This document shows, piece by piece, positions 1 through 64,000 of a stretch of DNA of 64,000 nt. This DNA comes from Lachnospiraceae bacterium. GTDB lineage: Bacteria > Bacillota > Clostridia > Lachnospirales > Lachnospiraceae. A program made the position numbers and the translations under genes. Under the pieces are notes generated by a model. It was not told where the DNA came from and made no database searches. It saw only the letters and a list, made by a program, of their open reading frames with translations. Numbering within the stretch: the first letter of the stretch is position 1; each line of letters opens with the position of its first letter. The stretch lies in the NCBI GenBank assembly GCA_029338735.1, contig JAQYAY010000038.1:3669-67668 (forward strand), in the 5' to 3' direction.

Positions 1-533
1 CTGGCCTCGGCAAGTCTCTCTTTAACGTACTTGGCTGCGTCTGCTTTTACATCATCCTGTACAGTTTTCAGTAGATAATCTTTTGCCTGTTGGGAGGTAA
101 GTCCTGAGATTCGTTCGAGTTCCTGTACCCTTTGCTCATTCAGCTTCGCTACTTCCTGGCGTTCTTTTTCGATCCTCTCTTCACGAGACTGGAGTGACTG
201 TTCCTTTCTGTCAGCACTTTCGAGCTTCTTGTCCAGATTCTCTTCCTTCTGTGCGACACGGGATTCACTCTTGGAAACTTCTGCTCTGCGCTCCCTGATC
301 TCTTTCTCGAGATCGTTCTTCGAACGCATTGCTTCTTCCTTAGCCTCAATGAGGATTTCCTTCTTCTTGGTCTCTGCAGTCTTGACAGCCTCGTCGATAA
401 TCGCACGGGCCTGCTGTTCTGCTCCTCCCACCTTCTGGTCTGTCACCTTCTGGTGGTAGCTCTTCGCTACAAGAAAACCTGCTAGAACACCAACAAACAG
501 CGCAACTATTGCGATGATTATTGTTGCAAGCAC
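1..533 (-). CDS. rny: Ribonuclease Y, N-terminal part (runs off the window edge)
   Basis: Absent from the ORF track. The minus-strand reading starts at GTG 533-531, 7 nt after AGGAGG. It gives VLATIIIAIVALFVGVLAGFLVAKSYHQKVTDQKVGGAEQQARAIIDEAVKTAETKKKEILIEAKEE... This is one N-terminal TM helix followed by a Lys/Glu-rich coiled coil, typical of the RNase Y N-terminus. Confidence 0.8.
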   Translation of the reverse strand, partial: MLATIIIAIVALFVGVLAGFLVAKSYHQKVTDQKVGGAEQQARAIIDEAVKTAETKKKEILIEAKEEAMRSKNDLEKEIRERRAEVSKSESRVAQKEENLDKKLESADRKEQSLQSREERIEKERQEVAKLNEQRVQELERISGLTSQQAKDYLLKTVQDDVKADAAKYVKERLAEA

Positions 534-575
534 AGGAGCACCTCCTTAATAGGTTTATAAAATTTTTACGTTTCT

Positions 576-604
576 ATTTTATTGTATTCAATAATTGATG
601 TCAA
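576..604 (-). promoter_or_regulatory. Sigma-70-type promoter for rny
   Basis: On the minus strand: TTGACA (604-599), a 17-nt spacer, then TAAAAT (581-576). It lies about 40 nt upstream of the rny GTG. Confidence 0.6.
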
Positions 605-633
605 GGTAAAATTTGGCGTGCGTTCGGATAATT

Positions 634-1692
634 TTACATTATCCTTGCTTCCTGTGCTACCTTGTCCTTGGCGAACCTGATGGCTGTATCTCTGGAGATC
701 TGTCCGTTGTTGTACAGCTGCTGCAGTGCCTCGTCCATCGTGATCATACCCTGAGCTCTTGACGTCTGCATCGTAGATGTGATCTGGAAGGTCTTGCCTT
801 CACGGATATAGTTCCTGATGGCATTATTTCCGAGCATGACTTCGAATACACCGACACGGCCCTTGCCCTCGATCTTCGGGAGCAGCTGTTCTGCTACCAC
901 GCACTCGAGGATATCTGCAAGCTGTGTCCTGATCTGCTGCTGCTGATGAGGCGGGAATACATCGATAATACGGTTTACGGTATCAACGGCACTCACTGTA
1001 TGGAGGGTAGAGAATACCAGATGTCCGGTCTCTGCTGCCGTACATGCAAGAGAAATAGTATCGAGGTCACGCATCTCTCCTATGAGGATTACGTCAGGGT
1101 CCTCACGGAGGGCTCCACGAAGGGCTGCTGCATAGGAATGTGTATCTGTGCCTATCTCACGCTGATGCACGATACTCTTCTTGTGCCTGTGAAGGTACTC
1201 GACAGGGTCCTCGAAGGTGATGATATGATACGGATACTTCATATTGACGTAGTCTATAAGTGATGCAAGTGATGTAGACTTACCGGATCCTGTAGGACCT
1301 GTGAAAAGAATAAGTCCCCTTCTCTTGTCACAGCACTTGACCACGGAATCAGGAATTCCAAGATCATAAGGCTTCGGGATTGACGGATTCAGGAGTCGGC
1401 CTGCGACCGCATATGTTCCTCTCTGTCTGTATACATTGATACGGAGACGGGCTACACCAGGAATAGAATACGGCATATCGAGCTCTCCTACTTCCTTCAG
1501 CTCTTTGGCCTGCTCTCCGGTCAGGATCTTGTTGAGTATATCAAGCATCTCCCTGGCTCCGTACTTTTCCTCACCGAGAGGGGTGATACGGCCATCAATT
1601 CGAAGGCATGGCGCCTGACCTACACCTATATGGATATCAGAGGCATTGACCTCTTTTGCCTTGTCAACGAGTTCATCAAAATCTGTGATCAT
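634..1692 (-). CDS. pilT: Type IV pilus retraction ATPase PilT
   Basis: 352 aa. Walker A is GPTGSGKST. It has a PilT-type Asp/His box (ILIGEMRDLDTI, FSTLHT). The SD AAAGGGGA precedes the ATG. Confidence 0.85.
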   Translation of the reverse strand: MITDFDELVDKAKEVNASDIHIGVGQAPCLRIDGRITPLGEEKYGAREMLDILNKILTGEQAKELKEVGELDMPYSIPGVARLRINVYRQRGTYAVAGRLLNPSIPKPYDLGIPDSVVKCCDKRRGLILFTGPTGSGKSTSLASLIDYVNMKYPYHIITFEDPVEYLHRHKKSIVHQREIGTDTHSYAAALRGALREDPDVILIGEMRDLDTISLACTAAETGHLVFSTLHTVSAVDTVNRIIDVFPPHQQQQIRTQLADILECVVAEQLLPKIEGKGRVGVFEVMLGNNAIRNYIREGKTFQITSTMQTSRAQGMITMDEALQQLYNNGQISRDTAIRFAKDKVAQEARIM

Positions 1693-1715
1693 TTATGATC
1701 CCCTTTCTGTATTGC

Positions 1716-3446
1716 TTAAATATCGTCACCCTCGATGGTCGCTACTTTGAGCATCTCATCGATGGATGTAATCCCCTGAAGTACATACCCTTCTGCATTG
1801 TCACGGATGGTGCGCAGGCCTTCTTTTCTGGCCTCATTCTCTAGCTCATCTGTTCCGAGTCCCTTGGACACTATCCTCTTGAGCTTCGCTGTCATCTCCA
1901 TAACCTCATATATACCGATTCTGCCATAGTATCCGGTATTGCCGCATTTCGGGCAGCCGCCACGATGCGGTACGCAGATCTTTGGCGGATTCTTAGGATC
2001 CCTGTGCAGAAGCCTGCACTCTGTATCTGTGGCCAGTCTCGTCTCCTTGCAGCTCGGGCACAGACGGCGTACGAGTCGCTGGGCAATGATACCTGTCACT
2101 GAATCTGCGATCAGGTATGGCTCGATGCCCATATCCTCTAGTCGGGTAACTGTAGCTGCTGAACTGTTCGTATGAATGGTGCTGACTACCAGATGTCCTG
2201 TGATAGATGCCTGGACGGCAATCTGGGCTGTCTCTGAGTCTCGGATCTCTCCTACCATTATGATATCAGGATCCTGACGCAGGAATGAACGAAGTGCCGA
2301 TGCAAAAGTGAGCCCGGCCTTCGTATTCACCTGTACCTGGTTGATCCCTGGTACATTGGCCTCTACAGGGTCCTCAACTGTCAGTATATTGACCTCCGGA
2401 GTATTGAGCTCTGAAAGTGCAGTATAGAGTGTTGTTGACTTTCCTGATCCTGTAGGTCCTGTGACAAGGATGATGCCATTAGGATGCTTTAATATCCTGT
2501 CAAACTTTTCCATCTCATATGGCTGGATTCCGAGATCTGACTTGGCTCTCGTGAGCGCATTGGCTCTTGTGAGTCGCATAACGGTCTTCTCACCATAGAC
2601 GGTAGGAAGAACCTCGACACGGATATCATACTCTATATCGTCGACAACGGCTGTCATTCGTCCTGACTGCGGTTTGCGCTTCTCTGCTATATCGAGTCCT
2701 GATACAATTTTGATACGGGTGGAAAGTGCTGGAAGAATACTGATGTCATACATCATCTTCTCTACAAGGACACCATCGATCCTGAAACGGATCCTGACCT
2801 GTCTCTCAAGAGCATCTATATGGATATCTGATGCTCTCGAACGCACAGCCTGCTCTACAATTGAGCGGAGCAGCTGGACAATAGGAGCATTTGCGAGCTC
2901 TGTCTCAGTCCCCTGCTGCGCCTCCTCCTCTGCACGCATTCTCTCCTTATGCTGCTGTGTGAACTTCTGCGCAGCACTCATGGCCTCTTCCGAGCCATAA
3001 TATCTGTCGAGAATTGCCTGGATATCCTGCTGGGTCGCTATCAGCGGCTCGATCCTGCATCCTGTGACTATCTCGATATCCTCAATTGCCTCGATATCGA
3101 GAGGATCTGCCATCGCGAGAAAAACAGCCTGCGGATCGTTCGGATCATATCCAATTGGAAGAACGGAATGCTTTCGTAAAACCTTGCCTGAGACGAGCTT
3201 CTGCATATCATCGGAGAGTGCGAAACCGTTCAGGTCTACTATCTGATAACCCAGCTGGCTGGCAAGGGCCTTCGCTATTGCCTTGTCGTCGACATATCCC
3301 AGCTCTTTCAGGCAGTCACCCAGACGCTTCTGACGTCCCTCCTGCCTCTCTTTTTTTGAATAATCCAGCGCTGCCTTGAGCTGGTCTTCCGTGATCACCC
3401 CTGCCTTCAGCAGGAGATCACCAATTTTCAATCTCTGTCTTGGCAT
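1716..3446 (-). CDS. pilB: Type IV pilus assembly ATPase PilB/GspE family
   Basis: 576 aa. The N-terminal T2SSE_N/MshEN-like helices are KIGDLLLKAGVITEDQLKAAL and RLGDCLKELGYVDDKAIAKALASQ. Walker A is GPTGSGKST. A tetracysteine Zn motif (CPSC...CPKC) is present. Confidence 0.85.
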   Translation of the reverse strand: MPRQRLKIGDLLLKAGVITEDQLKAALDYSKKERQEGRQKRLGDCLKELGYVDDKAIAKALASQLGYQIVDLNGFALSDDMQKLVSGKVLRKHSVLPIGYDPNDPQAVFLAMADPLDIEAIEDIEIVTGCRIEPLIATQQDIQAILDRYYGSEEAMSAAQKFTQQHKERMRAEEEAQQGTETELANAPIVQLLRSIVEQAVRSRASDIHIDALERQVRIRFRIDGVLVEKMMYDISILPALSTRIKIVSGLDIAEKRKPQSGRMTAVVDDIEYDIRVEVLPTVYGEKTVMRLTRANALTRAKSDLGIQPYEMEKFDRILKHPNGIILVTGPTGSGKSTTLYTALSELNTPEVNILTVEDPVEANVPGINQVQVNTKAGLTFASALRSFLRQDPDIIMVGEIRDSETAQIAVQASITGHLVVSTIHTNSSAATVTRLEDMGIEPYLIADSVTGIIAQRLVRRLCPSCKETRLATDTECRLLHRDPKNPPKICVPHRGGCPKCGNTGYYGRIGIYEVMEMTAKLKRIVSKGLGTDELENEARKEGLRTIRDNAEGYVLQGITSIDEMLKVATIEGDDI

Positions 3447-3533
3447 TAACTGCGAATCCCTTTACTTCTATAGCCCAAAAATAAACTTTTCATAAAAAAA
3501 TTATAGTCTATTTCACTTTTTCGTGCAACTCTT

Positions 3534-4541
3534 TTATATGACGTAGAACCATGCGTCAGACTGGTCCAGATCATTTTTCTCAATGATCGTGCCATTCCTG
3601 TCCTTGAGGACGAGCTCCTGGTTCTTGATCGTGACTCTGGTTCCGGCAGGTACAGACTTCGTGATGAAGGCATTCGATCCGATCACCGAACCCTCTCCGA
3701 TGATGGTCTGGCCTCCGAGAATGGATGCACCTGAATAAATAGTCACATTGTCTTTGATAGTCGGATGACGCTTCACACCGTGAAGGGCCTGACCGGCTGC
3801 TGTTGAGAGCGCTCCTATGGTAACACCCTGATATACCTTGACATGATCTCCGATGATGGTTGTTGAACCGACTACTACACCTGTACCATGATCAAGGCAG
3901 AAATACTTACCGATAGTGGCACCCGGATGAATATCAATTCCTGTGATGGAATGAGCATACTCTGTCATCATTCTTGGAATAAGCGGGATATTGAGAAGGA
4001 ACAGCTCATGTGCGAGTCTGTTGATCGTAGTGGCACGAAGTCCCGGATATGACAGAATGATATCATCAAAGCTCGATGCTGCCGGATCTCCCTGGAATGT
4101 AGCCTCGAGGTCTGTCTGCACGTACTCCCTGACAACAGGAATCCTGTTGCAGAAAGTGAGTGCCAGGCAGTACGCCTGATCCTTGAACTTGATCTCCTCT
4201 TCAGGTGACAGGCCGCTATTGTCTCCTGCTTCCTGTCTCTTATTGATCTCGTCATAACAGAGCACTATCTCGATCTGCCGGCTCAGATTGTACAGAACAT
4301 CCTCGATAAGAACTGTCAGATTGCTCTCGAGATTGTAGCTCTTGTACACCTGATCCCTGTAATATCCCGGGAAGACAAGTCTGATCAGCTTGTTCGTGAT
4401 CTGCTTGATCTTCTCGACATCAGGCTGGTTGAAAAGTGCCATCTTGTCGATGTCACGGCCCTTCCCGTAGTCAGAAAGGATCTTCGTTACCAGCTGGTTA
4501 ACCTCTTCATTCTCTAATGTGCTCATTACAACACCTTCCAT
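3534..4541 (-). CDS. cysE: Serine O-acetyltransferase (long form)
   Basis: 335 aa. The C-terminus is a hexapeptide-repeat beta-helix (GATIGKYFCLDHGTGVVVGSTTIIGDHVKVYQGVTIG), preceded by a SATase helical N-domain. The second ATG at 4526 has the better SD (GGAAGGTG). Confidence 0.85.
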   Translation of the reverse strand: MEGVVMSTLENEEVNQLVTKILSDYGKGRDIDKMALFNQPDVEKIKQITNKLIRLVFPGYYRDQVYKSYNLESNLTVLIEDVLYNLSRQIEIVLCYDEINKRQEAGDNSGLSPEEEIKFKDQAYCLALTFCNRIPVVREYVQTDLEATFQGDPAASSFDDIILSYPGLRATTINRLAHELFLLNIPLIPRMMTEYAHSITGIDIHPGATIGKYFCLDHGTGVVVGSTTIIGDHVKVYQGVTIGALSTAAGQALHGVKRHPTIKDNVTIYSGASILGGQTIIGEGSVIGSNAFITKSVPAGTRVTIKNQELVLKDRNGTIIEKNDLDQSDAWFYVI

Positions 4542-4607
4542 TTGAAAAACTATTTAGTTCATTATAAAGCTTTTCATTGTATTTGACAAATAGTTTCCCG
4601 ATGCATT

Positions 4608-4722
4608 CTAAGCCACTTCGTGTCTACTCATTCGCGCTTTCGCGCTATAAAAAAGCAGCACATGTGAATGATATGTGAGCAGGCTCACCTTATCACACGT
4701 GCTGTCTTTTTGCATGGCTCAA
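4608..4722 (-). promoter_or_regulatory. Structured cysE 5' leader: long hairpin plus GCGC-GAAA-GCGC mini-hairpin (a divergent relative of the elements at 52568 and 54809)
   Basis: The minus-strand stem gacagcacgtgtga/tcacatgtgctgc spans 4655-4706 and is followed by U6. The mini-hairpin agcgcgaaagcgcg lies at 4634-4645. The closing pair is agccat/gtggct. Confidence 0.4.
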
Positions 4723-4730
4723 TTAATACG

Positions 4731-4759
4731 CGAAAAAAAGACCCGTGAAATCACGGGTC
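4731..4759 (-). terminator. Intrinsic-terminator-like hairpin inside the cysE leader
   Basis: On the minus strand the sequence is gacccgtg-attt-cacgggtc followed by ttttttt. No minus-strand gene lies upstream of it (lysR diverges on the plus strand). Confidence 0.5.
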
Positions 4760-4897
4760 GGTTGGAAAAAGAAAAAAGATTACTTAACATTGACTGTTCG
4801 TATGTATTATACTAGAATATGACTGTATAGTAAAGTTCAACTTTTTCATTCAATTAATGAAAAAGATTCACCGATACACCAGAAAAAGGAAAAGATA

Positions 4898-5794
4898 ATG
4901 ACACTACTTTCATATGAGATATTCCAGACAATCCTCGAACAGGGATCGTTTGCCAAAGCGGCCCAGATACTGCATCTGACGCCATCCGCCATCAGCCATT
5001 CCATATCATCTATGGAGGAAGAGATCGGATTCCCGCTCTTCATCAGAAGCAAGAACGGAGTCAGGCTCTCAAGCGCCGGTGAAGAGATCAATCCATATAT
5101 CCAGAAGATAGTGGCATCAGAAGATGCCCTGAAACAGGCAATTGCCCAGATGAAGGGTCTCGGAACCGGACATGTCAATATCGGCTGTATCAATTCCGTC
5201 TGTCTCGCATGGATCCCTGATATCATCCGTGGATTCGGAGAAAAGCATCCGCAGATCACTGTCGAGATCTATCAGGGCTCATACAGTGATGTGATCGAAT
5301 GGGTCAGAAACGGAACTATCGACCTCGGCATCGTATCAGAGGCTGCATCAGACGGGCTTCCGTTTACAGAACTCATGGAGGATGATCTCGTGGCCGTAGT
5401 ACCGAAGGGATATATGCCTGCTTCTACAAAGAGCATCACTCCTGAGGATCTGAAGGATCAGCCGTTCGTCATTCAGCAGGACAGCTGTGATATCGACATC
5501 ATCAAATACCTGGATGAATACAATCTCCAGATCCGTGCCAACTGCCACATTCTCGATGACCAGTCGGCCATTGCAATGGTTGAGGCACAGACAGGTATCC
5601 TCCTGATGCCGCGTCTCGGACTCATCAATCCGCCGAAGGATGTTGCGATCTATCCTCTCTATCCGAGACACTACAGGAAGCTCGGCATCATCACCCTGTC
5701 AGATGACTTCATGTCACCGGCAGCTACAGAGATGTCAGAGTATATTAAGAAATATGTAGCAGATTACTCTGCGAAGAATGGTTTAAGCGTATAA
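4898..5794 (+). CDS. LysR family transcriptional regulator
   Basis: 298 aa. The N-terminal HTH is FAKAAQILHLTPSAISHSISSMEEEIGFPLF. The C-terminus is a LysR substrate-binding fold. It is divergent from cysE. Confidence 0.85.
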   Translation: MTLLSYEIFQTILEQGSFAKAAQILHLTPSAISHSISSMEEEIGFPLFIRSKNGVRLSSAGEEINPYIQKIVASEDALKQAIAQMKGLGTGHVNIGCINSVCLAWIPDIIRGFGEKHPQITVEIYQGSYSDVIEWVRNGTIDLGIVSEAASDGLPFTELMEDDLVAVVPKGYMPASTKSITPEDLKDQPFVIQQDSCDIDIIKYLDEYNLQIRANCHILDDQSAIAMVEAQTGILLMPRLGLINPPKDVAIYPLYPRHYRKLGIITLSDDFMSPAATEMSEYIKKYVADYSAKNGLSV

Positions 5795-5803
5795 TTTTTT
5801 AAA

Positions 5804-6460
5804 ATGGAAAAAAAGAACTACAAAGCCGTCCTCTTTGATATGGACGGTACTATCACGGACACCGAACGAATATACAATCATTTCTGGAATTCCTGCGCAA
5901 AGGAACTCGGGATGAATGACTTCACATATCAGGATTCTCTCGATCTCAGATCATTAAATCATGCGGATTCAAAGAAGCTGATGGATGAGAGACATCACGG
6001 CAGTGTTGACTATGACAGGCTCCACACCCGGGTTGCTCTTTGTGTGCAGGACTATCTGAAGGGTCATGAGATCCCACTGAAGTCCGGTATCAGAGATATA
6101 CTGACTGCATGCCGTGAAAAAGACATCAGAACTGTTGTAGTGACAGCCACCAATCTGAAGTCAGCCAAAGAGAGGCTTGCTGATTCAGGCCTGCTGCCCT
6201 ACTTTGACGATGTCATCAGCGCACACGAGGCAAAGCATGGAAAGCCTCATCCTGATCCGTATCTGCTCGCTGCCGAGCGCATCGGTCTCCTGCCTTGCGA
6301 ATGTCTGGCAGTTGAGGATTCTCCAAATGGATGCACTTCTGCCATTGATGCAGGGATGGATACGATCATGGTCCCTGATCTCACCGAACCGGATCCTGAA
6401 CTAAAAAAAAGGCTCTACGCCGTAGCGCCAAGCCTTTCTGATATCGTCTCTATGATATAA
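5804..6460 (+). CDS. HAD-superfamily hydrolase (beta-phosphoglucomutase-like subfamily IA)
   Basis: 218 aa. Motif I is LFDMDGT. The VVTAT and GKPHPDPY motifs and the EDSPNG motif are present. Confidence 0.8.
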   Translation: MEKKNYKAVLFDMDGTITDTERIYNHFWNSCAKELGMNDFTYQDSLDLRSLNHADSKKLMDERHHGSVDYDRLHTRVALCVQDYLKGHEIPLKSGIRDILTACREKDIRTVVVTATNLKSAKERLADSGLLPYFDDVISAHEAKHGKPHPDPYLLAAERIGLLPCECLAVEDSPNGCTSAIDAGMDTIMVPDLTEPDPELKKRLYAVAPSLSDIVSMI

Positions 6461-7390
6461 TTATTTAAGGTCTGAATACAGGTCATCCTGGTACAGGCCT
6501 TTTTTTCTCATCTCTGCAAATGCATCTCTGACGGAAACAATATCTTCCTTGTATGTGATGCCATACCACTGGTCGTCAGATGAGAGCACCTTCACACTGA
6601 TCTTCTTCTGTCTCAGCAGATCCTCAACAAATACAGGAATCAGATATTCATCCTTCAGAGGATCTCCTGCCTTTCTGAGTCTCATCAGGAACTTCCTGAA
6701 TCCATCCTCCAGCATCGGAATAAACTCTTTTGTGAAGCCCCACATATTCATTGATACAAGAGAATCCAGATCCAGTTGCCCCTTTGGTGAAGAAGCTGTA
6801 CCATCAGGATTCTTACTGATCTCATGAACCTCTTCAATGCCACTCAGATATCCGTCTGCTGTCTGCTGACAGACACCCCTCGTGACCGTGCCATTGTCGC
6901 TTAAAGTATTGCCGAGTCTGAACCCTGCCATGCAGTATGAATTCGGCTCATCCGAACTCCTCAGGAAATCAGCTACTTTTACAAAAGCTTCCTTGCCATA
7001 ATAGTCATCTGCATTAATGACTGCAAATGAACCGTCAATGATACTGGCTCCGGACAGTACAGCCTTGCCAGTTCCCCATGGCTTCGTCCTGCCTTCCGGA
7101 ACTTCAAATCCCTCCGGCAGATTGTAGAGACTCTGCTTCACATAATAGACCTCCACACCGTGGCGGTCACACACGTTCTCTATTCTGCGGCCGATTATCT
7201 CCATGAAATCATCCTCTATCTCACTTCTGATGACGAAGATGATCTCATTGAATCCTGCCTCTATGGCATCATGGACTGAGTAATCCATGATAATGCTTCC
7301 ATCCTCTCCCACAGACGCAAGCTGTTTGATACCTTCACCGTAACGGGATCCGATACCAGCAGCCATAATAACCAGAGAGATCTTTTTCAA
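6461..7390 (-). CDS. Sugar-phosphate nucleotidyltransferase family protein
   Basis: 309 aa. The N-terminal motif LVIMAAGIGSRYG is the NTP-transferase G-loop, and the INADDYYG motif is present. Confidence 0.65.
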   Translation of the reverse strand: MKKISLVIMAAGIGSRYGEGIKQLASVGEDGSIIMDYSVHDAIEAGFNEIIFVIRSEIEDDFMEIIGRRIENVCDRHGVEVYYVKQSLYNLPEGFEVPEGRTKPWGTGKAVLSGASIIDGSFAVINADDYYGKEAFVKVADFLRSSDEPNSYCMAGFRLGNTLSDNGTVTRGVCQQTADGYLSGIEEVHEISKNPDGTASSPKGQLDLDSLVSMNMWGFTKEFIPMLEDGFRKFLMRLRKAGDPLKDEYLIPVFVEDLLRQKKISVKVLSSDDQWYGITYKEDIVSVRDAFAEMRKKGLYQDDLYSDLK

Positions 7391-7433
7391 TCTGTCTCCT
7401 CCCTTATTATATATCTATTTTACAAGCTTTCGG

Positions 7434-7958
7434 TCATTTACCCGGATATGTGATCACAGCATCAATATCATAATCCTTGAGACGCTCACGACCCTTGAGA
7501 CCTGCAAGCTCCATCAGGAAGATCATCTTGACTACCTTGCCGCCGAGCTTTTCAACAAGCCTGGCTGCTGCCTCAATAGTACCGCCTGTAGCGATCAGAT
7601 CATCTACCAGCACTACCTTCTGACCTGGCTGGATAGAATCCTTGTGCATCTCGATTGTTGCTGTACCGTACTCGAGATCATATGTCTGCTCAACAGTCTC
7701 TGCAGGAAGCTTGCCCTTTTTCCTGATAAGAACAAAAGGCTTGTGAAGATTGTACGCAATAGGTGTTCCGAAAATGAATCCTCTTGACTCTGTTCCTGCC
7801 AGGACATCGAAATCAAGTCCCTCAAGGAACTGCTGCATCTCATCGATTGCAAGCTCGAATCCATCCGGATCCTTAAGAACTGTGGTGATATCCCGGAACA
7901 TGACACCCTTCTCAGGGAAATCAGGAATAGTACGTACGTAATCCTCTACTTTTCTCAT
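7434..7958 (-). CDS. apt: Adenine phosphoribosyltransferase
   Basis: 174 aa. The PRPP-binding motif [13 protein letters not shown] and the typical Apt N-terminus ([15 protein letters not shown]) are present. Confidence 0.9.
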
Positions 7959-8956
7959 TGTTTTAAAATCTCCTTCTGGACAGATCCCTGATTGTTCTTG
8001 AATCTGTCTTCTACCTTTGATACGAGAGCCGGGAACTGCTCGAGGGTATTCGTCATATCTTCGAAAATAAGGCTCTTCTTTGATATATTGGTGCTTAATG
8101 TATCAATATGATCTGAAACGGTCTGATAATATGGCTTTGAGGCCTCCATTGTAGACTGGAGATTGTTCATGTCCTCAGAGCACTTGTCTATCACGCCGAC
8201 CATATTGGTATTGCCTTCTTCAATCTCGCCAGCTACTGACTTGATAGAATCAACGACTGCCTCTGTCTCATTGATATGAGTCATTGAATCCTGAATAGCT
8301 GTACGTGTATCATTGATGGAGTTCATCAGTTTGTTGTTGTTCTGATTCAGCTTCTCCATCGACTCGCCGATTGATGCAACGAGTGTCTTGATATTGCTAG
8401 AGAGTTCATTGACCTGATCAGCTACGACTGCAAATCCTCTTCCGCTCTCTCCTGCTCTTGCCGCCTCAATTGAAGCATTGAGTGCGAGGAGATTGGTCTG
8501 ATTGGCGATACCATTGATGGCATTGACCTTCTCCAGGATCTCGTCGAAACTGCTCTGGAATTCCTTGAACACTTCCTCAACTGTGGAAATAGTATCATTG
8601 ACAGATGCTGATGACTCACGGACATTATTCATATTAGCGTGAGTCTCATCGGCTGTAGTGAGCATCTTCTTGATGATCTTCTCGAAATTCTCGGTAACAG
8701 AAGTCACGTCCTTAAAACGCTCATTGAACTGCTCCATTGAGTTCGTGACCTCATCCGATCTCTGCTCAACAGCATCGAATGAATCCTTGATCTCTCCGAG
8801 TGCACTCGTCGTATCAAGTTCTTCCTGCTGAAGCTTGTTCTTCTGCTCTAAGATATAATTACCGCTATCAAGTACAGGCTGGAGCTCCTTTGAAATATCT
8901 ATCTGCTCTTTTACTTCTACCTGTTCCTGCTCTTTTGCTTTTTTCCTTCCGAACAT
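7955..8956 (-). CDS. Soluble methyl-accepting chemotaxis protein (signalling domain only)
   Basis: 333 aa. It has the highly conserved MCP hairpin tip [28 protein letters not shown]. There is no TM segment. Its stop overlaps the apt start by 4 nt. Confidence 0.8.
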
Positions 8957-9120
8957 CTATAACTCCTCTCCGACGCAAATGCATCTTGAAAAACGCTTAA
9001 TTACTAATCCAAGCTACCTTATTATTTTATTTTTTTAAGGGAAGCATGTCAACACTTTCTTTATAAAAAATAAACTCCGGAATCTTTCCATTTCATATCT
9101 TCCTTTCTTATACTAATGAC

Positions 9121-10017
9121 TTATAAATAAAGGCATTCTGCTGTCTTTATAGAAAGTTCTGAAAGATTGATCTCCCTCTCCGGATCTTTTCCTTCGTATA
9201 TCTTCTGTGTCAGAATCTTCAGAGCAAGCGCTCCCTGGTGCTTCGGATTCTGATAGATGGACGAATCTATGAGTCCTTTCCGCATGAAATCCCTTGTCGC
9301 AGATAACACATCCAATGTCACCACATGGAATGAAAGGCGCGTCGTCATCTGCCAGATGCCCTTGCATCCGCCGTATATGCCTCCTGTCGTAGCAAAGAAA
9401 AATGCTGAAATCCCCGGATGATCTGACTGCATCTTCTGTACAAGCTCATATGCCTTGTAGTCATCATCACGGCACTCACCTATGCACTCCACTGTGAGTC
9501 CCTTGTCATTCTCAGCCAGATAATCCTCAAATCCCTTAATACGCTGCTCATGGCCCTTGATGCCATGAAATCCGGTGACTATACCTACCTCAGTCTTTGG
9601 CTCGCACATGAGGCACATCTGTGATGCTGCCACCCGTCCAGCCTTGTATGGATCAGTACCAACGTATGCTATCCTTCCGGAATCTGCTATATCAGTATGT
9701 ACTGTGACTACAGGTATTCCCTTGTCAGTCAGCGCCCGGATCCTCTTTGCGACACTGATGTCATCAATCGGTGAAATGATAAGTCCCTTTAGCGGTTCCT
9801 TTGTCATCTCATCAAGAATCCTGATCTGATCTGCTGCATTCATTGGAGAAAATCTTACATCCAGCTTCGGATCAGATCTGACTGTAGGAAGTGCTGCATT
9901 GATTCCTGTCAGTACGGAATTGAAAAAATCTCCTTTGGAATCTCCGTAGAACAGTACACCTATTCTGTCCCTGTCCTTAGTTGTCTTCTTTTGTTCCTTC
10001 GTCTGTGGCATTTTCAT
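9121..10017 (-). CDS. Cytoplasmic periplasmic-binding-protein-fold (LacI-type effector domain) protein without an HTH
   Basis: 298 aa with no signal peptide. The alternating beta-alpha pattern (IGVLFYG..., GLIISP, IPVVTV, AYVGTD) is typical of sugar-binding/LacI C-domains. Confidence 0.6.
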   Translation of the reverse strand: MKMPQTKEQKKTTKDRDRIGVLFYGDSKGDFFNSVLTGINAALPTVRSDPKLDVRFSPMNAADQIRILDEMTKEPLKGLIISPIDDISVAKRIRALTDKGIPVVTVHTDIADSGRIAYVGTDPYKAGRVAASQMCLMCEPKTEVGIVTGFHGIKGHEQRIKGFEDYLAENDKGLTVECIGECRDDDYKAYELVQKMQSDHPGISAFFFATTGGIYGGCKGIWQMTTRLSFHVVTLDVLSATRDFMRKGLIDSSIYQNPKHQGALALKILTQKIYEGKDPEREINLSELSIKTAECLYL

Positions 10018-10465
10018 TACCCCCTTTGCTTATTATGTCAGACTGAGGCATAAGCTCCTCATCGATTATCGTAAGCATCTCCACAAGCTTGTCATAGTCT
10101 TCCTGTGAGAAACGCTCTCTGACCTTTTCTGAAAGTTCCTGAATATATGATTCATTTGAAGAAATATACTTCTCATACCTGGCTGTCGGCACAAGGAAAT
10201 ATGTACGCTGGTCCCTCTTTGACTGGGTCTTCTTCAGATAGCCCTTCTTCACGAGACTGGCGACCCTGTATGCTGCATTAGGTGCTGAAATATGTACTGC
10301 TCTTGCGAACTGAGCGACAGTCGGCCTGCCAATGACTGATATCGTCTCCATACTCGACTTCTCTACAGATGTCAGGTCCTGGCCCTTTCCATCACTATTC
10401 TCTCCTGCCTGTGAAAAGCTGAGGCGGAGCTTGTTGTATATATTGTGAAGCACATCCTGTAACAT
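9977..10465 (-). CDS. MarR-family winged-helix transcriptional regulator
   Basis: 162 aa. The wHTH is PTVAQFARAVHISAPNAAYRVASLVKKGYLKK...DQRTYFLVPT. Its 3' end overlaps the next ORF by 41 nt in another frame. Confidence 0.7.
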   Translation of the reverse strand: MLQDVLHNIYNKLRLSFSQAGENSDGKGQDLTSVEKSSMETISVIGRPTVAQFARAVHISAPNAAYRVASLVKKGYLKKTQSKRDQRTYFLVPTARYEKYISSNESYIQELSEKVRERFSQEDYDKLVEMLTIIDEELMPQSDIISKGGNENATDEGTKEDN

Positions 10466-10524
10466 TAAATTCCTCCACGCTTCAAAAATCGTTAAAAATA
10501 TTTTACCATTTTTTTATAAAAAGG

Positions 10525-11127
10525 TCAATGTGAATTTTCCACCACCTGATCCATGAGATCCAGCACATCCTCACGTCCATCCTTTGTCACAGAAGAAAAA
10601 GGAAGGATGATCGGATCATCCGCCTGCGTATTTGATTTAATCGAATCCCTCACTACTTTAAGGGCATGCTGCACCTGTGACCGTTTCAGCTTGTCAGCCT
10701 TGGTGGCAATGATAACGGTCTCTATTCCAAGGTATGCGAGATAGTCTATCATCTGCAGATCCTGCTTTGTCGGCTCATGGCGGATATCCACAAGCAGAAA
10801 AACAGCCGCGAGCTGCTCGGACGTGGTCAGATACTTTTCTATCATCCGGCCCCACTTCTGAGCTGTCTCACGGCTTGTCTTTGCATAGCCATATCCAGGC
10901 AGATCCACTAGATAGATCTCTTTATTGATATTGTAATAATTGATGGTCTGCGTCTTTCCAGGCTTTGAAGAAGTACGTGCCAGCTTTGCCCTGTTCATCA
11001 GGCAGTTGATCAGGCTCGACTTCCCAGCATTAGAACGGCCGGCAAACGCCACTTCAGGAAGGGCATTCACCGGCAGTGTACTCGTAATTCCACAGACTGT
11101 CTCGAGTTCAACAGTTTTTATTATCAT
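10525..11127 (-). CDS. engB: Ribosome-biogenesis GTPase YsxC/EngB
   Basis: 200 aa. G1 is [13 protein letters not shown]3 is DLPGYG and G4 is TKADK. It overlaps the clpX stop. Confidence 0.9.
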
Positions 11128-12440
11128 GCGCTCTCTTTATTCTTTTTGTCTTCAAGAGACACTACATTGTCATCTTTGTCTTCTATGCTGTCATCAAGAA
11201 GAAGATGTGAATCAACGATATCCCTCGTGATCGTGAGTTCCTTCATGCCGTCATCTGATGGGATCTCATACATGTAATCCATCATGACATTCTCCATGAT
11301 CGCACGAAGTCCTCTGGCTCCGGTCTTCCTCTCAAGTGACTTCCTGGCTATCTCTCTGATTGCATCATCATCGAAACGCAGCTCTACACCGTCCATTGCA
11401 AACAGTGCCTGATACTGCTTCACCAGTGCATTCTTAGGCTCTTTGAGTATGCGTACCAGATCATCCTCTGAGAGAAGATCAAGAGATACATTGATCGGCA
11501 CTCGTCCGATGAACTCAGGGATCAGCCCGTACTTCACGAAATCCTGAGGCAGTGCAAGCTTTAACAGCTCGCTCTCGCTCTTCTCCTTATTCGTGGTATC
11601 TGTCGGGTTCGTGTCGAATCCGATACGTCTGGTATCGAGTCTTGACTCTATGATCTTGTCGAGTCCTTCAAATGCTCCGCCACAGATGAACAGGATATTA
11701 GTCGTATTGATCTGAATCAGCTCCTGTTGAGGATGCTTACGGCCTCCCTGTGGAGGAACTGAAGCATTGGTTCCCTCGAGGATCTTTAAGAGTGCCTGCT
11801 GCACCCCCTCACCTGATACATCACGGGTGATCGATACATTCTCACTCTTCTTGGTGATCTTGTCTATCTCATCAATATATACGATTCCGAGCTCTGCACG
11901 AGGCACATTGTAGTCAGCTGCCTGTATGAGCTTCAGAAGAATATTCTCTACATCCTCACCGACATAGCCAGCTTCTGTAAGAGTCGTTGCATCTGCTATT
12001 GCAAATGGAACTCCAAGAACCCTTGCAAGTGTCTGGGCCAGAAGAGTCTTTCCTGAACCTGTAGGTCCAAGCATCAGGACATTACTCTTCTGCAGCTCAA
12101 CGTCTGCCTTATTGCCGGAAAGAATTCTCTTGTAATGATTGTATACTGCTACAGAAAGGACCTTTTTGGCCTCATCCTGACCTATGACATACTGGTCAAG
12201 AAAAGCCTTCAGCTCCTTCGGCTTCTGCAGATTGATCTCAAGACTGTCGGCATTGTCTATGCTTTTGAAAGGAGCCTTGAAATCATCGTTGAATTCCTCA
12301 TCGATGATCTCTGAACAGATATCCACACACTCATCACAGATATATGCACCATTCGGTCCTTCTATCAGCTTTCTTACCTCATTCTGGCTTCTACCGCAGA
12401 ATGAGCAATGGATGTCATTATCGAATCTTTTTCCTGCCAT
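11124..12440 (-). CDS. clpX: ATP-dependent Clp protease ATP-binding subunit ClpX
   Basis: 438 aa. The N-terminal zinc finger is CSFCG...CDEC. Walker A is GPTGSGKT. The IGF-loop region is present. Confidence 0.95.
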
Positions 12441-12442
12441 TA

Positions 12443-13036
12443 TTACTCCTCACGGTTGGTGATGACTTTGTCGATCAGACCATAGTCAAGAGCTTCATCG
12501 GCTGACATATAGTGATCACGGTCCGTATCGGCTGCGATCTGTTCTACTGACTTGCCGGTGTTCTGAGCTAAGAGCTCATTCAATCTCTTCTTGGTCTTTA
12601 AAATATTCTCAGCTGCAATCTCAATCTCTGTAGCCTGACCCTTTGTACCGCCTGACGGCTGATGGATCATGATTTCAGAATTAGGAAGTGCCATTCTCTT
12701 GCCCTTGGCACCGCCGGCGAGAAGGAATGCTCCCATAGATGCAGCAAGACCTACACAGATGGTAGATACATCACACTTGATGTACTGCATTGTATCGTAG
12801 ATGGCAAATCCTGCTGTCACCATTCCACCAGGGGAGTTGATATAGAGATGGATATCCTTGTTCGGGTCCTCTGACTCGAGGAAAAGCAGCTGTGCGACTA
12901 CAAGTGATGCTGTAGTCTCATTTACCTCTTCTCCTAAAAAGATGATCCTGTCCTTTAAAAGACGTGAATATATATCGTATGTTCTCTCGCCTCTGGAATT
13001 CTGTTCAACGACATAAGGTATTGTTGCCATAAGCAC
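12443..13036 (-). CDS. clpP: ATP-dependent Clp protease proteolytic subunit ClpP
   Basis: 197 aa. The Ser-His-Asp triad context is [11 protein letters not shown] and IMIHQP. Confidence 0.95.
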
Positions 13037-13056
13037 TTCTTCCTTCCGTATATGTA

Positions 13057-14421
13057 TTACTCTTCGGTAGTCTCTTCTTTTTCGTCCTGACTATCTTCCT
13101 TGTCGGCAGCTTTCTTGGCAGTTGACTTTCTCTTGGCTCTTTCCTTTACATGATCCATTACGAAGTCAATAGCCTTCTCCATTCTGATCTGCTCCTTGAA
13201 GCTGTCCATCTCATCATCCTGGATATTGGCCTTGAGATCCTCTGCCTTCATATTGTACTGCTTTGCCATATCATCGATACGCTTGTCGATGTCCTCATCA
13301 GTAGCATCGAGCTTTTCAGCATCTGCAATTGCACCAAGGCAGAGAGATGTCTTTATTCTCTTGACAGCCTCTGGTCTTGTCTGCTCACGGAACTTGTCGA
13401 TTGTCATTCCTGTGAACTGGAGATACTGCTGGAATGAGAGCCCGCTCTGAGCGAGATTTCTGGAATAATCATTGATGATATTGTTCACCTGTGTATCAAC
13501 CATTGCATCAGGGATATCCATCTCTGACTTCTCAACGATCTTGGTCAGGGCCTCGTCCTCTTTTGTACGCTTGGCCTCATCTTCCTTGGTCTTCTCGAGC
13601 TTCTGCTTTACATCAGCCTTGTACTCATCAACTGTATCGAATGAAGTGGTATCCTGAACGTACTCCTCATCAAGGGTTGGCACTTCCTTGGTCTTGACTT
13701 CATTGATCCTGACAGCGAATACTGCTGGCTTTCCAGCAAGGCTCTTCTCCTGATAATCCTCAGGGAAAGTAACATTGACATCAAGCTCATCTCCGGCCTT
13801 GTGACCTACGAGCTGATCCTCGAAATTGTCGATGAATGAATGAGAACCGATCTCGAGTGAATAGTTCTCGCTCTTGCCGCCTGCGAAGTGCTCACCGTCT
13901 ACAGAACCATCGAAGTCGATAACTGCAGTATCGCCATTCTCGATTGCTCCGTCCTTTGTGATAGTACGGGCATTCTTCTGAAGCTCTGCTTCTACTTCTT
14001 TATCTACTTCTTCATCTGAAACTGAAGTATCAATTTTGGTGACTGTGACACCGTCATACTTACCAAGTGTTACCTCAGGCTTTGTAGCTACTTCTGCTGT
14101 AAAAATGAAATCCTTGCCCTTCTCGATCTGAACTATATCGATCTTCGGGGAAGATACTATATCAAGGCCACTCTCATCATATGCCTTAGGATACTCCTTG
14201 CTCACAAGGATATTGGCTGCATCCTCATAGAAGACGTCTGCTCCGTAAATCTGCTCAACGACCTGCATTGGTACATGGCCCTTACGGAAACCTCTGATGG
14301 AGATTCTGTTTCTGCTACGGTCATATGCCTGCTTAATGGCCTCATCGAGTTCTTTAGCATCGACGGTAACCGTCATCTTTGACATATTCTTTGTGTCGAG
14401 TTGTTCTACCTTTACGCTCAT
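13057..14421 (-). CDS. tig: Trigger factor
   Basis: The track ORF extends to 14514. The start MSVKVEQLD at 14421 sits after AGGAGGAAA. The ribosome-binding motif GFRKGHVP and the FKBP-type PPIase domain are present. Confidence 0.9.
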
Positions 14422-14510
14422 TTTATTTGTTTTCCTCCTGGATAAAATATGCATAGAGCCTGAAAACCCCGTGCAACAAATAGACATTCTATCACAGGGT
14501 TTCAAAAATA

Positions 14511-15062
14511 TCAAGCTTTATATACTACCGAGTCTAAAATCTGGCCTGCCTTCTCCTTGCCGCAGAAATACTCTATTATGGCTCCGCCGAACGGAATTGC
14601 AGTTCCGAGTCCACGACTCGTTATGATATTTCCGTCTCTTACGACCTCATCAGTCTTCTTATGTGCTCCGGTGAGTCCGTCTTCCATTCCTGGATAGCAG
14701 GTAGCATTTTTACCCTTCAGGATTCCGGCATATCCAAGGACTGTCGGCGCTGCACAGATAGCTGCAACCAGCTTGCCTTCTTTTGCATATTTCTTCACAA
14801 GTGCTATGACTTTGGAATCTTCCTTCAGGTGATTCGTACCTGGCATTCCTCCTGGAAGGATCAGGCCGTCATATGCATCCTCATCGAAATCCTTCATCAC
14901 CCTGTCGCAGATAAAGGTGATATTTCTTGCACTTGTGACCTGTCGTGAGTCTTGGATAGATACCATATCAATATCTATGCCTGCACGGCGGAGCAGATCA
15001 ACCTGTGTGAGCGCCTCGCACTCTTCACAGCCATCAGCTATCATGATTGCTACTTTTGACAT
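14511..15062 (-). CDS. DJ-1/PfpI family protein
   Basis: 183 aa. The nucleophile elbow AAICAAP and the LPGG motif are present. Confidence 0.85.
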   Translation of the reverse strand: MSKVAIMIADGCEECEALTQVDLLRRAGIDIDMVSIQDSRQVTSARNITFICDRVMKDFDEDAYDGLILPGGMPGTNHLKEDSKVIALVKKYAKEGKLVAAICAAPTVLGYAGILKGKNATCYPGMEDGLTGAHKKTDEVVRDGNIITSRGLGTAIPFGGAIIEYFCGKEKAGQILDSVVYKA

Positions 15063-15131
15063 AATGATTTCCTTTCTATATAATAAGCTTATGTTACACT
15101 ATGAAAGTATGTAGAAACAGAGGCACCTGCC

Positions 15132-15620
15132 ATGGAAATAGAGCGCAAATTCCTGATTGATCAGGACAGAATACCGTTTGATATCAGTGCATTCCCATAT
15201 AAAGAAATAAAACAGGGATACATCCTTCATTCCCCAGCCCTTAGAATAAGGAAGGAAAATGAAGACTATATCCTCACATATAAGGATAAGGGCGGTCTGT
15301 CAAGGGAAGAGATCAATATGGCCATCCCGTCTGACGCCGGCGAGAAGCTCTTCACCAAATGTGATGGTCATATCATTGACAAGACCAGGTATCTGATCCC
15401 TGCAGATACAAAGGACCTCACATCCGGAAGAGATCTCGTAATTGAACTCGATGTATTCCATGGTGAATTCAGTTCACTCTGCTATGCAGAAGTTGAATTT
15501 GATTCAGAGGAAAGTGCTCATTCTTATAACCCGCCTGAATGGTTCGGCAGGGATGTGACCGGTATCCGCGGCTTTTCGAACAGTGATCTGTCGAAATATG
15601 GGATGCCGTCTGATTATTAA
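15132..15620 (+). CDS. CYTH-domain protein (triphosphate tunnel metalloenzyme)
   Basis: 162 aa. The N-terminal MEIERKFL matches the ExExK signature, and the beta-rich pattern fits. Confidence 0.75.
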   Translation: MEIERKFLIDQDRIPFDISAFPYKEIKQGYILHSPALRIRKENEDYILTYKDKGGLSREEINMAIPSDAGEKLFTKCDGHIIDKTRYLIPADTKDLTSGRDLVIELDVFHGEFSSLCYAEVEFDSEESAHSYNPPEWFGRDVTGIRGFSNSDLSKYGMPSDY

Positions 15621-16168
15621 TTGCCACGGAGCCTTGTAGTCTCGAATCTCTTTCTGGTCCCAAGGCAGCGCAGCAGTTCATCTATCCTGCCATCAAGCGG
15701 ACCATCATCTATGATAAAGTCAAGTGAAGCTGCCATATTGTCCAGGATCGTATCATCAATTTCTGATTCCTCTGCCATTCTCTTAGCGATCTTGAACTTC
15801 TCTTCAAAATCATCTGTATCAAGGAACGCAAGCATATCCCTGACTGCAGGTGGATTATCATCCTGTCCCTCTGTATCCTGAGTTCCTGTCTCAGTATGTA
15901 TAGCCTCGGTCTCAAGGTTCTCGATAGCAGCTCTCTCCCTTGTGGATATGGCCTTTTCTCTTTCAGGAGGTCTCGTGACCATCACATCCACATCGGTAAA
16001 AATACTGTCAAACTTCTCCTGTGGAACAATAAGCCTCAGAAAATCTCCAAACAGCTGCTGCACCACAACCACATTCTTCTCACTCTCAAGCGAAAGTGCG
16101 GTACAGATTGCCTGATACAGGTTTCCGCTTCTGTCCTTGTACTTCTCCCCGGATATGATCTTTCCCAA
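15617..16168 (-). CDS. Hypothetical acidic protein (N-terminus weakly DUF1653-like)
   Basis: 183 aa. It is a long ORF with no competing frame. The similarity call is from memory only. Confidence 0.45.
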   Translation of the reverse strand: MGKIISGEKYKDRSGNLYQAICTALSLESEKNVVVVQQLFGDFLRLIVPQEKFDSIFTDVDVMVTRPPEREKAISTRERAAIENLETEAIHTETGTQDTEGQDDNPPAVRDMLAFLDTDDFEEKFKIAKRMAEESEIDDTILDNMAASLDFIIDDGPLDGRIDELLRCLGTRKRFETTRLRGN

Positions 16169-16244
16169 AAAGTAACCTTCTTTCCTGTGTCATAATCAGG
16201 ACACTGTAGCTATTATATCATTTCTGACCATTTTTATAAAGGAG

Positions 16245-18191
16245 CTAAAGATTGAACTGCTTCACGTAGTTCAGGAATTCATCCTCTGGTACCGGCTTGG
16301 AATAGAAATATCCCTGAAGATACCTGACACCGTCTTTTACAAGCCTGTCCTTCTGGTCCTCTGTTTCGACTCCTTCTACAACAGCTTCTCTTCTGAGTCC
16401 ACGTATCAGACTGATCATATTGTCAAAAATGACCTCATTGTCATGACTCTTGAATGAATTCCACAGGAAACTCTTATCCACTTTGATAATGCGGAAAGGA
16501 TAGTTCATGATATACGAATAGTTGGCATTGCCTGTGCCAAAGTCATCAAGAGCAAAGGCCAATCCCATATCATGCAGCCTGTGAAGCACATCCTGCATCG
16601 TGGATTCACTGCCAACCACTGCTGATTCAGTGATCTCAAGATTTATCTCGTCAGATGTAACTCCGTATTTCTTCATGATCTCCGCAAAACGGTCAGGCAG
16701 ATCAGTATCCATGCACTGGATCGTAGACAGATTCACTTCTATAAAGTCTATCCCATACTGCTTTGGATTCTTTTCTGAGATAAAGCGACAGACTTTCTCG
16801 AATACTATCTCTCCGATCTTTCCTACCATTCCGGTATGTTCTGCCACCTTGATGAATTCCTCAGGCGATACATATCCCATATCCCTGTCATTCATCCTGA
16901 CAAGCGCTTCACAGGAATGGATACGATTTGTCATGGTATCATATATCGGCTGATAGAATACTTCAAAGGTATTCCCATCGAGTGCACGGTTCAGTGCGAC
17001 CTCTACCATCGCACGTCTCGCATCAGCCTTCATCACGTCCTCTGCATAAAGGATTCTGTCAGTTGGCAGATTCGCATCGTATCCTCTGTCTGTGAATACC
17101 AGCATCTGTTCTGACTGCGAGATATCATACGGAACAGAACCTATGAGAACCTGAGCCGAATACATTGCTGGTGTGTAATTATATTCCCATTCACGGCTGA
17201 AACGGTTCATGATCATATCAGCCATTGCTACTGCATTTTCCTCAGTATCGTTGAACAGCATCACAGCATATGTGAGTGGCGAGATATGATACACATGGAT
17301 CCTCTCTCTTGTGAGCTGTGACATCCATACATTTATTTTTCTCAGGAGCCCGCTGGCTATTTCCTCTCCAAGCGTCACCTCATACATTTCATTCCTTCTT
17401 ATACGGACCGAAATGACATATGAAGTATAATCTGTGCCTTCAAAAAGGATATTTGTCTCTCTCATGAGGGCATTTTTATTCATGAGAGATGTGCCCTCTT
17501 CAAATGTCTCCCTGTCATTCTCGATATATACATATACACCAAGCATGCACAGTGACTGAAGGAAGACTGTGACACGAAGATACTCATCGATCCATTCAAA
17601 CATCATGGAAACGATAAATCCTATCGTCACAAAAACGACATAACGCAGGTCTTTCTGTGCAAATGTATTCCAGTTCCTCACCATTATCAGAACACCGATC
17701 AGCAGATATGCTATTATGATTCCATAATAGATGACTGCATACAGTTGTCCACGGTTGTAAAAGCCTGCCTTGTCATAGTAAAACAACAGGTGTCTGAGCG
17801 GCGGAACCAGTTCAAATACTGTCAGAAGAATCTGCGGGATTGATATCAGCCAGACTTCGGAATGCCTTACCTCCCTGAAACTCACCAGTATCTCAAGGAG
17901 ATACAGTGTCAGAAGGAACGCTATTGATTCATGGAAGTAATGCGCTACAACAGTGATAAAAGTCTTGAGATTGTTGGAGCAGTCCAGCAGCCCATTTCTC
18001 ATCAGTCCATCGGCGTCCTCGGCTATTGCTGCAATGGTCAGATTTATGAGTAGTAAAACAAACAGCTTCGAACGGTAATTCCTTGCTTTCTTTCTGCTCA
18101 GAAAGAACACAAGAATAAGCGTATCCATCAGACTGGCAGCTATATTGAAATTCAGATTATACTTGCCTGGTGTATACAGTAAATCAAGCAT
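16245..18191 (-). CDS. Membrane-bound c-di-GMP phosphodiesterase: polytopic N-domain, degenerate GGDEF, EAL
   Basis: 648 aa. There are about 6-7 N-terminal TM helices. The middle domain has no GGDEF/GGEEF motif. The EAL domain has EALVRM, NLEITES, DDFGTG, KVDKSF and EGVET. Confidence 0.8.
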   Translation of the reverse strand: MLDLLYTPGKYNLNFNIAASLMDTLILVFFLSRKKARNYRSKLFVLLLINLTIAAIAEDADGLMRNGLLDCSNNLKTFITVVAHYFHESIAFLLTLYLLEILVSFREVRHSEVWLISIPQILLTVFELVPPLRHLLFYYDKAGFYNRGQLYAVIYYGIIIAYLLIGVLIMVRNWNTFAQKDLRYVVFVTIGFIVSMMFEWIDEYLRVTVFLQSLCMLGVYVYIENDRETFEEGTSLMNKNALMRETNILFEGTDYTSYVISVRIRRNEMYEVTLGEEIASGLLRKINVWMSQLTRERIHVYHISPLTYAVMLFNDTEENAVAMADMIMNRFSREWEYNYTPAMYSAQVLIGSVPYDISQSEQMLVFTDRGYDANLPTDRILYAEDVMKADARRAMVEVALNRALDGNTFEVFYQPIYDTMTNRIHSCEALVRMNDRDMGYVSPEEFIKVAEHTGMVGKIGEIVFEKVCRFISEKNPKQYGIDFIEVNLSTIQCMDTDLPDRFAEIMKKYGVTSDEINLEITESAVVGSESTMQDVLHRLHDMGLAFALDDFGTGNANYSYIMNYPFRIIKVDKSFLWNSFKSHDNEVIFDNMISLIRGLRREAVVEGVETEDQKDRLVKDGVRYLQGYFYSKPVPEDEFLNYVKQFNL

Positions 18192-18217
18192 AATTCTCCT
18201 CCTTCTATACTCCCACC

Positions 18218-19015
18218 CTACTTCGTGAGTATCACAAGCAGCTTCTTTGAAGTATCCATATGCTTGCTGTTATTCACGAAGCCAAATACCGGCACTGCAT
18301 CCCTGTACAGTTTATTTTCCTTCAGATATCTGCTGTCAGAAAGAATGATACCGACCGGTACCGGATCATCCATAGTGGATGGATCCGGCTTTCTGAAATT
18401 CTCATACGTCTCCGATGCTCTTGCCTTTGCTTGCTGTTCCTCAAGAGCTGAACCATCATAGTCAGGATCCTGTGTCTCCTTCTGGATCTTCCTGATCTCT
18501 GTCAGATCCACGTAGTACAGATCATCCTTATATTTTTTGAGTTCTTCCTTCGACAGCACATCTCTCAGATCCTGAAAACTGGCTGTCTCCACATAGTAAT
18601 AGAAATTCCAGGCGTCACAGACCATTGAATCAAGCGAAGCATTCATCATCTCTGCACCTATGGCTGTATTATTGCCCACATCTGACTGATCCTGCATTCC
18701 GCCTGGCGTCAGTGTCCTCGAAGTCAGAATCTCGACATTGTCCTTCTTCGTATCTATGCCTGCTGCCTTTGCAGTCTGCTCCGCCAGATCTTCTGATGCA
18801 TCATCCGATTCAGCACCGGTATTGATAAATTCTGCTATATACACCGTCGGCTTCTTCGTAAGCTGTGAATGTATAAGCGCTGCAGCAAATATTACTATTG
18901 CAGCTATGACTATTACCCAGATCAGATAATAGTGCATGAAATATGCTATTCTGTGCTTTACCGATGTGCCTTTCTGCTTGTCCCACTGCTCTTTGATATC
19001 GTCTATTACTGCCAT
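18218..19015 (-). CDS. Hypothetical membrane-anchored protein
   Basis: 265 aa with a single TM (YYLIWVIVIAAIVIFAAALI), then an acidic extracytoplasmic region. Confidence 0.5.
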   Translation of the reverse strand: MAVIDDIKEQWDKQKGTSVKHRIAYFMHYYLIWVIVIAAIVIFAAALIHSQLTKKPTVYIAEFINTGAESDDASEDLAEQTAKAAGIDTKKDNVEILTSRTLTPGGMQDQSDVGNNTAIGAEMMNASLDSMVCDAWNFYYYVETASFQDLRDVLSKEELKKYKDDLYYVDLTEIRKIQKETQDPDYDGSALEEQQAKARASETYENFRKPDPSTMDDPVPVGIILSDSRYLKENKLYRDAVPVFGFVNNSKHMDTSKKLLVILTK

Positions 19016-19025
19016 TTTCTATCCT

Positions 19026-19214
19026 TCAGACAAACTGGTTCACTTTCGGATCATACTCATAGCCTATTGTGGCAAGCCTCTTCTTTATCTCATCCTCTGT
19101 CGTCTCGAACTTTCCTGCCAGCATCGCGAGATCTGGTTCCTTGTCCCGCAGCTGCATGTTCACGATTGAGAGGAGCATGGCCGGGTCGTGTGGTAAATCC
19201 ATGTCACACCTCAT
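19026..19214 (-). CDS. DUF4250-like small protein
   Basis: 62 aa. The sequence is DPAMLLSIVNMQLRDKEPDLAMLAGKFETTEDEIKKRLATIGYEYDPKVNQF. It overlaps the purD stop. Confidence 0.6.
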   Translation of the reverse strand: MRCDMDLPHDPAMLLSIVNMQLRDKEPDLAMLAGKFETTEDEIKKRLATIGYEYDPKVNQFV

Positions 19215-20484
19215 CTATTGCGTGTCCGATATCATGACGCATATATTTATTCCTGAAGTCCACCCATTCTGTAGCAGCATACGCCTTCTTACGGGCCTCT
19301 TTTAAATCCTTGCCGACTGCTGTGATACCGAGGACACGGCCTCCGTTTGTGAGAATTGTCTTTCCATCATCTGCAAACTTCGTGCCTGAATGGAAACAGT
19401 AATACTCCTTATTGTCGAAACGTGGGTCATCTAGTCCTGTGATCGGGAATCCCTTGTCATACTTCACCGGATAGCCTTCGCTTGCGAGGATTACGCAGCA
19501 TGCTGCATCGTCTTCGAACTCCACCTTGATCTGATCGAGCCTACCATCCACGCAGTGCTCCATGACATCTATGATATCTGTCTTCTGCCTTGGAAGAACG
19601 ACCTGTGCCTCTGGATCTCCGAAACGGCAATTGTACTCGAGCACCTTCGGGCCATCAGGGGTAAGCATGAGTCCGAAGAAGATGACTCCTACGAATGGTC
19701 TTCCCTCGGCTGCCATTGCATCCACTGTCTTCTGATAGATATGCTCCTTGCAGAACTCATCTACTTCCTTCGTGTAGTACGGTGATGGAGATATGTTTCC
19801 CATGCCGCCTGTATTGAGACCTGTATCATGATCTCCGGCTCTCTTATGATCCATTGCTGAGCTCATGAGCTGGATCGTCTTGCCATCTGTATATGAAAGG
19901 ACTGATACCTCCGGGCCTGTCATGAATTCCTCGATGACTATGGTATCTCCGGCTTCGCCGAACTTCTTGTCTTCCATCAGGGTCCTGACACCCTCATAGG
20001 CTTCTTCTCTTGTCTCACAGATCAGCACTCCTTTACCGAGTGCGAGTCCGCTGGCCTTTAAAACGATAGGGATCTTTGCAGTCTTCAGATACTCAAGTGC
20101 TGCCTCCGGATCTGTAAATGTCTCATAGGCTGCTGTAGGGATGTCATACTTCTTCATCAGATCCTTTGAAAAAGCTTTGCTGCCTTCAAGGATCGCTGCG
20201 TTCTTGCGTGGTCCGAATACCTTTAATCCGGCTTTTTCGAACTCATCTACGACTCCGCCTACGAGCGGATCATCCATTCCTACTATTGTAAAATCGATTT
20301 CTTTTTCTTTTGCGAATGCTACGAGCTTGTCGAATTCCATTGCACCTATCGGAACACACTCTGCTACTGATGCTATTCCTGCATTTCCTGGCGCACAGTA
20401 TATCTTATCTGCCTTAGGGCTTTTGGCTACTGCAGCGCAGATGGCATGCTCTCTTCCGCCGCTGCCGATTACAAGTATTTTCAT
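19204..20484 (-). CDS. purD: Phosphoribosylamine-glycine ligase
   Basis: 426 aa. MKILVIGSGGREHA is present, with an ATP-grasp fold. Confidence 0.95.
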   Translation of the reverse strand: MKILVIGSGGREHAICAAVAKSPKADKIYCAPGNAGIASVAECVPIGAMEFDKLVAFAKEKEIDFTIVGMDDPLVGGVVDEFEKAGLKVFGPRKNAAILEGSKAFSKDLMKKYDIPTAAYETFTDPEAALEYLKTAKIPIVLKASGLALGKGVLICETREEAYEGVRTLMEDKKFGEAGDTIVIEEFMTGPEVSVLSYTDGKTIQLMSSAMDHKRAGDHDTGLNTGGMGNISPSPYYTKEVDEFCKEHIYQKTVDAMAAEGRPFVGVIFFGLMLTPDGPKVLEYNCRFGDPEAQVVLPRQKTDIIDVMEHCVDGRLDQIKVEFEDDAACCVILASEGYPVKYDKGFPITGLDDPRFDNKEYYCFHSGTKFADDGKTILTNGGRVLGITAVGKDLKEARKKAYAATEWVDFRNKYMRHDIGHAIDEV

Positions 20485-20495
20485 GGTTCTGCTCC

Positions 20496-21209
20496 TTACT
20501 TAACTATACTGACAATCCCGTCTTCGACCGATATCATATCGTGTGCGATCAGGTCGATTGCTCCCGGCAGGAGTTTCCACTCTGCCTGCTCCATGATCCT
20601 TCTCTGAAGTGTCTCTGGTGTGTCATCATCACGGACATATACTGCCTTCTGCATGATGATCGGACCTGTATCCGTACCTGCATCTACGAAGTGTACCGTG
20701 GCTCCGCTCACCTTTGCACCCTTGGCGAGTACACCTTCGTGTACATGAAGGCCGTAGAATCCTTTTCCACAGAATGATGGAATCAGAGATGGATGGATAT
20801 TGATAATCCTGTTTGGGAAAGCCTTTACGATCTCAGGCGGGATCACTACGAGAAATCCTGCAAGGACTACAAGGTCTATCTTCTCTTCCTGAAGCTTTTC
20901 GAGGAGAGTCCTGTTGTACTCTGCCCTGCCTGCAAAATCCTTTGGTGAGATGCACTCTGCCTTGATATCATGCTCTTTTGCTCTCTCAAGTGCATAAGCG
21001 AGCGGATTGTTGCTGATAACTATTCCGATCTCTGCATCATTAATTGCAGCCTCTTCCATCTGACCACAGATCTCAGAAGCTGTAAGATCAGTATCCTCCT
21101 GAAGGAGCTTTGACAGGCCCCATTCACCGAGATTGCCTCTGTCTATTGCATCTATAATAGCCTGAAGATTCGTTCCGCCTCCGGAGACAAGAACTGCTAA
21201 TCTCAGCAT
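20496..21209 (-). CDS. purN: Phosphoribosylglycinamide formyltransferase (with an insertion of about 30 aa)
   Basis: 237 aa. It has [25 protein letters not shown] and the HxV/D catalytic region. The extra segment [30 protein letters not shown] sits after the first beta-alpha unit. Confidence 0.9.
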
Positions 21210-22231
21210 AGCTCTACTCCTTTTTCTCCTGACTCGATATGTCCGATAACGTACGGTGTATCTCCGGTGCTCTTAGCTGCTTCCATCACCTTGTCCACAT
21301 CGGCCTTGTCTACTGCAAGTACCATTCCGATACCCATATTGAAGGTGTTGTACATCACATGCTCGTCAATATCACCCTTCTTCTGCATCAGCGGGAAGAT
21401 AGGCTGCATTGGATATGAATCCTTCTCAATGACTGCCTTCACTCCGTCATGAAGCATACGAGGTACGTTCTCATAGAATCCGCCTCCGGTGATATGGCTC
21501 ACACCGTGTACATAAGCGCCTGCTGCCTTGATGGCCTTCAGTGCGTGTACGTATATTCTCGTAGGAGCTATGAGGACATCTCCTAATTTTTTACCACCGA
21601 GCTCGTCATATGTAGTGTCGAGTGACTCTTTTGTCATCTCGAATACCTTTCTGACAAGTGAGAAACCATTCGAATGGATTCCGGTAGAAGCGAGTCCTAC
21701 AAGTATGTCTCCGTCCTTTATATTTTCTCCTGTAATCAGGTCTTTCCTGTCAGCGATTCCGACTGAAAAACCTGCGAGATCGTATTCATCCTCAGGCATG
21801 AGACCAGGATGCTCTGCTGTCTCACCACCGATCAGAGCACAGTCAGACTGCTTGCAGCCGTCTGCTACTCCCTTTACTATCTGGGCTATCTTCTCAGGAT
21901 AATTCTTGCCACAGGCTATATAGTCAAGGAAAAATAAAGGCTCTCCGCCTGCACAGGCTACATCATTTACGCACATTGCAACTGCATCAATACCTATCGT
22001 GTCGTGCTTATCCATAAGGAATGCAAGCTTTACCTTGGTTCCGCATCCATCAGTGCCTGAAAGGAGTACCGGATCATCCATCTCCTTTATCTTTGCGAGA
22101 TCAAATGCACCCGAGAAACCTCCGATGCCGCCAAGTACCTCCGGTCTCACAGTCTCTTTTACATACTTTTTCATGAGCTCGACTGACTTGTAGCCGGCCT
22201 CGATATCCACTCCGGAATTTTTATAATCCAT
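21203..22231 (-). CDS. purM: Phosphoribosylformylglycinamidine cyclo-ligase
   Basis: 342 aa. [17 protein letters not shown] and GGETAE are present. Confidence 0.95.
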
Positions 22232-22249
22232 CTGATTCCTTTCTTTAAT

Positions 22250-22319
22250 GAAGTTATAAGTTCTTAGTTCCAGGCTTTTTACTCTGAACTTGGAACTTGT
22301 AACTTTAAACTTATTACTT
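22250..22319. repeat. Inverted arrays of 7-nt units (AAGTTNN / NNAACTT) between purM and purE
   Basis: The left array is aagttat aagttct tagttcc (22251-22271). The right array is tgaactt ggaactt gtaactt taaactt attactt (22285-22319). The arms are mutually complementary in several registers. Confidence 0.7.
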
Positions 22320-22826
22320 AGAACTTAAATACTCCTTATAGCCTACTTCTTTAAGCTTTGCATCCTTTGCCTTAACATCCTCTTTCAGATCATTCACATA
22401 TGCCTTGAGTCTTTTCAGCAGTTCAGGATCCGATACTGCAAGGATCTTTGCTGCGAGGATTCCTGCATTTGCTGCTCCATTGATAGCAACTGTTGCCACA
22501 GGAATTCCTGTAGGCATCTGAACGATTGAATAGAGTGAATCAACTCCTCCGAGATCTGATGTCTTCATCGGAATTCCGATAACAGGCATTGGGAAAAGTG
22601 CTGCACACATTCCCGGAAGATGAGCTGCTTTTCCGGCTCCTGCGATGATTACCTTGATTCCTCTCTCCTCTGCAGTCTTTGCATATTCGAAGAACTCGTC
22701 CGGCTCTCTGTGAGCACTGATCACATTCATCTCATATGTGATACCGAGCTGATCAAGGATATCAGCTGCCTTTGCCATGATAGGAAGATCTGAATCGCTT
22801 CCCATAACTATTGAAACCTGTGCCAT
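22314..22826 (-). CDS. purE: N5-carboxyaminoimidazole ribonucleotide mutase
   Basis: 170 aa. [18 protein letters not shown] and AGKAAHLPG are present. Confidence 0.95.
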
Positions 22827-22844
22827 GTCAATAATCCTTTCTAT

Positions 22845-23189
22845 TTACAACACTTTTAGTAACCCGATTATATATAATAACAGAAATCCGACAAACGCCG
22901 CCACTGGGAGAAATACTCCCCAGAACCTCGATGCCGGTGTGAATCCTTCGCGCTTTGAAAACCTGATACCGAAGCACATGCTGCAAAGACTCGCAAAGAA
23001 AAAGATCATCATTGCTCCTGTAACAGTTCTGTCCGGTTTTCCTGATACTGCTGTATATATTCCTGCAGCAAGAACCACAAGGGCCGCTGCTCCGATTGCC
23101 GCACATATAATGGACTTTACGGATACACTGCCTTTTTCTCTTCTCTTTCTCCGCTTCAGCTGAACACGGCTCATCTCTTTTTCCTCCAA
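22845..23189 (-). CDS. Hypothetical small membrane protein
   Basis: 114 aa. It has a basic N-terminus followed by 3 predicted TM helices. Its position is consistent with the operon. Confidence 0.45.
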   Translation of the reverse strand: MEEKEMSRVQLKRRKRREKGSVSVKSIICAAIGAAALVVLAAGIYTAVSGKPDRTVTGAMMIFFFASLCSMCFGIRFSKREGFTPASRFWGVFLPVAAFVGFLLLYIIGLLKVL

Positions 23190-23626
23190 TGATAATGAAT
23201 ATAGTAGATGAGGCTGCCTATAAATCCACCTATCGTATTCAGAATTATGTCATCTACATCACAGCTCCCGACCCTTGTGAACAGCTGTGTGATCTCAACG
23301 CCACATGAAAAGACAAATCCGATCAGTGTCACATTGAGCACCACGCATCTTTTTTCTCTGCAGAAAAAAGTCACCAGAGCTCCGAACGGGATAAAGATCA
23401 TAATATTTCCCAGCAGATTCATAAGAGCTATAGCAGGCATAGACCATATCAGACCGATATATCTTCTGATCTCGCGGAACGGTACTGCATTGTACTTCAG
23501 CGCTCCACCCGAGTTTCTGCTCCTCCAGTCCATGAAAAACAGAATGTAGCACATTGCTATCAGATATATTATGAAAAGCACGATACCTATGAATTTTTTA
23601 AGTCCGTCGTGTTTTCCACTGCTCAT
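23171..23626 (-). CDS. VanZ-like family membrane protein
   Basis: 151 aa. NIMIFIPFG and D(V/I)DD(I/V)ILNTIGG are VanZ motifs. Confidence 0.75.
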   Translation of the reverse strand: MSSGKHDGLKKFIGIVLFIIYLIAMCYILFFMDWRSRNSGGALKYNAVPFREIRRYIGLIWSMPAIALMNLLGNIMIFIPFGALVTFFCREKRCVVLNVTLIGFVFSCGVEITQLFTRVGSCDVDDIILNTIGGFIGSLIYYIHYHWRKKR

Positions 23627-24300
23627 TTCGAAGTGCCGTACTCCTTGTAATAGTCGTCAATACGTGCCTTCATGGCATCATCTATGATCACTGTTCCATT
23701 GTATGGCTTGTTGTAGAGACATTCTACCACCTCTGCCATTGTAACGATGGAAGTAGTCTTCATACCGAATTCATCCGCTATCTCATCGAGAGCGCCCTTC
23801 TCGCCAGTGCCTCTCTCCATGCGGTCAACAGATACCACAAGTCCCTTAACCTCCGCATCTGCCTGAGCCTTGATGATAGGATAGGTCTCTCTGATAGATG
23901 TACCGGCCGTCGTCACATCCTCTATGATCACTACTCTGTCGCCATCATTGATCGGCGATCCAAGGAGAATTCCTTTCTCACCGTGATCCTTGGCTTCCTT
24001 GCGGTTTGCACAGTATCCGACATCAATTCCATGATTCTCGCTAAGTGCAATAGAAGATGCTACAGACAGCGGGATGCCCTTGTATGCAGGTCCAAACAGG
24101 ATATCAAAATCCTTCCCAAAGCTGTCTACGATTGCTCTTGCATAATATTCACCGAGCTTTTTGAGCTGTGAACCTGTTCTGTAAAATCCTGTATTTACGA
24201 AGAATGGTGTCTTTCTTCCGCTCTTTGTCACAAAGTCACCGAATTTCAGGACCTTGCAGTCTATCATGAAATGGATGAAGTCTTCCTTGTACTGTTCCAT
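23623..24300 (-). CDS. pyrE: Orotate phosphoribosyltransferase
   Basis: 225 aa. The PRPP motif VVIIEDVTTAGTS is present. Confidence 0.9.
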   Translation of the reverse strand: MEQYKEDFIHFMIDCKVLKFGDFVTKSGRKTPFFVNTGFYRTGSQLKKLGEYYARAIVDSFGKDFDILFGPAYKGIPLSVASSIALSENHGIDVGYCANRKEAKDHGEKGILLGSPINDGDRVVIIEDVTTAGTSIRETYPIIKAQADAEVKGLVVSVDRMERGTGEKGALDEIADEFGMKTTSIVTMAEVVECLYNKPYNGTVIIDDAMKARIDDYYKEYGTSK

Positions 24301-24309
24301 TGTGTCTCC

Positions 24310-25218
24310 TTACTTTACTGCTCCAATGATCTCACTGACTGAATCTATTCCCTGGTCGTTAAGATACTGTTCTATACCGTCTATTATCTCAAGTGTTGCT
24401 GTCGGATTGTAAAAATTAGCCGCTCCGACTGCTACTGCACTGGCTCCTGCAAGCATCATCTCTACTGCATCCTGCCATGTCTGAACGCCGCCCATTCCGA
24501 TAACCGGTATCTGCACTGTATTTGCAGCCTCATATACCATTCTGACTGCTACGGGATGGATGGCCGGACCACTGAGTCCGCCAGTCTTATTTGCCAGGAC
24601 GAACTTCTGCCTGTTGATGTCTATCTTCATTCCGGTGATAGTATTTATAAGAGAGATACCGTCTGCTCCGCCAGCCTCAGCTGCCTTAGCTATCTCCTTA
24701 ATATCTGTCACATTCGGAGTGAGCTTCATGACTACAGGCTTGTCTGTCGCCTCTTTTATCTCTTTTGTGATCTTCTCTACCATATGCGGATCAGTACCAA
24801 ATGCAAGAGCACCCTGCTTTACATTAGGACAGCTGATATTGATCTCAAGAAAAGAAATGGCATCGTCTGTAAGCTTTCTTACGACATTTAAGTATTCCTC
24901 TTCTGTGTGCCCGCAGACATTGACACCAATTGTGGCTCCTGATTTCTTTAAAAAAGGCAGGTCATTAGCGAGGAATCTGTCTACTCCGGGATTCTCAAGG
25001 CCAATTGCATTGAGCATTCCTGAAGGTGTCTCTGCTATACGTGGCGACGGATTACCTTCCCATGGTACATCTGAGACACCCTTGGTCACTACAGCTCCGA
25101 GCTTAGAGATATCCATGAAATCAGAATATTCTTCTCCGCTTCCAAAAGTACCGCTTGCTGTCATTACAGGATTCTTGAGCTTGGCAAAGCCCAGATCTGC
25201 TGTCATATCCGGATTCAT
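24310..25218 (-). CDS. pyrD: Dihydroorotate dehydrogenase B, catalytic subunit
   Basis: 302 aa. LKNPVMTASGTFG, NAIGLENPG, EINISCPN and GGL/SGPA are present. Confidence 0.95.
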   Translation of the reverse strand: MNPDMTADLGFAKLKNPVMTASGTFGSGEEYSDFMDISKLGAVVTKGVSDVPWEGNPSPRIAETPSGMLNAIGLENPGVDRFLANDLPFLKKSGATIGVNVCGHTEEEYLNVVRKLTDDAISFLEINISCPNVKQGALAFGTDPHMVEKITKEIKEATDKPVVMKLTPNVTDIKEIAKAAEAGGADGISLINTITGMKIDINRQKFVLANKTGGLSGPAIHPVAVRMVYEAANTVQIPVIGMGGVQTWQDAVEMMLAGASAVAVGAANFYNPTATLEIIDGIEQYLNDQGIDSVSEIIGAVK

Positions 25219-25997
25219 CAGATGATCACCTCCTGTGCATTGAATACAGGTCCGTCCTTGCAGACCCTTGCCTTCTTTACATTCAGATGATCATTGATAT
25301 CTATTGTATCAACCGTACATCCAAGGCAGGCTCCTATTCCACAGGCCATTCTCTCTTCCATGGAGACATAGCATGGGACTTTCTTTACCTCTGCAAACTT
25401 CTTGACCGCGCGAAGCATTCCTGCTGGTCCGCATGCATAGATGACTCCTGCTGTAAGGTAATTCTGCATGATGGCTCCGATCACATTGCCCTTGAAACCA
25501 TATTTACCGCTCTCTGTAGCCACATAGACCTTCGATCCTGTCTTCTCGAATTCCTTCATCAGGAAAGGAAAATTCTGATATCCGAGAACTATCTTGCAGC
25601 TCTTAGGAAATTTCTTTGCCAGCTGAAGCATTGGCGGGATACCTATGCCCCCGCCTATGATCATGACATCCTTCTCAGGGATATCTATCGGAAATCCGTT
25701 TCCAAGAGGTCCGATCATCTCAATCTCATGACCTGAGGTGTACTTTGAGAATTCCCTTGTACCCTCTCCTGAGACACGGTATACGAGTCTCAGTGAACTT
25801 CTCTCCATGTCAATCTCACAGATTGAAATCGGTCTCGGCATCAGCCTGCTCTCATCGTCACAGAAGAGATTGACAAACTGACCGGCTCTGGCCTCCCTTG
25901 CCGACGGGGTTTTGATCCACATGCTGTAGATACCTTCCGACACCTCTTCCTGCCTGATGATCACAGCTTTTTCTTTTTTCTTTGATTCTCCAGACAT
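25218..25997 (-). CDS. pyrK: Dihydroorotate dehydrogenase B electron-transfer subunit
   Basis: 259 aa. It has an FAD/NAD-binding fold and the C-terminal 2Fe-2S motif CGIGACLGC...C. Confidence 0.9.
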   Translation of the reverse strand: MSGESKKKEKAVIIRQEEVSEGIYSMWIKTPSAREARAGQFVNLFCDDESRLMPRPISICEIDMERSSLRLVYRVSGEGTREFSKYTSGHEIEMIGPLGNGFPIDIPEKDVMIIGGGIGIPPMLQLAKKFPKSCKIVLGYQNFPFLMKEFEKTGSKVYVATESGKYGFKGNVIGAIMQNYLTAGVIYACGPAGMLRAVKKFAEVKKVPCYVSMEERMACGIGACLGCTVDTIDINDHLNVKKARVCKDGPVFNAQEVII

Positions 25998-26017
25998 TAC
26001 TTTTCCTCTCAGTACTC

Positions 26018-26941
26018 TTATGATTCAAGTGCACTCTTGATGTCATATCTCATATCAAGAACTGCGGCTCTTGCTGCATCAGCAAAATGCTCCTCACCGT
26101 ACTTCTCATAGCCCTTTTTTGTGTAGGCAGCTATGATTCCTCTTGAAGAATTCACAATGGCTCCCTCTCCATTATTATCGAAAAAGCCTTTGAGATCAGC
26201 GCCCTTAGCACCCTGTGCTCCGTATCCCGGAACCAGGATAAATGTATGAGGCATACGCTTTCTGAGTTCTGCTCCCATCTCAGGATATGTGGCTCCTACT
26301 ACAGCCCCGACATCCGAATACTGTACGTCTCTTAACGGCTCACCCCATTCTTCAACCTTGTCTGCCACTTTCTCATACAGTGTATCCCCGCCGATCTTCT
26401 GATCCTGAAATTCTCCGCTCGATGGATTCGAAGTCTTCACAAGTACGAAGATACCCTTATCATTAGCCTTGCAAACATCGACAAATGGTTTCACACCATC
26501 TGTTCCGAGATATGGATTCACTGTAGCAAAATCTGCATCGAAGACCGGAAGTGTCCTGCTCCCGACTGTCATTGTGCCGAGATGAGCCTTTGCATATGAT
26601 TCAGAAGTAGATCCTATGTCTCCGCGCTTCACATCTGCAATGACGATGAGACCTCTCTCATGAGCGTAGTCTATTGTCTTCTGATATGCGATGAGCCCCG
26701 GAATCCCGAACTGCTCATACATGGCTATCTGCGGTTTCACTGCCGGAACGAGATCATATACTGCATCAATGATCGCTTCATTAAAAGCAAGGACTGCCCC
26801 TGCTGCTGCCTCGAGTGTCTCACCACATTCATTGATTGCCTGCTTCTGCAGATACTGTGGAATGAATGCGAGATTAGGGTCGAGCCCTACAACTATCGGA
26901 GCATCTTTTTTCTTGATTTCTTCTATGAGTTTTCCTACCAT
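26018..26941 (-). CDS. pyrF: Orotidine 5'-phosphate decarboxylase (type 2)
   Basis: 307 aa. VGLDP, DVKRGDIGST and the C-terminal PGYGAQG are present. Confidence 0.9.
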   Translation of the reverse strand: MVGKLIEEIKKKDAPIVVGLDPNLAFIPQYLQKQAINECGETLEAAAGAVLAFNEAIIDAVYDLVPAVKPQIAMYEQFGIPGLIAYQKTIDYAHERGLIVIADVKRGDIGSTSESYAKAHLGTMTVGSRTLPVFDADFATVNPYLGTDGVKPFVDVCKANDKGIFVLVKTSNPSSGEFQDQKIGGDTLYEKVADKVEEWGEPLRDVQYSDVGAVVGATYPEMGAELRKRMPHTFILVPGYGAQGAKGADLKGFFDNNGEGAIVNSSRGIIAAYTKKGYEKYGEEHFADAARAAVLDMRYDIKSALES

Positions 26942-26945
26942 CTGA

Positions 26946-28235
26946 TTACCTTTCTGAGGTTATAATGCCGCCTCTTATGGTCATTATCACTTCACCTGTG
27001 AGCGTTCTGCCCGCAAACGGTGTATTCCTTCCCTTGCTCTTAAACTGTGCAGGATCAACTGTCCATTTCTTCTTCGGATCAAAGATCACTATATCTGCTG
27101 TTCTGCCTGTACTGATATCTCCCCTGTCTATTCCAAGTATGCGTGACGGATTGTAGCTCATCCTCTCGGCCATACCCATAGGTGTCAGATATCTGCCATT
27201 TACCAGAACCGTATTCGTAAGTGCTGCCGAAGTCTCGAGACCTGCGATTCCGAATGGAGCCTTTGAAAAATCTCCGGCCTTCTCCTCCTCGGTATGAGGA
27301 GCATGGTCTGTACTGATGCAGTCAAAGATACCTTTTGCAAGGCCGTCTCTTAACGCTGCAACATCTGCTGCTGTCCTGAGAGGAGGATTCATCTTGTAAT
27401 TCGTATCATTCTTATCAGGTATATCCTCACAGCTGAGTGTGAAATGATGCGGACACACTTCTCCGGTCACCCGGATTCCCATCTGCTTTGCTCTGTACAG
27501 ATACTCTTCTGCTCCCTCTGTAGAACAGTGACACAGATGCAGTCTGCATCCTGTCTCCTTCGCAAGCATAATGTCTCTTGTAGCTATGATATCCTCTACC
27601 GCATTTGATATGCCCTTAAGACCGAGCCTTGAAGCCTCGGACATATTTACGACTCCGCCCTCGACCAGCGGCTTGTCCTCACAGTGATCGAGCACTACTC
27701 CGCCTGCTGCATGTATGATCCTCATAGCCCTTCTCATCAGAGAAGAGTCCATGACACTCTTTCCGTCTTCGCTGAACACACGACATCCGGCTTCTATTAA
27801 GCCTTCAAGATCCGACAGTTCTCTGCCTTCGAGTCCTTTCGTAATGGATCCGGCCTGAAGTACCTTCACCTTGCCATATGCATCCGCCTTGTCCGTGACA
27901 TACTTCCAGGTATCTGTATTGTCTACTACAGGAGATGTATTGGCCATTGCAACAATCGTAGTAAATCCACCTGCTGCTGCCGCGTCTGATCCAGTCTCTA
28001 TAGTCTCCTTCTGTGTCTGTCCCGGATCCCTGAGATGTACATGCATATCTATGAATCCTGGCATCACCCAGCATCCTGAAGCATCTACTAGGCGGTCTGC
28101 CTCTTCAGCAATGATGTCTGTTGCAATTCTTGCTACTCTGCCATCCTCGATCAGAAGATCACAGATGCTGTCAAGACGATCCGCAGGATTGATGATACGT
28201 CCATTCTTTATTAGTATATTCATCCTATTCTCCAT
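26946..28235 (-). CDS. pyrC: Dihydroorotase
   Basis: 429 aa. FIDMHVHLRDPG and TDHAPH are present, with an amidohydrolase fold. Confidence 0.9.
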   Translation of the reverse strand: MENRMNILIKNGRIINPADRLDSICDLLIEDGRVARIATDIIAEEADRLVDASGCWVMPGFIDMHVHLRDPGQTQKETIETGSDAAAAGGFTTIVAMANTSPVVDNTDTWKYVTDKADAYGKVKVLQAGSITKGLEGRELSDLEGLIEAGCRVFSEDGKSVMDSSLMRRAMRIIHAAGGVVLDHCEDKPLVEGGVVNMSEASRLGLKGISNAVEDIIATRDIMLAKETGCRLHLCHCSTEGAEEYLYRAKQMGIRVTGEVCPHHFTLSCEDIPDKNDTNYKMNPPLRTAADVAALRDGLAKGIFDCISTDHAPHTEEEKAGDFSKAPFGIAGLETSAALTNTVLVNGRYLTPMGMAERMSYNPSRILGIDRGDISTGRTADIVIFDPKKKWTVDPAQFKSKGRNTPFAGRTLTGEVIMTIRGGIITSER

Positions 28236-28268
28236 TTCTCATCACATGCATCCAGATAATTACCTATG

Positions 28269-28928
28269 TCAGCTGCCTGTCTGTAGCTTCAGGAATGCCT
28301 CTTCCTTCTTCATATCCTCATCATCAGGAAACTGTGTCAGATAGCTATCAGCACTGTCAAGTGCGCTTGCAAAATCTGCCTTCTTCTCAAATCCGATGAC
28401 ACGAAGCTTCAGTACCTTCTTAGAAGCTCTGGCTTCCTTCGGCATATCATCATAGAAATCCTCTGCACAATCATCCATTCCGACCGATATCAGAGTCTGA
28501 TATGCGCTCTCATACAGGGATGTACGCTTTGACAGACTACAGGCCTTTTTCAGATCAGCAACCGCCTTCTGGGGCCTGTTGATATCAGCATATATACAGC
28601 CTCTTAGAAACACTGCCTTGTAGTCATCTGCATCGAACTTCATAAGGCCATTCAGCGTATTGATCGCATCGCCATTCTTTCCGAGTTCATGCTGGGCTGA
28701 TGCCTTGTATAAAGCTATATCCTTCTCATCTCTGCCAACAGTTGACGAGAGCGCAAGAGCCTTATTGAAACTCTTAAGAGCCTTGTCATACTGTCCGTCA
28801 TCCATCTGTTCAATGCCTGTACGCTTGTATTCATCCTGCTTCTTCTGATTGCCGCAGGAAGACACACTTACAGCCATTGCAGCGATGAGTGCCATGGATA
28901 TTATTTTTGATGTCCTGAATTTTCTCAT
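28269..28928 (-). CDS. TPR-repeat lipoprotein
   Basis: 219 aa. The lipobox is AVSVSSC-G. TPR-like A/Y/L periodicity is visible (YDKALKSFNKALAL...). Confidence 0.6.
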   Translation of the reverse strand: MRKFRTSKIISMALIAAMAVSVSSCGNQKKQDEYKRTGIEQMDDGQYDKALKSFNKALALSSTVGRDEKDIALYKASAQHELGKNGDAINTLNGLMKFDADDYKAVFLRGCIYADINRPQKAVADLKKACSLSKRTSLYESAYQTLISVGMDDCAEDFYDDMPKEARASKKVLKLRVIGFEKKADFASALDSADSYLTQFPDDEDMKKEEAFLKLQTGS

Positions 28929-28940
28929 AGTGATTTAATT

Positions 28941-28976
28941 ATAACAAAAACAAGCCCCGAATAAAAGGGCTTGTTT
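28941..28976 (-). terminator. Rho-independent terminator after the CNNM/HlyC gene
   Basis: On the minus strand the stem is aaacaagccc/gggcttgttt (10 bp), followed by tttttgtt. Confidence 0.7.
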
Positions 28977-28980
28977 ATCA

Positions 28981-30264
28981 TTATTCATTGTCAGACTGTA
29001 CTTTTTCATCGTTCTGAGGGAGGCGGATCTTGACCTTTAAGATACGCTTCCTTCTGACTACTGCTGCGGTCAGTATCACGCCTTCCTTGGTCACATAACT
29101 CTCTCCGACACGAGGGAGATGATCGAACAGTCCCAGCAGATATCCACCGATTGTATCGTAATCATCCGACTTAAACGGGAGGTCCAGCTCATCGCACAGG
29201 TCATCAAGATTCATGCTGCCAAGGACTGTGTACTCTCCAGGACCGTTCTCTACGATATCATCCTCTTCTGTCTCGTCAAACTCATCCCTGATGTCTCCAA
29301 CGAGTTCCTCGAGCAGATCTTCAAGTGTCACGATTCCTGAAACCGAACCATACTCATCAAGGACTATTGCCATATGGATCCTCTTCTTCCGCATTTCATC
29401 GAAGAGATCATCAGCATTCTTGAACTCATAGGTAAAGAATGGTTCTCTGATATGCTTTCTGATAGAGAATCCTTCTTTCTCATCACGGGTCAGCAGATCC
29501 TTCATATTGAGGATTCCTATCACATGATCGGTGTCCTGCTCATATACCGGGAATCTCGTATACTTGTCCTGCATGAATACACTTCTGATCTGCGCATATG
29601 ACCAGTTCACATTGATCATCGTGACATCTATTCTAGGGATCATGAGCTCTCTGACTTCGGTATCCGAGAAATCAAAGAGATTATTGATATAGTCCTTCTC
29701 ATCATTCTCTATGGCGCCACTCTCATTGCCGACGTCTACTATTGTCCTGAATTCCTCCTCTGTCATGGAGTTCTTTTCTGGCTTGTTGGCCCCGACTATA
29801 TAGAGTATGCCACTGACTATATGATTCATTATGAAGATGATCGGTGTAAGAACAACCATCAGTACATGAATGATGCCAGCTACCTGAAGTGACATCGAAA
29901 GCGCTCTTCTTGATGCCAGATTCTTCGGTGTCACTTCTCCAAAGATCAGTACCAGAAGAGTCATGATACCTGTTGCTATACCTGCTCCTGCACTTCCAAA
30001 CATCTTCATAAATACTACTGTTGCAAGAGATGATGCTGAGATATTGACGATATTATTGCCGATCAGGATTGCCGATAGCATCTTGCCTGCCTTGCCGGTG
30101 ACCTTCTGAACCATTCTGGCCCTTTTGTCACCTGCATCAGCCATTGTACGGATTTTGAACTTGCTGACCGTTGTAAGAGCTGTCTCTGATGAAGAGAAAA
30201 AGCCTGACAACGCTATAAGAACTATAAGTATAACTAACTGAAAAACTACCATTGTCTGATCCAC
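28981..30264 (-). CDS. Hemolysin-family CNNM/CorC protein (DUF21 TM domain + CBS pair + CorC_HlyC)
   Basis: 427 aa. The N-terminus has 4 TM helices, followed by a CBS pair. The C-terminal transporter-associated domain is VLTAAVVRRKRILKVKI. Confidence 0.85.
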   Translation of the reverse strand: MDQTMVVFQLVILIVLIALSGFFSSSETALTTVSKFKIRTMADAGDKRARMVQKVTGKAGKMLSAILIGNNIVNISASSLATVVFMKMFGSAGAGIATGIMTLLVLIFGEVTPKNLASRRALSMSLQVAGIIHVLMVVLTPIIFIMNHIVSGILYIVGANKPEKNSMTEEEFRTIVDVGNESGAIENDEKDYINNLFDFSDTEVRELMIPRIDVTMINVNWSYAQIRSVFMQDKYTRFPVYEQDTDHVIGILNMKDLLTRDEKEGFSIRKHIREPFFTYEFKNADDLFDEMRKKRIHMAIVLDEYGSVSGIVTLEDLLEELVGDIRDEFDETEEDDIVENGPGEYTVLGSMNLDDLCDELDLPFKSDDYDTIGGYLLGLFDHLPRVGESYVTKEGVILTAAVVRRKRILKVKIRLPQNDEKVQSDNE

Positions 30265-30309
30265 CTGCCAAATGTATTATAGTTCCTATAAGTATATCAC
30301 AATCCATGC

Positions 30310-33300
30310 CTATTTCAAAAGGAAGCATCCTGTATATTCTTTTCCCTCATAAAATAATACTGCTCTCCTTTCTATTATTTTCATTTTTTCTGTAGCATGA
30401 ATTATGATTCTGCTGGCATCTCCAGGTACATATATCTTCTTCAACGAACCATCAGCCATTTCAGCCCTTATCATATATCCGCTGGCATCCGGATCACTGT
30501 CAAAGTAAACCACTTCCGAAGTTCCTTCATCCACAGTTCTTGAAATCGCCTGCTGAGGTCTGATATACGCTGCCTGAACCTTTTCTGAATCAATGTAAAA
30601 CTCTTTGCCATCAAGTGTCTTAAAATCTGCTCTTATGATGTATTCGTACAATCCTGTACGATCAGGAGTGTGAATATAATACCCGCTGCCATCTATGTCA
30701 TCAAGTCGCTTTTCACTCTCATCAGGAAATAATCTTCTGATCATTGTCCTGTATCCTGATGCATGCTCATCTGTTTCATACTCCAGACTATTTCCGCTGG
30801 TAGAATAGATATCTTTCTGTGCAGTCTTCTTTATTACAGGTGCCTTAAGGTCATATGTTGATTCTGTCTTTGTTTCAGACATGAGACTCTTATAGAGCCT
30901 GCCGCTCTCAACAGATCTGATACATGCATGAGCACTGAGCTCATACTGCCTTCCATCAAGCAGTCTTGCATCTGATATGACTATGTTTTCAGCATCATGA
31001 TAATCCGTATGCATTAATGCACCATTATCTGCCCTATAGAATACTCTGATATAATCAGCTGGTGACTCCTCATCGAATGTCACTCCCAGTGATCTGCATC
31101 CCTTGGCTGTATCTTTTATTACAGGTCTTCTTATGAATGCTGTTTCAATGTAGTCTGAGTAGTCAGAAGTCTCAGAAAGATCTGTCTTTCCTATCTGTGA
31201 TCCTTCACTCTTTACACGGTATTTGTATACGCTCTGCCGCTTAAGGGTCTCGTTGAATATCAGGAGGTCATCACCGGTATTTTTTACCTTTCCTGCTTCT
31301 ACCCATACGGCCATACCCTCACATACTTCACGTCTTTCAACTATATATCCTGAGGCGTTCCTGTCAGAGCGTATGGCAATCTTTACCTTGAGAGAGTCTC
31401 CTGTATCTTCGCATGAAAACTCTGTCTCTGGCTTTTCCAGAGATTCTGTCCTTGCAGTCTGTGAAAGAGTACGCACATATTTACCCTTATAGTAAAAATC
31501 TGCCGCTATGTCATAACTCATACCGGGTTTAAGGGAATCAATAACAACAGATGACTGCATTCTTTTACCAGCAGTTCTGATAATAGCAGGAACATTCACC
31601 CTGCTGCCATCAGCTGCGGTCACTGTCAGTTCTATCCTGTCTGTCTCTGACTTTAAATCCCACATCACACGAAGAGATGAAAGACCTGTCTCGACAAATA
31701 AAGGCTTGTTATGATCATCATTTTCTACTATATTTCCTGCAGTACGATTGGACAGGAATCTCTGTCTCCATTTTCTTAGATCAGAGCGATCATCATAGAG
31801 CATCTGCCTTGTCGCTTTGATGTCATCATCATTAAACTTCCATTTCTCTACAGGAGAATCACCGAAAGCCTTGTCAAGCGCTGCATCATATTCATCTTCT
31901 CTCCACACAGAGCCTGCTATCAGACTTTTCTTATTGTGAGAGTCGATATTCCTCACATATACAGGTGCACTTTTCAGTGTATCCGCTGATGAACCGCTTA
32001 ATCCACGTTTTCCATCATGAGATATATCATCTGTTGTATCTTCTGCATCTTCTGACATGATATGTGCCCTTGCCGTACAGACTGAAGTATGGCCATTATT
32101 ATCAGAGGCCCTATAATACACATTTACACTTCCGACATCACCCAGATTCTTCATGACCTCAATATCAAAAGTACTCTCAGACGGATCTGTATATACTCCT
32201 ATCTGCTCATTAGGTATGTCTCCATCACAGAGATCAGTTACATTTACTGTATCTGGATTTAACAGCCGCCTTCTTATATCATCCGGATCTGATAGCTCAT
32301 CTGCGTAGAAATAGCTGTCATACGCTGTGATTATCGGATATTCATCCCAGACAGCATATATCCTGACAACGGCCTCATCATCTTTAAATGACACATTCCC
32401 CATATCAAGCGCCTTTGCATACAGGCCAATTGAATCCCTCAGGGCATGGCCTTCACGGAAGATTCCATTATCACTGTATACTGCCTTGTCATCCAGGCTC
32501 CATCCTTCATATGCCACTGGATGAAGCAGATTATTTTTCTTTACGCTTTTCCTGAAATAATCCTTCTGATTCTTTTCCGGTCCGGTGTTTCCTGGAAAAG
32601 TGTACGCCATGACAATATTTCTTTCCTGATAGTTCTTCGCTCCATTTGTCTGACCATTTCCATCAAAAAGGAATGTAAATCTGCTGTCCCACACGCCACA
32701 GAATGTGTGATCATCCCCATAGATTCTTGTAATTCTCTCACCTGAGTATCTTTCGTCTCCATATCCTCCATCAGCATTCCTATCCCTCCATCCTGTCTGC
32801 TTCAGTCCTGCTGTGACATCCCTGCCATCATAAAAGATTCTTGATCTGTCAGTCTCATACAGATCAGATGCTACCGTGAATTCAGTCGGTTCTCTCCAGT
32901 AATATAATGTCTTTTCCGGATCTTCTGAACTGAAGTGATCGTTCTTTACTGGCAGATCAGCTTCATATGAGGCTTCCAGAAGACAAGATAAAACCAGGGT
33001 ACCTGTTCTGCCATTAGTATCCTCATCCTTATATTTACCCAGTCCTGATCTGAGACCTGCTGTATGTCCATAAACCTTATCAAACGCAAGTTCAAATCCG
33101 CTCATCTGCTCAGTAATTGATATCTTCTCTTCATCGTTTAGCCCATCATATGTCTCCTGCGAATAGTCAATACCTCCTCCTGCTCCCCATGGAGAGTATA
33201 GTTCTGCCATCACCCGTCCTGGATCTCTGTCAGTCTCTCTTGTAAGAAAAGTTCCTTTTGTTGATCCTATAAGGCTTTCTTCAGATTCATCATAAAAGAA

Positions 33301-35823
33301 ACGTACAGTATGACCCGGATTTAAATATATGACATTATGGCCCGTCGCATCAGGCTCTACCACTGAACCTGCAAGCATATAAAAGAGTCCGTTCTGAAAA
33401 ACAGCATCCTTCTTCGAATCTTTTATAGCTACATTCCTGTAATAGATCAGCTTTCCACTGTTATAAATCCCGTGTATTGCACCATCTATCTCAATCAGAT
33501 CATTTTCTTCAGTGAGCTCATCTCCCATTGTCAGATTGCCACCAAGGCAGTTCCTGATTCCGTACTCACAGGCACTGATCACAGCATTTTTCATCTGTGA
33601 TAGGCCGTAATTCATTATTCCACAGCCACATTTCCCGCTAATGCCTGAAATATCAAGGTCTGAATAAAATTCACCACGCGCAGATCTTTTGATTATTATC
33701 CCAGTTCCCTGCAGTGAAGACTTTATGCTGGTAGTTCCCTTGCCATTTATCTGGAATGGCACATGCATTGCATCATCACCATATATATTGTCAGTCTTAT
33801 TCTTGCCTGCAGAAACTCCAGTATTGCCCCCGTATATGTTTACAGCCGTCTCCGGCTCTATCATAAGATGACCATAAGTACAGACTATTCCTGAATCTGC
33901 TCCGTTTATGATACCTCCTGTCACAGTCAGCGATGATTTGATTCCATCGTCAATATCATCAAATATTCTCTCATCAGAAACAGCCTGCCTTTCTATGGCA
34001 TCGATTTCTTCATCCCCCATATCATGATAGTAATTCATTGCCTGTCTCAATGTATCCATATCTCTGGTACAATCTATGCCAGTGTCATCTGAATATATCA
34101 CAATATCATCCGGGAGTACTATCTTCTTGGAATTCCATAGACCACATGCAACTGCCCTGCTGCCAGCAGGCTGTGATTGCCATGCGCCCGAATGTCTCAC
34201 ACAGATAGTGACATCCTTTCCAATGCTGATGTCGCCATGATTCTGGATACCAGCCCCTCTCGTGCCAGCCATTCCGGAAAATGGTCCTGTCAGGACATTG
34301 ATACTGGAACTCCTCACATTGACAGTACCCTTCGTCCGGCCATTATTCTCACCATTCTTCCTGTCTGGAAGCACATGCTTTCTGAATATACTGCTATTAA
34401 ATCTCCCACTGGTCGTATCAAGTGCCTCATAAATGCCATGATATGCTGCATCATGAAATACATCAATTCCCTTGACGCCTTCTATAATGCATTCTGAAAT
34501 ATCCAGACTGCCACTGCCCCTGAAGTCAAATGCGTCCCCACAGTCACCTCTTATCAGACTCTCTGATATATCAAGAGAAGCATTGCCCTGAATATAAACG
34601 CCATTGAACCTGCCATATATACTGCTGTCTGCACTCACAGATGCACTGGCCGCATGTCCTGCATAAGAATTTATGAGTCCTAATCCTGTACCATAATATC
34701 CATCGGTACCCGTCAGCCTGTATACATCTTTATCCCCCATTCCATACAGTGTACTGGACGCTATAGCGCATCTCCCATAACGCATGACTAAAGCGCTTCT
34801 CCCAGCACTGACCTCAGAATTTATAAGAGAAAGTGTCCCGGATGTCGTACTTCGTCCATCATAGGTCTCATCAAATCCTACAAGTATTCCTACTCCTTCA
34901 GTACCTCCAGAAGCATTCTCTGTAATGTATTCTCCTCCATCGGTTGGTGTACTTATGATATCACCGGAATATGCATCCACATATATATTTTCAAGTGACA
35001 GAGATGCTCCTTCTATTACCAGAAACAGCGTTCCCTCCCCGCTTCTTTTTACTCTTCTGCCATTTCCATTTATATGAACTGTTGAAATGTCGCTTTCTGA
35101 CAGCCATTCACGCCTGTTCTTCCCATCTACGATACACTGTGCTCCATTACTGTCGATACTTCGTGTCAATGACAGATCTGGATACTTGTGCACCTTCTCG
35201 GAAAGGTCTGATGCATCTCTTATATATCTGTCTTTAGGAGTAGTGTATGATTCATTCAATGTACCAGAAGTGGTTGCAGACTCCATGGTAGTGTAATACT
35301 CAGTATGCTCTTCTCCCTTTTCATCCTTATATGTCCATGAATGTGATTCATCCCAGTAGTATGTCTGCGAATATTTTACAGTTACCTGATATTCTTCATA
35401 GTCCAGCAGATGATCAAGTCTTACTTCAGCACTGTTGCCATAAGAATTCAGCGTGATCTGTTCACTACCAGATCTGCTTCTCCCGGCCCCTGTTGATTTA
35501 ACAGGACTCATAGTCCAGCTCACAGTATCAGAATATGAGCCTGAACTCCTTCTTGGTACAGAAAATGTCATTGTCTTGCTGAATTCACCACTACCCGCAT
35601 CAACAGCAGTGACCTTTATATTTCTATGCCGTACCTGCTGAGTCAGATCTTCACGTGCCACAACGACTGCCTGTTCTGACTGTATACCCTGATCAGATAC
35701 ATCCTTCCCAGACCCCTCCGTCTCTTCAGCCATCACTTCAGATACAGGCATAGAACTGATACTGCCAATCATGAATGTACCTGCCAGAATTACTGATATG
35801 ATTCTTTTAATTACTTTTTTCAA
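30310..35823 (-). CDS. Giant secreted protein (1837 aa): Sec signal peptide, Gly-rich beta-helix-like centre, C-terminal beta-sandwich repeats
   Basis: It is an uninterrupted 5.5-kb ORF. The N-terminus is MKKVIKRIISVILAGTFMIGSISSMPVSEVMA-EE. Repeated modules recur in the C-terminal 450-500 aa or so (...DRNASGYIVERRE, DEHASGYRTMIRR, DPDASGYMIRAEM). No LPXTG and no C-terminal TM are present. Confidence 0.8.
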   Translation of the reverse strand: MKKVIKRIISVILAGTFMIGSISSMPVSEVMAEETEGSGKDVSDQGIQSEQAVVVAREDLTQQVRHRNIKVTAVDAGSGEFSKTMTFSVPRRSSGSYSDTVSWTMSPVKSTGAGRSRSGSEQITLNSYGNSAEVRLDHLLDYEEYQVTVKYSQTYYWDESHSWTYKDEKGEEHTEYYTTMESATTSGTLNESYTTPKDRYIRDASDLSEKVHKYPDLSLTRSIDSNGAQCIVDGKNRREWLSESDISTVHINGNGRRVKRSGEGTLFLVIEGASLSLENIYVDAYSGDIISTPTDGGEYITENASGGTEGVGILVGFDETYDGRSTTSGTLSLINSEVSAGRSALVMRYGRCAIASSTLYGMGDKDVYRLTGTDGYYGTGLGLINSYAGHAASASVSADSSIYGRFNGVYIQGNASLDISESLIRGDCGDAFDFRGSGSLDISECIIEGVKGIDVFHDAAYHGIYEALDTTSGRFNSSIFRKHVLPDRKNGENNGRTKGTVNVRSSSINVLTGPFSGMAGTRGAGIQNHGDISIGKDVTICVRHSGAWQSQPAGSRAVACGLWNSKKIVLPDDIVIYSDDTGIDCTRDMDTLRQAMNYYHDMGDEEIDAIERQAVSDERIFDDIDDGIKSSLTVTGGIINGADSGIVCTYGHLMIEPETAVNIYGGNTGVSAGKNKTDNIYGDDAMHVPFQINGKGTTSIKSSLQGTGIIIKRSARGEFYSDLDISGISGKCGCGIMNYGLSQMKNAVISACEYGIRNCLGGNLTMGDELTEENDLIEIDGAIHGIYNSGKLIYYRNVAIKDSKKDAVFQNGLFYMLAGSVVEPDATGHNVIYLNPGHTVRFFYDESEESLIGSTKGTFLTRETDRDPGRVMAELYSPWGAGGGIDYSQETYDGLNDEEKISITEQMSGFELAFDKVYGHTAGLRSGLGKYKDEDTNGRTGTLVLSCLLEASYEADLPVKNDHFSSEDPEKTLYYWREPTEFTVASDLYETDRSRIFYDGRDVTAGLKQTGWRDRNADGGYGDERYSGERITRIYGDDHTFCGVWDSRFTFLFDGNGQTNGAKNYQERNIVMAYTFPGNTGPEKNQKDYFRKSVKKNNLLHPVAYEGWSLDDKAVYSDNGIFREGHALRDSIGLYAKALDMGNVSFKDDEAVVRIYAVWDEYPIITAYDSYFYADELSDPDDIRRRLLNPDTVNVTDLCDGDIPNEQIGVYTDPSESTFDIEVMKNLGDVGSVNVYYRASDNNGHTSVCTARAHIMSEDAEDTTDDISHDGKRGLSGSSADTLKSAPVYVRNIDSHNKKSLIAGSVWREDEYDAALDKAFGDSPVEKWKFNDDDIKATRQMLYDDRSDLRKWRQRFLSNRTAGNIVENDDHNKPLFVETGLSSLRVMWDLKSETDRIELTVTAADGSRVNVPAIIRTAGKRMQSSVVIDSLKPGMSYDIAADFYYKGKYVRTLSQTARTESLEKPETEFSCEDTGDSLKVKIAIRSDRNASGYIVERREVCEGMAVWVEAGKVKNTGDDLLIFNETLKRQSVYKYRVKSEGSQIGKTDLSETSDYSDYIETAFIRRPVIKDTAKGCRSLGVTFDEESPADYIRVFYRADNGALMHTDYHDAENIVISDARLLDGRQYELSAHACIRSVESGRLYKSLMSETKTESTYDLKAPVIKKTAQKDIYSTSGNSLEYETDEHASGYRTMIRRLFPDESEKRLDDIDGSGYYIHTPDRTGLYEYIIRADFKTLDGKEFYIDSEKVQAAYIRPQQAISRTVDEGTSEVVYFDSDPDASGYMIRAEMADGSLKKIYVPGDASRIIIHATEKMKIIERRAVLFYEGKEYTGCFLLK

Positions 35824-35833
35824 TTAATCCCCC

Positions 35834-36445
35834 TCACTGATATACTGCAAGGCAGCTCATACCACCATTTGCATCAACAGATAACTGTTTCCACCTGACA
35901 AATGTCCTGTCTTCCACCTCTGGTGCCTTGACATTCTCAATTTTTTCATATCCCTTTGACGCTCTTCTCACATAGTACAGAAAATTTTCTCCCTCACTAT
36001 AGTCAAATCCTGAGTCTCTCGCTATCTCCCATGGAATGTAATAATTCATACAGACAGTAGGTCTCCTGCTTTCTCTTTCCACAATTGATGTCGTCTGCGC
36101 CTCTACTGTCCCCTTTTTCCCATTTGGAAAGGTATATTTTTCCGTCACATGAGCTGACAGAATCCCCTTATAGATATCTGCTGCCTTTACCTCTATCTCT
36201 ATATCCTTTCCATCGGACTTCATCTTGCCCAGAAAATTGCTGATAAAATCATCAATCAGAGCATCATTGTCTCCAATCTCATCTGTTCCTGTGATACAGG
36301 CCTTATTCAGAGACTGCCTAGCTGCTGAATCAAGGGAACGTTCCAGTTCAGCCTTCCTGATATCCCGTGAGTGAAGGCTTAATAGTATCATTATAATAAG
36401 AATAACCGATACCGCTCCTGCCAGTGAAAATACCAGCTGCTTCAT
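35834..36445 (-). CDS. Hypothetical N-terminally anchored protein of the pilus-like operon
   Basis: 203 aa. The N-terminal TM is MKQLVFSLAGAVSVILIIMILLSL. Its start overlaps the preceding stop (ATGA). Confidence 0.6.
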   Translation of the reverse strand: MKQLVFSLAGAVSVILIIMILLSLHSRDIRKAELERSLDSAARQSLNKACITGTDEIGDNDALIDDFISNFLGKMKSDGKDIEIEVKAADIYKGILSAHVTEKYTFPNGKKGTVEAQTTSIVERESRRPTVCMNYYIPWEIARDSGFDYSEGENFLYYVRRASKGYEKIENVKAPEVEDRTFVRWKQLSVDANGGMSCLAVYQ

Positions 36446-36951
36446 GCATTCCTCCTCTCAACAGCCGTGACAAATACCTGATAATCTGATACTACATGAT
36501 TGCTGTCTATCACATTCACCACAAGTCTGTAACTGCCCGGTGTATCAAACGTGAGTACCTGATCTGTTCTCGAAAGAACCTGGTCTGTCACCTCATATCC
36601 CTCATTGTCAAAATCTCCTCCCTCAAGCAGATAGACATGACTGATATGAATCTTATCTGCCCTTCCTCCATTGACCTTAATAAGAGCTGGAATACTAACC
36701 TGTCTTCCACAAATGACCAGTTCTTCTCCGGACATATCCATATTTGCTGCCGGAATATCCATATGCTTCTTAAGTGCTATCTCTGATGAAGCAAAAGACT
36801 CCTGTACAAGTGAAGTATCTATCTTACCGGTGATCACACCCAGCTTTCCTATTAGCGATAGTCCGCCAAAAATCAGTCCAATGACCAGGACCGTCACAAC
36901 CGCCGCCAGTATTGATTCCCCATATTCCTTGATTACTGTCTGCATCTGCAT
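36442..36951 (-). CDS. Pilin-like protein with a Flp-like N-terminus (169 aa)
   Basis: The N-terminus is MQMQTVIKEYGESILAAVVTVLVIGLIFGG: an EYG motif followed by a hydrophobic helix. The SD is GAAAGGGGG. Confidence 0.6.
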   Translation of the reverse strand: MQMQTVIKEYGESILAAVVTVLVIGLIFGGLSLIGKLGVITGKIDTSLVQESFASSEIALKKHMDIPAANMDMSGEELVICGRQVSIPALIKVNGGRADKIHISHVYLLEGGDFDNEGYEVTDQVLSRTDQVLTFDTPGSYRLVVNVIDSNHVVSDYQVFVTAVERRNA

Positions 36952-36970
36952 CCCCCTTTCTTTTAAAATA

Positions 36971-37078
36971 TCAGAATGATGTCACCGCATTAAGTACCAT
37001 GGCAAAAAAGCCTGTCAAAGCTATACCTGCTGCACAATAAAGTATTGCCATTCCAAAATCTGAAATCAGTATTTTCAT
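36971..37078 (-). CDS. Unannotated 35-aa hydrophobic Flp-like mini-protein
   Basis: Absent from the ORF track. ATG 37078-37076 follows AGGAGGTT by 3 nt. The product is MKILISDFGMAILYCAAGIALTGFFAMVLNAVTSF*. It fills the gap between two operon genes and shares the N-terminal motif. Confidence 0.5.
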   Translation of the reverse strand: MKILISDFGMAILYCAAGIALTGFFAMVLNAVTSF

Positions 37079-37089
37079 ATAACCTCCTG

Positions 37090-37437
37090 TCAGAGCACTG
37101 AAGATATGCTGTGTCTGGCATTATATCCTATCAGTGGTATTCTGTATGTGTAATTGAGTGTAGCCCTGCCATATGAAGGATACGAGTGCCCTTTCTGTGA
37201 CACCGAAACCACTTCCAGTGCGTCTGTGCTTTCTTCCCCAAACTGCTGTCTTGCATCAGCCTTACATGAATCTATGACTTCCTGTGAGTAATTGGAATTT
37301 TCTATTCTGCTGACGTATGACAGAAGTGCCTCATCTGCCTTTGTAGATCTGATTGATGAACCAATTATGCTGACTCCCATACAGGTAAGCACTATCAGAA
37401 AAAATATCCCCATAAAACTCTTGATTACTGTTTCCAT
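37090..37437 (-). CDS. Pseudopilin/TadE-like small protein (115 aa)
   Basis: METVIKSFMGIFFLIVLTCMGVSII shares TVIK(E/S)(Y/F) with the 169-aa protein. Confidence 0.55.
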   Translation of the reverse strand: METVIKSFMGIFFLIVLTCMGVSIIGSSIRSTKADEALLSYVSRIENSNYSQEVIDSCKADARQQFGEESTDALEVVSVSQKGHSYPSYGRATLNYTYRIPLIGYNARHSISSVL

Positions 37438-37447
37438 CTGTCACCTC

Positions 37448-38662
37448 CTACACGACGCCCCTAGCCATGCTTCCCATATATACCACAAACAGAAGCATCA
37501 TATCACAGACCAGCTTGAGTCCTCCTGTCAGCTGCGGTGCAAGGAACAATGCGTACATACCTGCAAGTGAATCCGAGTCAGCTGCCCGCTTTGCTTTATC
37601 ACTCATCTCCTGATTGCGTCTGATGATATCAGCTATCTGTCCCCTGGCTTCTCCGCCTTTTCCTTCTGAGATTGAATACAGCATCTTCATGGTTGATCTG
37701 ACTGCAGGAAGAGTAAACTCTGAGAGAAAATCTGTATACGCATTTTTATCATTTGGATTAAGCCTCAGTCGCCCTATCATTTTCTTCAGCTCAGGCTTTA
37801 TGATCTCGGGTGCGTCATCGTAGGATTTGAAAACCGCCATCTGCACATTTTCTGACTGCATCAGAAGTGATAACTGCATCAGCCATTCCGGAAAGCATGC
37901 CTTGATATACTCTGTGAGCTTCTTTTTTGCCGCCTTCTTACCCAGCTGATCAAAGAAACCATTCCCGTAATTCTCAAATCTCTCGTACTGCTTCACATAT
38001 TCTCTTTCCCTGTCGGTATCGTCAGCGAAATATCCTGCTGTGAGCTTCGAATCCGCCTTGTAGTATATAAACAGATCAAGCACCAGAACCACAACTGTGA
38101 TCACCTGAGCAAACGTATTTGCAGACACATCCAGATTCATACGTCCTGCCATATAGTAAACCATGGAGCATAACAGAAGTGAAGTAATGATGGAAAGAAC
38201 TATTTCTCTTCTCTTCACCTTTTTCTCCTGCTGAAGAGCATATACTCTGTCTGCCCACATTCGTCTGGATTCAAGAAGGAGCTCCACCGACTCACCATAT
38301 TCTCCGCCAAGCGCCTCTGTCCTCAGGGCAAATCTGTGCATCACTGTCAGTCCCTGATATGGATATCGCTTCTCTATTATCTTAAGGGCCTTTTCCTCGA
38401 AATCAGATTCATTGTATGTATTACGAATGTGATCAATTGCTGCACCTATGGTCTTTTTCATCTCACCCGGTTCGAATAGATCATAGGTATCCTCGAGCGT
38501 CGTCAGTACCTTTCTGCTCTTCATAAAAGAATACAGGAACTGTTCCATGTAAATATTGAGATCTGAAAACTTCTGCTGGTAATACCTGTTCCTGTATGTA
38601 TTCCTGATGAGCAACGGAAGTACTATCATTCCTGCCACAAATAATACAATCTGTGGTATCAC
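37448..38662 (-). CDS. Fused TadB/TadC-like (T2SS-F-like) polytopic membrane protein
   Basis: 404 aa from GTG 38662. It has two repeats, each a helical cytoplasmic domain plus TM helices. The frame stays open a further 55 codons upstream (to 38827, CTG) and encodes an extra TM helix. Confidence 0.7.
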   Translation of the reverse strand: MIPQIVLFVAGMIVLPLLIRNTYRNRYYQQKFSDLNIYMEQFLYSFMKSRKVLTTLEDTYDLFEPGEMKKTIGAAIDHIRNTYNESDFEEKALKIIEKRYPYQGLTVMHRFALRTEALGGEYGESVELLLESRRMWADRVYALQQEKKVKRREIVLSIITSLLLCSMVYYMAGRMNLDVSANTFAQVITVVVLVLDLFIYYKADSKLTAGYFADDTDREREYVKQYERFENYGNGFFDQLGKKAAKKKLTEYIKACFPEWLMQLSLLMQSENVQMAVFKSYDDAPEIIKPELKKMIGRLRLNPNDKNAYTDFLSEFTLPAVRSTMKMLYSISEGKGGEARGQIADIIRRNQEMSDKAKRAADSDSLAGMYALFLAPQLTGGLKLVCDMMLLFVVYMGSMARGVV

Positions 38663-38831
38663 ATGCAGACCGAAGAACCTCCCAAGTATAAAAAGTGCAA
38701 CTATAACGATACTGTATCTGACAACAGCTTTCTTAGGCGAAAATACATAGCCGTAAGCTGACAGTTCGTCTGACAGCCTGTTCTTTGTCTTCGTCTTTGC
38801 TTTCGATTTTTTTGAAACTCTTTTCAGAAAA

Positions 38832-40067
38832 TCACCCCCTGCTTCCTGCTTTTCCTATAAATGTCATTCCCCTTCGCATTTTCTCCTGAAATTTCCTGTC
38901 CATATCATTGCATTCCCTGCCATAGCTGACTGCCTTCTTCTCAGCAACCATGCCGGATGCTGCAGGCATGGAAGGTGCATGATAAGAGGTAAATTTCCTG
39001 ATCTGCTCCTGATCTGGCTCAGTATATACATACGGATCATCGATGTTTGCTTCTTCGAATTTCTTCTTCACCTCATCCGGGAAACAAGCGTCGGTCAGTT
39101 CACCTCCATCAAGTATCAGAAGGCACTTATTGTCTCTGCCTCTGCGGTAAAAAAAACCTACCTGATCCACATATCTCATCAGGCCACAGCTTCCATCACT
39201 TCGTGTCACAAGCTTCTTTCTGATAAGGACAGCTACATCTATAAAACTGTAAATATCGTTCTCAAGCCTTCCTTCAGATCGCAGATTCCCAGCCATATTG
39301 AGCATTCTGTCAGGAACCTTCCTCACATCGTCTGTATGAAGCGTGGTCATGCCGCGTACTCCTGTAGAAAAACCTTCCATCAGGTACACTACTTCCTTGG
39401 ATCTGGCTTCCGACAGCATCATCCACTTGGGATTGAGTCTGAGACAGGTCTTAATAGCCTTGGTGTAATCCATGACAGGATTGATCCGAAGCTCCACACT
39501 GTCGCTTCCCGGATTCAGTGCTGCATAATGCCATTCCGGGTTGTCCTCAATAGTGATGACACGTTCTGACTTCGGTATATACTGTGAAAAGAACTTCGCA
39601 CACTCGGTCTTGCCGACCCCGGGCTCTCCACAGAACACCATATTCATCTTCGCACGTACACAGTTGATCAGAAGATTGATCATCTCATCAGTCAGATAAC
39701 CGTCACGGGTCATGCCCTCCCGGGTGAGCCTCGTAAATGGCATTGACTTCCTGATGCAGATGGCTCTGCCAGAAATGGCTGCCGATTCATGAACTATGGT
39801 GATGCGAAGCGTATCTGTCTCTGCCTCCAGGACAGGCGACTGCTTATGAAACTGCTTGCTGACACAGTTGGCAACTCTTTTCGTAAAAGCAGCCACAAAA
39901 TCTTCCGGCAGCTCAGTCTCCGGCGAATACCTCTCATTTGAGGTATTCGACAGCCACAGCCGTCTCCCGTCAAAGTCTATGTCTGTAATCGAATCATCCT
40001 CTATATACTGGTACAGAGGTCCGAAGAATTCAGGCGTGATCACGACCTTCGTGGTCTCCTCCGCCAT
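38832..40067 (-). CDS. CpaF/TadA-like secretion ATPase (T2SSE/VirB11 superfamily)
   Basis: 411 aa. Walker A is GEPGVGKT. The Walker B/Asp box is WMMLSEARSKE. The His box is TTLHTDD. Confidence 0.85.
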   Translation of the reverse strand: MAEETTKVVITPEFFGPLYQYIEDDSITDIDFDGRRLWLSNTSNERYSPETELPEDFVAAFTKRVANCVSKQFHKQSPVLEAETDTLRITIVHESAAISGRAICIRKSMPFTRLTREGMTRDGYLTDEMINLLINCVRAKMNMVFCGEPGVGKTECAKFFSQYIPKSERVITIEDNPEWHYAALNPGSDSVELRINPVMDYTKAIKTCLRLNPKWMMLSEARSKEVVYLMEGFSTGVRGMTTLHTDDVRKVPDRMLNMAGNLRSEGRLENDIYSFIDVAVLIRKKLVTRSDGSCGLMRYVDQVGFFYRRGRDNKCLLILDGGELTDACFPDEVKKKFEEANIDDPYVYTEPDQEQIRKFTSYHAPSMPAASGMVAEKKAVSYGRECNDMDRKFQEKMRRGMTFIGKAGSRG

Positions 40068-40068
40068 A

Positions 40069-40308
40069 TCAGAATCCTCCCATCAGCATAATGATCCCCT
40101 GTGGTGTAGTAGTCGGTTTGGTAACTGTGGTGCCAGATGATGCAGCACCAGTGGCCTTACTGAAAAAATCAGTAATAAGATTTGAAAATGCCTTGCCTAC
40201 AACACTGCCTCCATCCTTTCCGATAAGGAATGTCACAAGTGCTATGAGTGCTAAAATAGCTACAACGGTAATTAATGCCGGTCCATATTCTTTCAGAATA
40301 TCTTGCAT
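40069..40308 (-). CDS. Putative major Flp-like pilin with almost no leader (79 aa)
   Basis: The sequence is MQDILKEYGPALITVVAILALIALVTFLIGK..., with a Thr/Ser-rich C-terminal part. Its stop lies 1 nt before the ATPase ATG. The SD is GAAGGGAGAA. Confidence 0.55.
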   Translation of the reverse strand: MQDILKEYGPALITVVAILALIALVTFLIGKDGGSVVGKAFSNLITDFFSKATGAASSGTTVTKPTTTPQGIIMLMGGF

Positions 40309-40337
40309 AGAATATTTGTTCTCCCTTCAATATAAAA

Positions 40338-40343
40338 TATTAT
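40338..40343 (-). promoter_or_regulatory. Candidate -10 box (TATAAT) of the pilus-like operon
   Basis: TATAAT lies on the minus strand about 30 nt upstream of the pilin ATG. The -35 region is poor (AAGAAA). Confidence 0.35.
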
Positions 40344-40494
40344 ACTAATACGTTACTAAGTTTTCTTAATGCGCATCTATGGAGATAAAAATCCTGAAAA
40401 GATATGGTGAGCTCTCCCTCATTTCGTTTTCTTAACTCCTTGCGTAAAGGATATACTCTTTTAAAATGGAAATCAATTAACAAACGATTAAAGT

Positions 40495-40514
40495 TTTATA
40501 AACTCGAGTTTATA
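40495..40514. promoter_or_regulatory. Perfect 20-bp palindrome (candidate operator) upstream of the pilus-like operon
   Basis: The sequence is ttataaactc|gagtttataa. It is followed by a direct repeat of ttgtttagaa at 40517-40526 and 40528-40537. Confidence 0.45.
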
Positions 40515-40544
40515 ATTTGTTTAGAAATTGTTTAGAATTAGGGT

Positions 40545-40572
40545 ACAAAAAAGGACGGCACTAAGTGTCGTC
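40545..40572 (-). terminator. Rho-independent terminator after mrp/apbC
   Basis: On the minus strand the stem is ggacgacac/gtgccgtcc (9 bp including one G-U), followed by tttttt. A second small hairpin lies at 40586-40600. Confidence 0.7.
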
Positions 40573-40639
40573 CTCTGTTAGTTAAAAAGACTTCAAGTCT
40601 TATTTATAATTTATTCAAATATCATTAAAAGCAGAAATT

Positions 40640-41500
40640 TTATCCTAAAGCTGTGAGCATTCTCTCTGTTATCGGTTCAAAAGGAGCCTCTATCTCATAA
40701 GACTTTCCTTCGTCTTCCTTCGCTGCATACTCAGGATCAATAGGAAGCTTCCCAAGTACAGGAAGACCGAGCGACTGAGCTACCTCATCTATATGGCTCT
40801 CACCGAATACAGAAATCTTCTCACCACAGTGAGGGCACTTCATATAGCTGTAGTTCTCAACTATTCCAAGCACTGGCACATTCATCATGGAAGCCATGTT
40901 GTAGGCCTTCTTCACTATCATGCTGACGAGATCCTGAGGGCTCGTAACTATCACCACACCATCTACAGGAAGTGACTGGAATACTGTAAGAGGCACATCG
41001 CCTGTTCCTGGCGGCATATCCACGAAAAGATAGTCCAGATCTCCCCAGACAACATCAGTCCAGAACTGCTTTACAACATTAGCGATTACCGGCCCTCTCC
41101 AAATGACCGGAGCCTCCTCATCATCAAGAAGGAGATTTATCGACATGATCTTAGTGCCATCTGCGGCCTCAATAGGATATGAGCCCTTGTCATCACCATA
41201 CGCAGGCCCGTGAACTCCATACATCTTCGGTATCGAAGGACCCGTGATATCGGCATCGAGGATTCCTACCTTATATCCGTCACACACCATCATTGCAGCC
41301 AGCTGTCCGGTCACGAAACTCTTTCCGACACCGCCTTTGCCGCTTACAACACCGATCACGTGCTTAATGCTCGAATACTTATTCAGATCCTCATGAAAAT
41401 CAGGCTGTGCCTGCTTCTGCGGCTCACCCTTTATCCCCAGATCCTTGCGGAACTGCTCCACTTCTTTATCTATTTCTTCCTGATTCTTTTCCTTAGCCAC
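40640..41500 (-). CDS. Mrp/NBP35 (ApbC) family Fe-S cluster carrier ATPase
   Basis: 286 aa with a GTG start after AGGAGG. The deviant Walker A is SGKGGVGKS. The CPHCG motif is typical of Mrp/NBP35. Confidence 0.9.
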   Translation of the reverse strand: MAKEKNQEEIDKEVEQFRKDLGIKGEPQKQAQPDFHEDLNKYSSIKHVIGVVSGKGGVGKSFVTGQLAAMMVCDGYKVGILDADITGPSIPKMYGVHGPAYGDDKGSYPIEAADGTKIMSINLLLDDEEAPVIWRGPVIANVVKQFWTDVVWGDLDYLFVDMPPGTGDVPLTVFQSLPVDGVVIVTSPQDLVSMIVKKAYNMASMMNVPVLGIVENYSYMKCPHCGEKISVFGESHIDEVAQSLGLPVLGKLPIDPEYAAKEDEGKSYEIEAPFEPITERMLTALG

Positions 41501-41562
41501 GTCAACCTCCTGCTATAAGTCTGATTCCCAGACCTTCTTTTTTGTTTATATATTATTTCTTT

Positions 41563-41612
41563 GCGGCCTTATGCACCGCTGCGTCGAAAGAGAGCGAGAG
41601 CGAGTCATGAAC
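41563..41612 (+). repeat. Truncated copy (3' half) of the structured element found at 52568 and 54809
   Basis: ttatgcaccgctgcgtc (41569-41585) is identical 17/17 to 52640-52656. After 7-8 nt it is followed by agcgagagcg.gtc..gaa, as in the full copies. No matching 5' arm is present. Confidence 0.5.
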
Positions 41613-41721
41613 AGCTGCATGTGATAGCTGCTCCGTCAAACACTGCGTTTTTTCATAATATGAAAGAAGGACTGAGAACCAGCGAATTCCCAATCCTTCT
41701 ATCAACAATTTGACAATAGAT

Positions 41722-41750
41722 ATAATACCACAACGAAACCGAAATGTCAC
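41722..41750 (-). promoter_or_regulatory. Sigma-70-type promoter for mrp/apbC (implies a leader of about 215 nt)
   Basis: On the minus strand: GTGACA (41750-41745), a 17-nt spacer, then TGG-TATTAT (extended -10, 41727-41722). Confidence 0.5.
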
Positions 41751-41844
41751 ATCTTTTTTGTAAAAAATTGAACAAATTTTAGTGCTTTTTTTAGTTATTT
41801 TCACCAAAAAAACACAAAATAGCCGATTTTTGGACACATCCTGA

Positions 41845-41882
41845 AACTAAAAGACACCCGGGATAAAAATCCCGGATGTCCC
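41845..41882 (-). terminator. Rho-independent terminator of the butyryl-CoA operon
   Basis: On the minus strand the sequence is gggacatccggga-ttttta-tcccgggtgtc followed by ttttagttt. It lies 40 nt after the etfA stop. Confidence 0.75.
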
Positions 41883-41922
41883 TTATTTTTCAAGAAACGT
41901 TTAAGAAAACGTTCAACTTTCC

Positions 41923-42981
41923 TTAAGCTTCTCCTTCCTTAGCCTTCTGAGCCTTGATAGCCTCAGTAAGAAGAGGAACGATCTTATTCAGATCTCCTAC
42001 CAGACCATAGTCAGCTACGTCGAAGATAGGTGCTCCCTCGTCCTTATTGATGGCGATGATCACATCTGACTCCTCCATACCTGCTACGTGCTGGATGGCA
42101 CCTGAGATACCGATTGCGAAATAGATATTCGGACGAACGGTCTTTCCTGTCTGACCAACCTGGAGATCCTTTGGCTTCCAGCCATTATCAACAACGGCAC
42201 GTGAGCATGATACCATAGCTCCCTTACCGAGTGCGTCTGCAAGGTCATCAAGAAGCTTGAAGTTCTCTGCTGAGCCGACTCCACGTCCACCAGATACAAG
42301 GATCTTGGCGTCCATGATGTTAGCAACCTTTGCTACGTCCTTTACTACCTTCTCGATAGTTACAGACTTGTTGTTCTCGGAGATCTGTATGTCAGCCTTG
42401 ATGACTTCTGGCTTTCTGCCAGCTACTGGCTCGAGCTTCTGCATAACTCCTGGACGAACTGTAGCCATCTGAGGACGGTTATTCGGGCAGGCGATGGTAG
42501 CAATTGTATTACCACCGAATGCAGGACGTGTCATGAGCAGCTGATTGTGCTTCTGCTCTACTCCCGGCTTAGCCTCAAGCGGGAAGTCTCCGATATCGAG
42601 CTTGGTGCAGTCTGCGGTAAGACCTGTAGCTACACGAGCTGATACTGTAGGTCCAAGGTCACGTCCGATTGCTGTAGCGCCTACAAGCATGATCTCAGGC
42701 TTATACTCATTGATAACACCTGCAAGTGCCTGTGCATACTGCTCTGTACGATATGTCTCGAGGAGAGGATCATCTACGATGATGACACGGTCAGCACCAT
42801 ACTCACCAAGTCTGTCAGCGAGACCCTCAACCTTTGATCCGATAAGGACTGCAGTTACCTGCTCTCCTAATGTGTCTGCTAATTCTTTTCCTTTACCAAT
42901 AAGCTCAAGAGAGATAGAAGAAAGCTCTCCGTCTACCTGCTGAGCATAGGTAAATACTCCTTTATAATCTTCTAAAGCCAT
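41923..42981 (-). CDS. etfA: Electron transfer flavoprotein alpha subunit
   Basis: 352 aa. The C-terminal FAD-binding region includes PNIYFAIGISGAIQH. Confidence 0.95.
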   Translation of the reverse strand: MALEDYKGVFTYAQQVDGELSSISLELIGKGKELADTLGEQVTAVLIGSKVEGLADRLGEYGADRVIIVDDPLLETYRTEQYAQALAGVINEYKPEIMLVGATAIGRDLGPTVSARVATGLTADCTKLDIGDFPLEAKPGVEQKHNQLLMTRPAFGGNTIATIACPNNRPQMATVRPGVMQKLEPVAGRKPEVIKADIQISENNKSVTIEKVVKDVAKVANIMDAKILVSGGRGVGSAENFKLLDDLADALGKGAMVSCSRAVVDNGWKPKDLQVGQTGKTVRPNIYFAIGISGAIQHVAGMEESDVIIAINKDEGAPIFDVADYGLVGDLNKIVPLLTEAIKAQKAKEGEA

Positions 42982-43016
42982 TATTTTACCTTTCTCTCAA
43001 AAGAGTTATATCTTCG

Positions 43017-43820
43017 TTAAATGAGGTGCTTCTCATTGAGCTTGCCCATGATGTAATCAACAGATTCCTGTGGGTCAAGAGTAACCTTTTCTCCAGCTCC
43101 CTTACGAACCTTATCAGAAGCCTTGGCAATCTTCGTAGGTGAACCCTTGAGTCCGAGATCCTTGTCATCAACATCCTTAAGGTCCTTACGGCCCCATACG
43201 GTAATCCTCTCGTCCTTCTGGTCGATTGCATCAAAGATTCCGCCCGGTGTCATGTACATTGGCTCCTTGCTAAGCTCTGCAAGAGCAGTGATAAGGCATG
43301 GCATCTGAGCCTTCAGGATATGATATCTGTCATCATACTGTCTCTTTACTTCAACAGTCTTTGCAGCCTCATCTACCTTGATATCCTCTGCATAAGAGAT
43401 AACAGGGATTCCGAGATGCTCTGCGATCTGTGGTCCGACCTGTGCTGTATCACCATCGATAGCCTGACGTCCTGTGATGATCAGGTCATAATCGATATTT
43501 CTGAGTGCTCCTGCGATAGTGGTCGAAGTAGCCCAGGTATCAGCACCACCGAGTACACGGTCAGTAACGAGGATACCATCATCAGCTCCCATAGCCATAG
43601 CCTCGAGCAGAACGTCCTCTGCCTTTGGAAGACCCATTGTAAGAACTGTGACAGTTGTGCCTGGATGTGCTTCCTTTATACGAAGTGCAGCCTCAAGACC
43701 AGCCTTGTCATCAGGGTTCATGATCGTAAGCATTGCTGCACGGTTAAGGGTTCCGTCCGGGTTGAATACTACGCCACCCTTGGTATCCGGAACCTGTTTA
43801 ATACATACTACAATTTTCAT
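43017..43820 (-). CDS. etfB: Electron transfer flavoprotein beta subunit
   Basis: 267 aa. MKIVVCIKQVPD is present. Confidence 0.95.
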   Translation of the reverse strand: MKIVVCIKQVPDTKGGVVFNPDGTLNRAAMLTIMNPDDKAGLEAALRIKEAHPGTTVTVLTMGLPKAEDVLLEAMAMGADDGILVTDRVLGGADTWATSTTIAGALRNIDYDLIITGRQAIDGDTAQVGPQIAEHLGIPVISYAEDIKVDEAAKTVEVKRQYDDRYHILKAQMPCLITALAELSKEPMYMTPGGIFDAIDQKDERITVWGRKDLKDVDDKDLGLKGSPTKIAKASDKVRKGAGEKVTLDPQESVDYIMGKLNEKHLI

Positions 43821-43843
43821 GTATCGTTTGCTCCTTTATTTGA

Positions 43844-43966
43844 TAGTTCTTAGTTATTAGTTCTAAGTTATTAGTTATTAGTTCTAAGTTATGAGTTTAT
43901 ATCATCAGAATACTTACTTTGAACTCAGAACTTTGAACTCAGAACTTTGAACTTTGAACTTACTTA
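43844..43966. repeat. Inverted arrays of 7-nt units between etfB and bcd
   Basis: The left array has 8 units of (t/a/g)agtt(c/a/t)(t/a) at 43844-43899. The loop is about 18 nt. The right array has 6-7 units (tttgaac/tcagaac) at 43918-43966, running into the bcd stop. Confidence 0.75.
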
Positions 43967-45120
43967 AGTAAGTTTCCTGAAATAACCATTCTCTGAACTT
44001 CTGATGTACCTTCGTAGATCTCTGTGATCTTGGCATCACGCATCATACGCTCTACATCGTACTCACGTGTATATCCATAACCACCGTGAAGCTGTACAGC
44101 CTTTGTAGTAACCGCCATTGCTGCTTCTGCTGCGAAAAGCTTTGCCTCTGCTGCCTCTACTGAGAATCTAGGCTTGTTCTTCTTTGCCTCTGCTGCTGCA
44201 TATACAAGGTACTGAGCTGCCTGCATGCGTGTAGCCATATCAGCGAGCTGGAACTGGGTATTCTGGAATGCTCCGATAGTGCGTCCGAACTGCTTTCTCT
44301 CCTTAACGAACTCAACAGTACGGTCTATAGCGCCCTCGCCAAGTCCAAGAGCCTGAGCTGCGATTCCGATACGTCCACCATCAAGAGTATGCATTGCTTC
44401 CTGGAAGCCCTTGCCTCTTACGCCGAGAAGGTTCTCAGCCGGGATACGGCAATCCTGGAAAATAAGCTCGTATGTAGATGAAGCACGGATACCCATCTTC
44501 TTCTCCTTGGTTCCGAATGAGAATCCAGGAGTTCCCTTCTCAACGATGAATGCTGAGAAATTCTTCTTTGGACGGCCCTTCTTATCTGTAGTAATATCTG
44601 TTACTGCGATGATGACATAGATATCTGCTTCCTTACCATTGGTGATGAAGCACTTTGATCCGTTGAGTACCCACTCATTTGTCTTCTCATCGAGAACAGC
44701 CTTGGTCTGTGCTCCCTGAGCGTCTGTACCTGCTCCTGGCTCAGTAAGAGCGAAGGCTCCGAGCTTCTCGCCCTTTGCAAGAGGTACAAGGTACTTCTGC
44801 TTCTGCTCTTCTGTACCGTAGTTAAGAATAGGGTCACAGCAGAGTGATGAATGAGCTGAAACGATAACGGCTGTTGTACCACAGACCTTTGCGAGCTCCT
44901 CTACACACATAACGTATGTAAGCGGATCACAGCCCTGTCCGCCGTACTCCTTTGGAATAGCAATTCCCATAAAGCCGTACTTTGCCATTTTCTCAACAGT
45001 TGCTCTCGGGAACTCCTCTGTCTCATCGATTTCCTGTGCGAGCGGCTTTACCTCTTTCTGAGCGAAATCAGCGAAGAGGGAACGAGCCATCTCATGCTTT
45101 TTATCTATAATAAAATCCAT
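43960..45120 (-). CDS. bcd: Butyryl-CoA dehydrogenase (short-chain acyl-CoA dehydrogenase)
   Basis: 386 aa. It has the ACAD signatures and the C-terminal [12 protein letters not shown]. Confidence 0.95.
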
Positions 45121-45141
45121 GGATTAATTTTCCTCCATTAT

Positions 45142-45208
45142 TAGGGGTTAGGAGTCAGGGGCCAGGGATTGGTTTACCAAAAACCCTATCCCCTATATCC
45201 TATCCTCT
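45142..45208. repeat. Inverted arrays of 7-nt units (G-rich/C-rich type) between bcd and hbd
   Basis: The left array is taggggt taggagt caggggc cagggat (45142-45169). The apex is tggtttacca. The right array is aaaccct atcccct atatcct atcctct (45181-45208). Confidence 0.75.
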
Positions 45209-46090
45209 TTACTGCTTGTCAACCGGAACCTTATTCTTGAAGCCCTGTGAATAATCATAGAAGCCTCTTCCACTCTTGACACCGAGATGTCCTGCACGAA
45301 CCATCTTCTTAAGAAGCGGAGCCGGACGATACTTGGAATCTGCTGTCTCTGTATAGAGTACGTTCATGATCGCAAGTACGATATCAAGTCCGATGTAGTC
45401 GCCGAGCTCAAGTGGTCCCATTGGGTGATTGCATCCGAGCTTCATGGCATTATCAACACCCTCGATATCTGCAACACCCTCTGAATATACGAAGATTCCT
45501 TCGTTGATCATCGGGATGAGGATACGGTTTGCAACGAAGCCTGCTGACTCCTGAACACGTACAGGCGTCTTTCCAAGCTTTCTTGCGATCTCCTCAACCT
45601 TCTCTACTGTCTCGTCAGGTGTGTTAGCGCCCTTGATGACCTCGATGAGCTTCATAACAGGTGCCGGGTTGAAAAAGTGCATTCCGATCACAGGAGTCTT
45701 TAAGCCTGCACCGATCTCTGTGATTGAAAGTGATGATGTATTTGATGCGAAAATGCAGTCAGGATTCTTGACGATATTCTCTTCAAGATCTTTGAAGCAA
45801 TTCTTCTTGATGTCCATAACCTCAAGAGCAGCCTCTACTACGAGATCAGGATCTGTAGCGATTGTATTGAGACCTGTCTTGAACTTGCCAACGATAGCGT
45901 CAGCCTTGGCCTGATCCATCTTGCCCTTGCTTACGAGCTTGTCAAGATTCTTCTTTACCTTGCCGAGTCCGCCCTCAGCGAACTCCTCTTTGATGTCGCA
46001 GAGATATACTGTCTCTACTTCATCGCACTGTGCGAATGTCTGGGCAATTCCTGAGCCCATAGTTCCGGCGCCGATACCTGCAACCTTCAT
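45209..46090 (-). CDS. hbd: 3-hydroxybutyryl-CoA dehydrogenase
   Basis: 293 aa. The Rossmann motif is [12 protein letters not shown], with the HFFNPAP motif. Confidence 0.95.
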
Positions 46091-46115
46091 GTGTTTTCCT
46101 CCTAAATGTAAGTAT

Positions 46116-46164
46116 TGTTAGTTAGGGAATAGGAGTCAGGGGGTAGGGGTTAGAGTAGCGAGTA
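46116..46164. repeat. Left arm (G-rich 7-nt units) of the hairpin element enclosing the four-helix-bundle gene
   Basis: The units are tgttagt tagggaa taggagt caggggg taggggt tagagta gcgagta. It is 23/27 identical to the left arm at 45141-45167. It encodes the gene's C-terminal ...NPYPLTPIP. Confidence 0.7.
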
Positions 46165-46514
46165 TTTCCCAGTTTCCGAATAATTGCACCAAGCATTTTA
46201 CCGACTTCATTGCATAATGAAAGTGCCAGATTAACCTGTTCCGCAGAAAGATAGGCAAGCCTAACACAAATTTCCAATTGTGTTTCTAACTCTGCTCTGG
46301 AACCTTGTGCAATTGATAAAAACCTTAAATATTCTCTGGTAGTATTTCTTTCATAGCCTTCTGCTATATTTGAAGGTATTGATACCACTGATCTTCTCAT
46401 CTGATCAGAAAGTGCATATAGTTCTTCTTTTGGAAGAGATTTTACAATATTATAAACTTCTTCCACAAGCATAATGCTCTTCTGCCAGACAATTAAATCC
46501 CTGTAACTATCCAT
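46122..46514 (-). CDS. Four-helix-bundle protein (23S rRNA intervening-sequence protein family)
   Basis: 130 aa. YRDLIVWQKS...LPKEELYALSDQMRRSVVSIPSNIAEGYER...FLSIAQGSRAELETQL matches the family consensus. Confidence 0.85.
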   Translation of the reverse strand: MDSYRDLIVWQKSIMLVEEVYNIVKSLPKEELYALSDQMRRSVVSIPSNIAEGYERNTTREYLRFLSIAQGSRAELETQLEICVRLAYLSAEQVNLALSLCNEVGKMLGAIIRKLGNTRYSNPYPLTPIP

Positions 46515-46547
46515 CCTATCCCCTATATCCTAAACCCTATATCCTAA
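46511..46547. repeat. Right arm (C-rich 7-nt units) of the hairpin element enclosing the four-helix-bundle gene
   Basis: The units are ccatcct atcccct atatcct aaaccct atatcct. cctatcccctatatccta (46515-46532) is identical 18/18 to 45185-45202. The reverse complement matches the left arm 46121-46153 at 23/33 positions. Confidence 0.7.
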
Positions 46548-47735
46548 TCAGTCACGCTCAACGATAGTAGCACATCCCATGCCGCCACCGATACAGAGTG
46601 TTGCAAGACCCTTCTTGGCATCTCTCTTCTCCATCTCGTGAAGAAGTGTAACAAGAATACGGCAGCCTGAAGCTCCTACTGGATGTCCAAGAGCGATTGC
46701 TCCACCGTTTACATTGACCTTGCTCATATCGAACTTGAGCTCCTTGGCTACTGCAACTGACTGAGCTGCAAATGCCTCGTTAGCCTCGATGAGATCCATA
46801 TCATCAACTGAAAGGCCTGTTCTCTTCATAACGTTCTTAACAGCTGCTACAGGGCCAACACCCATGATCTTCGGATCTACGCCGCCCATAGCGCCGCCAA
46901 CGAAGTATGCCATTGGCTTGACACCAAGCTCTTTAGCCTTCTCCTCTGTCATGAGTACGACTGCTGCTGCACCATCATTGATTCCTGATGCGTTTCCGGC
47001 TGTTACTACTCCGCCTTCAACACCTGATGCGCAGCGAAGCTTGGCAAGACCCTCTGCTGTGATTCCTGCACGAGGTCCCTCATCCTTATCGATTACGATA
47101 TCACCCTTCTTGCGGTCATGAATTGTGATAGGTACGATCTCATCCTTAAACTTGCCATCAGCGATAGCCTTCTGACACTTCTGCTGTGAATTAGCTGCGA
47201 ACTCGTCGAGCTCCTCACGAGTGAGCTTCCACTGCTTTGCAACGTTCTCTGCAGTAACCATCATATGATACTGGTTGAATGCATCCCAGAGTGCATCATT
47301 GATCATTGTATCTACAAGTACGCCGTTATTCATACGATATCCGAAACGTGCCTTGTCAAGAGCGAACGGTGCACGTGACATGGACTCTGTACCACCTGCA
47401 ACTACGATATCAGCCTGTCCGGCCATGATCATGTTTGCAGCTTCATTGACGCACTTAAGTCCTGATCCACAGACTGCATTCAGTGTAACTGCTGGTACCT
47501 CAACAGGAAGTCCTGCCTTGATTGATACCTGTCTTGCTACGTTCTGTCCAAGTCCGGCCTGGATAACGCATCCGAACTTAACCTCGTCTACCTGATCTCC
47601 CGGCACATTGGCACGCTTGAGAGCTTCCTTAACAACTGTAGCTCCCATATCTACTGCTGATACGGTAGAGAGCTCTCCGCCCATCTTACCGATTGCTGTA
47701 CGGCATGCTCCTGCCAGAACAATTCTTCCTGCCAT
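46548..47735 (-). CDS. thl: Acetyl-CoA acetyltransferase (thiolase)
   Basis: The track ORF is over-extended. The start [20 protein letters not shown] at 47735 follows AAAAGGAGAC. The thiolase active-site motifs ([16 protein letters not shown] and the CIGGGMG region) are present. Confidence 0.95.
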
Positions 47736-47753
47736 GTCACGTCTCCTTTTCTG

Positions 47754-47765
47754 GCGCTTTCGCGC
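47754..47765 (-). promoter_or_regulatory. GCGC-GAAA-GCGC tetraloop hairpin in the thl 5' UTR
   Basis: The 12-mer gcgcgaaagcgc (minus strand) lies about 19 nt upstream of the thl ATG. It is identical to the 12-mer in the cysE leader (4634-4645). Confidence 0.45.
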
Positions 47766-47827
47766 ACTTTGCTTTCCATGGAAAATGCGGTTTCCTGTTT
47801 CAATTTGTTTCCTGAAAAATACCAAGT

Positions 47828-47845
47828 CTGTTAAAAATTTAACAA
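47828..47845. promoter_or_regulatory. Rex (redox-sensing repressor) operator candidate
   Basis: The minus-strand sequence TTGTTAAATTTTTAACAG matches the Rex consensus TTGTTAANNNNTTAACAA at 13/14 specified positions. It lies between the thl promoter and the start codon. Confidence 0.6.
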
Positions 47846-47888
47846 TCTTTAACAAAAAATATAAGCCGCCGCACCGGCTACGCTTCAT

Positions 47889-47917
47889 ACTTTACCACAT
47901 ACGACGACTCATATCAA
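47889..47917 (-). promoter_or_regulatory. Sigma-70-type promoter of the thl operon
   Basis: On the minus strand: TTGATA (47917-47912), a 17-nt spacer, then TGG-TAAAGT (extended -10, 47894-47889). Confidence 0.55.
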
Positions 47918-47941
47918 GTGATTTTTTGTAAAAAAGAGAAT

Positions 47942-48931
47942 TTATGGATTGCACCTCTTGCACGGGCTGTAACCCTCGCTGATCAGCGTTTTCCTCTTTT
48001 CCTTAACAGTTTTCTTATTGTGATCTGCCATCTGTCTGACTGATGAACATGATGGCTTGTGAAACTTTTTCGTGTTCGTATTCAGCACATAAGTGTGCTT
48101 GCCGCTGTCATTCTGGCGGCTTCTGCTGTTCTGGGTCTTCTGCTTCGTACTCGGAGTAGATCCCGTATACTCAGGTCCCTTGCTCGATCCATCCTTGTAA
48201 TTAATAGTCACTCCTGGCTGGACATTGTAGCAGAAGGCGCAGAACCTCACTCCGCGGCCCTTATCCTCTATACTCTCCGCTTCCATCAGGACTCCGCGGG
48301 CAAGCAGTTCCTTTCCCTTGAAAACAGGAGTAACACGATACAGAACATGATCATCCGGATTGCTATGCAGGTAATCTGCCACCTCGTCCTCAAACGGCAG
48401 CATGCCCTCAATATTCAGGTATCTCGTGCCGGTAATGAGATTCTCTTCATTCGCATTCTCACCGGTGAGCTGATATCCTATCAGATGGCACCTGTTGTAG
48501 AGGTAATTCCCGTCAATTCCGGCATACTTCACCGTGTGCCAGCCACTCGGGCGGATCATCCCGATAGCACCCCTTGCCTTATCAGGCATCAGATCTGTAC
48601 CAATATTCGCAATTGTAGTCGTACATCTGCCACGGCTGTCAAGACTTCCATACTTCTCATATGACCGACTGCTCTTCAGCTGCTCCGATGTGAAATATGG
48701 CTTGTTGTGGTTGACCTTTACATATGCCTTCTTTCCATTCCATTCAGGGACATCTTCGCTATATGAAAAGCCCTTCGGGACTGGGTTGGCTTCTGCGTCA
48801 ACTACTGCATTTGTAATCTGCTGCCCACTCAGGTCAGCTCCCGTGCCTGCTGCTGATGCAATTATCAAAAAAGCGACCAGCAGTCCAGCGGGAACTGCCC
48901 TGATCGCTTTAATAAATCTGTTATTCTTCAT
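47942..48931 (-). CDS. Secreted/anchored DNA/RNA non-specific (DNA-entry type) nuclease with a C-terminal Ada-like Cys motif
   Basis: 329 aa. The N-terminus is a signal/anchor. The nuclease core is LDSRGRC...NRCHLIGYQLTGENANEENLITGTRYLN. The C-terminus is FHKPSCSSV...GYSPCKRCNP. Confidence 0.7.
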   Translation of the reverse strand: MKNNRFIKAIRAVPAGLLVAFLIIASAAGTGADLSGQQITNAVVDAEANPVPKGFSYSEDVPEWNGKKAYVKVNHNKPYFTSEQLKSSRSYEKYGSLDSRGRCTTTIANIGTDLMPDKARGAIGMIRPSGWHTVKYAGIDGNYLYNRCHLIGYQLTGENANEENLITGTRYLNIEGMLPFEDEVADYLHSNPDDHVLYRVTPVFKGKELLARGVLMEAESIEDKGRGVRFCAFCYNVQPGVTINYKDGSSKGPEYTGSTPSTKQKTQNSRSRQNDSGKHTYVLNTNTKKFHKPSCSSVRQMADHNKKTVKEKRKTLISEGYSPCKRCNP

Positions 48932-49206
48932 TAGTCGTTACTCGATGATGTCAGACTGCTGGTATAATTGTCAATTGCAGAAAGGTCAATAGGTGTGACA
49001 ACCTTTTCCTTGCTGGCAGCTGCCTGCTGGCTGGCTGTCCTTACTTTTCCATATACGGACCATCCGATCCAGACTGCAAGAGCGGCGCATATCGCAACTG
49101 ATGCCAGTCCTATCAGAAATCTGTTTCTCTTCTGTTTCTTCACTATCTGCTTCCTGTGAAGCTTCTCTTCCTTATGCTCTTCTACCTTTGCCTGACTCAT
49201 GAACAC
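48931..49206 (-). CDS. Hypothetical single-pass membrane protein
   Basis: 91 aa. It has a basic N-terminus and the TM FLIGLASVAICAALAVWIGW. It is translationally coupled to the nuclease gene. Confidence 0.45.
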   Translation of the reverse strand: MFMSQAKVEEHKEEKLHRKQIVKKQKRNRFLIGLASVAICAALAVWIGWSVYGKVRTASQQAAASKEKVVTPIDLSAIDNYTSSLTSSSND

Positions 49207-49330
49207 TAACTCCTTTTATAATACTAGTGATTCCGTACCATAAGAATCATCTTTTCTATTATACTGAATCATGGCCTGCTTTTCAACAGGAGATTTATCT
49301 GCGATTCTGCTCTGGATTTTTAGTGATGAT

Positions 49331-49777
49331 TTACGATGCTGATTCCTGATCTTTTACTTCTTTTCTTATATCCTTCAGAACATCTGCAATTGTATATTTC
49401 TTCAGATCATTCTCGAAATTTCTCTGTGCGTCAGCAAGCCTGCTGTCAAGGGCCGCATGGATATTTCTGCCAACAGGGCAGTTCGGATTCGGATTGTCAT
49501 GAAAATTGAACAGATGGTCCTTATTTTTCTCGACTGCCTCATACACATCGTAGAATGTGATCTGATCCAGCGACTTCTCGATCTGGATCCCGCCAGGTCC
49601 GCGCTTCGTCGAAATGATGCCTGCGCTCTGCAGGTCAGACATTATATTCCTGATGATCACAGGATTGCTGCCTATACTTGATGCCAGAAAGTCACTTGTA
49701 ACCTTATATTCTCCGCTAAAATAATCTACAGCCGCAAGAAGATGAATTGCTATTGTAAACTTTGTAGAAATCTGCAT
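49331..49777 (-). CDS. Rrf2 family transcriptional regulator
   Basis: The start MQISTKFTIAIHLL at 49777 follows AAAGGAG; the track ORF is extended to 49828. The wHTH is present, with no obvious 3-Cys cluster. Confidence 0.8.
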   Translation of the reverse strand: MQISTKFTIAIHLLAAVDYFSGEYKVTSDFLASSIGSNPVIIRNIMSDLQSAGIISTKRGPGGIQIEKSLDQITFYDVYEAVEKNKDHLFNFHDNPNPNCPVGRNIHAALDSRLADAQRNFENDLKKYTIADVLKDIRKEVKDQESAS

Positions 49778-49913
49778 TAAAAAATACTCCTTTAAAAACA
49801 TTTTCATTCCATCAGGAATCCTATTCATGTAATATAAATAATTGCATCATTTTTGTCAAGATGCAGGCCTTCTGATTTTGTGATAGAATAGCGGAAAAAG
49901 AAAGGAATACAAT

Positions 49914-50846
49914 ATGAATATAGTTTTTCTGGACAGAAAATCATTAGGTGACGACCTCGATCTCTCAGAGTTCAAAAAACTCGGCAATGTAACTGAATAC
50001 GGATTTACTGAGACCGCTGATATCCCTGAAAGGGCTAAGGATGCTGACATCCTGATCGTCAACAAGACTCTGGTCAATGAGCAGACCATAGGCACTGCCA
50101 CTCATCTCAGGGCTGTCTGTGTGACCGCAACAGGCGTAAACAATATAGACATCCCTTATCTTGAGAGCCGTGGCATAGGCTGGCACAATGTGGCCGGATA
50201 TTCAACTGATTCAGTTGCACAGCATACTATTGCCATCGCTCTTTATATGTACGAGCACCTGCCGTACTACGACGATTATACCAGAACAGGAAAATATGCT
50301 TCTGACACGCTCTTTACGCATTTTGCAAAGACCTTCCATGAACTCACGGGCAAGCAGTGGGGTATCGTCGGTCTCGGGGCCATTGGTCACAGAGTCGCAG
50401 AAATTGCATCTGTGCTTGGCTGCAACGTCGTATACTATTCTACTTCCGGAGTTGAGCGTCATGAGAAGTATCCTCGTCTCGACTGGGACGAATTCCTTGA
50501 GACATCAGACATTATCTCTATTCATTCTCCGCTGAACAGCCATACTGAGGGACTGTTCAATACAGCTGCTTTTGAAAAAATGAAATCTGATGCTCTCCTT
50601 GTAAACGTGGCCAGGGGTCAGATCGTAAATGAGCAGGATCTCGCCGATGCTCTCGACGATGGCACAATTGGTGCAGCTGCGCTTGATACGCTTTCCAGAG
50701 AGCCAATGGCAGCTGACAGTCCTTTCCTTCGCATGAAAAATAAGGACCGCATCCTCATCACTCCGCATATTGGCTGGGCTTCAACAGAGGCCAGACAGAG
50801 GCTCATGAAAATAATACTCGAACAGGTAAAGGAAGAAATAAAGTAA
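49914..50846 (+). CDS. D-isomer-specific 2-hydroxyacid dehydrogenase (glycerate dehydrogenase-like)
   Basis: 310 aa. The NAD motif is GIVGLGAIGHRVA. The catalytic R/E/H context is NVARG...TPHIGWAS. Confidence 0.85.
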   Translation: MNIVFLDRKSLGDDLDLSEFKKLGNVTEYGFTETADIPERAKDADILIVNKTLVNEQTIGTATHLRAVCVTATGVNNIDIPYLESRGIGWHNVAGYSTDSVAQHTIAIALYMYEHLPYYDDYTRTGKYASDTLFTHFAKTFHELTGKQWGIVGLGAIGHRVAEIASVLGCNVVYYSTSGVERHEKYPRLDWDEFLETSDIISIHSPLNSHTEGLFNTAAFEKMKSDALLVNVARGQIVNEQDLADALDDGTIGAAALDTLSREPMAADSPFLRMKNKDRILITPHIGWASTEARQRLMKIILEQVKEEIK

Positions 50847-50880
50847 AAAAAGATCCCAGAAGCAACAACGCTTCTGGGAT
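50845..50880. terminator. Bidirectional terminator (dehydrogenase gene / tRNA operon)
   Basis: The 11-bp stem atcccagaagc/gcttctgggat has an A-run on one side, which gives U7 on the minus strand. Confidence 0.7.
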
Positions 50881-50887
50881 AATATAG

Positions 50888-50961
50888 CGTGCCCGAGAGG
50901 ATTCGAACCCCCGACACCTTGGTCCGTAGCCAAGTGCTCTATCCAGCTGAGCTACGAGCAC
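50888..50961 (-). tRNA. tRNA-Arg (ACG)
   Basis: The cloverleaf was read by eye: acceptor GUGCUCG/CGGGCAC and anticodon arm CUUGG-CUACGGA-CCAAG. No CCA is encoded. Confidence 0.85.
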
Positions 50962-51030
50962 ACACTAAATGACCGGTAATGGCCTTACGCAACTTCTATT
51001 ATTATAGCACAATCGAAAAGACTATGCAAA

Positions 51031-51114
51031 TGCCGGCGACCGGGATCGAACCGGTACGATGTCACCACCACAGGATTTTAAGTCCTGCGCGTCTGCCAGT
51101 TCCGCCACGCCGGC
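51031..51114 (-). tRNA. tRNA-Leu (UAA)
   Basis: The acceptor is GCCGGCG/CGCCGGC and the anticodon loop is CUUAAAA. A long variable arm is present. Confidence 0.85.
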
Positions 51115-51232
51115 TCGTTGACGCAAGTTCTGCTTCCTCGCGTCTGTCTTGAAAAGCAGACAGACGCAAAATTCGCTCCACTGCGTCTCCTCTCCCCACG
51201 AAGCAGGCTTCGTGGGGTACTGGACACTCCGC
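51115..51232 (-). other. 118-nt structured spacer between tRNA-Asp and tRNA-Leu
   Basis: It contains two perfect 10-bp hairpins: ccccacgaag/cttcgtgggg and gcgtctgtct/agacagacgc. Alternative GACGC/GCGTC pairings are also possible. It ends in acttgcgt, like the leader before tRNA-Glu. Confidence 0.6.
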
Positions 51233-51306
51233 CGACCTGAGAGGGGTTCGAACCCTCGACCTCCGCCGTGACAGGGCGGCGCTCTAACCAACTGAGCCAC
51301 CAGGCC
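51233..51306 (-). tRNA. tRNA-Asp (GUC)
   Basis: The acceptor is GGCCUGG/UCAGGUC (two G-U pairs). The anticodon arm is CCGCC-CUGUCAC-GGCGG. Confidence 0.8.
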
Positions 51307-51329
51307 TCACTCCGTAAATTACGGATAAG

Positions 51330-51403
51330 TGGATCCTCGGGGACTCGAACCCAGGACCGACCGGTTATGAGCCGGTTGCTCTAACCAACTGAGCTAAGGA
51401 TCC
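51330..51403 (-). tRNA. tRNA with CAU anticodon (elongator Met or lysidine-modified Ile2)
   Basis: The acceptor is GGAUCCU/AGGAUCC. The anticodon arm is ACCGG-CUCAUAA-CCGGU. The T stem has one U-C mismatch. Confidence 0.8.
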
Positions 51404-51429
51404 GGACGGGTAGCAAAGACCCGATTAAC

Positions 51430-51501
51430 TGACTCCGACGGGAATTGAACCCGTGTTACCGCCGTGAAAGGGCGATGTCTTAACCGCTTGACCACGGAGC
51501 C
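51430..51501 (-). tRNA. tRNA-Glu (UUC)
   Basis: The acceptor is GGCUCCG/CGGAGUC. The anticodon arm is UCGCC-CUUUCAC-GGCGG. Confidence 0.85.
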
Positions 51502-51533
51502 ATACGCAAGTCGCTCATATCCGCGACTTGTCT

Positions 51534-51562
51534 ATAATATCACAAAGCGCTCATCAATGCAA
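51534..51562 (-). promoter_or_regulatory. Sigma-70-type promoter of the tRNA operon
   Basis: On the minus strand: TTGCAT (51562-51557), a 17-nt spacer, then TATTAT (51539-51534). Confidence 0.6.
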
Positions 51563-51573
51563 GAACTTTTTTC

Positions 51574-52221
51574 TTAATTTCCAAAATAATAATTGAATCC
51601 ATTGCCATAATGATTCATATAATCCTGAAATGCATTCATCAGATCCAGATTTCTTGCAAAAAGAATCACAGTTATCACAAGAAGCGCAAGAGATATGATT
51701 CCGCACACAATTCCTGCAATGGCAAATGCATTGCCTTTTCTCCTGGATAAAGAGACTGCACCAAAAATTATTGCAAGAACAGCCGGAAGAATATTCAGGA
51801 ATGAGCAGAAACATAGCAACGAAATGATACCAAGTACCATTGAAGCAATACCGAATCCTCTCGAATTGTCCGGCTGGTAGTATCCGTTGTATCCGTAATT
51901 CTGGTACGGATTCTGCTGATATTGACTGTTCTGTCTGTACTGACTGTTGTATGAATTTTCTCCGCCAGACTGCTGACCATTCCTGTATGCCTGCCACTGA
52001 TCAGGATTCACGCGGCTCTGATTCCACTGATTCTGATGCTGCGACTGCTGTTGATTATTGTTGGCATTATCATTCTGATCGTGACCCACGGCCTGCTGCC
52101 CTGCATTTTCATTATCATCAGAATCTTCGACAGTCTCTTCTGCAAAGATATCATCGTCCAGAACATCTTTATCGTTCTGATCGTTATTCCCATCATTATT
52201 GAAAAAATCGTTATTATCCAT
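51574..52221 (-). CDS. DUF4190-like membrane protein with an Asn/Gln/Asp-rich low-complexity N-terminus
   Basis: 215 aa. The C-terminus has two TM helices (GIASMVLGIISLL..., AIAGIVCGIISLALLVI). The N-terminal 130 aa or so are N/Q/D-rich. Confidence 0.6.
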   Translation of the reverse strand: MDNNDFFNNDGNNDQNDKDVLDDDIFAEETVEDSDDNENAGQQAVGHDQNDNANNNQQQSQHQNQWNQSRVNPDQWQAYRNGQQSGGENSYNSQYRQNSQYQQNPYQNYGYNGYYQPDNSRGFGIASMVLGIISLLCFCSFLNILPAVLAIIFGAVSLSRRKGNAFAIAGIVCGIISLALLVITVILFARNLDLMNAFQDYMNHYGNGFNYYFGN

Positions 52222-52246
52222 AATGTTTTCTCCTGATTAAAATTTC

Positions 52247-52537
52247 TTAATTCTTTGGTGCCTTAAACGGGCTTATATTAAGGCTCGAAAAGTAAGATGC
52301 ACCAACTATAAATACCAGAATATATACGAATATATAGCATACTGCGATCACCAGGCCACAGATCACAAGTCTGTCATTTTTTTCACTGTTCTTGCCATGA
52401 AGAAAAGCGAACACTACAGATGCAACAGCTGACGCAAGTCCTAAGTACCATCTCAGGCAGCTGAGAAGCAGTGCAGCTATACTAAGAGTCAAGCACAATA
52501 TCTTATATACTAATATTTTTCTGTCATTTTTATCCAT
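52247..52537 (-). CDS. Hypothetical small membrane protein
   Basis: 96 aa with three hydrophobic helices. Confidence 0.45.
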   Translation of the reverse strand: MDKNDRKILVYKILCLTLSIAALLLSCLRWYLGLASAVASVVFAFLHGKNSEKNDRLVICGLVIAVCYIFVYILVFIVGASYFSSLNISPFKAPKN

Positions 52538-52567
52538 ATCTATGCTAATCTATGTTAAAATATATCA

Positions 52568-52707
52568 GAAGAGAGATGACACAGAATCCATGAGAGACCT
52601 TTTGAGACGCCGGTGCATAAGCAGGTGTCCTTTACCTGCTTATGCACCGCTGCGTCTAAACATTAGCGAGAGCGTGTCTCGAATGGATTGCTGTGTCAGC
52701 TCTCTTC
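52568..52707 (+). ncRNA. Candidate structured cis-acting RNA element (copy B) in the 5' leader of the alpha/beta hydrolase gene
   Basis: The P1 stem is about 23 bp (gaagagagatgacacagaatccat / atggattgctgtgtcagctctcttc). P2 is gagac/gtctc, flanked by GA/GA. The long hairpin runs gacgccggtgcataagcaggt...acctgcttatgcaccgctgcgtc. The conserved segment is taaacattagcgagagcgtg. The element ends 16 nt before the ATG. Confidence 0.5.
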
Positions 52708-52723
52708 GGAAAGGATTACATAA

Positions 52724-53458
52724 ATGGTTATAGTTCTTGGTTCACAGGTCATATATTATGAGCATAAGGCTGGCAGGGACGGTGCAAAGCCACTGATACT
52801 GCTGCATGGAAATGGTGAGGATCACCATATTTTTGATACGCTCATGGATGCACTGGGTGATGAATATGAAATCTACGCACCTGATACCCGTGGTCATGGG
52901 ATGTCAGCCTGTCCTGAAGAGCTGCACTATTCTGATATGGCAGACGACCTCATGCATTTCATAATAGAACTATCCATAGACAGACCATTAATCGTCGGCT
53001 TCTCCGATGGAGCCATTACGGCATTGCTTTTTGCCACGATTCATTCCGATATGGCAAGTGGGATCATCTCCTGTGGGGCCAATACGACTCCGAAAGGCAT
53101 CACACTCAGTGAACGCTCACAGATCAAAAAAGCTTATAAAAAGAAAATCTCTTCAAAGAAAACTTTTGAAAAGACTCTCGATACCATATCAAGTGAAATC
53201 TACGCCGAGACAGGTACTCTTGAAAAGCTGATGCTCACAGAACCGGACATCTCAGATATAGCTCTTTCACATATCTCAGTTCCTGTCCTGGTGCTTGCCG
53301 GACAGAATGATGCTGTCAAAGAATCTGATACCAGGAAGATATATTCTTCAATCCCGAAAAGTGACATGCACATCATCCCTGGCGAAGACCATGGAAGCTA
53401 CATCATCAATTCTGATAAACTAAAACCATATATAGAAGGATTTGACAGCTTCTTCTAA
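52724..53458 (+). CDS. Alpha/beta hydrolase
   Basis: 244 aa. The HG oxyanion motif is LLHGNGED. The nucleophile elbow is GFSDG. The C-terminus has D...H. Confidence 0.8.
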   Translation: MVIVLGSQVIYYEHKAGRDGAKPLILLHGNGEDHHIFDTLMDALGDEYEIYAPDTRGHGMSACPEELHYSDMADDLMHFIIELSIDRPLIVGFSDGAITALLFATIHSDMASGIISCGANTTPKGITLSERSQIKKAYKKKISSKKTFEKTLDTISSEIYAETGTLEKLMLTEPDISDIALSHISVPVLVLAGQNDAVKESDTRKIYSSIPKSDMHIIPGEDHGSYIINSDKLKPYIEGFDSFF

Positions 53459-53482
53459 ACTGCCAGATCCTTATGATCTCTA

Positions 53483-54787
53483 TTAACTGTTCTTGACAGG
53501 ATGCTTTGGTATAAGCTTCTCAGTTCCACCCATGTATGGCTGAATAACCTTCGGGATGCTGACTGTACCATCGGCATTCAGATTGTTTTCAAGGAATGCA
53601 ATAAGCATACGAGGTGGTGCAACTACAGTATTATTAAGCGTATTTGCAAAATACTTCGTGCCATCTGCAGCTTTTACCCTGATTCCAAGTCTACGAGCCT
53701 GAGCATCTCCGAGATTTGAGCAGCTGCCTACCTCGAAATACTTCTGCTGTCTAGGGCTCCACGCCTCTACATCGCAGCTCTTTACCTTGAGGTCTGCGAG
53801 ATCTCCTGAGCAGCACTCAAGAGTACGTACAGGGATATCCATGCTTCTGAAGAGTTCTACAGTATAGCTCCAGAGCTTGTTGTACCAGTCCCAGGCCTCT
53901 TCCGGCTTGCAGACTACTATCATCTCCTGCTTCTCGAACTGATGGATACGGTATACACCACGCTCCTCAATACCATGAGCACCCTTCTCTTTTCTGAAAC
54001 AAGGTGAATATGATGTCATTGTATATGGAAGGTCTTCCTCATTATTGAGGGTATCCTTATAACGGCCGATCATTGAATGCTCTGAAGTACCAATAAGATA
54101 AAGGTCCTCGCCCTCGATCTTATACATCATGGCATCCATTTCCTCGAAGCTCATGACACCGTCAACGACTGCTGAATGGATCATGTAAGGAGGAATACAG
54201 TATGTAAATCCTTTATTGATCATGAAGTCTCTTGCGTATGCAAGGACTGCTGAATGAAGTCTTGCAATATCTCCGAGCAGGTAATAGAATCCGTTTCCAG
54301 CTACCTTTCCAGCGGCATCAAGATCGATTCCATCGAAACTCTCCATGATATCCGTATGATATGGGATAGGAAAATCAGGAACTACCGGATCACCAAATCT
54401 CTCGATCTCCTGATTGTATGAATCATCAGGACCGATCGGGACTGTAGGATCAATGATATTCGGGATCACCATCATATCATCGTGAACCTTCTCTGAGTAC
54501 TCTTTCTCCTTTTCCTCAAGCTCAGCGAGCTTGTCAGCCTGTGCAGTGACCTGTGCCTTGACCTTCTCGGCTTCGTCCTTTTTACCTTCCTTCATCAGGA
54601 CACCGATCTGTTTCGAGAGCTTATTTCTCTCGGCACGGAGATTGTCGGCCTCGCCTTTTGCCTCACGGGAGAGCTTGTCATACTTGAGTACTTCGTCTAC
54701 TAACGGAAGCTTCTTGTCCTGGAACTTCTTCTTGATGTTCTCACGGACAGCGTCCGGATTTTCTCTTAGAAATTTAATGTCTATCAT
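53483..54787 (-). CDS. serS: Seryl-tRNA synthetase
   Basis: 434 aa. It has an N-terminal coiled-coil arm and class II motifs, including FRKEKGAHGIEERGVYRIHQFEK. Confidence 0.95.
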   Translation of the reverse strand: MIDIKFLRENPDAVRENIKKKFQDKKLPLVDEVLKYDKLSREAKGEADNLRAERNKLSKQIGVLMKEGKKDEAEKVKAQVTAQADKLAELEEKEKEYSEKVHDDMMVIPNIIDPTVPIGPDDSYNQEIERFGDPVVPDFPIPYHTDIMESFDGIDLDAAGKVAGNGFYYLLGDIARLHSAVLAYARDFMINKGFTYCIPPYMIHSAVVDGVMSFEEMDAMMYKIEGEDLYLIGTSEHSMIGRYKDTLNNEEDLPYTMTSYSPCFRKEKGAHGIEERGVYRIHQFEKQEMIVVCKPEEAWDWYNKLWSYTVELFRSMDIPVRTLECCSGDLADLKVKSCDVEAWSPRQQKYFEVGSCSNLGDAQARRLGIRVKAADGTKYFANTLNNTVVAPPRMLIAFLENNLNADGTVSIPKVIQPYMGGTEKLIPKHPVKNS

Positions 54788-54808
54788 TTTATTAATAACT
54801 CCTATTCT

Positions 54809-54952
54809 CGATGATGTTGTGCCATTGAGCCGCTCGAGGCACGCTTTCGCTAATGCTTAGACGCAACGGACGCATAGGCGGCTTGAAGAACAGCCGCCAA
54901 GCGCCGGCGTCACGCTATTACCTCTCGCGACTCATGGCACACCCTCATCTCG
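54809..54952 (-). ncRNA. Candidate structured cis-acting RNA element (copy C) between glyA and serS
   Basis: It has the same architecture as copy B. The junctions are conserved: ccatgag, gacgccgg, and gcgtctaagcattagcgaaagcgtg. The stems carry compensatory differences, for example ggcggc/gccgcc against aagcagg/cctgctt. Confidence 0.5.
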
Positions 54953-54965
54953 TATATGCACCTGC

Positions 54966-56216
54966 TTAAAAGAATTTAGCTGAAAGTGGATACTTATCTG
55001 TCAGCGTCTGTATTATTGCTCTTGCAGCCGGGATTCCATCTTCCTTCTGGTTGATAACTGTAGCAATGGCTTCAGCTACCTGGTCGAAGTCATCTTCCTT
55101 AAGGCCTCTGGTCGTTGCTGCCGGAGTACCGAGACGGATTCCTGAGGTCACAAACGGGCTCTTCGGATCGTTCGGAACTGTGTTCTTATTGGCTGTGATA
55201 TGAGCCTCATCAAGCCATGTCTCAACCTCTTTACCAGTCAGATCCTTATTGATCAGATCTACGAGCATCAGATGGTTGTCAGTACCGCCGGATACGATAT
55301 CCACTCCTCTGCTCATTAGTCCCTTTGAAAGAGACTGTGCATTCAGAATGATCTGATGCGCATATTCCTTGAATTCAGGAGTCATGGCTTCCTTGAAGCA
55401 CACTGCCTTGGCTGCGATGACATGCATCAGAGGGCCTCCCTGGATTCCAGGGAATACAGCCTTATTGAGCTTGTACTTCTTGCTGGCTTCCTCTGTAGCA
55501 AGGATGAGTCCGCCTCTTGGTCCACGAAGAGTCTTGTGCGTAGTAGTCGTCACAATGTCCGCGTATGGAACTGGTGACTGATGATATCCTGTTGCCACAA
55601 GACCAGCGATATGAGCCATATCAACCATGAGAACAGCTCCGACCTCATGTGCAATCTCAGCGAACCTCTTGAAATCAATTGCTCTTGCATATGCAGATGC
55701 ACCGGCAATGATCATCTTCGGCTTGCACTCTTTTGCAATAGCCTCTACCTTGTCATAATCGATGAATCCCTGATCATTGACTCCATAAGGAACAATATGG
55801 AAATAATGTCCTGAGAAATTGGCCGGTGAACCATGAGTCAGATGACCGCCGTGATCAAGGCTCATACCCATGATCGTATCTCCAGGCTCACATACTGCGT
55901 ACTCAACAGCCATATTAGCCTGAGCACCAGAATGCGGCTGGACATTGGCATACTCGGCACCGAAGAGCTTCTTCGCACGGTCTCTGGCAAGATCCTCGAT
56001 GATATCGACTTTCTCGCATCCACCATAATACCTGTGACCTGGATAGCCCTCAGCATACTTATTTGTGAGAATGCTTCCCATCGCACTCATTACAGCTGGA
56101 CTCACCCAGTTCTCAGATGCGATCAGCTCAATGTGGCTGGCCTGCCTGTCATATTCCTCACAGATAGCCTGTGCAACTTCCGGGTCTTCATTCCTGATGT
56201 CGTCAATAGTGTACAT
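54966..56216 (-). CDS. glyA: Serine hydroxymethyltransferase
   Basis: 416 aa. The PLP-lysine context is [14 protein letters not shown]. Confidence 0.95.
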
Positions 56217-56230
56217 AACATTTCTCCTTT

Positions 56231-56258
56231 TAAAAAAGGCCGGGATTGGCCCGGCCTC
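56231..56258 (-). terminator. Terminator-like hairpin after secDF, abutting the glyA RBS
   Basis: On the minus strand the sequence is gaggccggg-ccaa-tcccggcc, then tttttt, directly followed by AAAAGGAGAAATGTT-ATG. Confidence 0.6.
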
Positions 56259-56262
56259 AAAC

Positions 56263-58629
56263 TTATACTATAGCACCGTTATTATACTTGTTCGGCTTTG
56301 TAACCGGCTTCTTTTTTTTCTTACGTGCATTAGGTCCCTGCTTCGTATCTTCCTCAGCCTGATGGCCAATGTGTGCACGAGCAATGTACCAGAGCGGTGT
56401 AGCGATAAAGATTGATGAATAAGTACCGCAGACAACTCCGACGAGAAGTGGGAATGCGAATTCCCTGATCGAAGATACTCCGAGGATCAGGAGCATGATG
56501 ATCGTAAGAGCCGTCGTGAATGAAGTACTCAGAGATCTGGTAAGAGTCTCAGTAACAGATCTGTCTGAAATCTCAGAAAGAACTGCCGGTGTCTTCTGCT
56601 TGCTTGTGTTGCGGAGATTCTCACGTATACGGTCAAATACGACTATAGTATCGTTGATTGAATAACCGATGATCGTCAGGATACATGCAACGAATGCAGA
56701 ACCGACTGAAAGTCTGAATACTGCATATACACCGAGTGTTACAAGTACATCGTGGCAGAGAGCAAGTACAGCAGATGTAGCGAATCTTATATCACGGAAT
56801 CTGAACCAGATGTAGATCAGGATGCAGATTACTGAAACGATTACTGCTATGATAGAAGTACGTCTCATCTCACCCGAGATTGTACCACTGATGTTCTGAG
56901 TCTGTACATCTGACTCCTTGACACCAAAACTCTTTTCGAGACGCTTGTTCAGGTCTTCTCTTTCATCAAGATCAAGAGTACGTGTCTTGAAGATGACCTG
57001 ATTGCCTCCGGTTACCTTCTGGCTCTGTACGTTTGCATCCTTGGTTACTTTTTCAATTACAGGAACTATCTGCTCATCGATCTGCTCTATAGTATAATTC
57101 TTGCTGAAATTAACAGTCGTTGAAGTACCACCTGAGAACTCAAGTGAATAGTTCAGGGCCTTTCCTGTAGTAGCTTTGTATCCGATCATTCCGATGATAC
57201 CAGCTGCTATCACACAGATTGAAATACCGAAGAAAATAGCTTTCTTCTGGATCAGCGGGAGTGTCTTGATATTCCACAGATGACCATAAATCTTTGCGTT
57301 CTGGCAGCCGAAGCTGTAGAACGAATTCATCAGACCTCTTGTAACGAAGAGTGCTGTAAACATCGACAGGCAGGTACCAAGTCCAAGGGTAATAGCGAAT
57401 CCCTTTACAGTACCGGTTCCGATGACTCCGAGCACAAATGCCACGATAAGGGTCGTGATATTACCATCGAGGATGGCTGAGAGCGCTCTTCTGAATCCTG
57501 TATCAATAGCAGCACGTACAGTACGTCCGGCAGCGATCTCCTCCTTGATTCGGGAGAAAATAATGACGTTCGCATCCACGGCCATACCGATACTAAGGAT
57601 AATACCTGCAATACCCGGAAGGGTCAGCGTGATATCGAAAACCTGAAGGATGCTTATTATAAGCTCTGTATAAAGAATAAGGGCAAGAGATGCCATTGCA
57701 CCCGGGAACAGATAGGCAATGCACATGAATACCATTACGAGCAGAAGACCGATGCCTGCTGCAAGAAGAGAAGTCTTCAAGGCATTTGAACCGAGCTGTG
57801 CTCCTACGATCTCTGACTGGATCTCCTTGAGCTTGATATCGAGTCCGCCGATACGGATGTATGATGCAAGGTTCTGAGCCTCTTCAATATCTCTCATTCC
57901 TTCGATGACACAGTTACCATCTGCAATCTCTTCTTTAACAGTAGGAACTGAAACGAAATTGCCATCATAATAGATACCAATTGTATCATTATTGTCTGCA
58001 GCAGCCTCTTTGGCAGCTTCTGCAAATGCCTCAGCACCTTTACTCTTAAGGGAAATAGAAACAACCGGCTCACGGTTTCCTGTAGAGCTCTTCTGCTGAT
58101 ATGTAGCCTGAGCACTCTTTACCTGGGAACCGTCAAGGACAATTGATCCGTCCTTCTGAAGACTCTCGATCGTGACTCCGTCAGCAAGCTTGTACTGACC
58201 AGTGGTCTTATCAAGTGTATAGTTCTCAGATCCTGATGAACTCTTATGCTTGATGAAATACAGATCACCAGGAGTTCCGAGCTGTTCAAGGATGCTGTTG
58301 GCGTCCTTTACACCAGGAATCTCGACTGCGATTCTGTCATCGCCCATCTGGTATACATTAGCTTCTGTTGTATTGGACTCACTTCCGAGATCATTTTCGA
58401 TACGCTTCTGCAGTTTGTAGATTGTATCGTTGATCTGAGTCTTGGTAGCCTTCCCCTGGATCTGGTAGGTGATAGATGCACCACCAGCAAGGTCAAGACC
58501 GAGCTTTAAGCTGTTCTTTCCATTTCGCAGGGTGTCGTGAAGGACGGTGATTGAAAACCATCCTAAGAATACTACCGCTGCAAGGAAGGCGCATAAAAAT
58601 GCGACTGATTTTCCCTTCTTTGGTTTCAT
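56263..58629 (-). CDS. secDF: Fused protein-export membrane protein SecDF
   Basis: 788 aa. The SecD half has a periplasmic P1 domain plus 6 TM. The SecF half has a further 6 TM. The C-terminal tail is Lys-rich. Confidence 0.9.
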
Positions 58630-58653
58630 TTTTAATTTACACTCCTTGTTACA

Positions 58654-60063
58654 TTATACAGTTTTTTCTTTACTCTCCTGAAGCTTCGCATCCTTTTCGG
58701 CACACGCAGCTTTTATCATGATTGCGCACTCGATTCTCTTCTTCTCGAGTGCACAGCCAATCTCATATACATCACGGAGATTGCCCGTGAAATTGTATGC
58801 ATTCGCAGTGCATCCGCCGCTGCAGTAGAACTTCGCAAAGCACTTCCTGCATTTAGGCCTTGAATATACATTGCAGCCCTTGAACTCGGTCACGATGTCC
58901 TGACGGCTGATGCCATCCCATACATTTCCGATCTTGAAATCCGGTTTTCCGACAAACTGATGACACGGAAAAATGCTTCCATCCGGGGTCACCGACACAT
59001 ACTCTGTGCCTGAGCCACAGCCTGAAAGCCTCTTATAAACACAAGGTCCGCCTTCGAGATCGATCATGAAATGGAAGAAATTGAACTCTCTGTCAGTTCC
59101 ATGACGTTCAACCATTTCCCTGGCCAGGATATCGTACTGCTCTTCAAGTACCGGAATATCCTCAGGTCTCAGTGAATAGTCTGCTTCTGGTGGAGCCACA
59201 ACAGGCTCGATGCTTATCTGTCTGAAACCGAGATCAGCCATTGCGAGAATATCTTTTGCAAAATCGAGATTGTATCTCGTATATGTGCCCCTGACATAAT
59301 ACTGCTTGCCAAGCTTCTCGCGCATTGCTGCGAACTTCTGATACTTCGGAACGATGATATCCCATGTAGTATCGCCATTATGGAATGGTCTCATGTGGTC
59401 ATGGACCTCCTTACGGCCATCAATGGACATTACGACATTGTCCATCTCCTGATTGGCAAAATCCATGATCTCGTCATTTAAGAGAATTCCATTGGTAGTG
59501 AATGTGAAACGGAAATTCTTGTCACACTCTTTCTCACGGCTTCTTCCATATGCTACGAGCTTCTTTACGACATCAAAATTAAGCGTCGGCTCACCACCAA
59601 AAAAATCCACTTCCAGATTCTTTCTGTGACCCGAATTCGCTATCAGAAAATCAAGTGCCGCCTTTCCTGTCTCATAGCTCATGAGCTCTGCCTTCTTACC
59701 AAAATACAGACCTTCGTCTGCAAAGCAGTACCGGCAGCTCAGATTGCACGCATGTGCGACATTTAAGCACATGGCCTTCACGACTGTAGGTCTCTTCGTA
59801 TAGTCAATCACACGATTCTCATATGGATCTACAGTAAAAAGAGCATTCTGATTCTTCAGCTCCGTGATCTCATCGTATGCTTCCTCAATATCCTGCTGTG
59901 ATTCGCCAGGATACTTCTCCACTATTTCAGAAATGACTTTTTCTCTCGGCTTCTCCTCGTATTCACTGATCATATCATAAGTGGGATCATCAACTACATG
60001 AATAGCCCCTGAATTCACATCCAGGACGATGTCGTACCCATTATTCTTATACTGGTGAATCAA
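58654..60063 (-). CDS. Radical SAM/SPASM maturase of the SCIFF peptide
   Basis: 469 aa. The CxxxCxxC motif is CNLSCRYC. The C-terminus is a Cys-rich SPASM domain. It lies immediately downstream of the SCIFF precursor. Confidence 0.85.
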   Translation of the reverse strand: MIHQYKNNGYDIVLDVNSGAIHVVDDPTYDMISEYEEKPREKVISEIVEKYPGESQQDIEEAYDEITELKNQNALFTVDPYENRVIDYTKRPTVVKAMCLNVAHACNLSCRYCFADEGLYFGKKAELMSYETGKAALDFLIANSGHRKNLEVDFFGGEPTLNFDVVKKLVAYGRSREKECDKNFRFTFTTNGILLNDEIMDFANQEMDNVVMSIDGRKEVHDHMRPFHNGDTTWDIIVPKYQKFAAMREKLGKQYYVRGTYTRYNLDFAKDILAMADLGFRQISIEPVVAPPEADYSLRPEDIPVLEEQYDILAREMVERHGTDREFNFFHFMIDLEGGPCVYKRLSGCGSGTEYVSVTPDGSIFPCHQFVGKPDFKIGNVWDGISRQDIVTEFKGCNVYSRPKCRKCFAKFYCSGGCTANAYNFTGNLRDVYEIGCALEKKRIECAIMIKAACAEKDAKLQESKEKTV

Positions 60064-60090
60064 AGTAAAAACCTCTATATACTTTTCTTT

Positions 60091-60240
60091 TTATTTCTGT
60101 GCAGGATTCTCGCAGTGCTGATTTCCTACTGTGCAGCTGGTCTTGCATGCTGACTGGCATGAAGTCTGGCACTCACCGCATCCGCCGTGCTGCATTGTGT
60201 TCTGAAGTCTCTTTTCATTTAATGTCTTGATGTGTTTCAT
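60091..60240 (-). CDS. SCIFF (six cysteines in forty-five residues) ribosomal peptide precursor
   Basis: Absent from the ORF track (49 aa). The product is MKHIKTLNEKRLQNTMQHGGCGECQTSCQSACKTSCTVGNQHCENPAQK*. The GGCGECQTSCQSACKTSCTVGNQ core is the family signature. Confidence 0.85.
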   Translation of the reverse strand: MKHIKTLNEKRLQNTMQHGGCGECQTSCQSACKTSCTVGNQHCENPAQK

Positions 60241-60321
60241 AATAATATCCTTTCTTATAAAGATTCTTCGTTAAAACATACTGTAAAACTATAACACAAC
60301 TCCCGAAAAAATGGAAGTGTT

Positions 60322-61443
60322 TTATTTCTCATTGACTGTCGCATTATCGACGCAGAAATCAAGGGCCTTATTGACTCTGTATATCATCTGCAGATATTTC
60401 CTGCCCGATGCCTTGCTGCTGCCGTAGCTCTCATATACATCGTCAGCTGTTGATCCGGACGGAGTCAGTGTCTTGATATAACTGTCAAAACCGCTCTCGT
60501 CAAACTTTATGTTTTCCTTATCGGCTATGGCTGTGAAGACAAGCTCTGTTGTCACATTCTTCTCAACAGCCGATCTGATACTCTTATTGAACTTCTCTTC
60601 TGTTGTACCGTACTGCTTCAGGAAGGCGCTCCACTGTTCCTTTGTGATACCATTCTGAGACATGTACTGATCCTTCAGATTTTCCATTCTCTCATTAATA
60701 AGACCCTTTGGGAACTTTTTCACCTTGCTGTTCTTCTCAACAGCATCCATCACCAGCTGTCTGGCTTCTGATTCCTTGTCTGACTCATTGCTCTCCTTAA
60801 GCTTCTTTTTAGCATAGTCAAAGAAGGCGTCCTTTGAGTCAACATTGAAATTCTTTTTGAGGAAGTCTGTATCAACTGAGTCAAGACTGGCTTTTTTGCA
60901 GATGTAGTTCACTTTAAACTCAAACGTAACCTCCTGGCCGGCCAGATCGGTTGACTGATAGTCATCAGGGAAGGTGACTTTTGAATCAACTGTGTCTCCG
61001 ACCTTAGCTCCTACAAGTCCGTCTGTAAATCCGTCTATATAGCTTGTTCCACTTGAGGCATCCTGATTGTTGGCGACATCAATTGTCACATCTTCTGCCG
61101 AGCCATTATCGAATGCAACTCCATCCTTCATACCCTTATAGTCCACATTGACTATGGAATCCTTCCTGACAGTCGTCTGGCTGTCATCCTTCGTATAGCC
61201 GCCGGCATTCGTAATGAGTGTCTCCTCGTAATCCTTTACAGCTGCATCATCTTCCTTGTAGGTCTTCGTCAGAGTCACAGTGACACCCTTATAATTGCCA
61301 AGGGTCACATAGTCTGAAGCATTATAACCAGCTACTGACTCAGCCTTTGAAGCATTGCCTGATGATGTCTTTGTCTGGTTCCCGCAGCCTGCTGCAAGCA
61401 CAAATGAACCTGCAATTAGTACTGCAATCACTTTCTTATTCAT
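60322..61443 (-). CDS. Lipoprotein paralogue of trigger factor (FKBP-type PPIase + TF C-terminal domain, no ribosome-binding domain)
   Basis: The start MNKKVIAVLIAGSFVLAAGC-G (a lipobox) at 61443 follows AAAGGAGA. VTFPDDYQSTDLAGQEVTFEFKVN parallels tig's [24 protein letters not shown]. Confidence 0.65.
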   Translation of the reverse strand: MNKKVIAVLIAGSFVLAAGCGNQTKTSSGNASKAESVAGYNASDYVTLGNYKGVTVTLTKTYKEDDAAVKDYEETLITNAGGYTKDDSQTTVRKDSIVNVDYKGMKDGVAFDNGSAEDVTIDVANNQDASSGTSYIDGFTDGLVGAKVGDTVDSKVTFPDDYQSTDLAGQEVTFEFKVNYICKKASLDSVDTDFLKKNFNVDSKDAFFDYAKKKLKESNESDKESEARQLVMDAVEKNSKVKKFPKGLINERMENLKDQYMSQNGITKEQWSAFLKQYGTTEEKFNKSIRSAVEKNVTTELVFTAIADKENIKFDESGFDSYIKTLTPSGSTADDVYESYGSSKASGRKYLQMIYRVNKALDFCVDNATVNEK

Positions 61444-61509
61444 AAGTAAATATCTCCTTTTCAAACAGCAGAAATTTTACCATAAAACATCTATTCTTTC
61501 AACTATGGC

Positions 61510-61538
61510 TTGATATTCGGTATCTGAAATGTTAGAAT
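61510..61538 (+). promoter_or_regulatory. Sigma-70-type promoter
   Basis: TTGATA (61510-61515), a 17-nt spacer, then TAGAAT (61533-61538). It lies 37 nt upstream of the ATG at 61576. Confidence 0.55.
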
Positions 61539-61575
61539 TGAAATGTTCTGAACAAAATTTAAAGGAGAATTTTTT

Positions 61576-62082
61576 ATGTATAGTTTTACTGTAGCTCCGG
61601 TATTTCTGGCTATCGGCCCGCTTGCGATTACTCTGATAGTCATTGCCGCAATCCTCGTAGTTGTCACTATCCTGCTCGCCATTCTCGGACGCAAGGCCCA
61701 GAAGAGACAGGCCGAGCAGCAGGAACAGATTGATGCAGTTGCACAGACCTACACAATGCTGATAATCGACAAGAAAAAGATGAAACTGACCGAGGCTGGT
61801 CTTCCTGCTTCCGTCACTGCCAATACACCATGGTATTCAAGACGTGCCAAGGCTCCTGTAGTCAAGGCCAAGGTCGGGCCAAAGGTAATGACATTCATCT
61901 GTGATCCTGAGGTTTTTGATATGATTCCTGTCCGCAAGGAGGTAAAGGCAACTGTTTCAGGCCTTTACATCAGCAAGGTTCAGGGAACCCATGGAACCCA
62001 TATCACTCCACCGGTCAAGAAAAAAAGAAGTCTTTCATCCTGGGCAAGAAGAAAGATCAGGGAAGCGCAGGATACCAAATAA
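61576..62082 (+). CDS. Hypothetical N-terminally anchored protein
   Basis: 168 aa. It has one long TM, then a basic soluble domain. The SD is AAAGGAGAA. Confidence 0.5.
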   Translation: MYSFTVAPVFLAIGPLAITLIVIAAILVVVTILLAILGRKAQKRQAEQQEQIDAVAQTYTMLIIDKKKMKLTEAGLPASVTANTPWYSRRAKAPVVKAKVGPKVMTFICDPEVFDMIPVRKEVKATVSGLYISKVQGTHGTHITPPVKKKRSLSSWARRKIREAQDTK

Positions 62083-62096
62083 TATGCATTTTAATG

Positions 62097-62121
62097 GAGC
62101 GGCTTTGGCCGCTCTTTTTTT
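62097..62121 (+). terminator. Rho-independent terminator
   Basis: The sequence is gagcggc-tttg-gccgctc followed by ttttttt. Confidence 0.75.
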
Positions 62122-62204
62122 GTTAGCTCATCCTACTTGATTTTATATGGCACATCAGTTATAATGCTCATTGTATACAGCACCGAAGAAAAAACAATTA
62201 CAGA

Positions 62205-63146
62205 TTGGTCTATTTTAGGAACAGTGAAAGGAACCATTTGAATCAGGTCATTGAAAAGGCTTATGCAAAAATAAATGTCGGCCTTCATATCACAGGCAGG
62301 CGTGACGATGGTTATCACCTGCTCTCAATGGTGATGCAGACCGTGAGTCTGTATGACAGGATTGGCATCTACAGGACTAATGAAGACGATGAGATCTCCA
62401 TGGATATGGATTATGGCGGATCACATCCTGAGGAAGACATGACCTGTGGAGATGACAATCTCTGTGTGAAGGCTGCAAGGCTTATCTGCAGCAGGCTCCC
62501 TGAGAGTCATGGATACTACATCCATCTGGTCAAGAATATTCCTGTCGCTGCCGGAATGGCCGGCGGGAGCTCTGATGCTGCCGCTGTGCTTCGCGGTATC
62601 AATGCCTTAGAAGGTGATTATTTTTCAAAGAATGAGCTCTGTGACATGGCCCTGACACTCGGTGCCGATGTCCCGTACTGTATTGACGGAGGCCTGTGTC
62701 TGTGTGAAGGGATCGGTGAGAAGCTGACGCCTGTAAATGCTGACTGGAATGCTCATATACTCCTTGCCAAGCCACCTGAGGGCGTCTCTACCCCATCCGC
62801 ATACAAATGGTCAGATGAGCATCCCAATCCTCTGCATGGCGACATAAGTGCTGTAATTGACGCTATTAAAAAGAATGATAATGAAAAGATAGGAAAAAAT
62901 ATCCACAATGACCTTGAAAATGCTGCAAAGCATTTCGTCCCTGAGATTTCCCGTATTGAGGATGTCATGGATGAAAACAATGCCGTTTTTTCAAGAGTCA
63001 CAGGAAGCGGTCCTACCGTCTTCGGAATCTTTGATTCAGAGGATGACAGGAGCAGGGCTGCTGCCGCTCTCAGGAAAAGTGAGCTGTGTGCGGATATTTT
63101 TTCAGTGGAGGCAGTAAGGCCCGACTATACAGCAGAACGGGAATAG
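62205..63146 (+). CDS. ispE: 4-diphosphocytidyl-2-C-methyl-D-erythritol kinase
   Basis: It has KINVGLHITGRRDDGYH and the GHMP motif PVAAGMAGGSSDAAA. The more likely start is TTG at 62238, after GAAAGGAAC. Confidence 0.9.
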   Translation: MVYFRNSERNHLNQVIEKAYAKINVGLHITGRRDDGYHLLSMVMQTVSLYDRIGIYRTNEDDEISMDMDYGGSHPEEDMTCGDDNLCVKAARLICSRLPESHGYYIHLVKNIPVAAGMAGGSSDAAAVLRGINALEGDYFSKNELCDMALTLGADVPYCIDGGLCLCEGIGEKLTPVNADWNAHILLAKPPEGVSTPSAYKWSDEHPNPLHGDISAVIDAIKKNDNEKIGKNIHNDLENAAKHFVPEISRIEDVMDENNAVFSRVTGSGPTVFGIFDSEDDRSRAAAALRKSELCADIFSVEAVRPDYTAERE

Positions 63147-63160
63147 AAAGGGAAATTTTT

Positions 63161-63841
63161 ATGGAACTCAAAATGGACGCAAATTCTGATATGCCGCTAC
63201 GCGACAATGTTTTCAATGCTCTGCGTGACGCAATACTCATGGGCGAGCTGAAACCTGGCGAGAGGCTGATGGAGATACATCTGGCCAATAAGCTCGGTGT
63301 ATCGAGGACTCCTATCCGTGAGGCCATCAGAATGCTCGAGCAGGAAGGTCTGGCTGTCACGATTCCAAGAAAAGGTGCCCAGGTTGCCCGAATGACCGAA
63401 AAAGACCTGCTGGATGTGCTTGAGATCCGTGACGCTCTCGACCAGCTGGCTGTCGCAGACGCCTGCGAACGTATGACAGATGAGCACTTCAGAGAACTCG
63501 AAGAGTCAGTGAAGAGCTTCATAGAAGTCACAAAGACAAAAGACGTCAGAGCTATTGTGACTGCCGATGAGGATTTTCACAATCTCATATACGAAGCCAC
63601 AAATAATCCGAAACTGCAGCAGATCACCAGGAATCTCAAGGAGCAGATGTACCGCTACAGATACGAGTACGTGAAGCAGGACAAGGATTATTCCGATCTC
63701 ATCTCCGACCACACGAAGATCATTGACGGTCTCAGGAGAAAAGATGTGGAATACGTGAAGTCCGTGATGCATGAGCACCTGCAGAATCAGGTGAATTCTG
63801 TCAAGAAAGTCATCCGCGAGCAGAACGAGGACATGAACTGA
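63161..63841 (+). CDS. GntR family transcriptional regulator (FadR/FCD subfamily)
   Basis: The start MELKMDAN is at 63161; the track ORF is extended to 63086. The wHTH is GERLMEIHLANKLGVSRTPIREAIRMLEQEGL. The C-terminus is a helical FCD domain. Confidence 0.85.
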   Translation: MELKMDANSDMPLRDNVFNALRDAILMGELKPGERLMEIHLANKLGVSRTPIREAIRMLEQEGLAVTIPRKGAQVARMTEKDLLDVLEIRDALDQLAVADACERMTDEHFRELEESVKSFIEVTKTKDVRAIVTADEDFHNLIYEATNNPKLQQITRNLKEQMYRYRYEYVKQDKDYSDLISDHTKIIDGLRRKDVEYVKSVMHEHLQNQVNSVKKVIREQNEDMN

Positions 63842-64000
63842 TGGCTTTCGATGTAAAGGTGCACCTCAAGTCGGTTCAGAAGGCTGACAATATGGCGGAT
63901 ATCAATCACACCGATACAGATGGACGGCTGTCTGTATCTTCCGGCAACAGATTCCTGCTGCGTTTTGATACAACTGACGAAAACGGCGGTGTGACTTCTA
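63841..64000 (+). CDS. Hypothetical protein, 5' part (possibly DUF1934-like beta-barrel)
   Basis: The ATG overlaps the GntR stop (TGATG). The sequence is MAFDVKVHLKSVQKADNMADINHTDTDGRLSVSSGNRFLLRFDTTDENGG... It runs off the window. Confidence 0.35.
   Translation, partial: MAFDVKVHLKSVQKADNMADINHTDTDGRLSVSSGNRFLLRFDTTDENGGVTS

Follow-up and report, generated by a model that had tools for sequence, protein, structure and literature searches.

Two sequences of about 140 nt, one directly 5' of an alpha/beta hydrolase gene and the other between glyA and serS, share a fold in a 64,000-nt stretch of DNA from a Lachnospiraceae bacterium (hereafter the window). This raises the question of whether they regulate the genes that follow them or have reached these spacers as dispersed repeats. 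A preliminary description of the window had offered two readings, a riboswitch-like or protein-binding leader and, as the alternative, a REP/MITE-like structured repeat. Its coordinates, sequence blocks and stems for the two copies, B and C, were recovered here (Table 1), as were the short distances to the start codons: the 3' end of copy B lies 16 nt from the ATG at 52724, and copy C is separated by 13 nt from the glyA stop codon on its 5' side and by 21 nt from the ATG of serS (54787) on its 3' side.

Table 1. Repeat copies of the window, their structural parts and the neighboring features.
Feature	Positions	Strand	Basis and remarks
Copy A, decayed 5'-truncated remnant	about 41559..41628	+	Covariance model 21.2 bits; fold not significant (z +1.15)
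Extended -10-like TGnTAAAAT	52553..52561	+	Read from the sequence; aligns with TATAAT at the empty site of a relative (L128)
Copy B, full element, 140 nt	52568..52707	+	Sequence; fold -87.5 kcal/mol, z -11.2 versus shuffles; covariance model 101.5 bits
Copy B, P1 5' arm	52568..52598	+	Purine-rich, varies among copies; pairs with 52676-52707
Copy B, P2 hairpin	52606..52656	+	GACGC/GCGUC base, 2-nt YU bulge, CGG/CCG
Copy B, P3 mini-hairpin	52666..52673	+	GC-GAGA-GC (GNRA loop)
Copy B, P1 3' arm	52676..52707	+	Partner of 52568-52598
Alpha/beta hydrolase gene	52724..53458	+	Pfam; 3' of copy B
serS	53483..54787	-	Downstream of copy C
Copy C, full element, 144 nt	54809..54952	-	Fills the glyA-serS spacer; fold -81.0 kcal/mol, z -6.3 versus shuffles; covariance model 97.3 bits
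Copy C, P3 mini-hairpin	54843..54850	-	GC-GAAA-GC
Copy C, P2 hairpin	54860..54911	-	
glyA (SHMT)	54966..56216	-	Directly upstream of copy C

Copies B and C form a common three-way junction, which consists of an outer stem (P1), a hairpin (P2) and a mini-hairpin (P3). The sequences of the outer stem and of the distal hairpin differ between the two copies while complementarity is kept, and the window contains the shared blocks GACGCCGG...CCGYTGCGTCTAA two times, with 0 occurrences expected. What is left of copy A is P3, flanked by the 3' half of P2 and a portion of the P1 3' arm, and the copy is antisense relative to both neighboring genes. In both the MFE and the centroid folds the Shine-Dalgarno (SD) sequences of copies B and C are unpaired, and neither an intrinsic terminator after the outer stem nor an SD-sequestering alternative pairing was found for either copy.

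Across the family the element is about 120-180 nt long. P1 comprises 20-38 bp, and its sequence varies quickly among copies and stays self-complementary. The seemingly single-stranded junctions extend P2 (UUGA/UAAA, GUGA/GAAC, UAUGA/UCAUA), often with tandem G.A or A.G pairs. The base of P2 is an invariant GACGC/GCGUC with a 2-nt YU bulge and CGG/CCG; beyond it lie a conserved UUA/UUA(U) internal loop, a variable distal stem and a GUNYUUU loop at the tip (UUA/UUAU and GUCCUUU in copy B), with a longer insert in some lineages. P3 is a GC-GNRA-GC mini-hairpin. The GNRA signature of P3 is partly forced by the search pattern, and the independent test is provided by five copies that were found with the covariance model only: they possess GAGA, GAAA or GGGA loops, and in one of them a stem pair is compensated (GU-GAGA-AC). 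A simple palindromic repeat would need nothing as elaborate as the conserved GNRA loop, the tandem G.A pairs and the conserved P2 loop.

The covarying stems proposed from copies B and C alone are borne out by the family. In 31 full copies, 95.1% of the modelled cells are paired, compared with 76.5% in shuffles and 26-41% with slid partners, and changes on both sides are seen in 18 of the 25 modelled pairs; the observed values were reached in 0 of 500 shuffles. The structure matches no Rfam family, as the preliminary description had anticipated: an Rfam 15 cmscan (4227 models, E up to 10) of positions 52450-55050 returned only two weak matches, both outside the elements, and at the gathering threshold no element match was found in the window or in 18 related loci. 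Copies B and C have no match to the T-box (RF00230) up to E 10, and the suggested resemblance to one arm of THF riboswitches was not upheld, there being no match to a THF model in the same Rfam search up to E 10. No description of this repeat family was found in the literature.

In a set of 185,579 genomes, one for each species, a relaxed core pattern gave 45 matches, comprising 28 full copies, three partial copies and 14 others. All 31 full or partial matches are in Lachnospiraceae or unnamed Bacillota assemblies from the rumen or gut. The 14 others occur in GC-rich, unrelated genomes where the rest of the element is missing, and they were judged to be chance matches. A covariance model built from an alignment of 28 members adds the five copies mentioned above, which lie within the same 8-kb loci. 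The core-pattern scan and the covariance-model search, the latter of a kind that the preliminary description had proposed, reveal a multi-copy family in some Lachnospiraceae only. The copy numbers given for each genome are minimum values, from loci sampled with a bias towards hits: at least nine copies were counted in RUG096, six by pattern plus three by model in one Brotaphodocola genome, at least three in ABMPRH_281_1, and two plus one in S36M_St_66, including an inverted pair between argJ and argB in the arg operon (L091). One single 8-kb locus (L088) contains three copies. Around serS in 80 related metagenomic Lachnospiraceae (SerRS identity 75-82%; 643 kb in total), 0 copies were found; several of these loci have a T-box, and others have a glyA-serS spacer of ~70 nt. 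A 605-aa SerRS (P0001) was set aside as an unrelated context, and an exact search with the SerRS of the window gave no record. No similar sequence was detected in plasmid and phage collections by blastn or in IMG/VR with the strict 23-nt core, and one 13-bit IMG/VR match to the relaxed core was judged to be due to chance.

The neighborhood trigger factor-SCIFF-radical SAM-secDF-glyA-serS-hydrolase is conserved in relatives. Close relatives, with flanking proteins 88-98% identical, lack the element at corresponding sites or have it decayed to a bare hairpin. RUG096 hardly differs from the window at copies A and C, and its remnant at the site of copy A is the same one (L098). At the glyA-serS site, the full element (178-nt spacer) is present in the window and RUG096; in relatives with 98% identical SerRS the spacer is 61 nt long and contains no more than a small hairpin, which may be left over from P1, and relatives with 94% and 91% identical SerRS have an empty site of 20 nt. 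The site 5' of the hydrolase gene is occupied by a full copy in the window and by a P2-deleted copy in the SerRS 98% relatives, and it is empty (50-51 nt spacer) in the SerRS 94% and 91% relatives. No full copy is found at the secDF-glyA site, where RUG096 has a P2-less copy, the SerRS 98% relatives (L125) have a hairpin lacking P2 and P3 that is followed by a T-run, and a plain terminator is present in the window; a terminator is also what the decayed secDF copy appears to have become. The thrS site is full at ThrRS identities of 99% and 96% and empty at 95%, and the glnS site is full at a GlnRS identity of 91% and empty at 88%. Copies at both of these sites have been kept across species-level divergence, in a sister species.

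At copy B the boundaries can be read against the empty site of L128, as ...TATATCA|GAAGAGAG...CTCTCTTC|GGAAAGGA. Exact removal of the copy leaves TCA|GGAAAGGA..ATG, which aligns with the empty site TCAAACGGGAGG..ATG. No target-site duplication was visible at the boundaries of 33 copies, although the empty sites come from 91-94% relatives and a duplication of 1-2 nt is still possible. An A stands directly before the element in about half of the auto-parsed copies and in most of the hand-curated ones. Decay deletions fall between short direct repeats (CTT; GGCACGCT). These comparisons show that copies land in and vanish from short intergenic spacers with no obvious target-site duplication, and that they decay by internal deletion to plain hairpins. 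Mobility is read solely from presence or absence and copy number, and neither a mobilizing enzyme nor a master copy was found.

Within a genome, copies are 82-87% identical in the core and 43-58% identical in the outer arms, and the arms remain paired (of 894 aligned positions, 777 are Watson-Crick). When the thrS copy of RUG096 is set against that of a 99% strain, the cores are identical and P1 shows at least three compensated pair changes. The junction J1/2-J2/3 is UAAUAGCGU/UAAGCAUUA in both the thrS and the glnS copies of RUG096, and CCUUAUGR/YCAUACGGA in the copies of the sister species at the same two sites. Such uniformity of the junction subtype within each genome indicates concerted evolution, by gene conversion or replacement, which is typical of dispersed repeats.

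Taken together, copies B and C and the remnant A probably belong to an undescribed family of dispersed, structured intergenic repeats of some Lachnospiraceae, similar in kind to ERIC and REPIN sequences. The repeat alternative of the preliminary description is thus the one that fits: the element is multi-copy, occurs in mixed contexts and is present or absent among relatives. A leader does not serve as the general explanation, given numerous copies in both orientations, no coherent set of genes and absences at the same sites. The copy number, the mixed orientation and the lack of gene coherence match the outcome (numerous, randomly oriented copies without gene association) that the preliminary description had set against a leader.

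The likeness to ERIC (IRU) sequences is close in several respects. ERIC is an imperfect palindrome of ~130 nt that is best conserved at its centre, and the element is likewise most conserved at its centre; both are intergenic only, occur in either orientation, are present or absent at the same sites, vary in copy number with the lineage and have no transposase of their own. ERIC lies in intergenic regions that are mostly transcribed. On the other hand, there is no sequence similarity and the phylum is another one, so that the element is ERIC-like by analogy and not a member of that family; ERIC is a simple hairpin, whereas the element is a branched three-way junction with a GNRA mini-hairpin and with outer arms that diverge fast yet stay paired.

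REP units, which can stabilize upstream mRNA or act in termination, form another parallel. As in the REP/BIME/REPIN systems, dispersed extragenic palindromic hairpin units are found alone or in inverted pairs (as in L091), there is no target-site duplication, and the units evolve as a within-genome population (Bertels et al., 2017, PMC5581495, for RAYT/REPIN). REP units differ in being 20-40 nt long with a conserved stem and a 5' tetranucleotide, whereas the element is 120-180 nt long and branched, with a variable stem and a conserved centre; REP units number hundreds of copies and the element tens, and no RAYT gene was seen among the genes around the copies. Correia/NEMIS, RUP, BOX and EFAR elements are comparable in size, in their intergenic insertion near start codons and in their co-transcription with neighboring genes. 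Long stems that are plausible RNase III targets are another feature in common. MITEs, however, have terminal inverted repeats in all copies and target-site duplications, of which the latter are not visible for the element; its termini are loosely shared (GG...CC, or GGCTCCG/CGGAGCC in Brotaphodocola), and each copy has its own inverted arms. By this analogy, the element appears most like ERIC or REPIN-type repeats, set apart by its branched conserved core and variable arms.

Orientation and gene context bear on the principal rival explanation, in which the element is a cis-acting RNA module through which a trans-acting protein or RNA co-regulates dispersed genes, including those of aminoacyl-tRNA synthetases (aaRS), and which spreads by duplication and so looks like a repeat. 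A sense-oriented start codon follows within 40 nt in about 10 of the 31 full copies, and for about 21 none occurs in the 160 nt downstream. Many of the latter are antisense between co-directional genes, filling the spacer with 12-25 nt to each neighbor. That copies B and C adjoin an SD sequence is expected of a repeat, because an insertion into a short bacterial spacer always ends beside a start codon. Genes 3' of the copies are functionally mixed and include serS, thrS, glnS, icd, a cytidylate-kinase-like gene, the alpha/beta hydrolase gene, a BcrAD/HgdC-like gene, argB, cbiD and a response regulator.

Nevertheless, in the lineage of RUG096 and the window, six of the seven intact copies are sense-oriented, 23-35 nt before a start codon, and three of these precede aaRS genes (serS, thrS and glnS). 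Synthetases make up roughly 1% of genes, and such an enrichment is unlikely under random insertion; it may reflect survivorship, real regulation in a subfamily or insertion that favors long or highly transcribed leaders. A protein-bound regulatory module is kept as the main rival because of this placement and of the persistence of the thrS and glnS copies in a sister species. It would also account for the conservation of sense-strand signatures (GNRA loop, tandem G.A pairs, G.U in excess of A.C), and the shift of the junction subtype in all copies of a genome could mean co-evolution with the partner. What weighs against it is that 0 of the 9 Brotaphodocola copies, and only a minority elsewhere, are sense-oriented 5' of a gene, that serS and the hydrolase gene lack the element in 91-98% identical relatives, that decayed copies are common, that the downstream genes are mixed in function, and that there is no expression platform and the SD sequence is free. 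As an account of the family, the module is unlikely.

Which strand is maintained can be judged from the mispairs. In the modelled core pairs, G.U exceeds A.C by 18:4. Counted in the P1 arms only, G.U exceeds A.C by 29:9 (p 0.0017) and the mismatches comprise 61 G.A oppositions versus 18 others. Many of the positions in these counts are inherited and do not represent independent events; they nevertheless show that features which have meaning on the sense strand alone are kept, namely the GNRA loop, the G.A pairs and the U-rich loop of P2. The pattern fits recognition of a folded single strand, whether RNA or ssDNA; these two are left equal by the strand evidence, because GC-GNRA-GC is an exceptionally stable mini-hairpin in DNA too. 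Antisense copies inside operons argue against a need for read-through transcription. Since the sense-strand fold is what is maintained, a trans-acting factor probably recognizes the folded single strand, and spread would then proceed without terminal repeats or duplication.

A further step, which we put forward tentatively and consider rather improbable, is that the conserved junction core is the recognition module of a trans-acting machine. Two versions are possible. In version (a), the repeat is a new kind of non-autonomous element copied via a folded single strand, for which neither terminal repeats nor target duplication would be needed; in version (b), it is a mobile post-transcriptional module read by a host protein.

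Another rival is that the element is a DNA-level site, a folded ssDNA or cruciform substrate for a recombinase or an HUH transposase, whose RNA structure is incidental. IS200/IS605 ends, REP/RAYT and attC offer parallels, and the lack of a visible target-site duplication, the stability of GC-GNRA-GC as a DNA mini-hairpin and the occurrence of copies in both orientations relative to transcription agree with it; the near-perfect, quickly changing arms would fit hairpin-templated correction of DNA. However, no transposase or integrase gene adjoins any sampled copy and no called neighbor has an above-threshold transposase domain, there are no attC-type R''/R' cores, copies B and C, 2 kb from each other, point in opposite directions, contrary to a strict lagging-strand rule, and there are no phage, plasmid or IMG/VR matches. 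This explanation is doubtful. An integron attC identity in particular was rejected, as the ends do not fit the RYYYAAC/GTTRRRY cores and the neighbors are housekeeping genes.

A metabolite- or tRNA-sensing riboswitch for serS and the hydrolase gene is by now largely refuted and very improbable. Its attraction lies in the covarying three-way junction directly 5' of the start codons at copies B and C and in the glyA/serS context, which suggests serine, glycine or folate; T-boxes and other leader riboswitches are likewise structured, covarying RNAs 5' of aaRS genes with several copies per genome. The element differs from them in having no Rfam match and no expression platform, with neither a terminator nor an SD-sequestering alternative, and in not being conserved at the same genes in related genomes: it is missing upstream of serS in the 80 related genomes, some of which have T-boxes there, and strains whose SerRS is 98% identical lack it at this very position. 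The genes that follow the copies are unrelated to one another, and for many copies there is no such gene. The thrS leader of L089 opens with a complete T-box (107.5 bits) and its terminator, and the element begins ~55 nt beyond them; therefore it is an extra insert in this 5' UTR and not the amino-acid sensor. We infer that the element performs no metabolite sensing for serS or the hydrolase gene.

That the copies are independent small-RNA genes is hardly credible: the fold is stable and conserved and a possible -10 element lies directly upstream of copy B, but there is no consistent upstream promoter, most copies lack a T-run after the outer stem, and most fill spacers within operons. Other identities were considered and rejected: a hammerhead (the junction sequences do not fit and there is no Rfam match), domain V of a group II intron (the geometry of 5 bp and a 2-nt bulge resembles it, but the AGC triad is missing and the length does not fit), an invertible promoter (the arms differ among copies and there is no internal promoter) and insertion into pre-existing terminators (the T-run is missing in most copies).

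If copies B and C are dispersed repeats, they may still affect the transcripts into which they have inserted. The extended -10-like TGnTAAAAT would be predicted to start transcription at ~52567-52568, the first P1 base of copy B; a promoter consensus scan does not list this sequence at 52553-52561, and no -35 is present. Judging from the sequence, copy B is likely an insertion between the likely transcription start and the SD sequence of the hydrolase gene. In that case a structure of about -87 kcal/mol would stand at the 5' end of the hydrolase mRNA, with the SD of this mRNA left free, and copy C would form an intercistronic structure between glyA and serS. REP, ERIC and Correia structures can stabilize transcripts, be RNase III targets or become terminators. 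So stable a structure, with the SD left free, could therefore influence how long the mRNA lasts or how it is processed: co-transcribed copies could act as a 5' stabilizer or, through the ~30-bp P1, as an RNase III target, and decayed copies may serve as terminator hairpins.

For the annotation of these genomes, the result removes a false riboswitch lead, the apparent leaders of serS and of the hydrolase gene being insertions that are missing from close relatives; such repeats can be mistaken for regulatory RNAs. A repeat family outside Rfam now has a usable covariance model, which aids annotation and the discovery of noncoding RNAs in rumen and gut Lachnospiraceae. If version (b) above were true, the spread of the repeat would wire new genes into one regulon, including three aaRS genes here. 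The family combines an unusual set of features, namely a branched conserved core, arms that change quickly and are compensated, concerted evolution and step-wise decay to terminator-like hairpins. It is therefore a tractable case for the study of how structured repeats spread in Firmicutes and reshape 5' UTRs and operon spacers.

At the site between secDF and glyA, one copy of the structured repeat decays step-wise, from a form without the long hairpin P2 (locus L100, from the related genome RUG096) to a form without both P2 and the GC-GNRA-GC mini-hairpin P3 (locus L125, from a relative with 98% identical SerRS). The endpoint of this decay is a strong hairpin with TTTTTT after it, read in the sense direction of secDF, and the repeat appears to have become a terminator. 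In the window, the secDF-glyA position is instead occupied by a plain terminator unrelated to the repeat (56217-56262). In the glyA-serS spacer of strains with 98% identical SerRS (L125 7935-8003), there is only a small hairpin, GGCUGAUGUCAC-UU-GUGACAGAAGCC, which resembles the consensus of the outer stem P1 in the window lineage and could be all that survives of the element, a remnant of P1.

The copies also vary internally. Some lineages (the distal part of P2 in L092, L094, L110, L112, and L122) have an extra conserved loop, GAGC-NNN-AGCGAA, at the P2 tip, closed by a variable stem. Two copies at the same site, L081 614-740 in RUG335 and L117 3675-3801 in RUG096, match except for one short stretch in the 3' arm of P1, CAAATGGC versus CGAGCAAC. 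The RUG335 stretch resembles the corresponding stretch in window copy B (upstream of an alpha/beta hydrolase gene), and this likeness in sequence suggests patchy gene conversion among repeat copies.

Several other features lie in the window. Five tRNA genes are clustered ~1 kb from copy B. The gene for the SCIFF peptide, which has six cysteines and contains ...GGCGECQTSCQSACKTSCTVGNQHC..., adjoins that of its own radical SAM maturase, and the pair is also annotated at the matching loci L125-L130. A 30-nt G-rich direct repeat (TTAGGGGTTAGGAGTCAGGGG...) occurs at 45141-45170 and 46122-46151, one copy in each intergenic spacer on either side of the 45209-46090 gene. A 130-aa ORF (46122-46514, minus strand) is abutted by one of the two copies.

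Coordinates of decayed repeat copies and of other genes in the window
Feature	Location	Strand	Remark
tRNA gene cluster, n=5	window 50888-51501	-	Rfam tRNA, 56-67 bits
SCIFF peptide gene, 49 aa	window 60091-60240	-	
Radical SAM maturase of SCIFF	window 58654-60063	-	
Decayed secDF/glyA copy	L125 6495-6600		
Decayed secDF/glyA copy	L100 4815-4925		

In RUG096, thrS is preceded by a complete T-box leader with its terminator (L089 5262-5503), and the structured repeat is inserted between these and the SD. A T-box-like GGGTGGCAACGCGG motif is predicted 5' of serS in related Lachnospiraceae (among L014-L021, L026, L027, L047, and L057), and in others glyA and serS are fused with a short spacer. Because of these two arrangements, regulation of serS is probably heterogeneous across the Lachnospiraceae.
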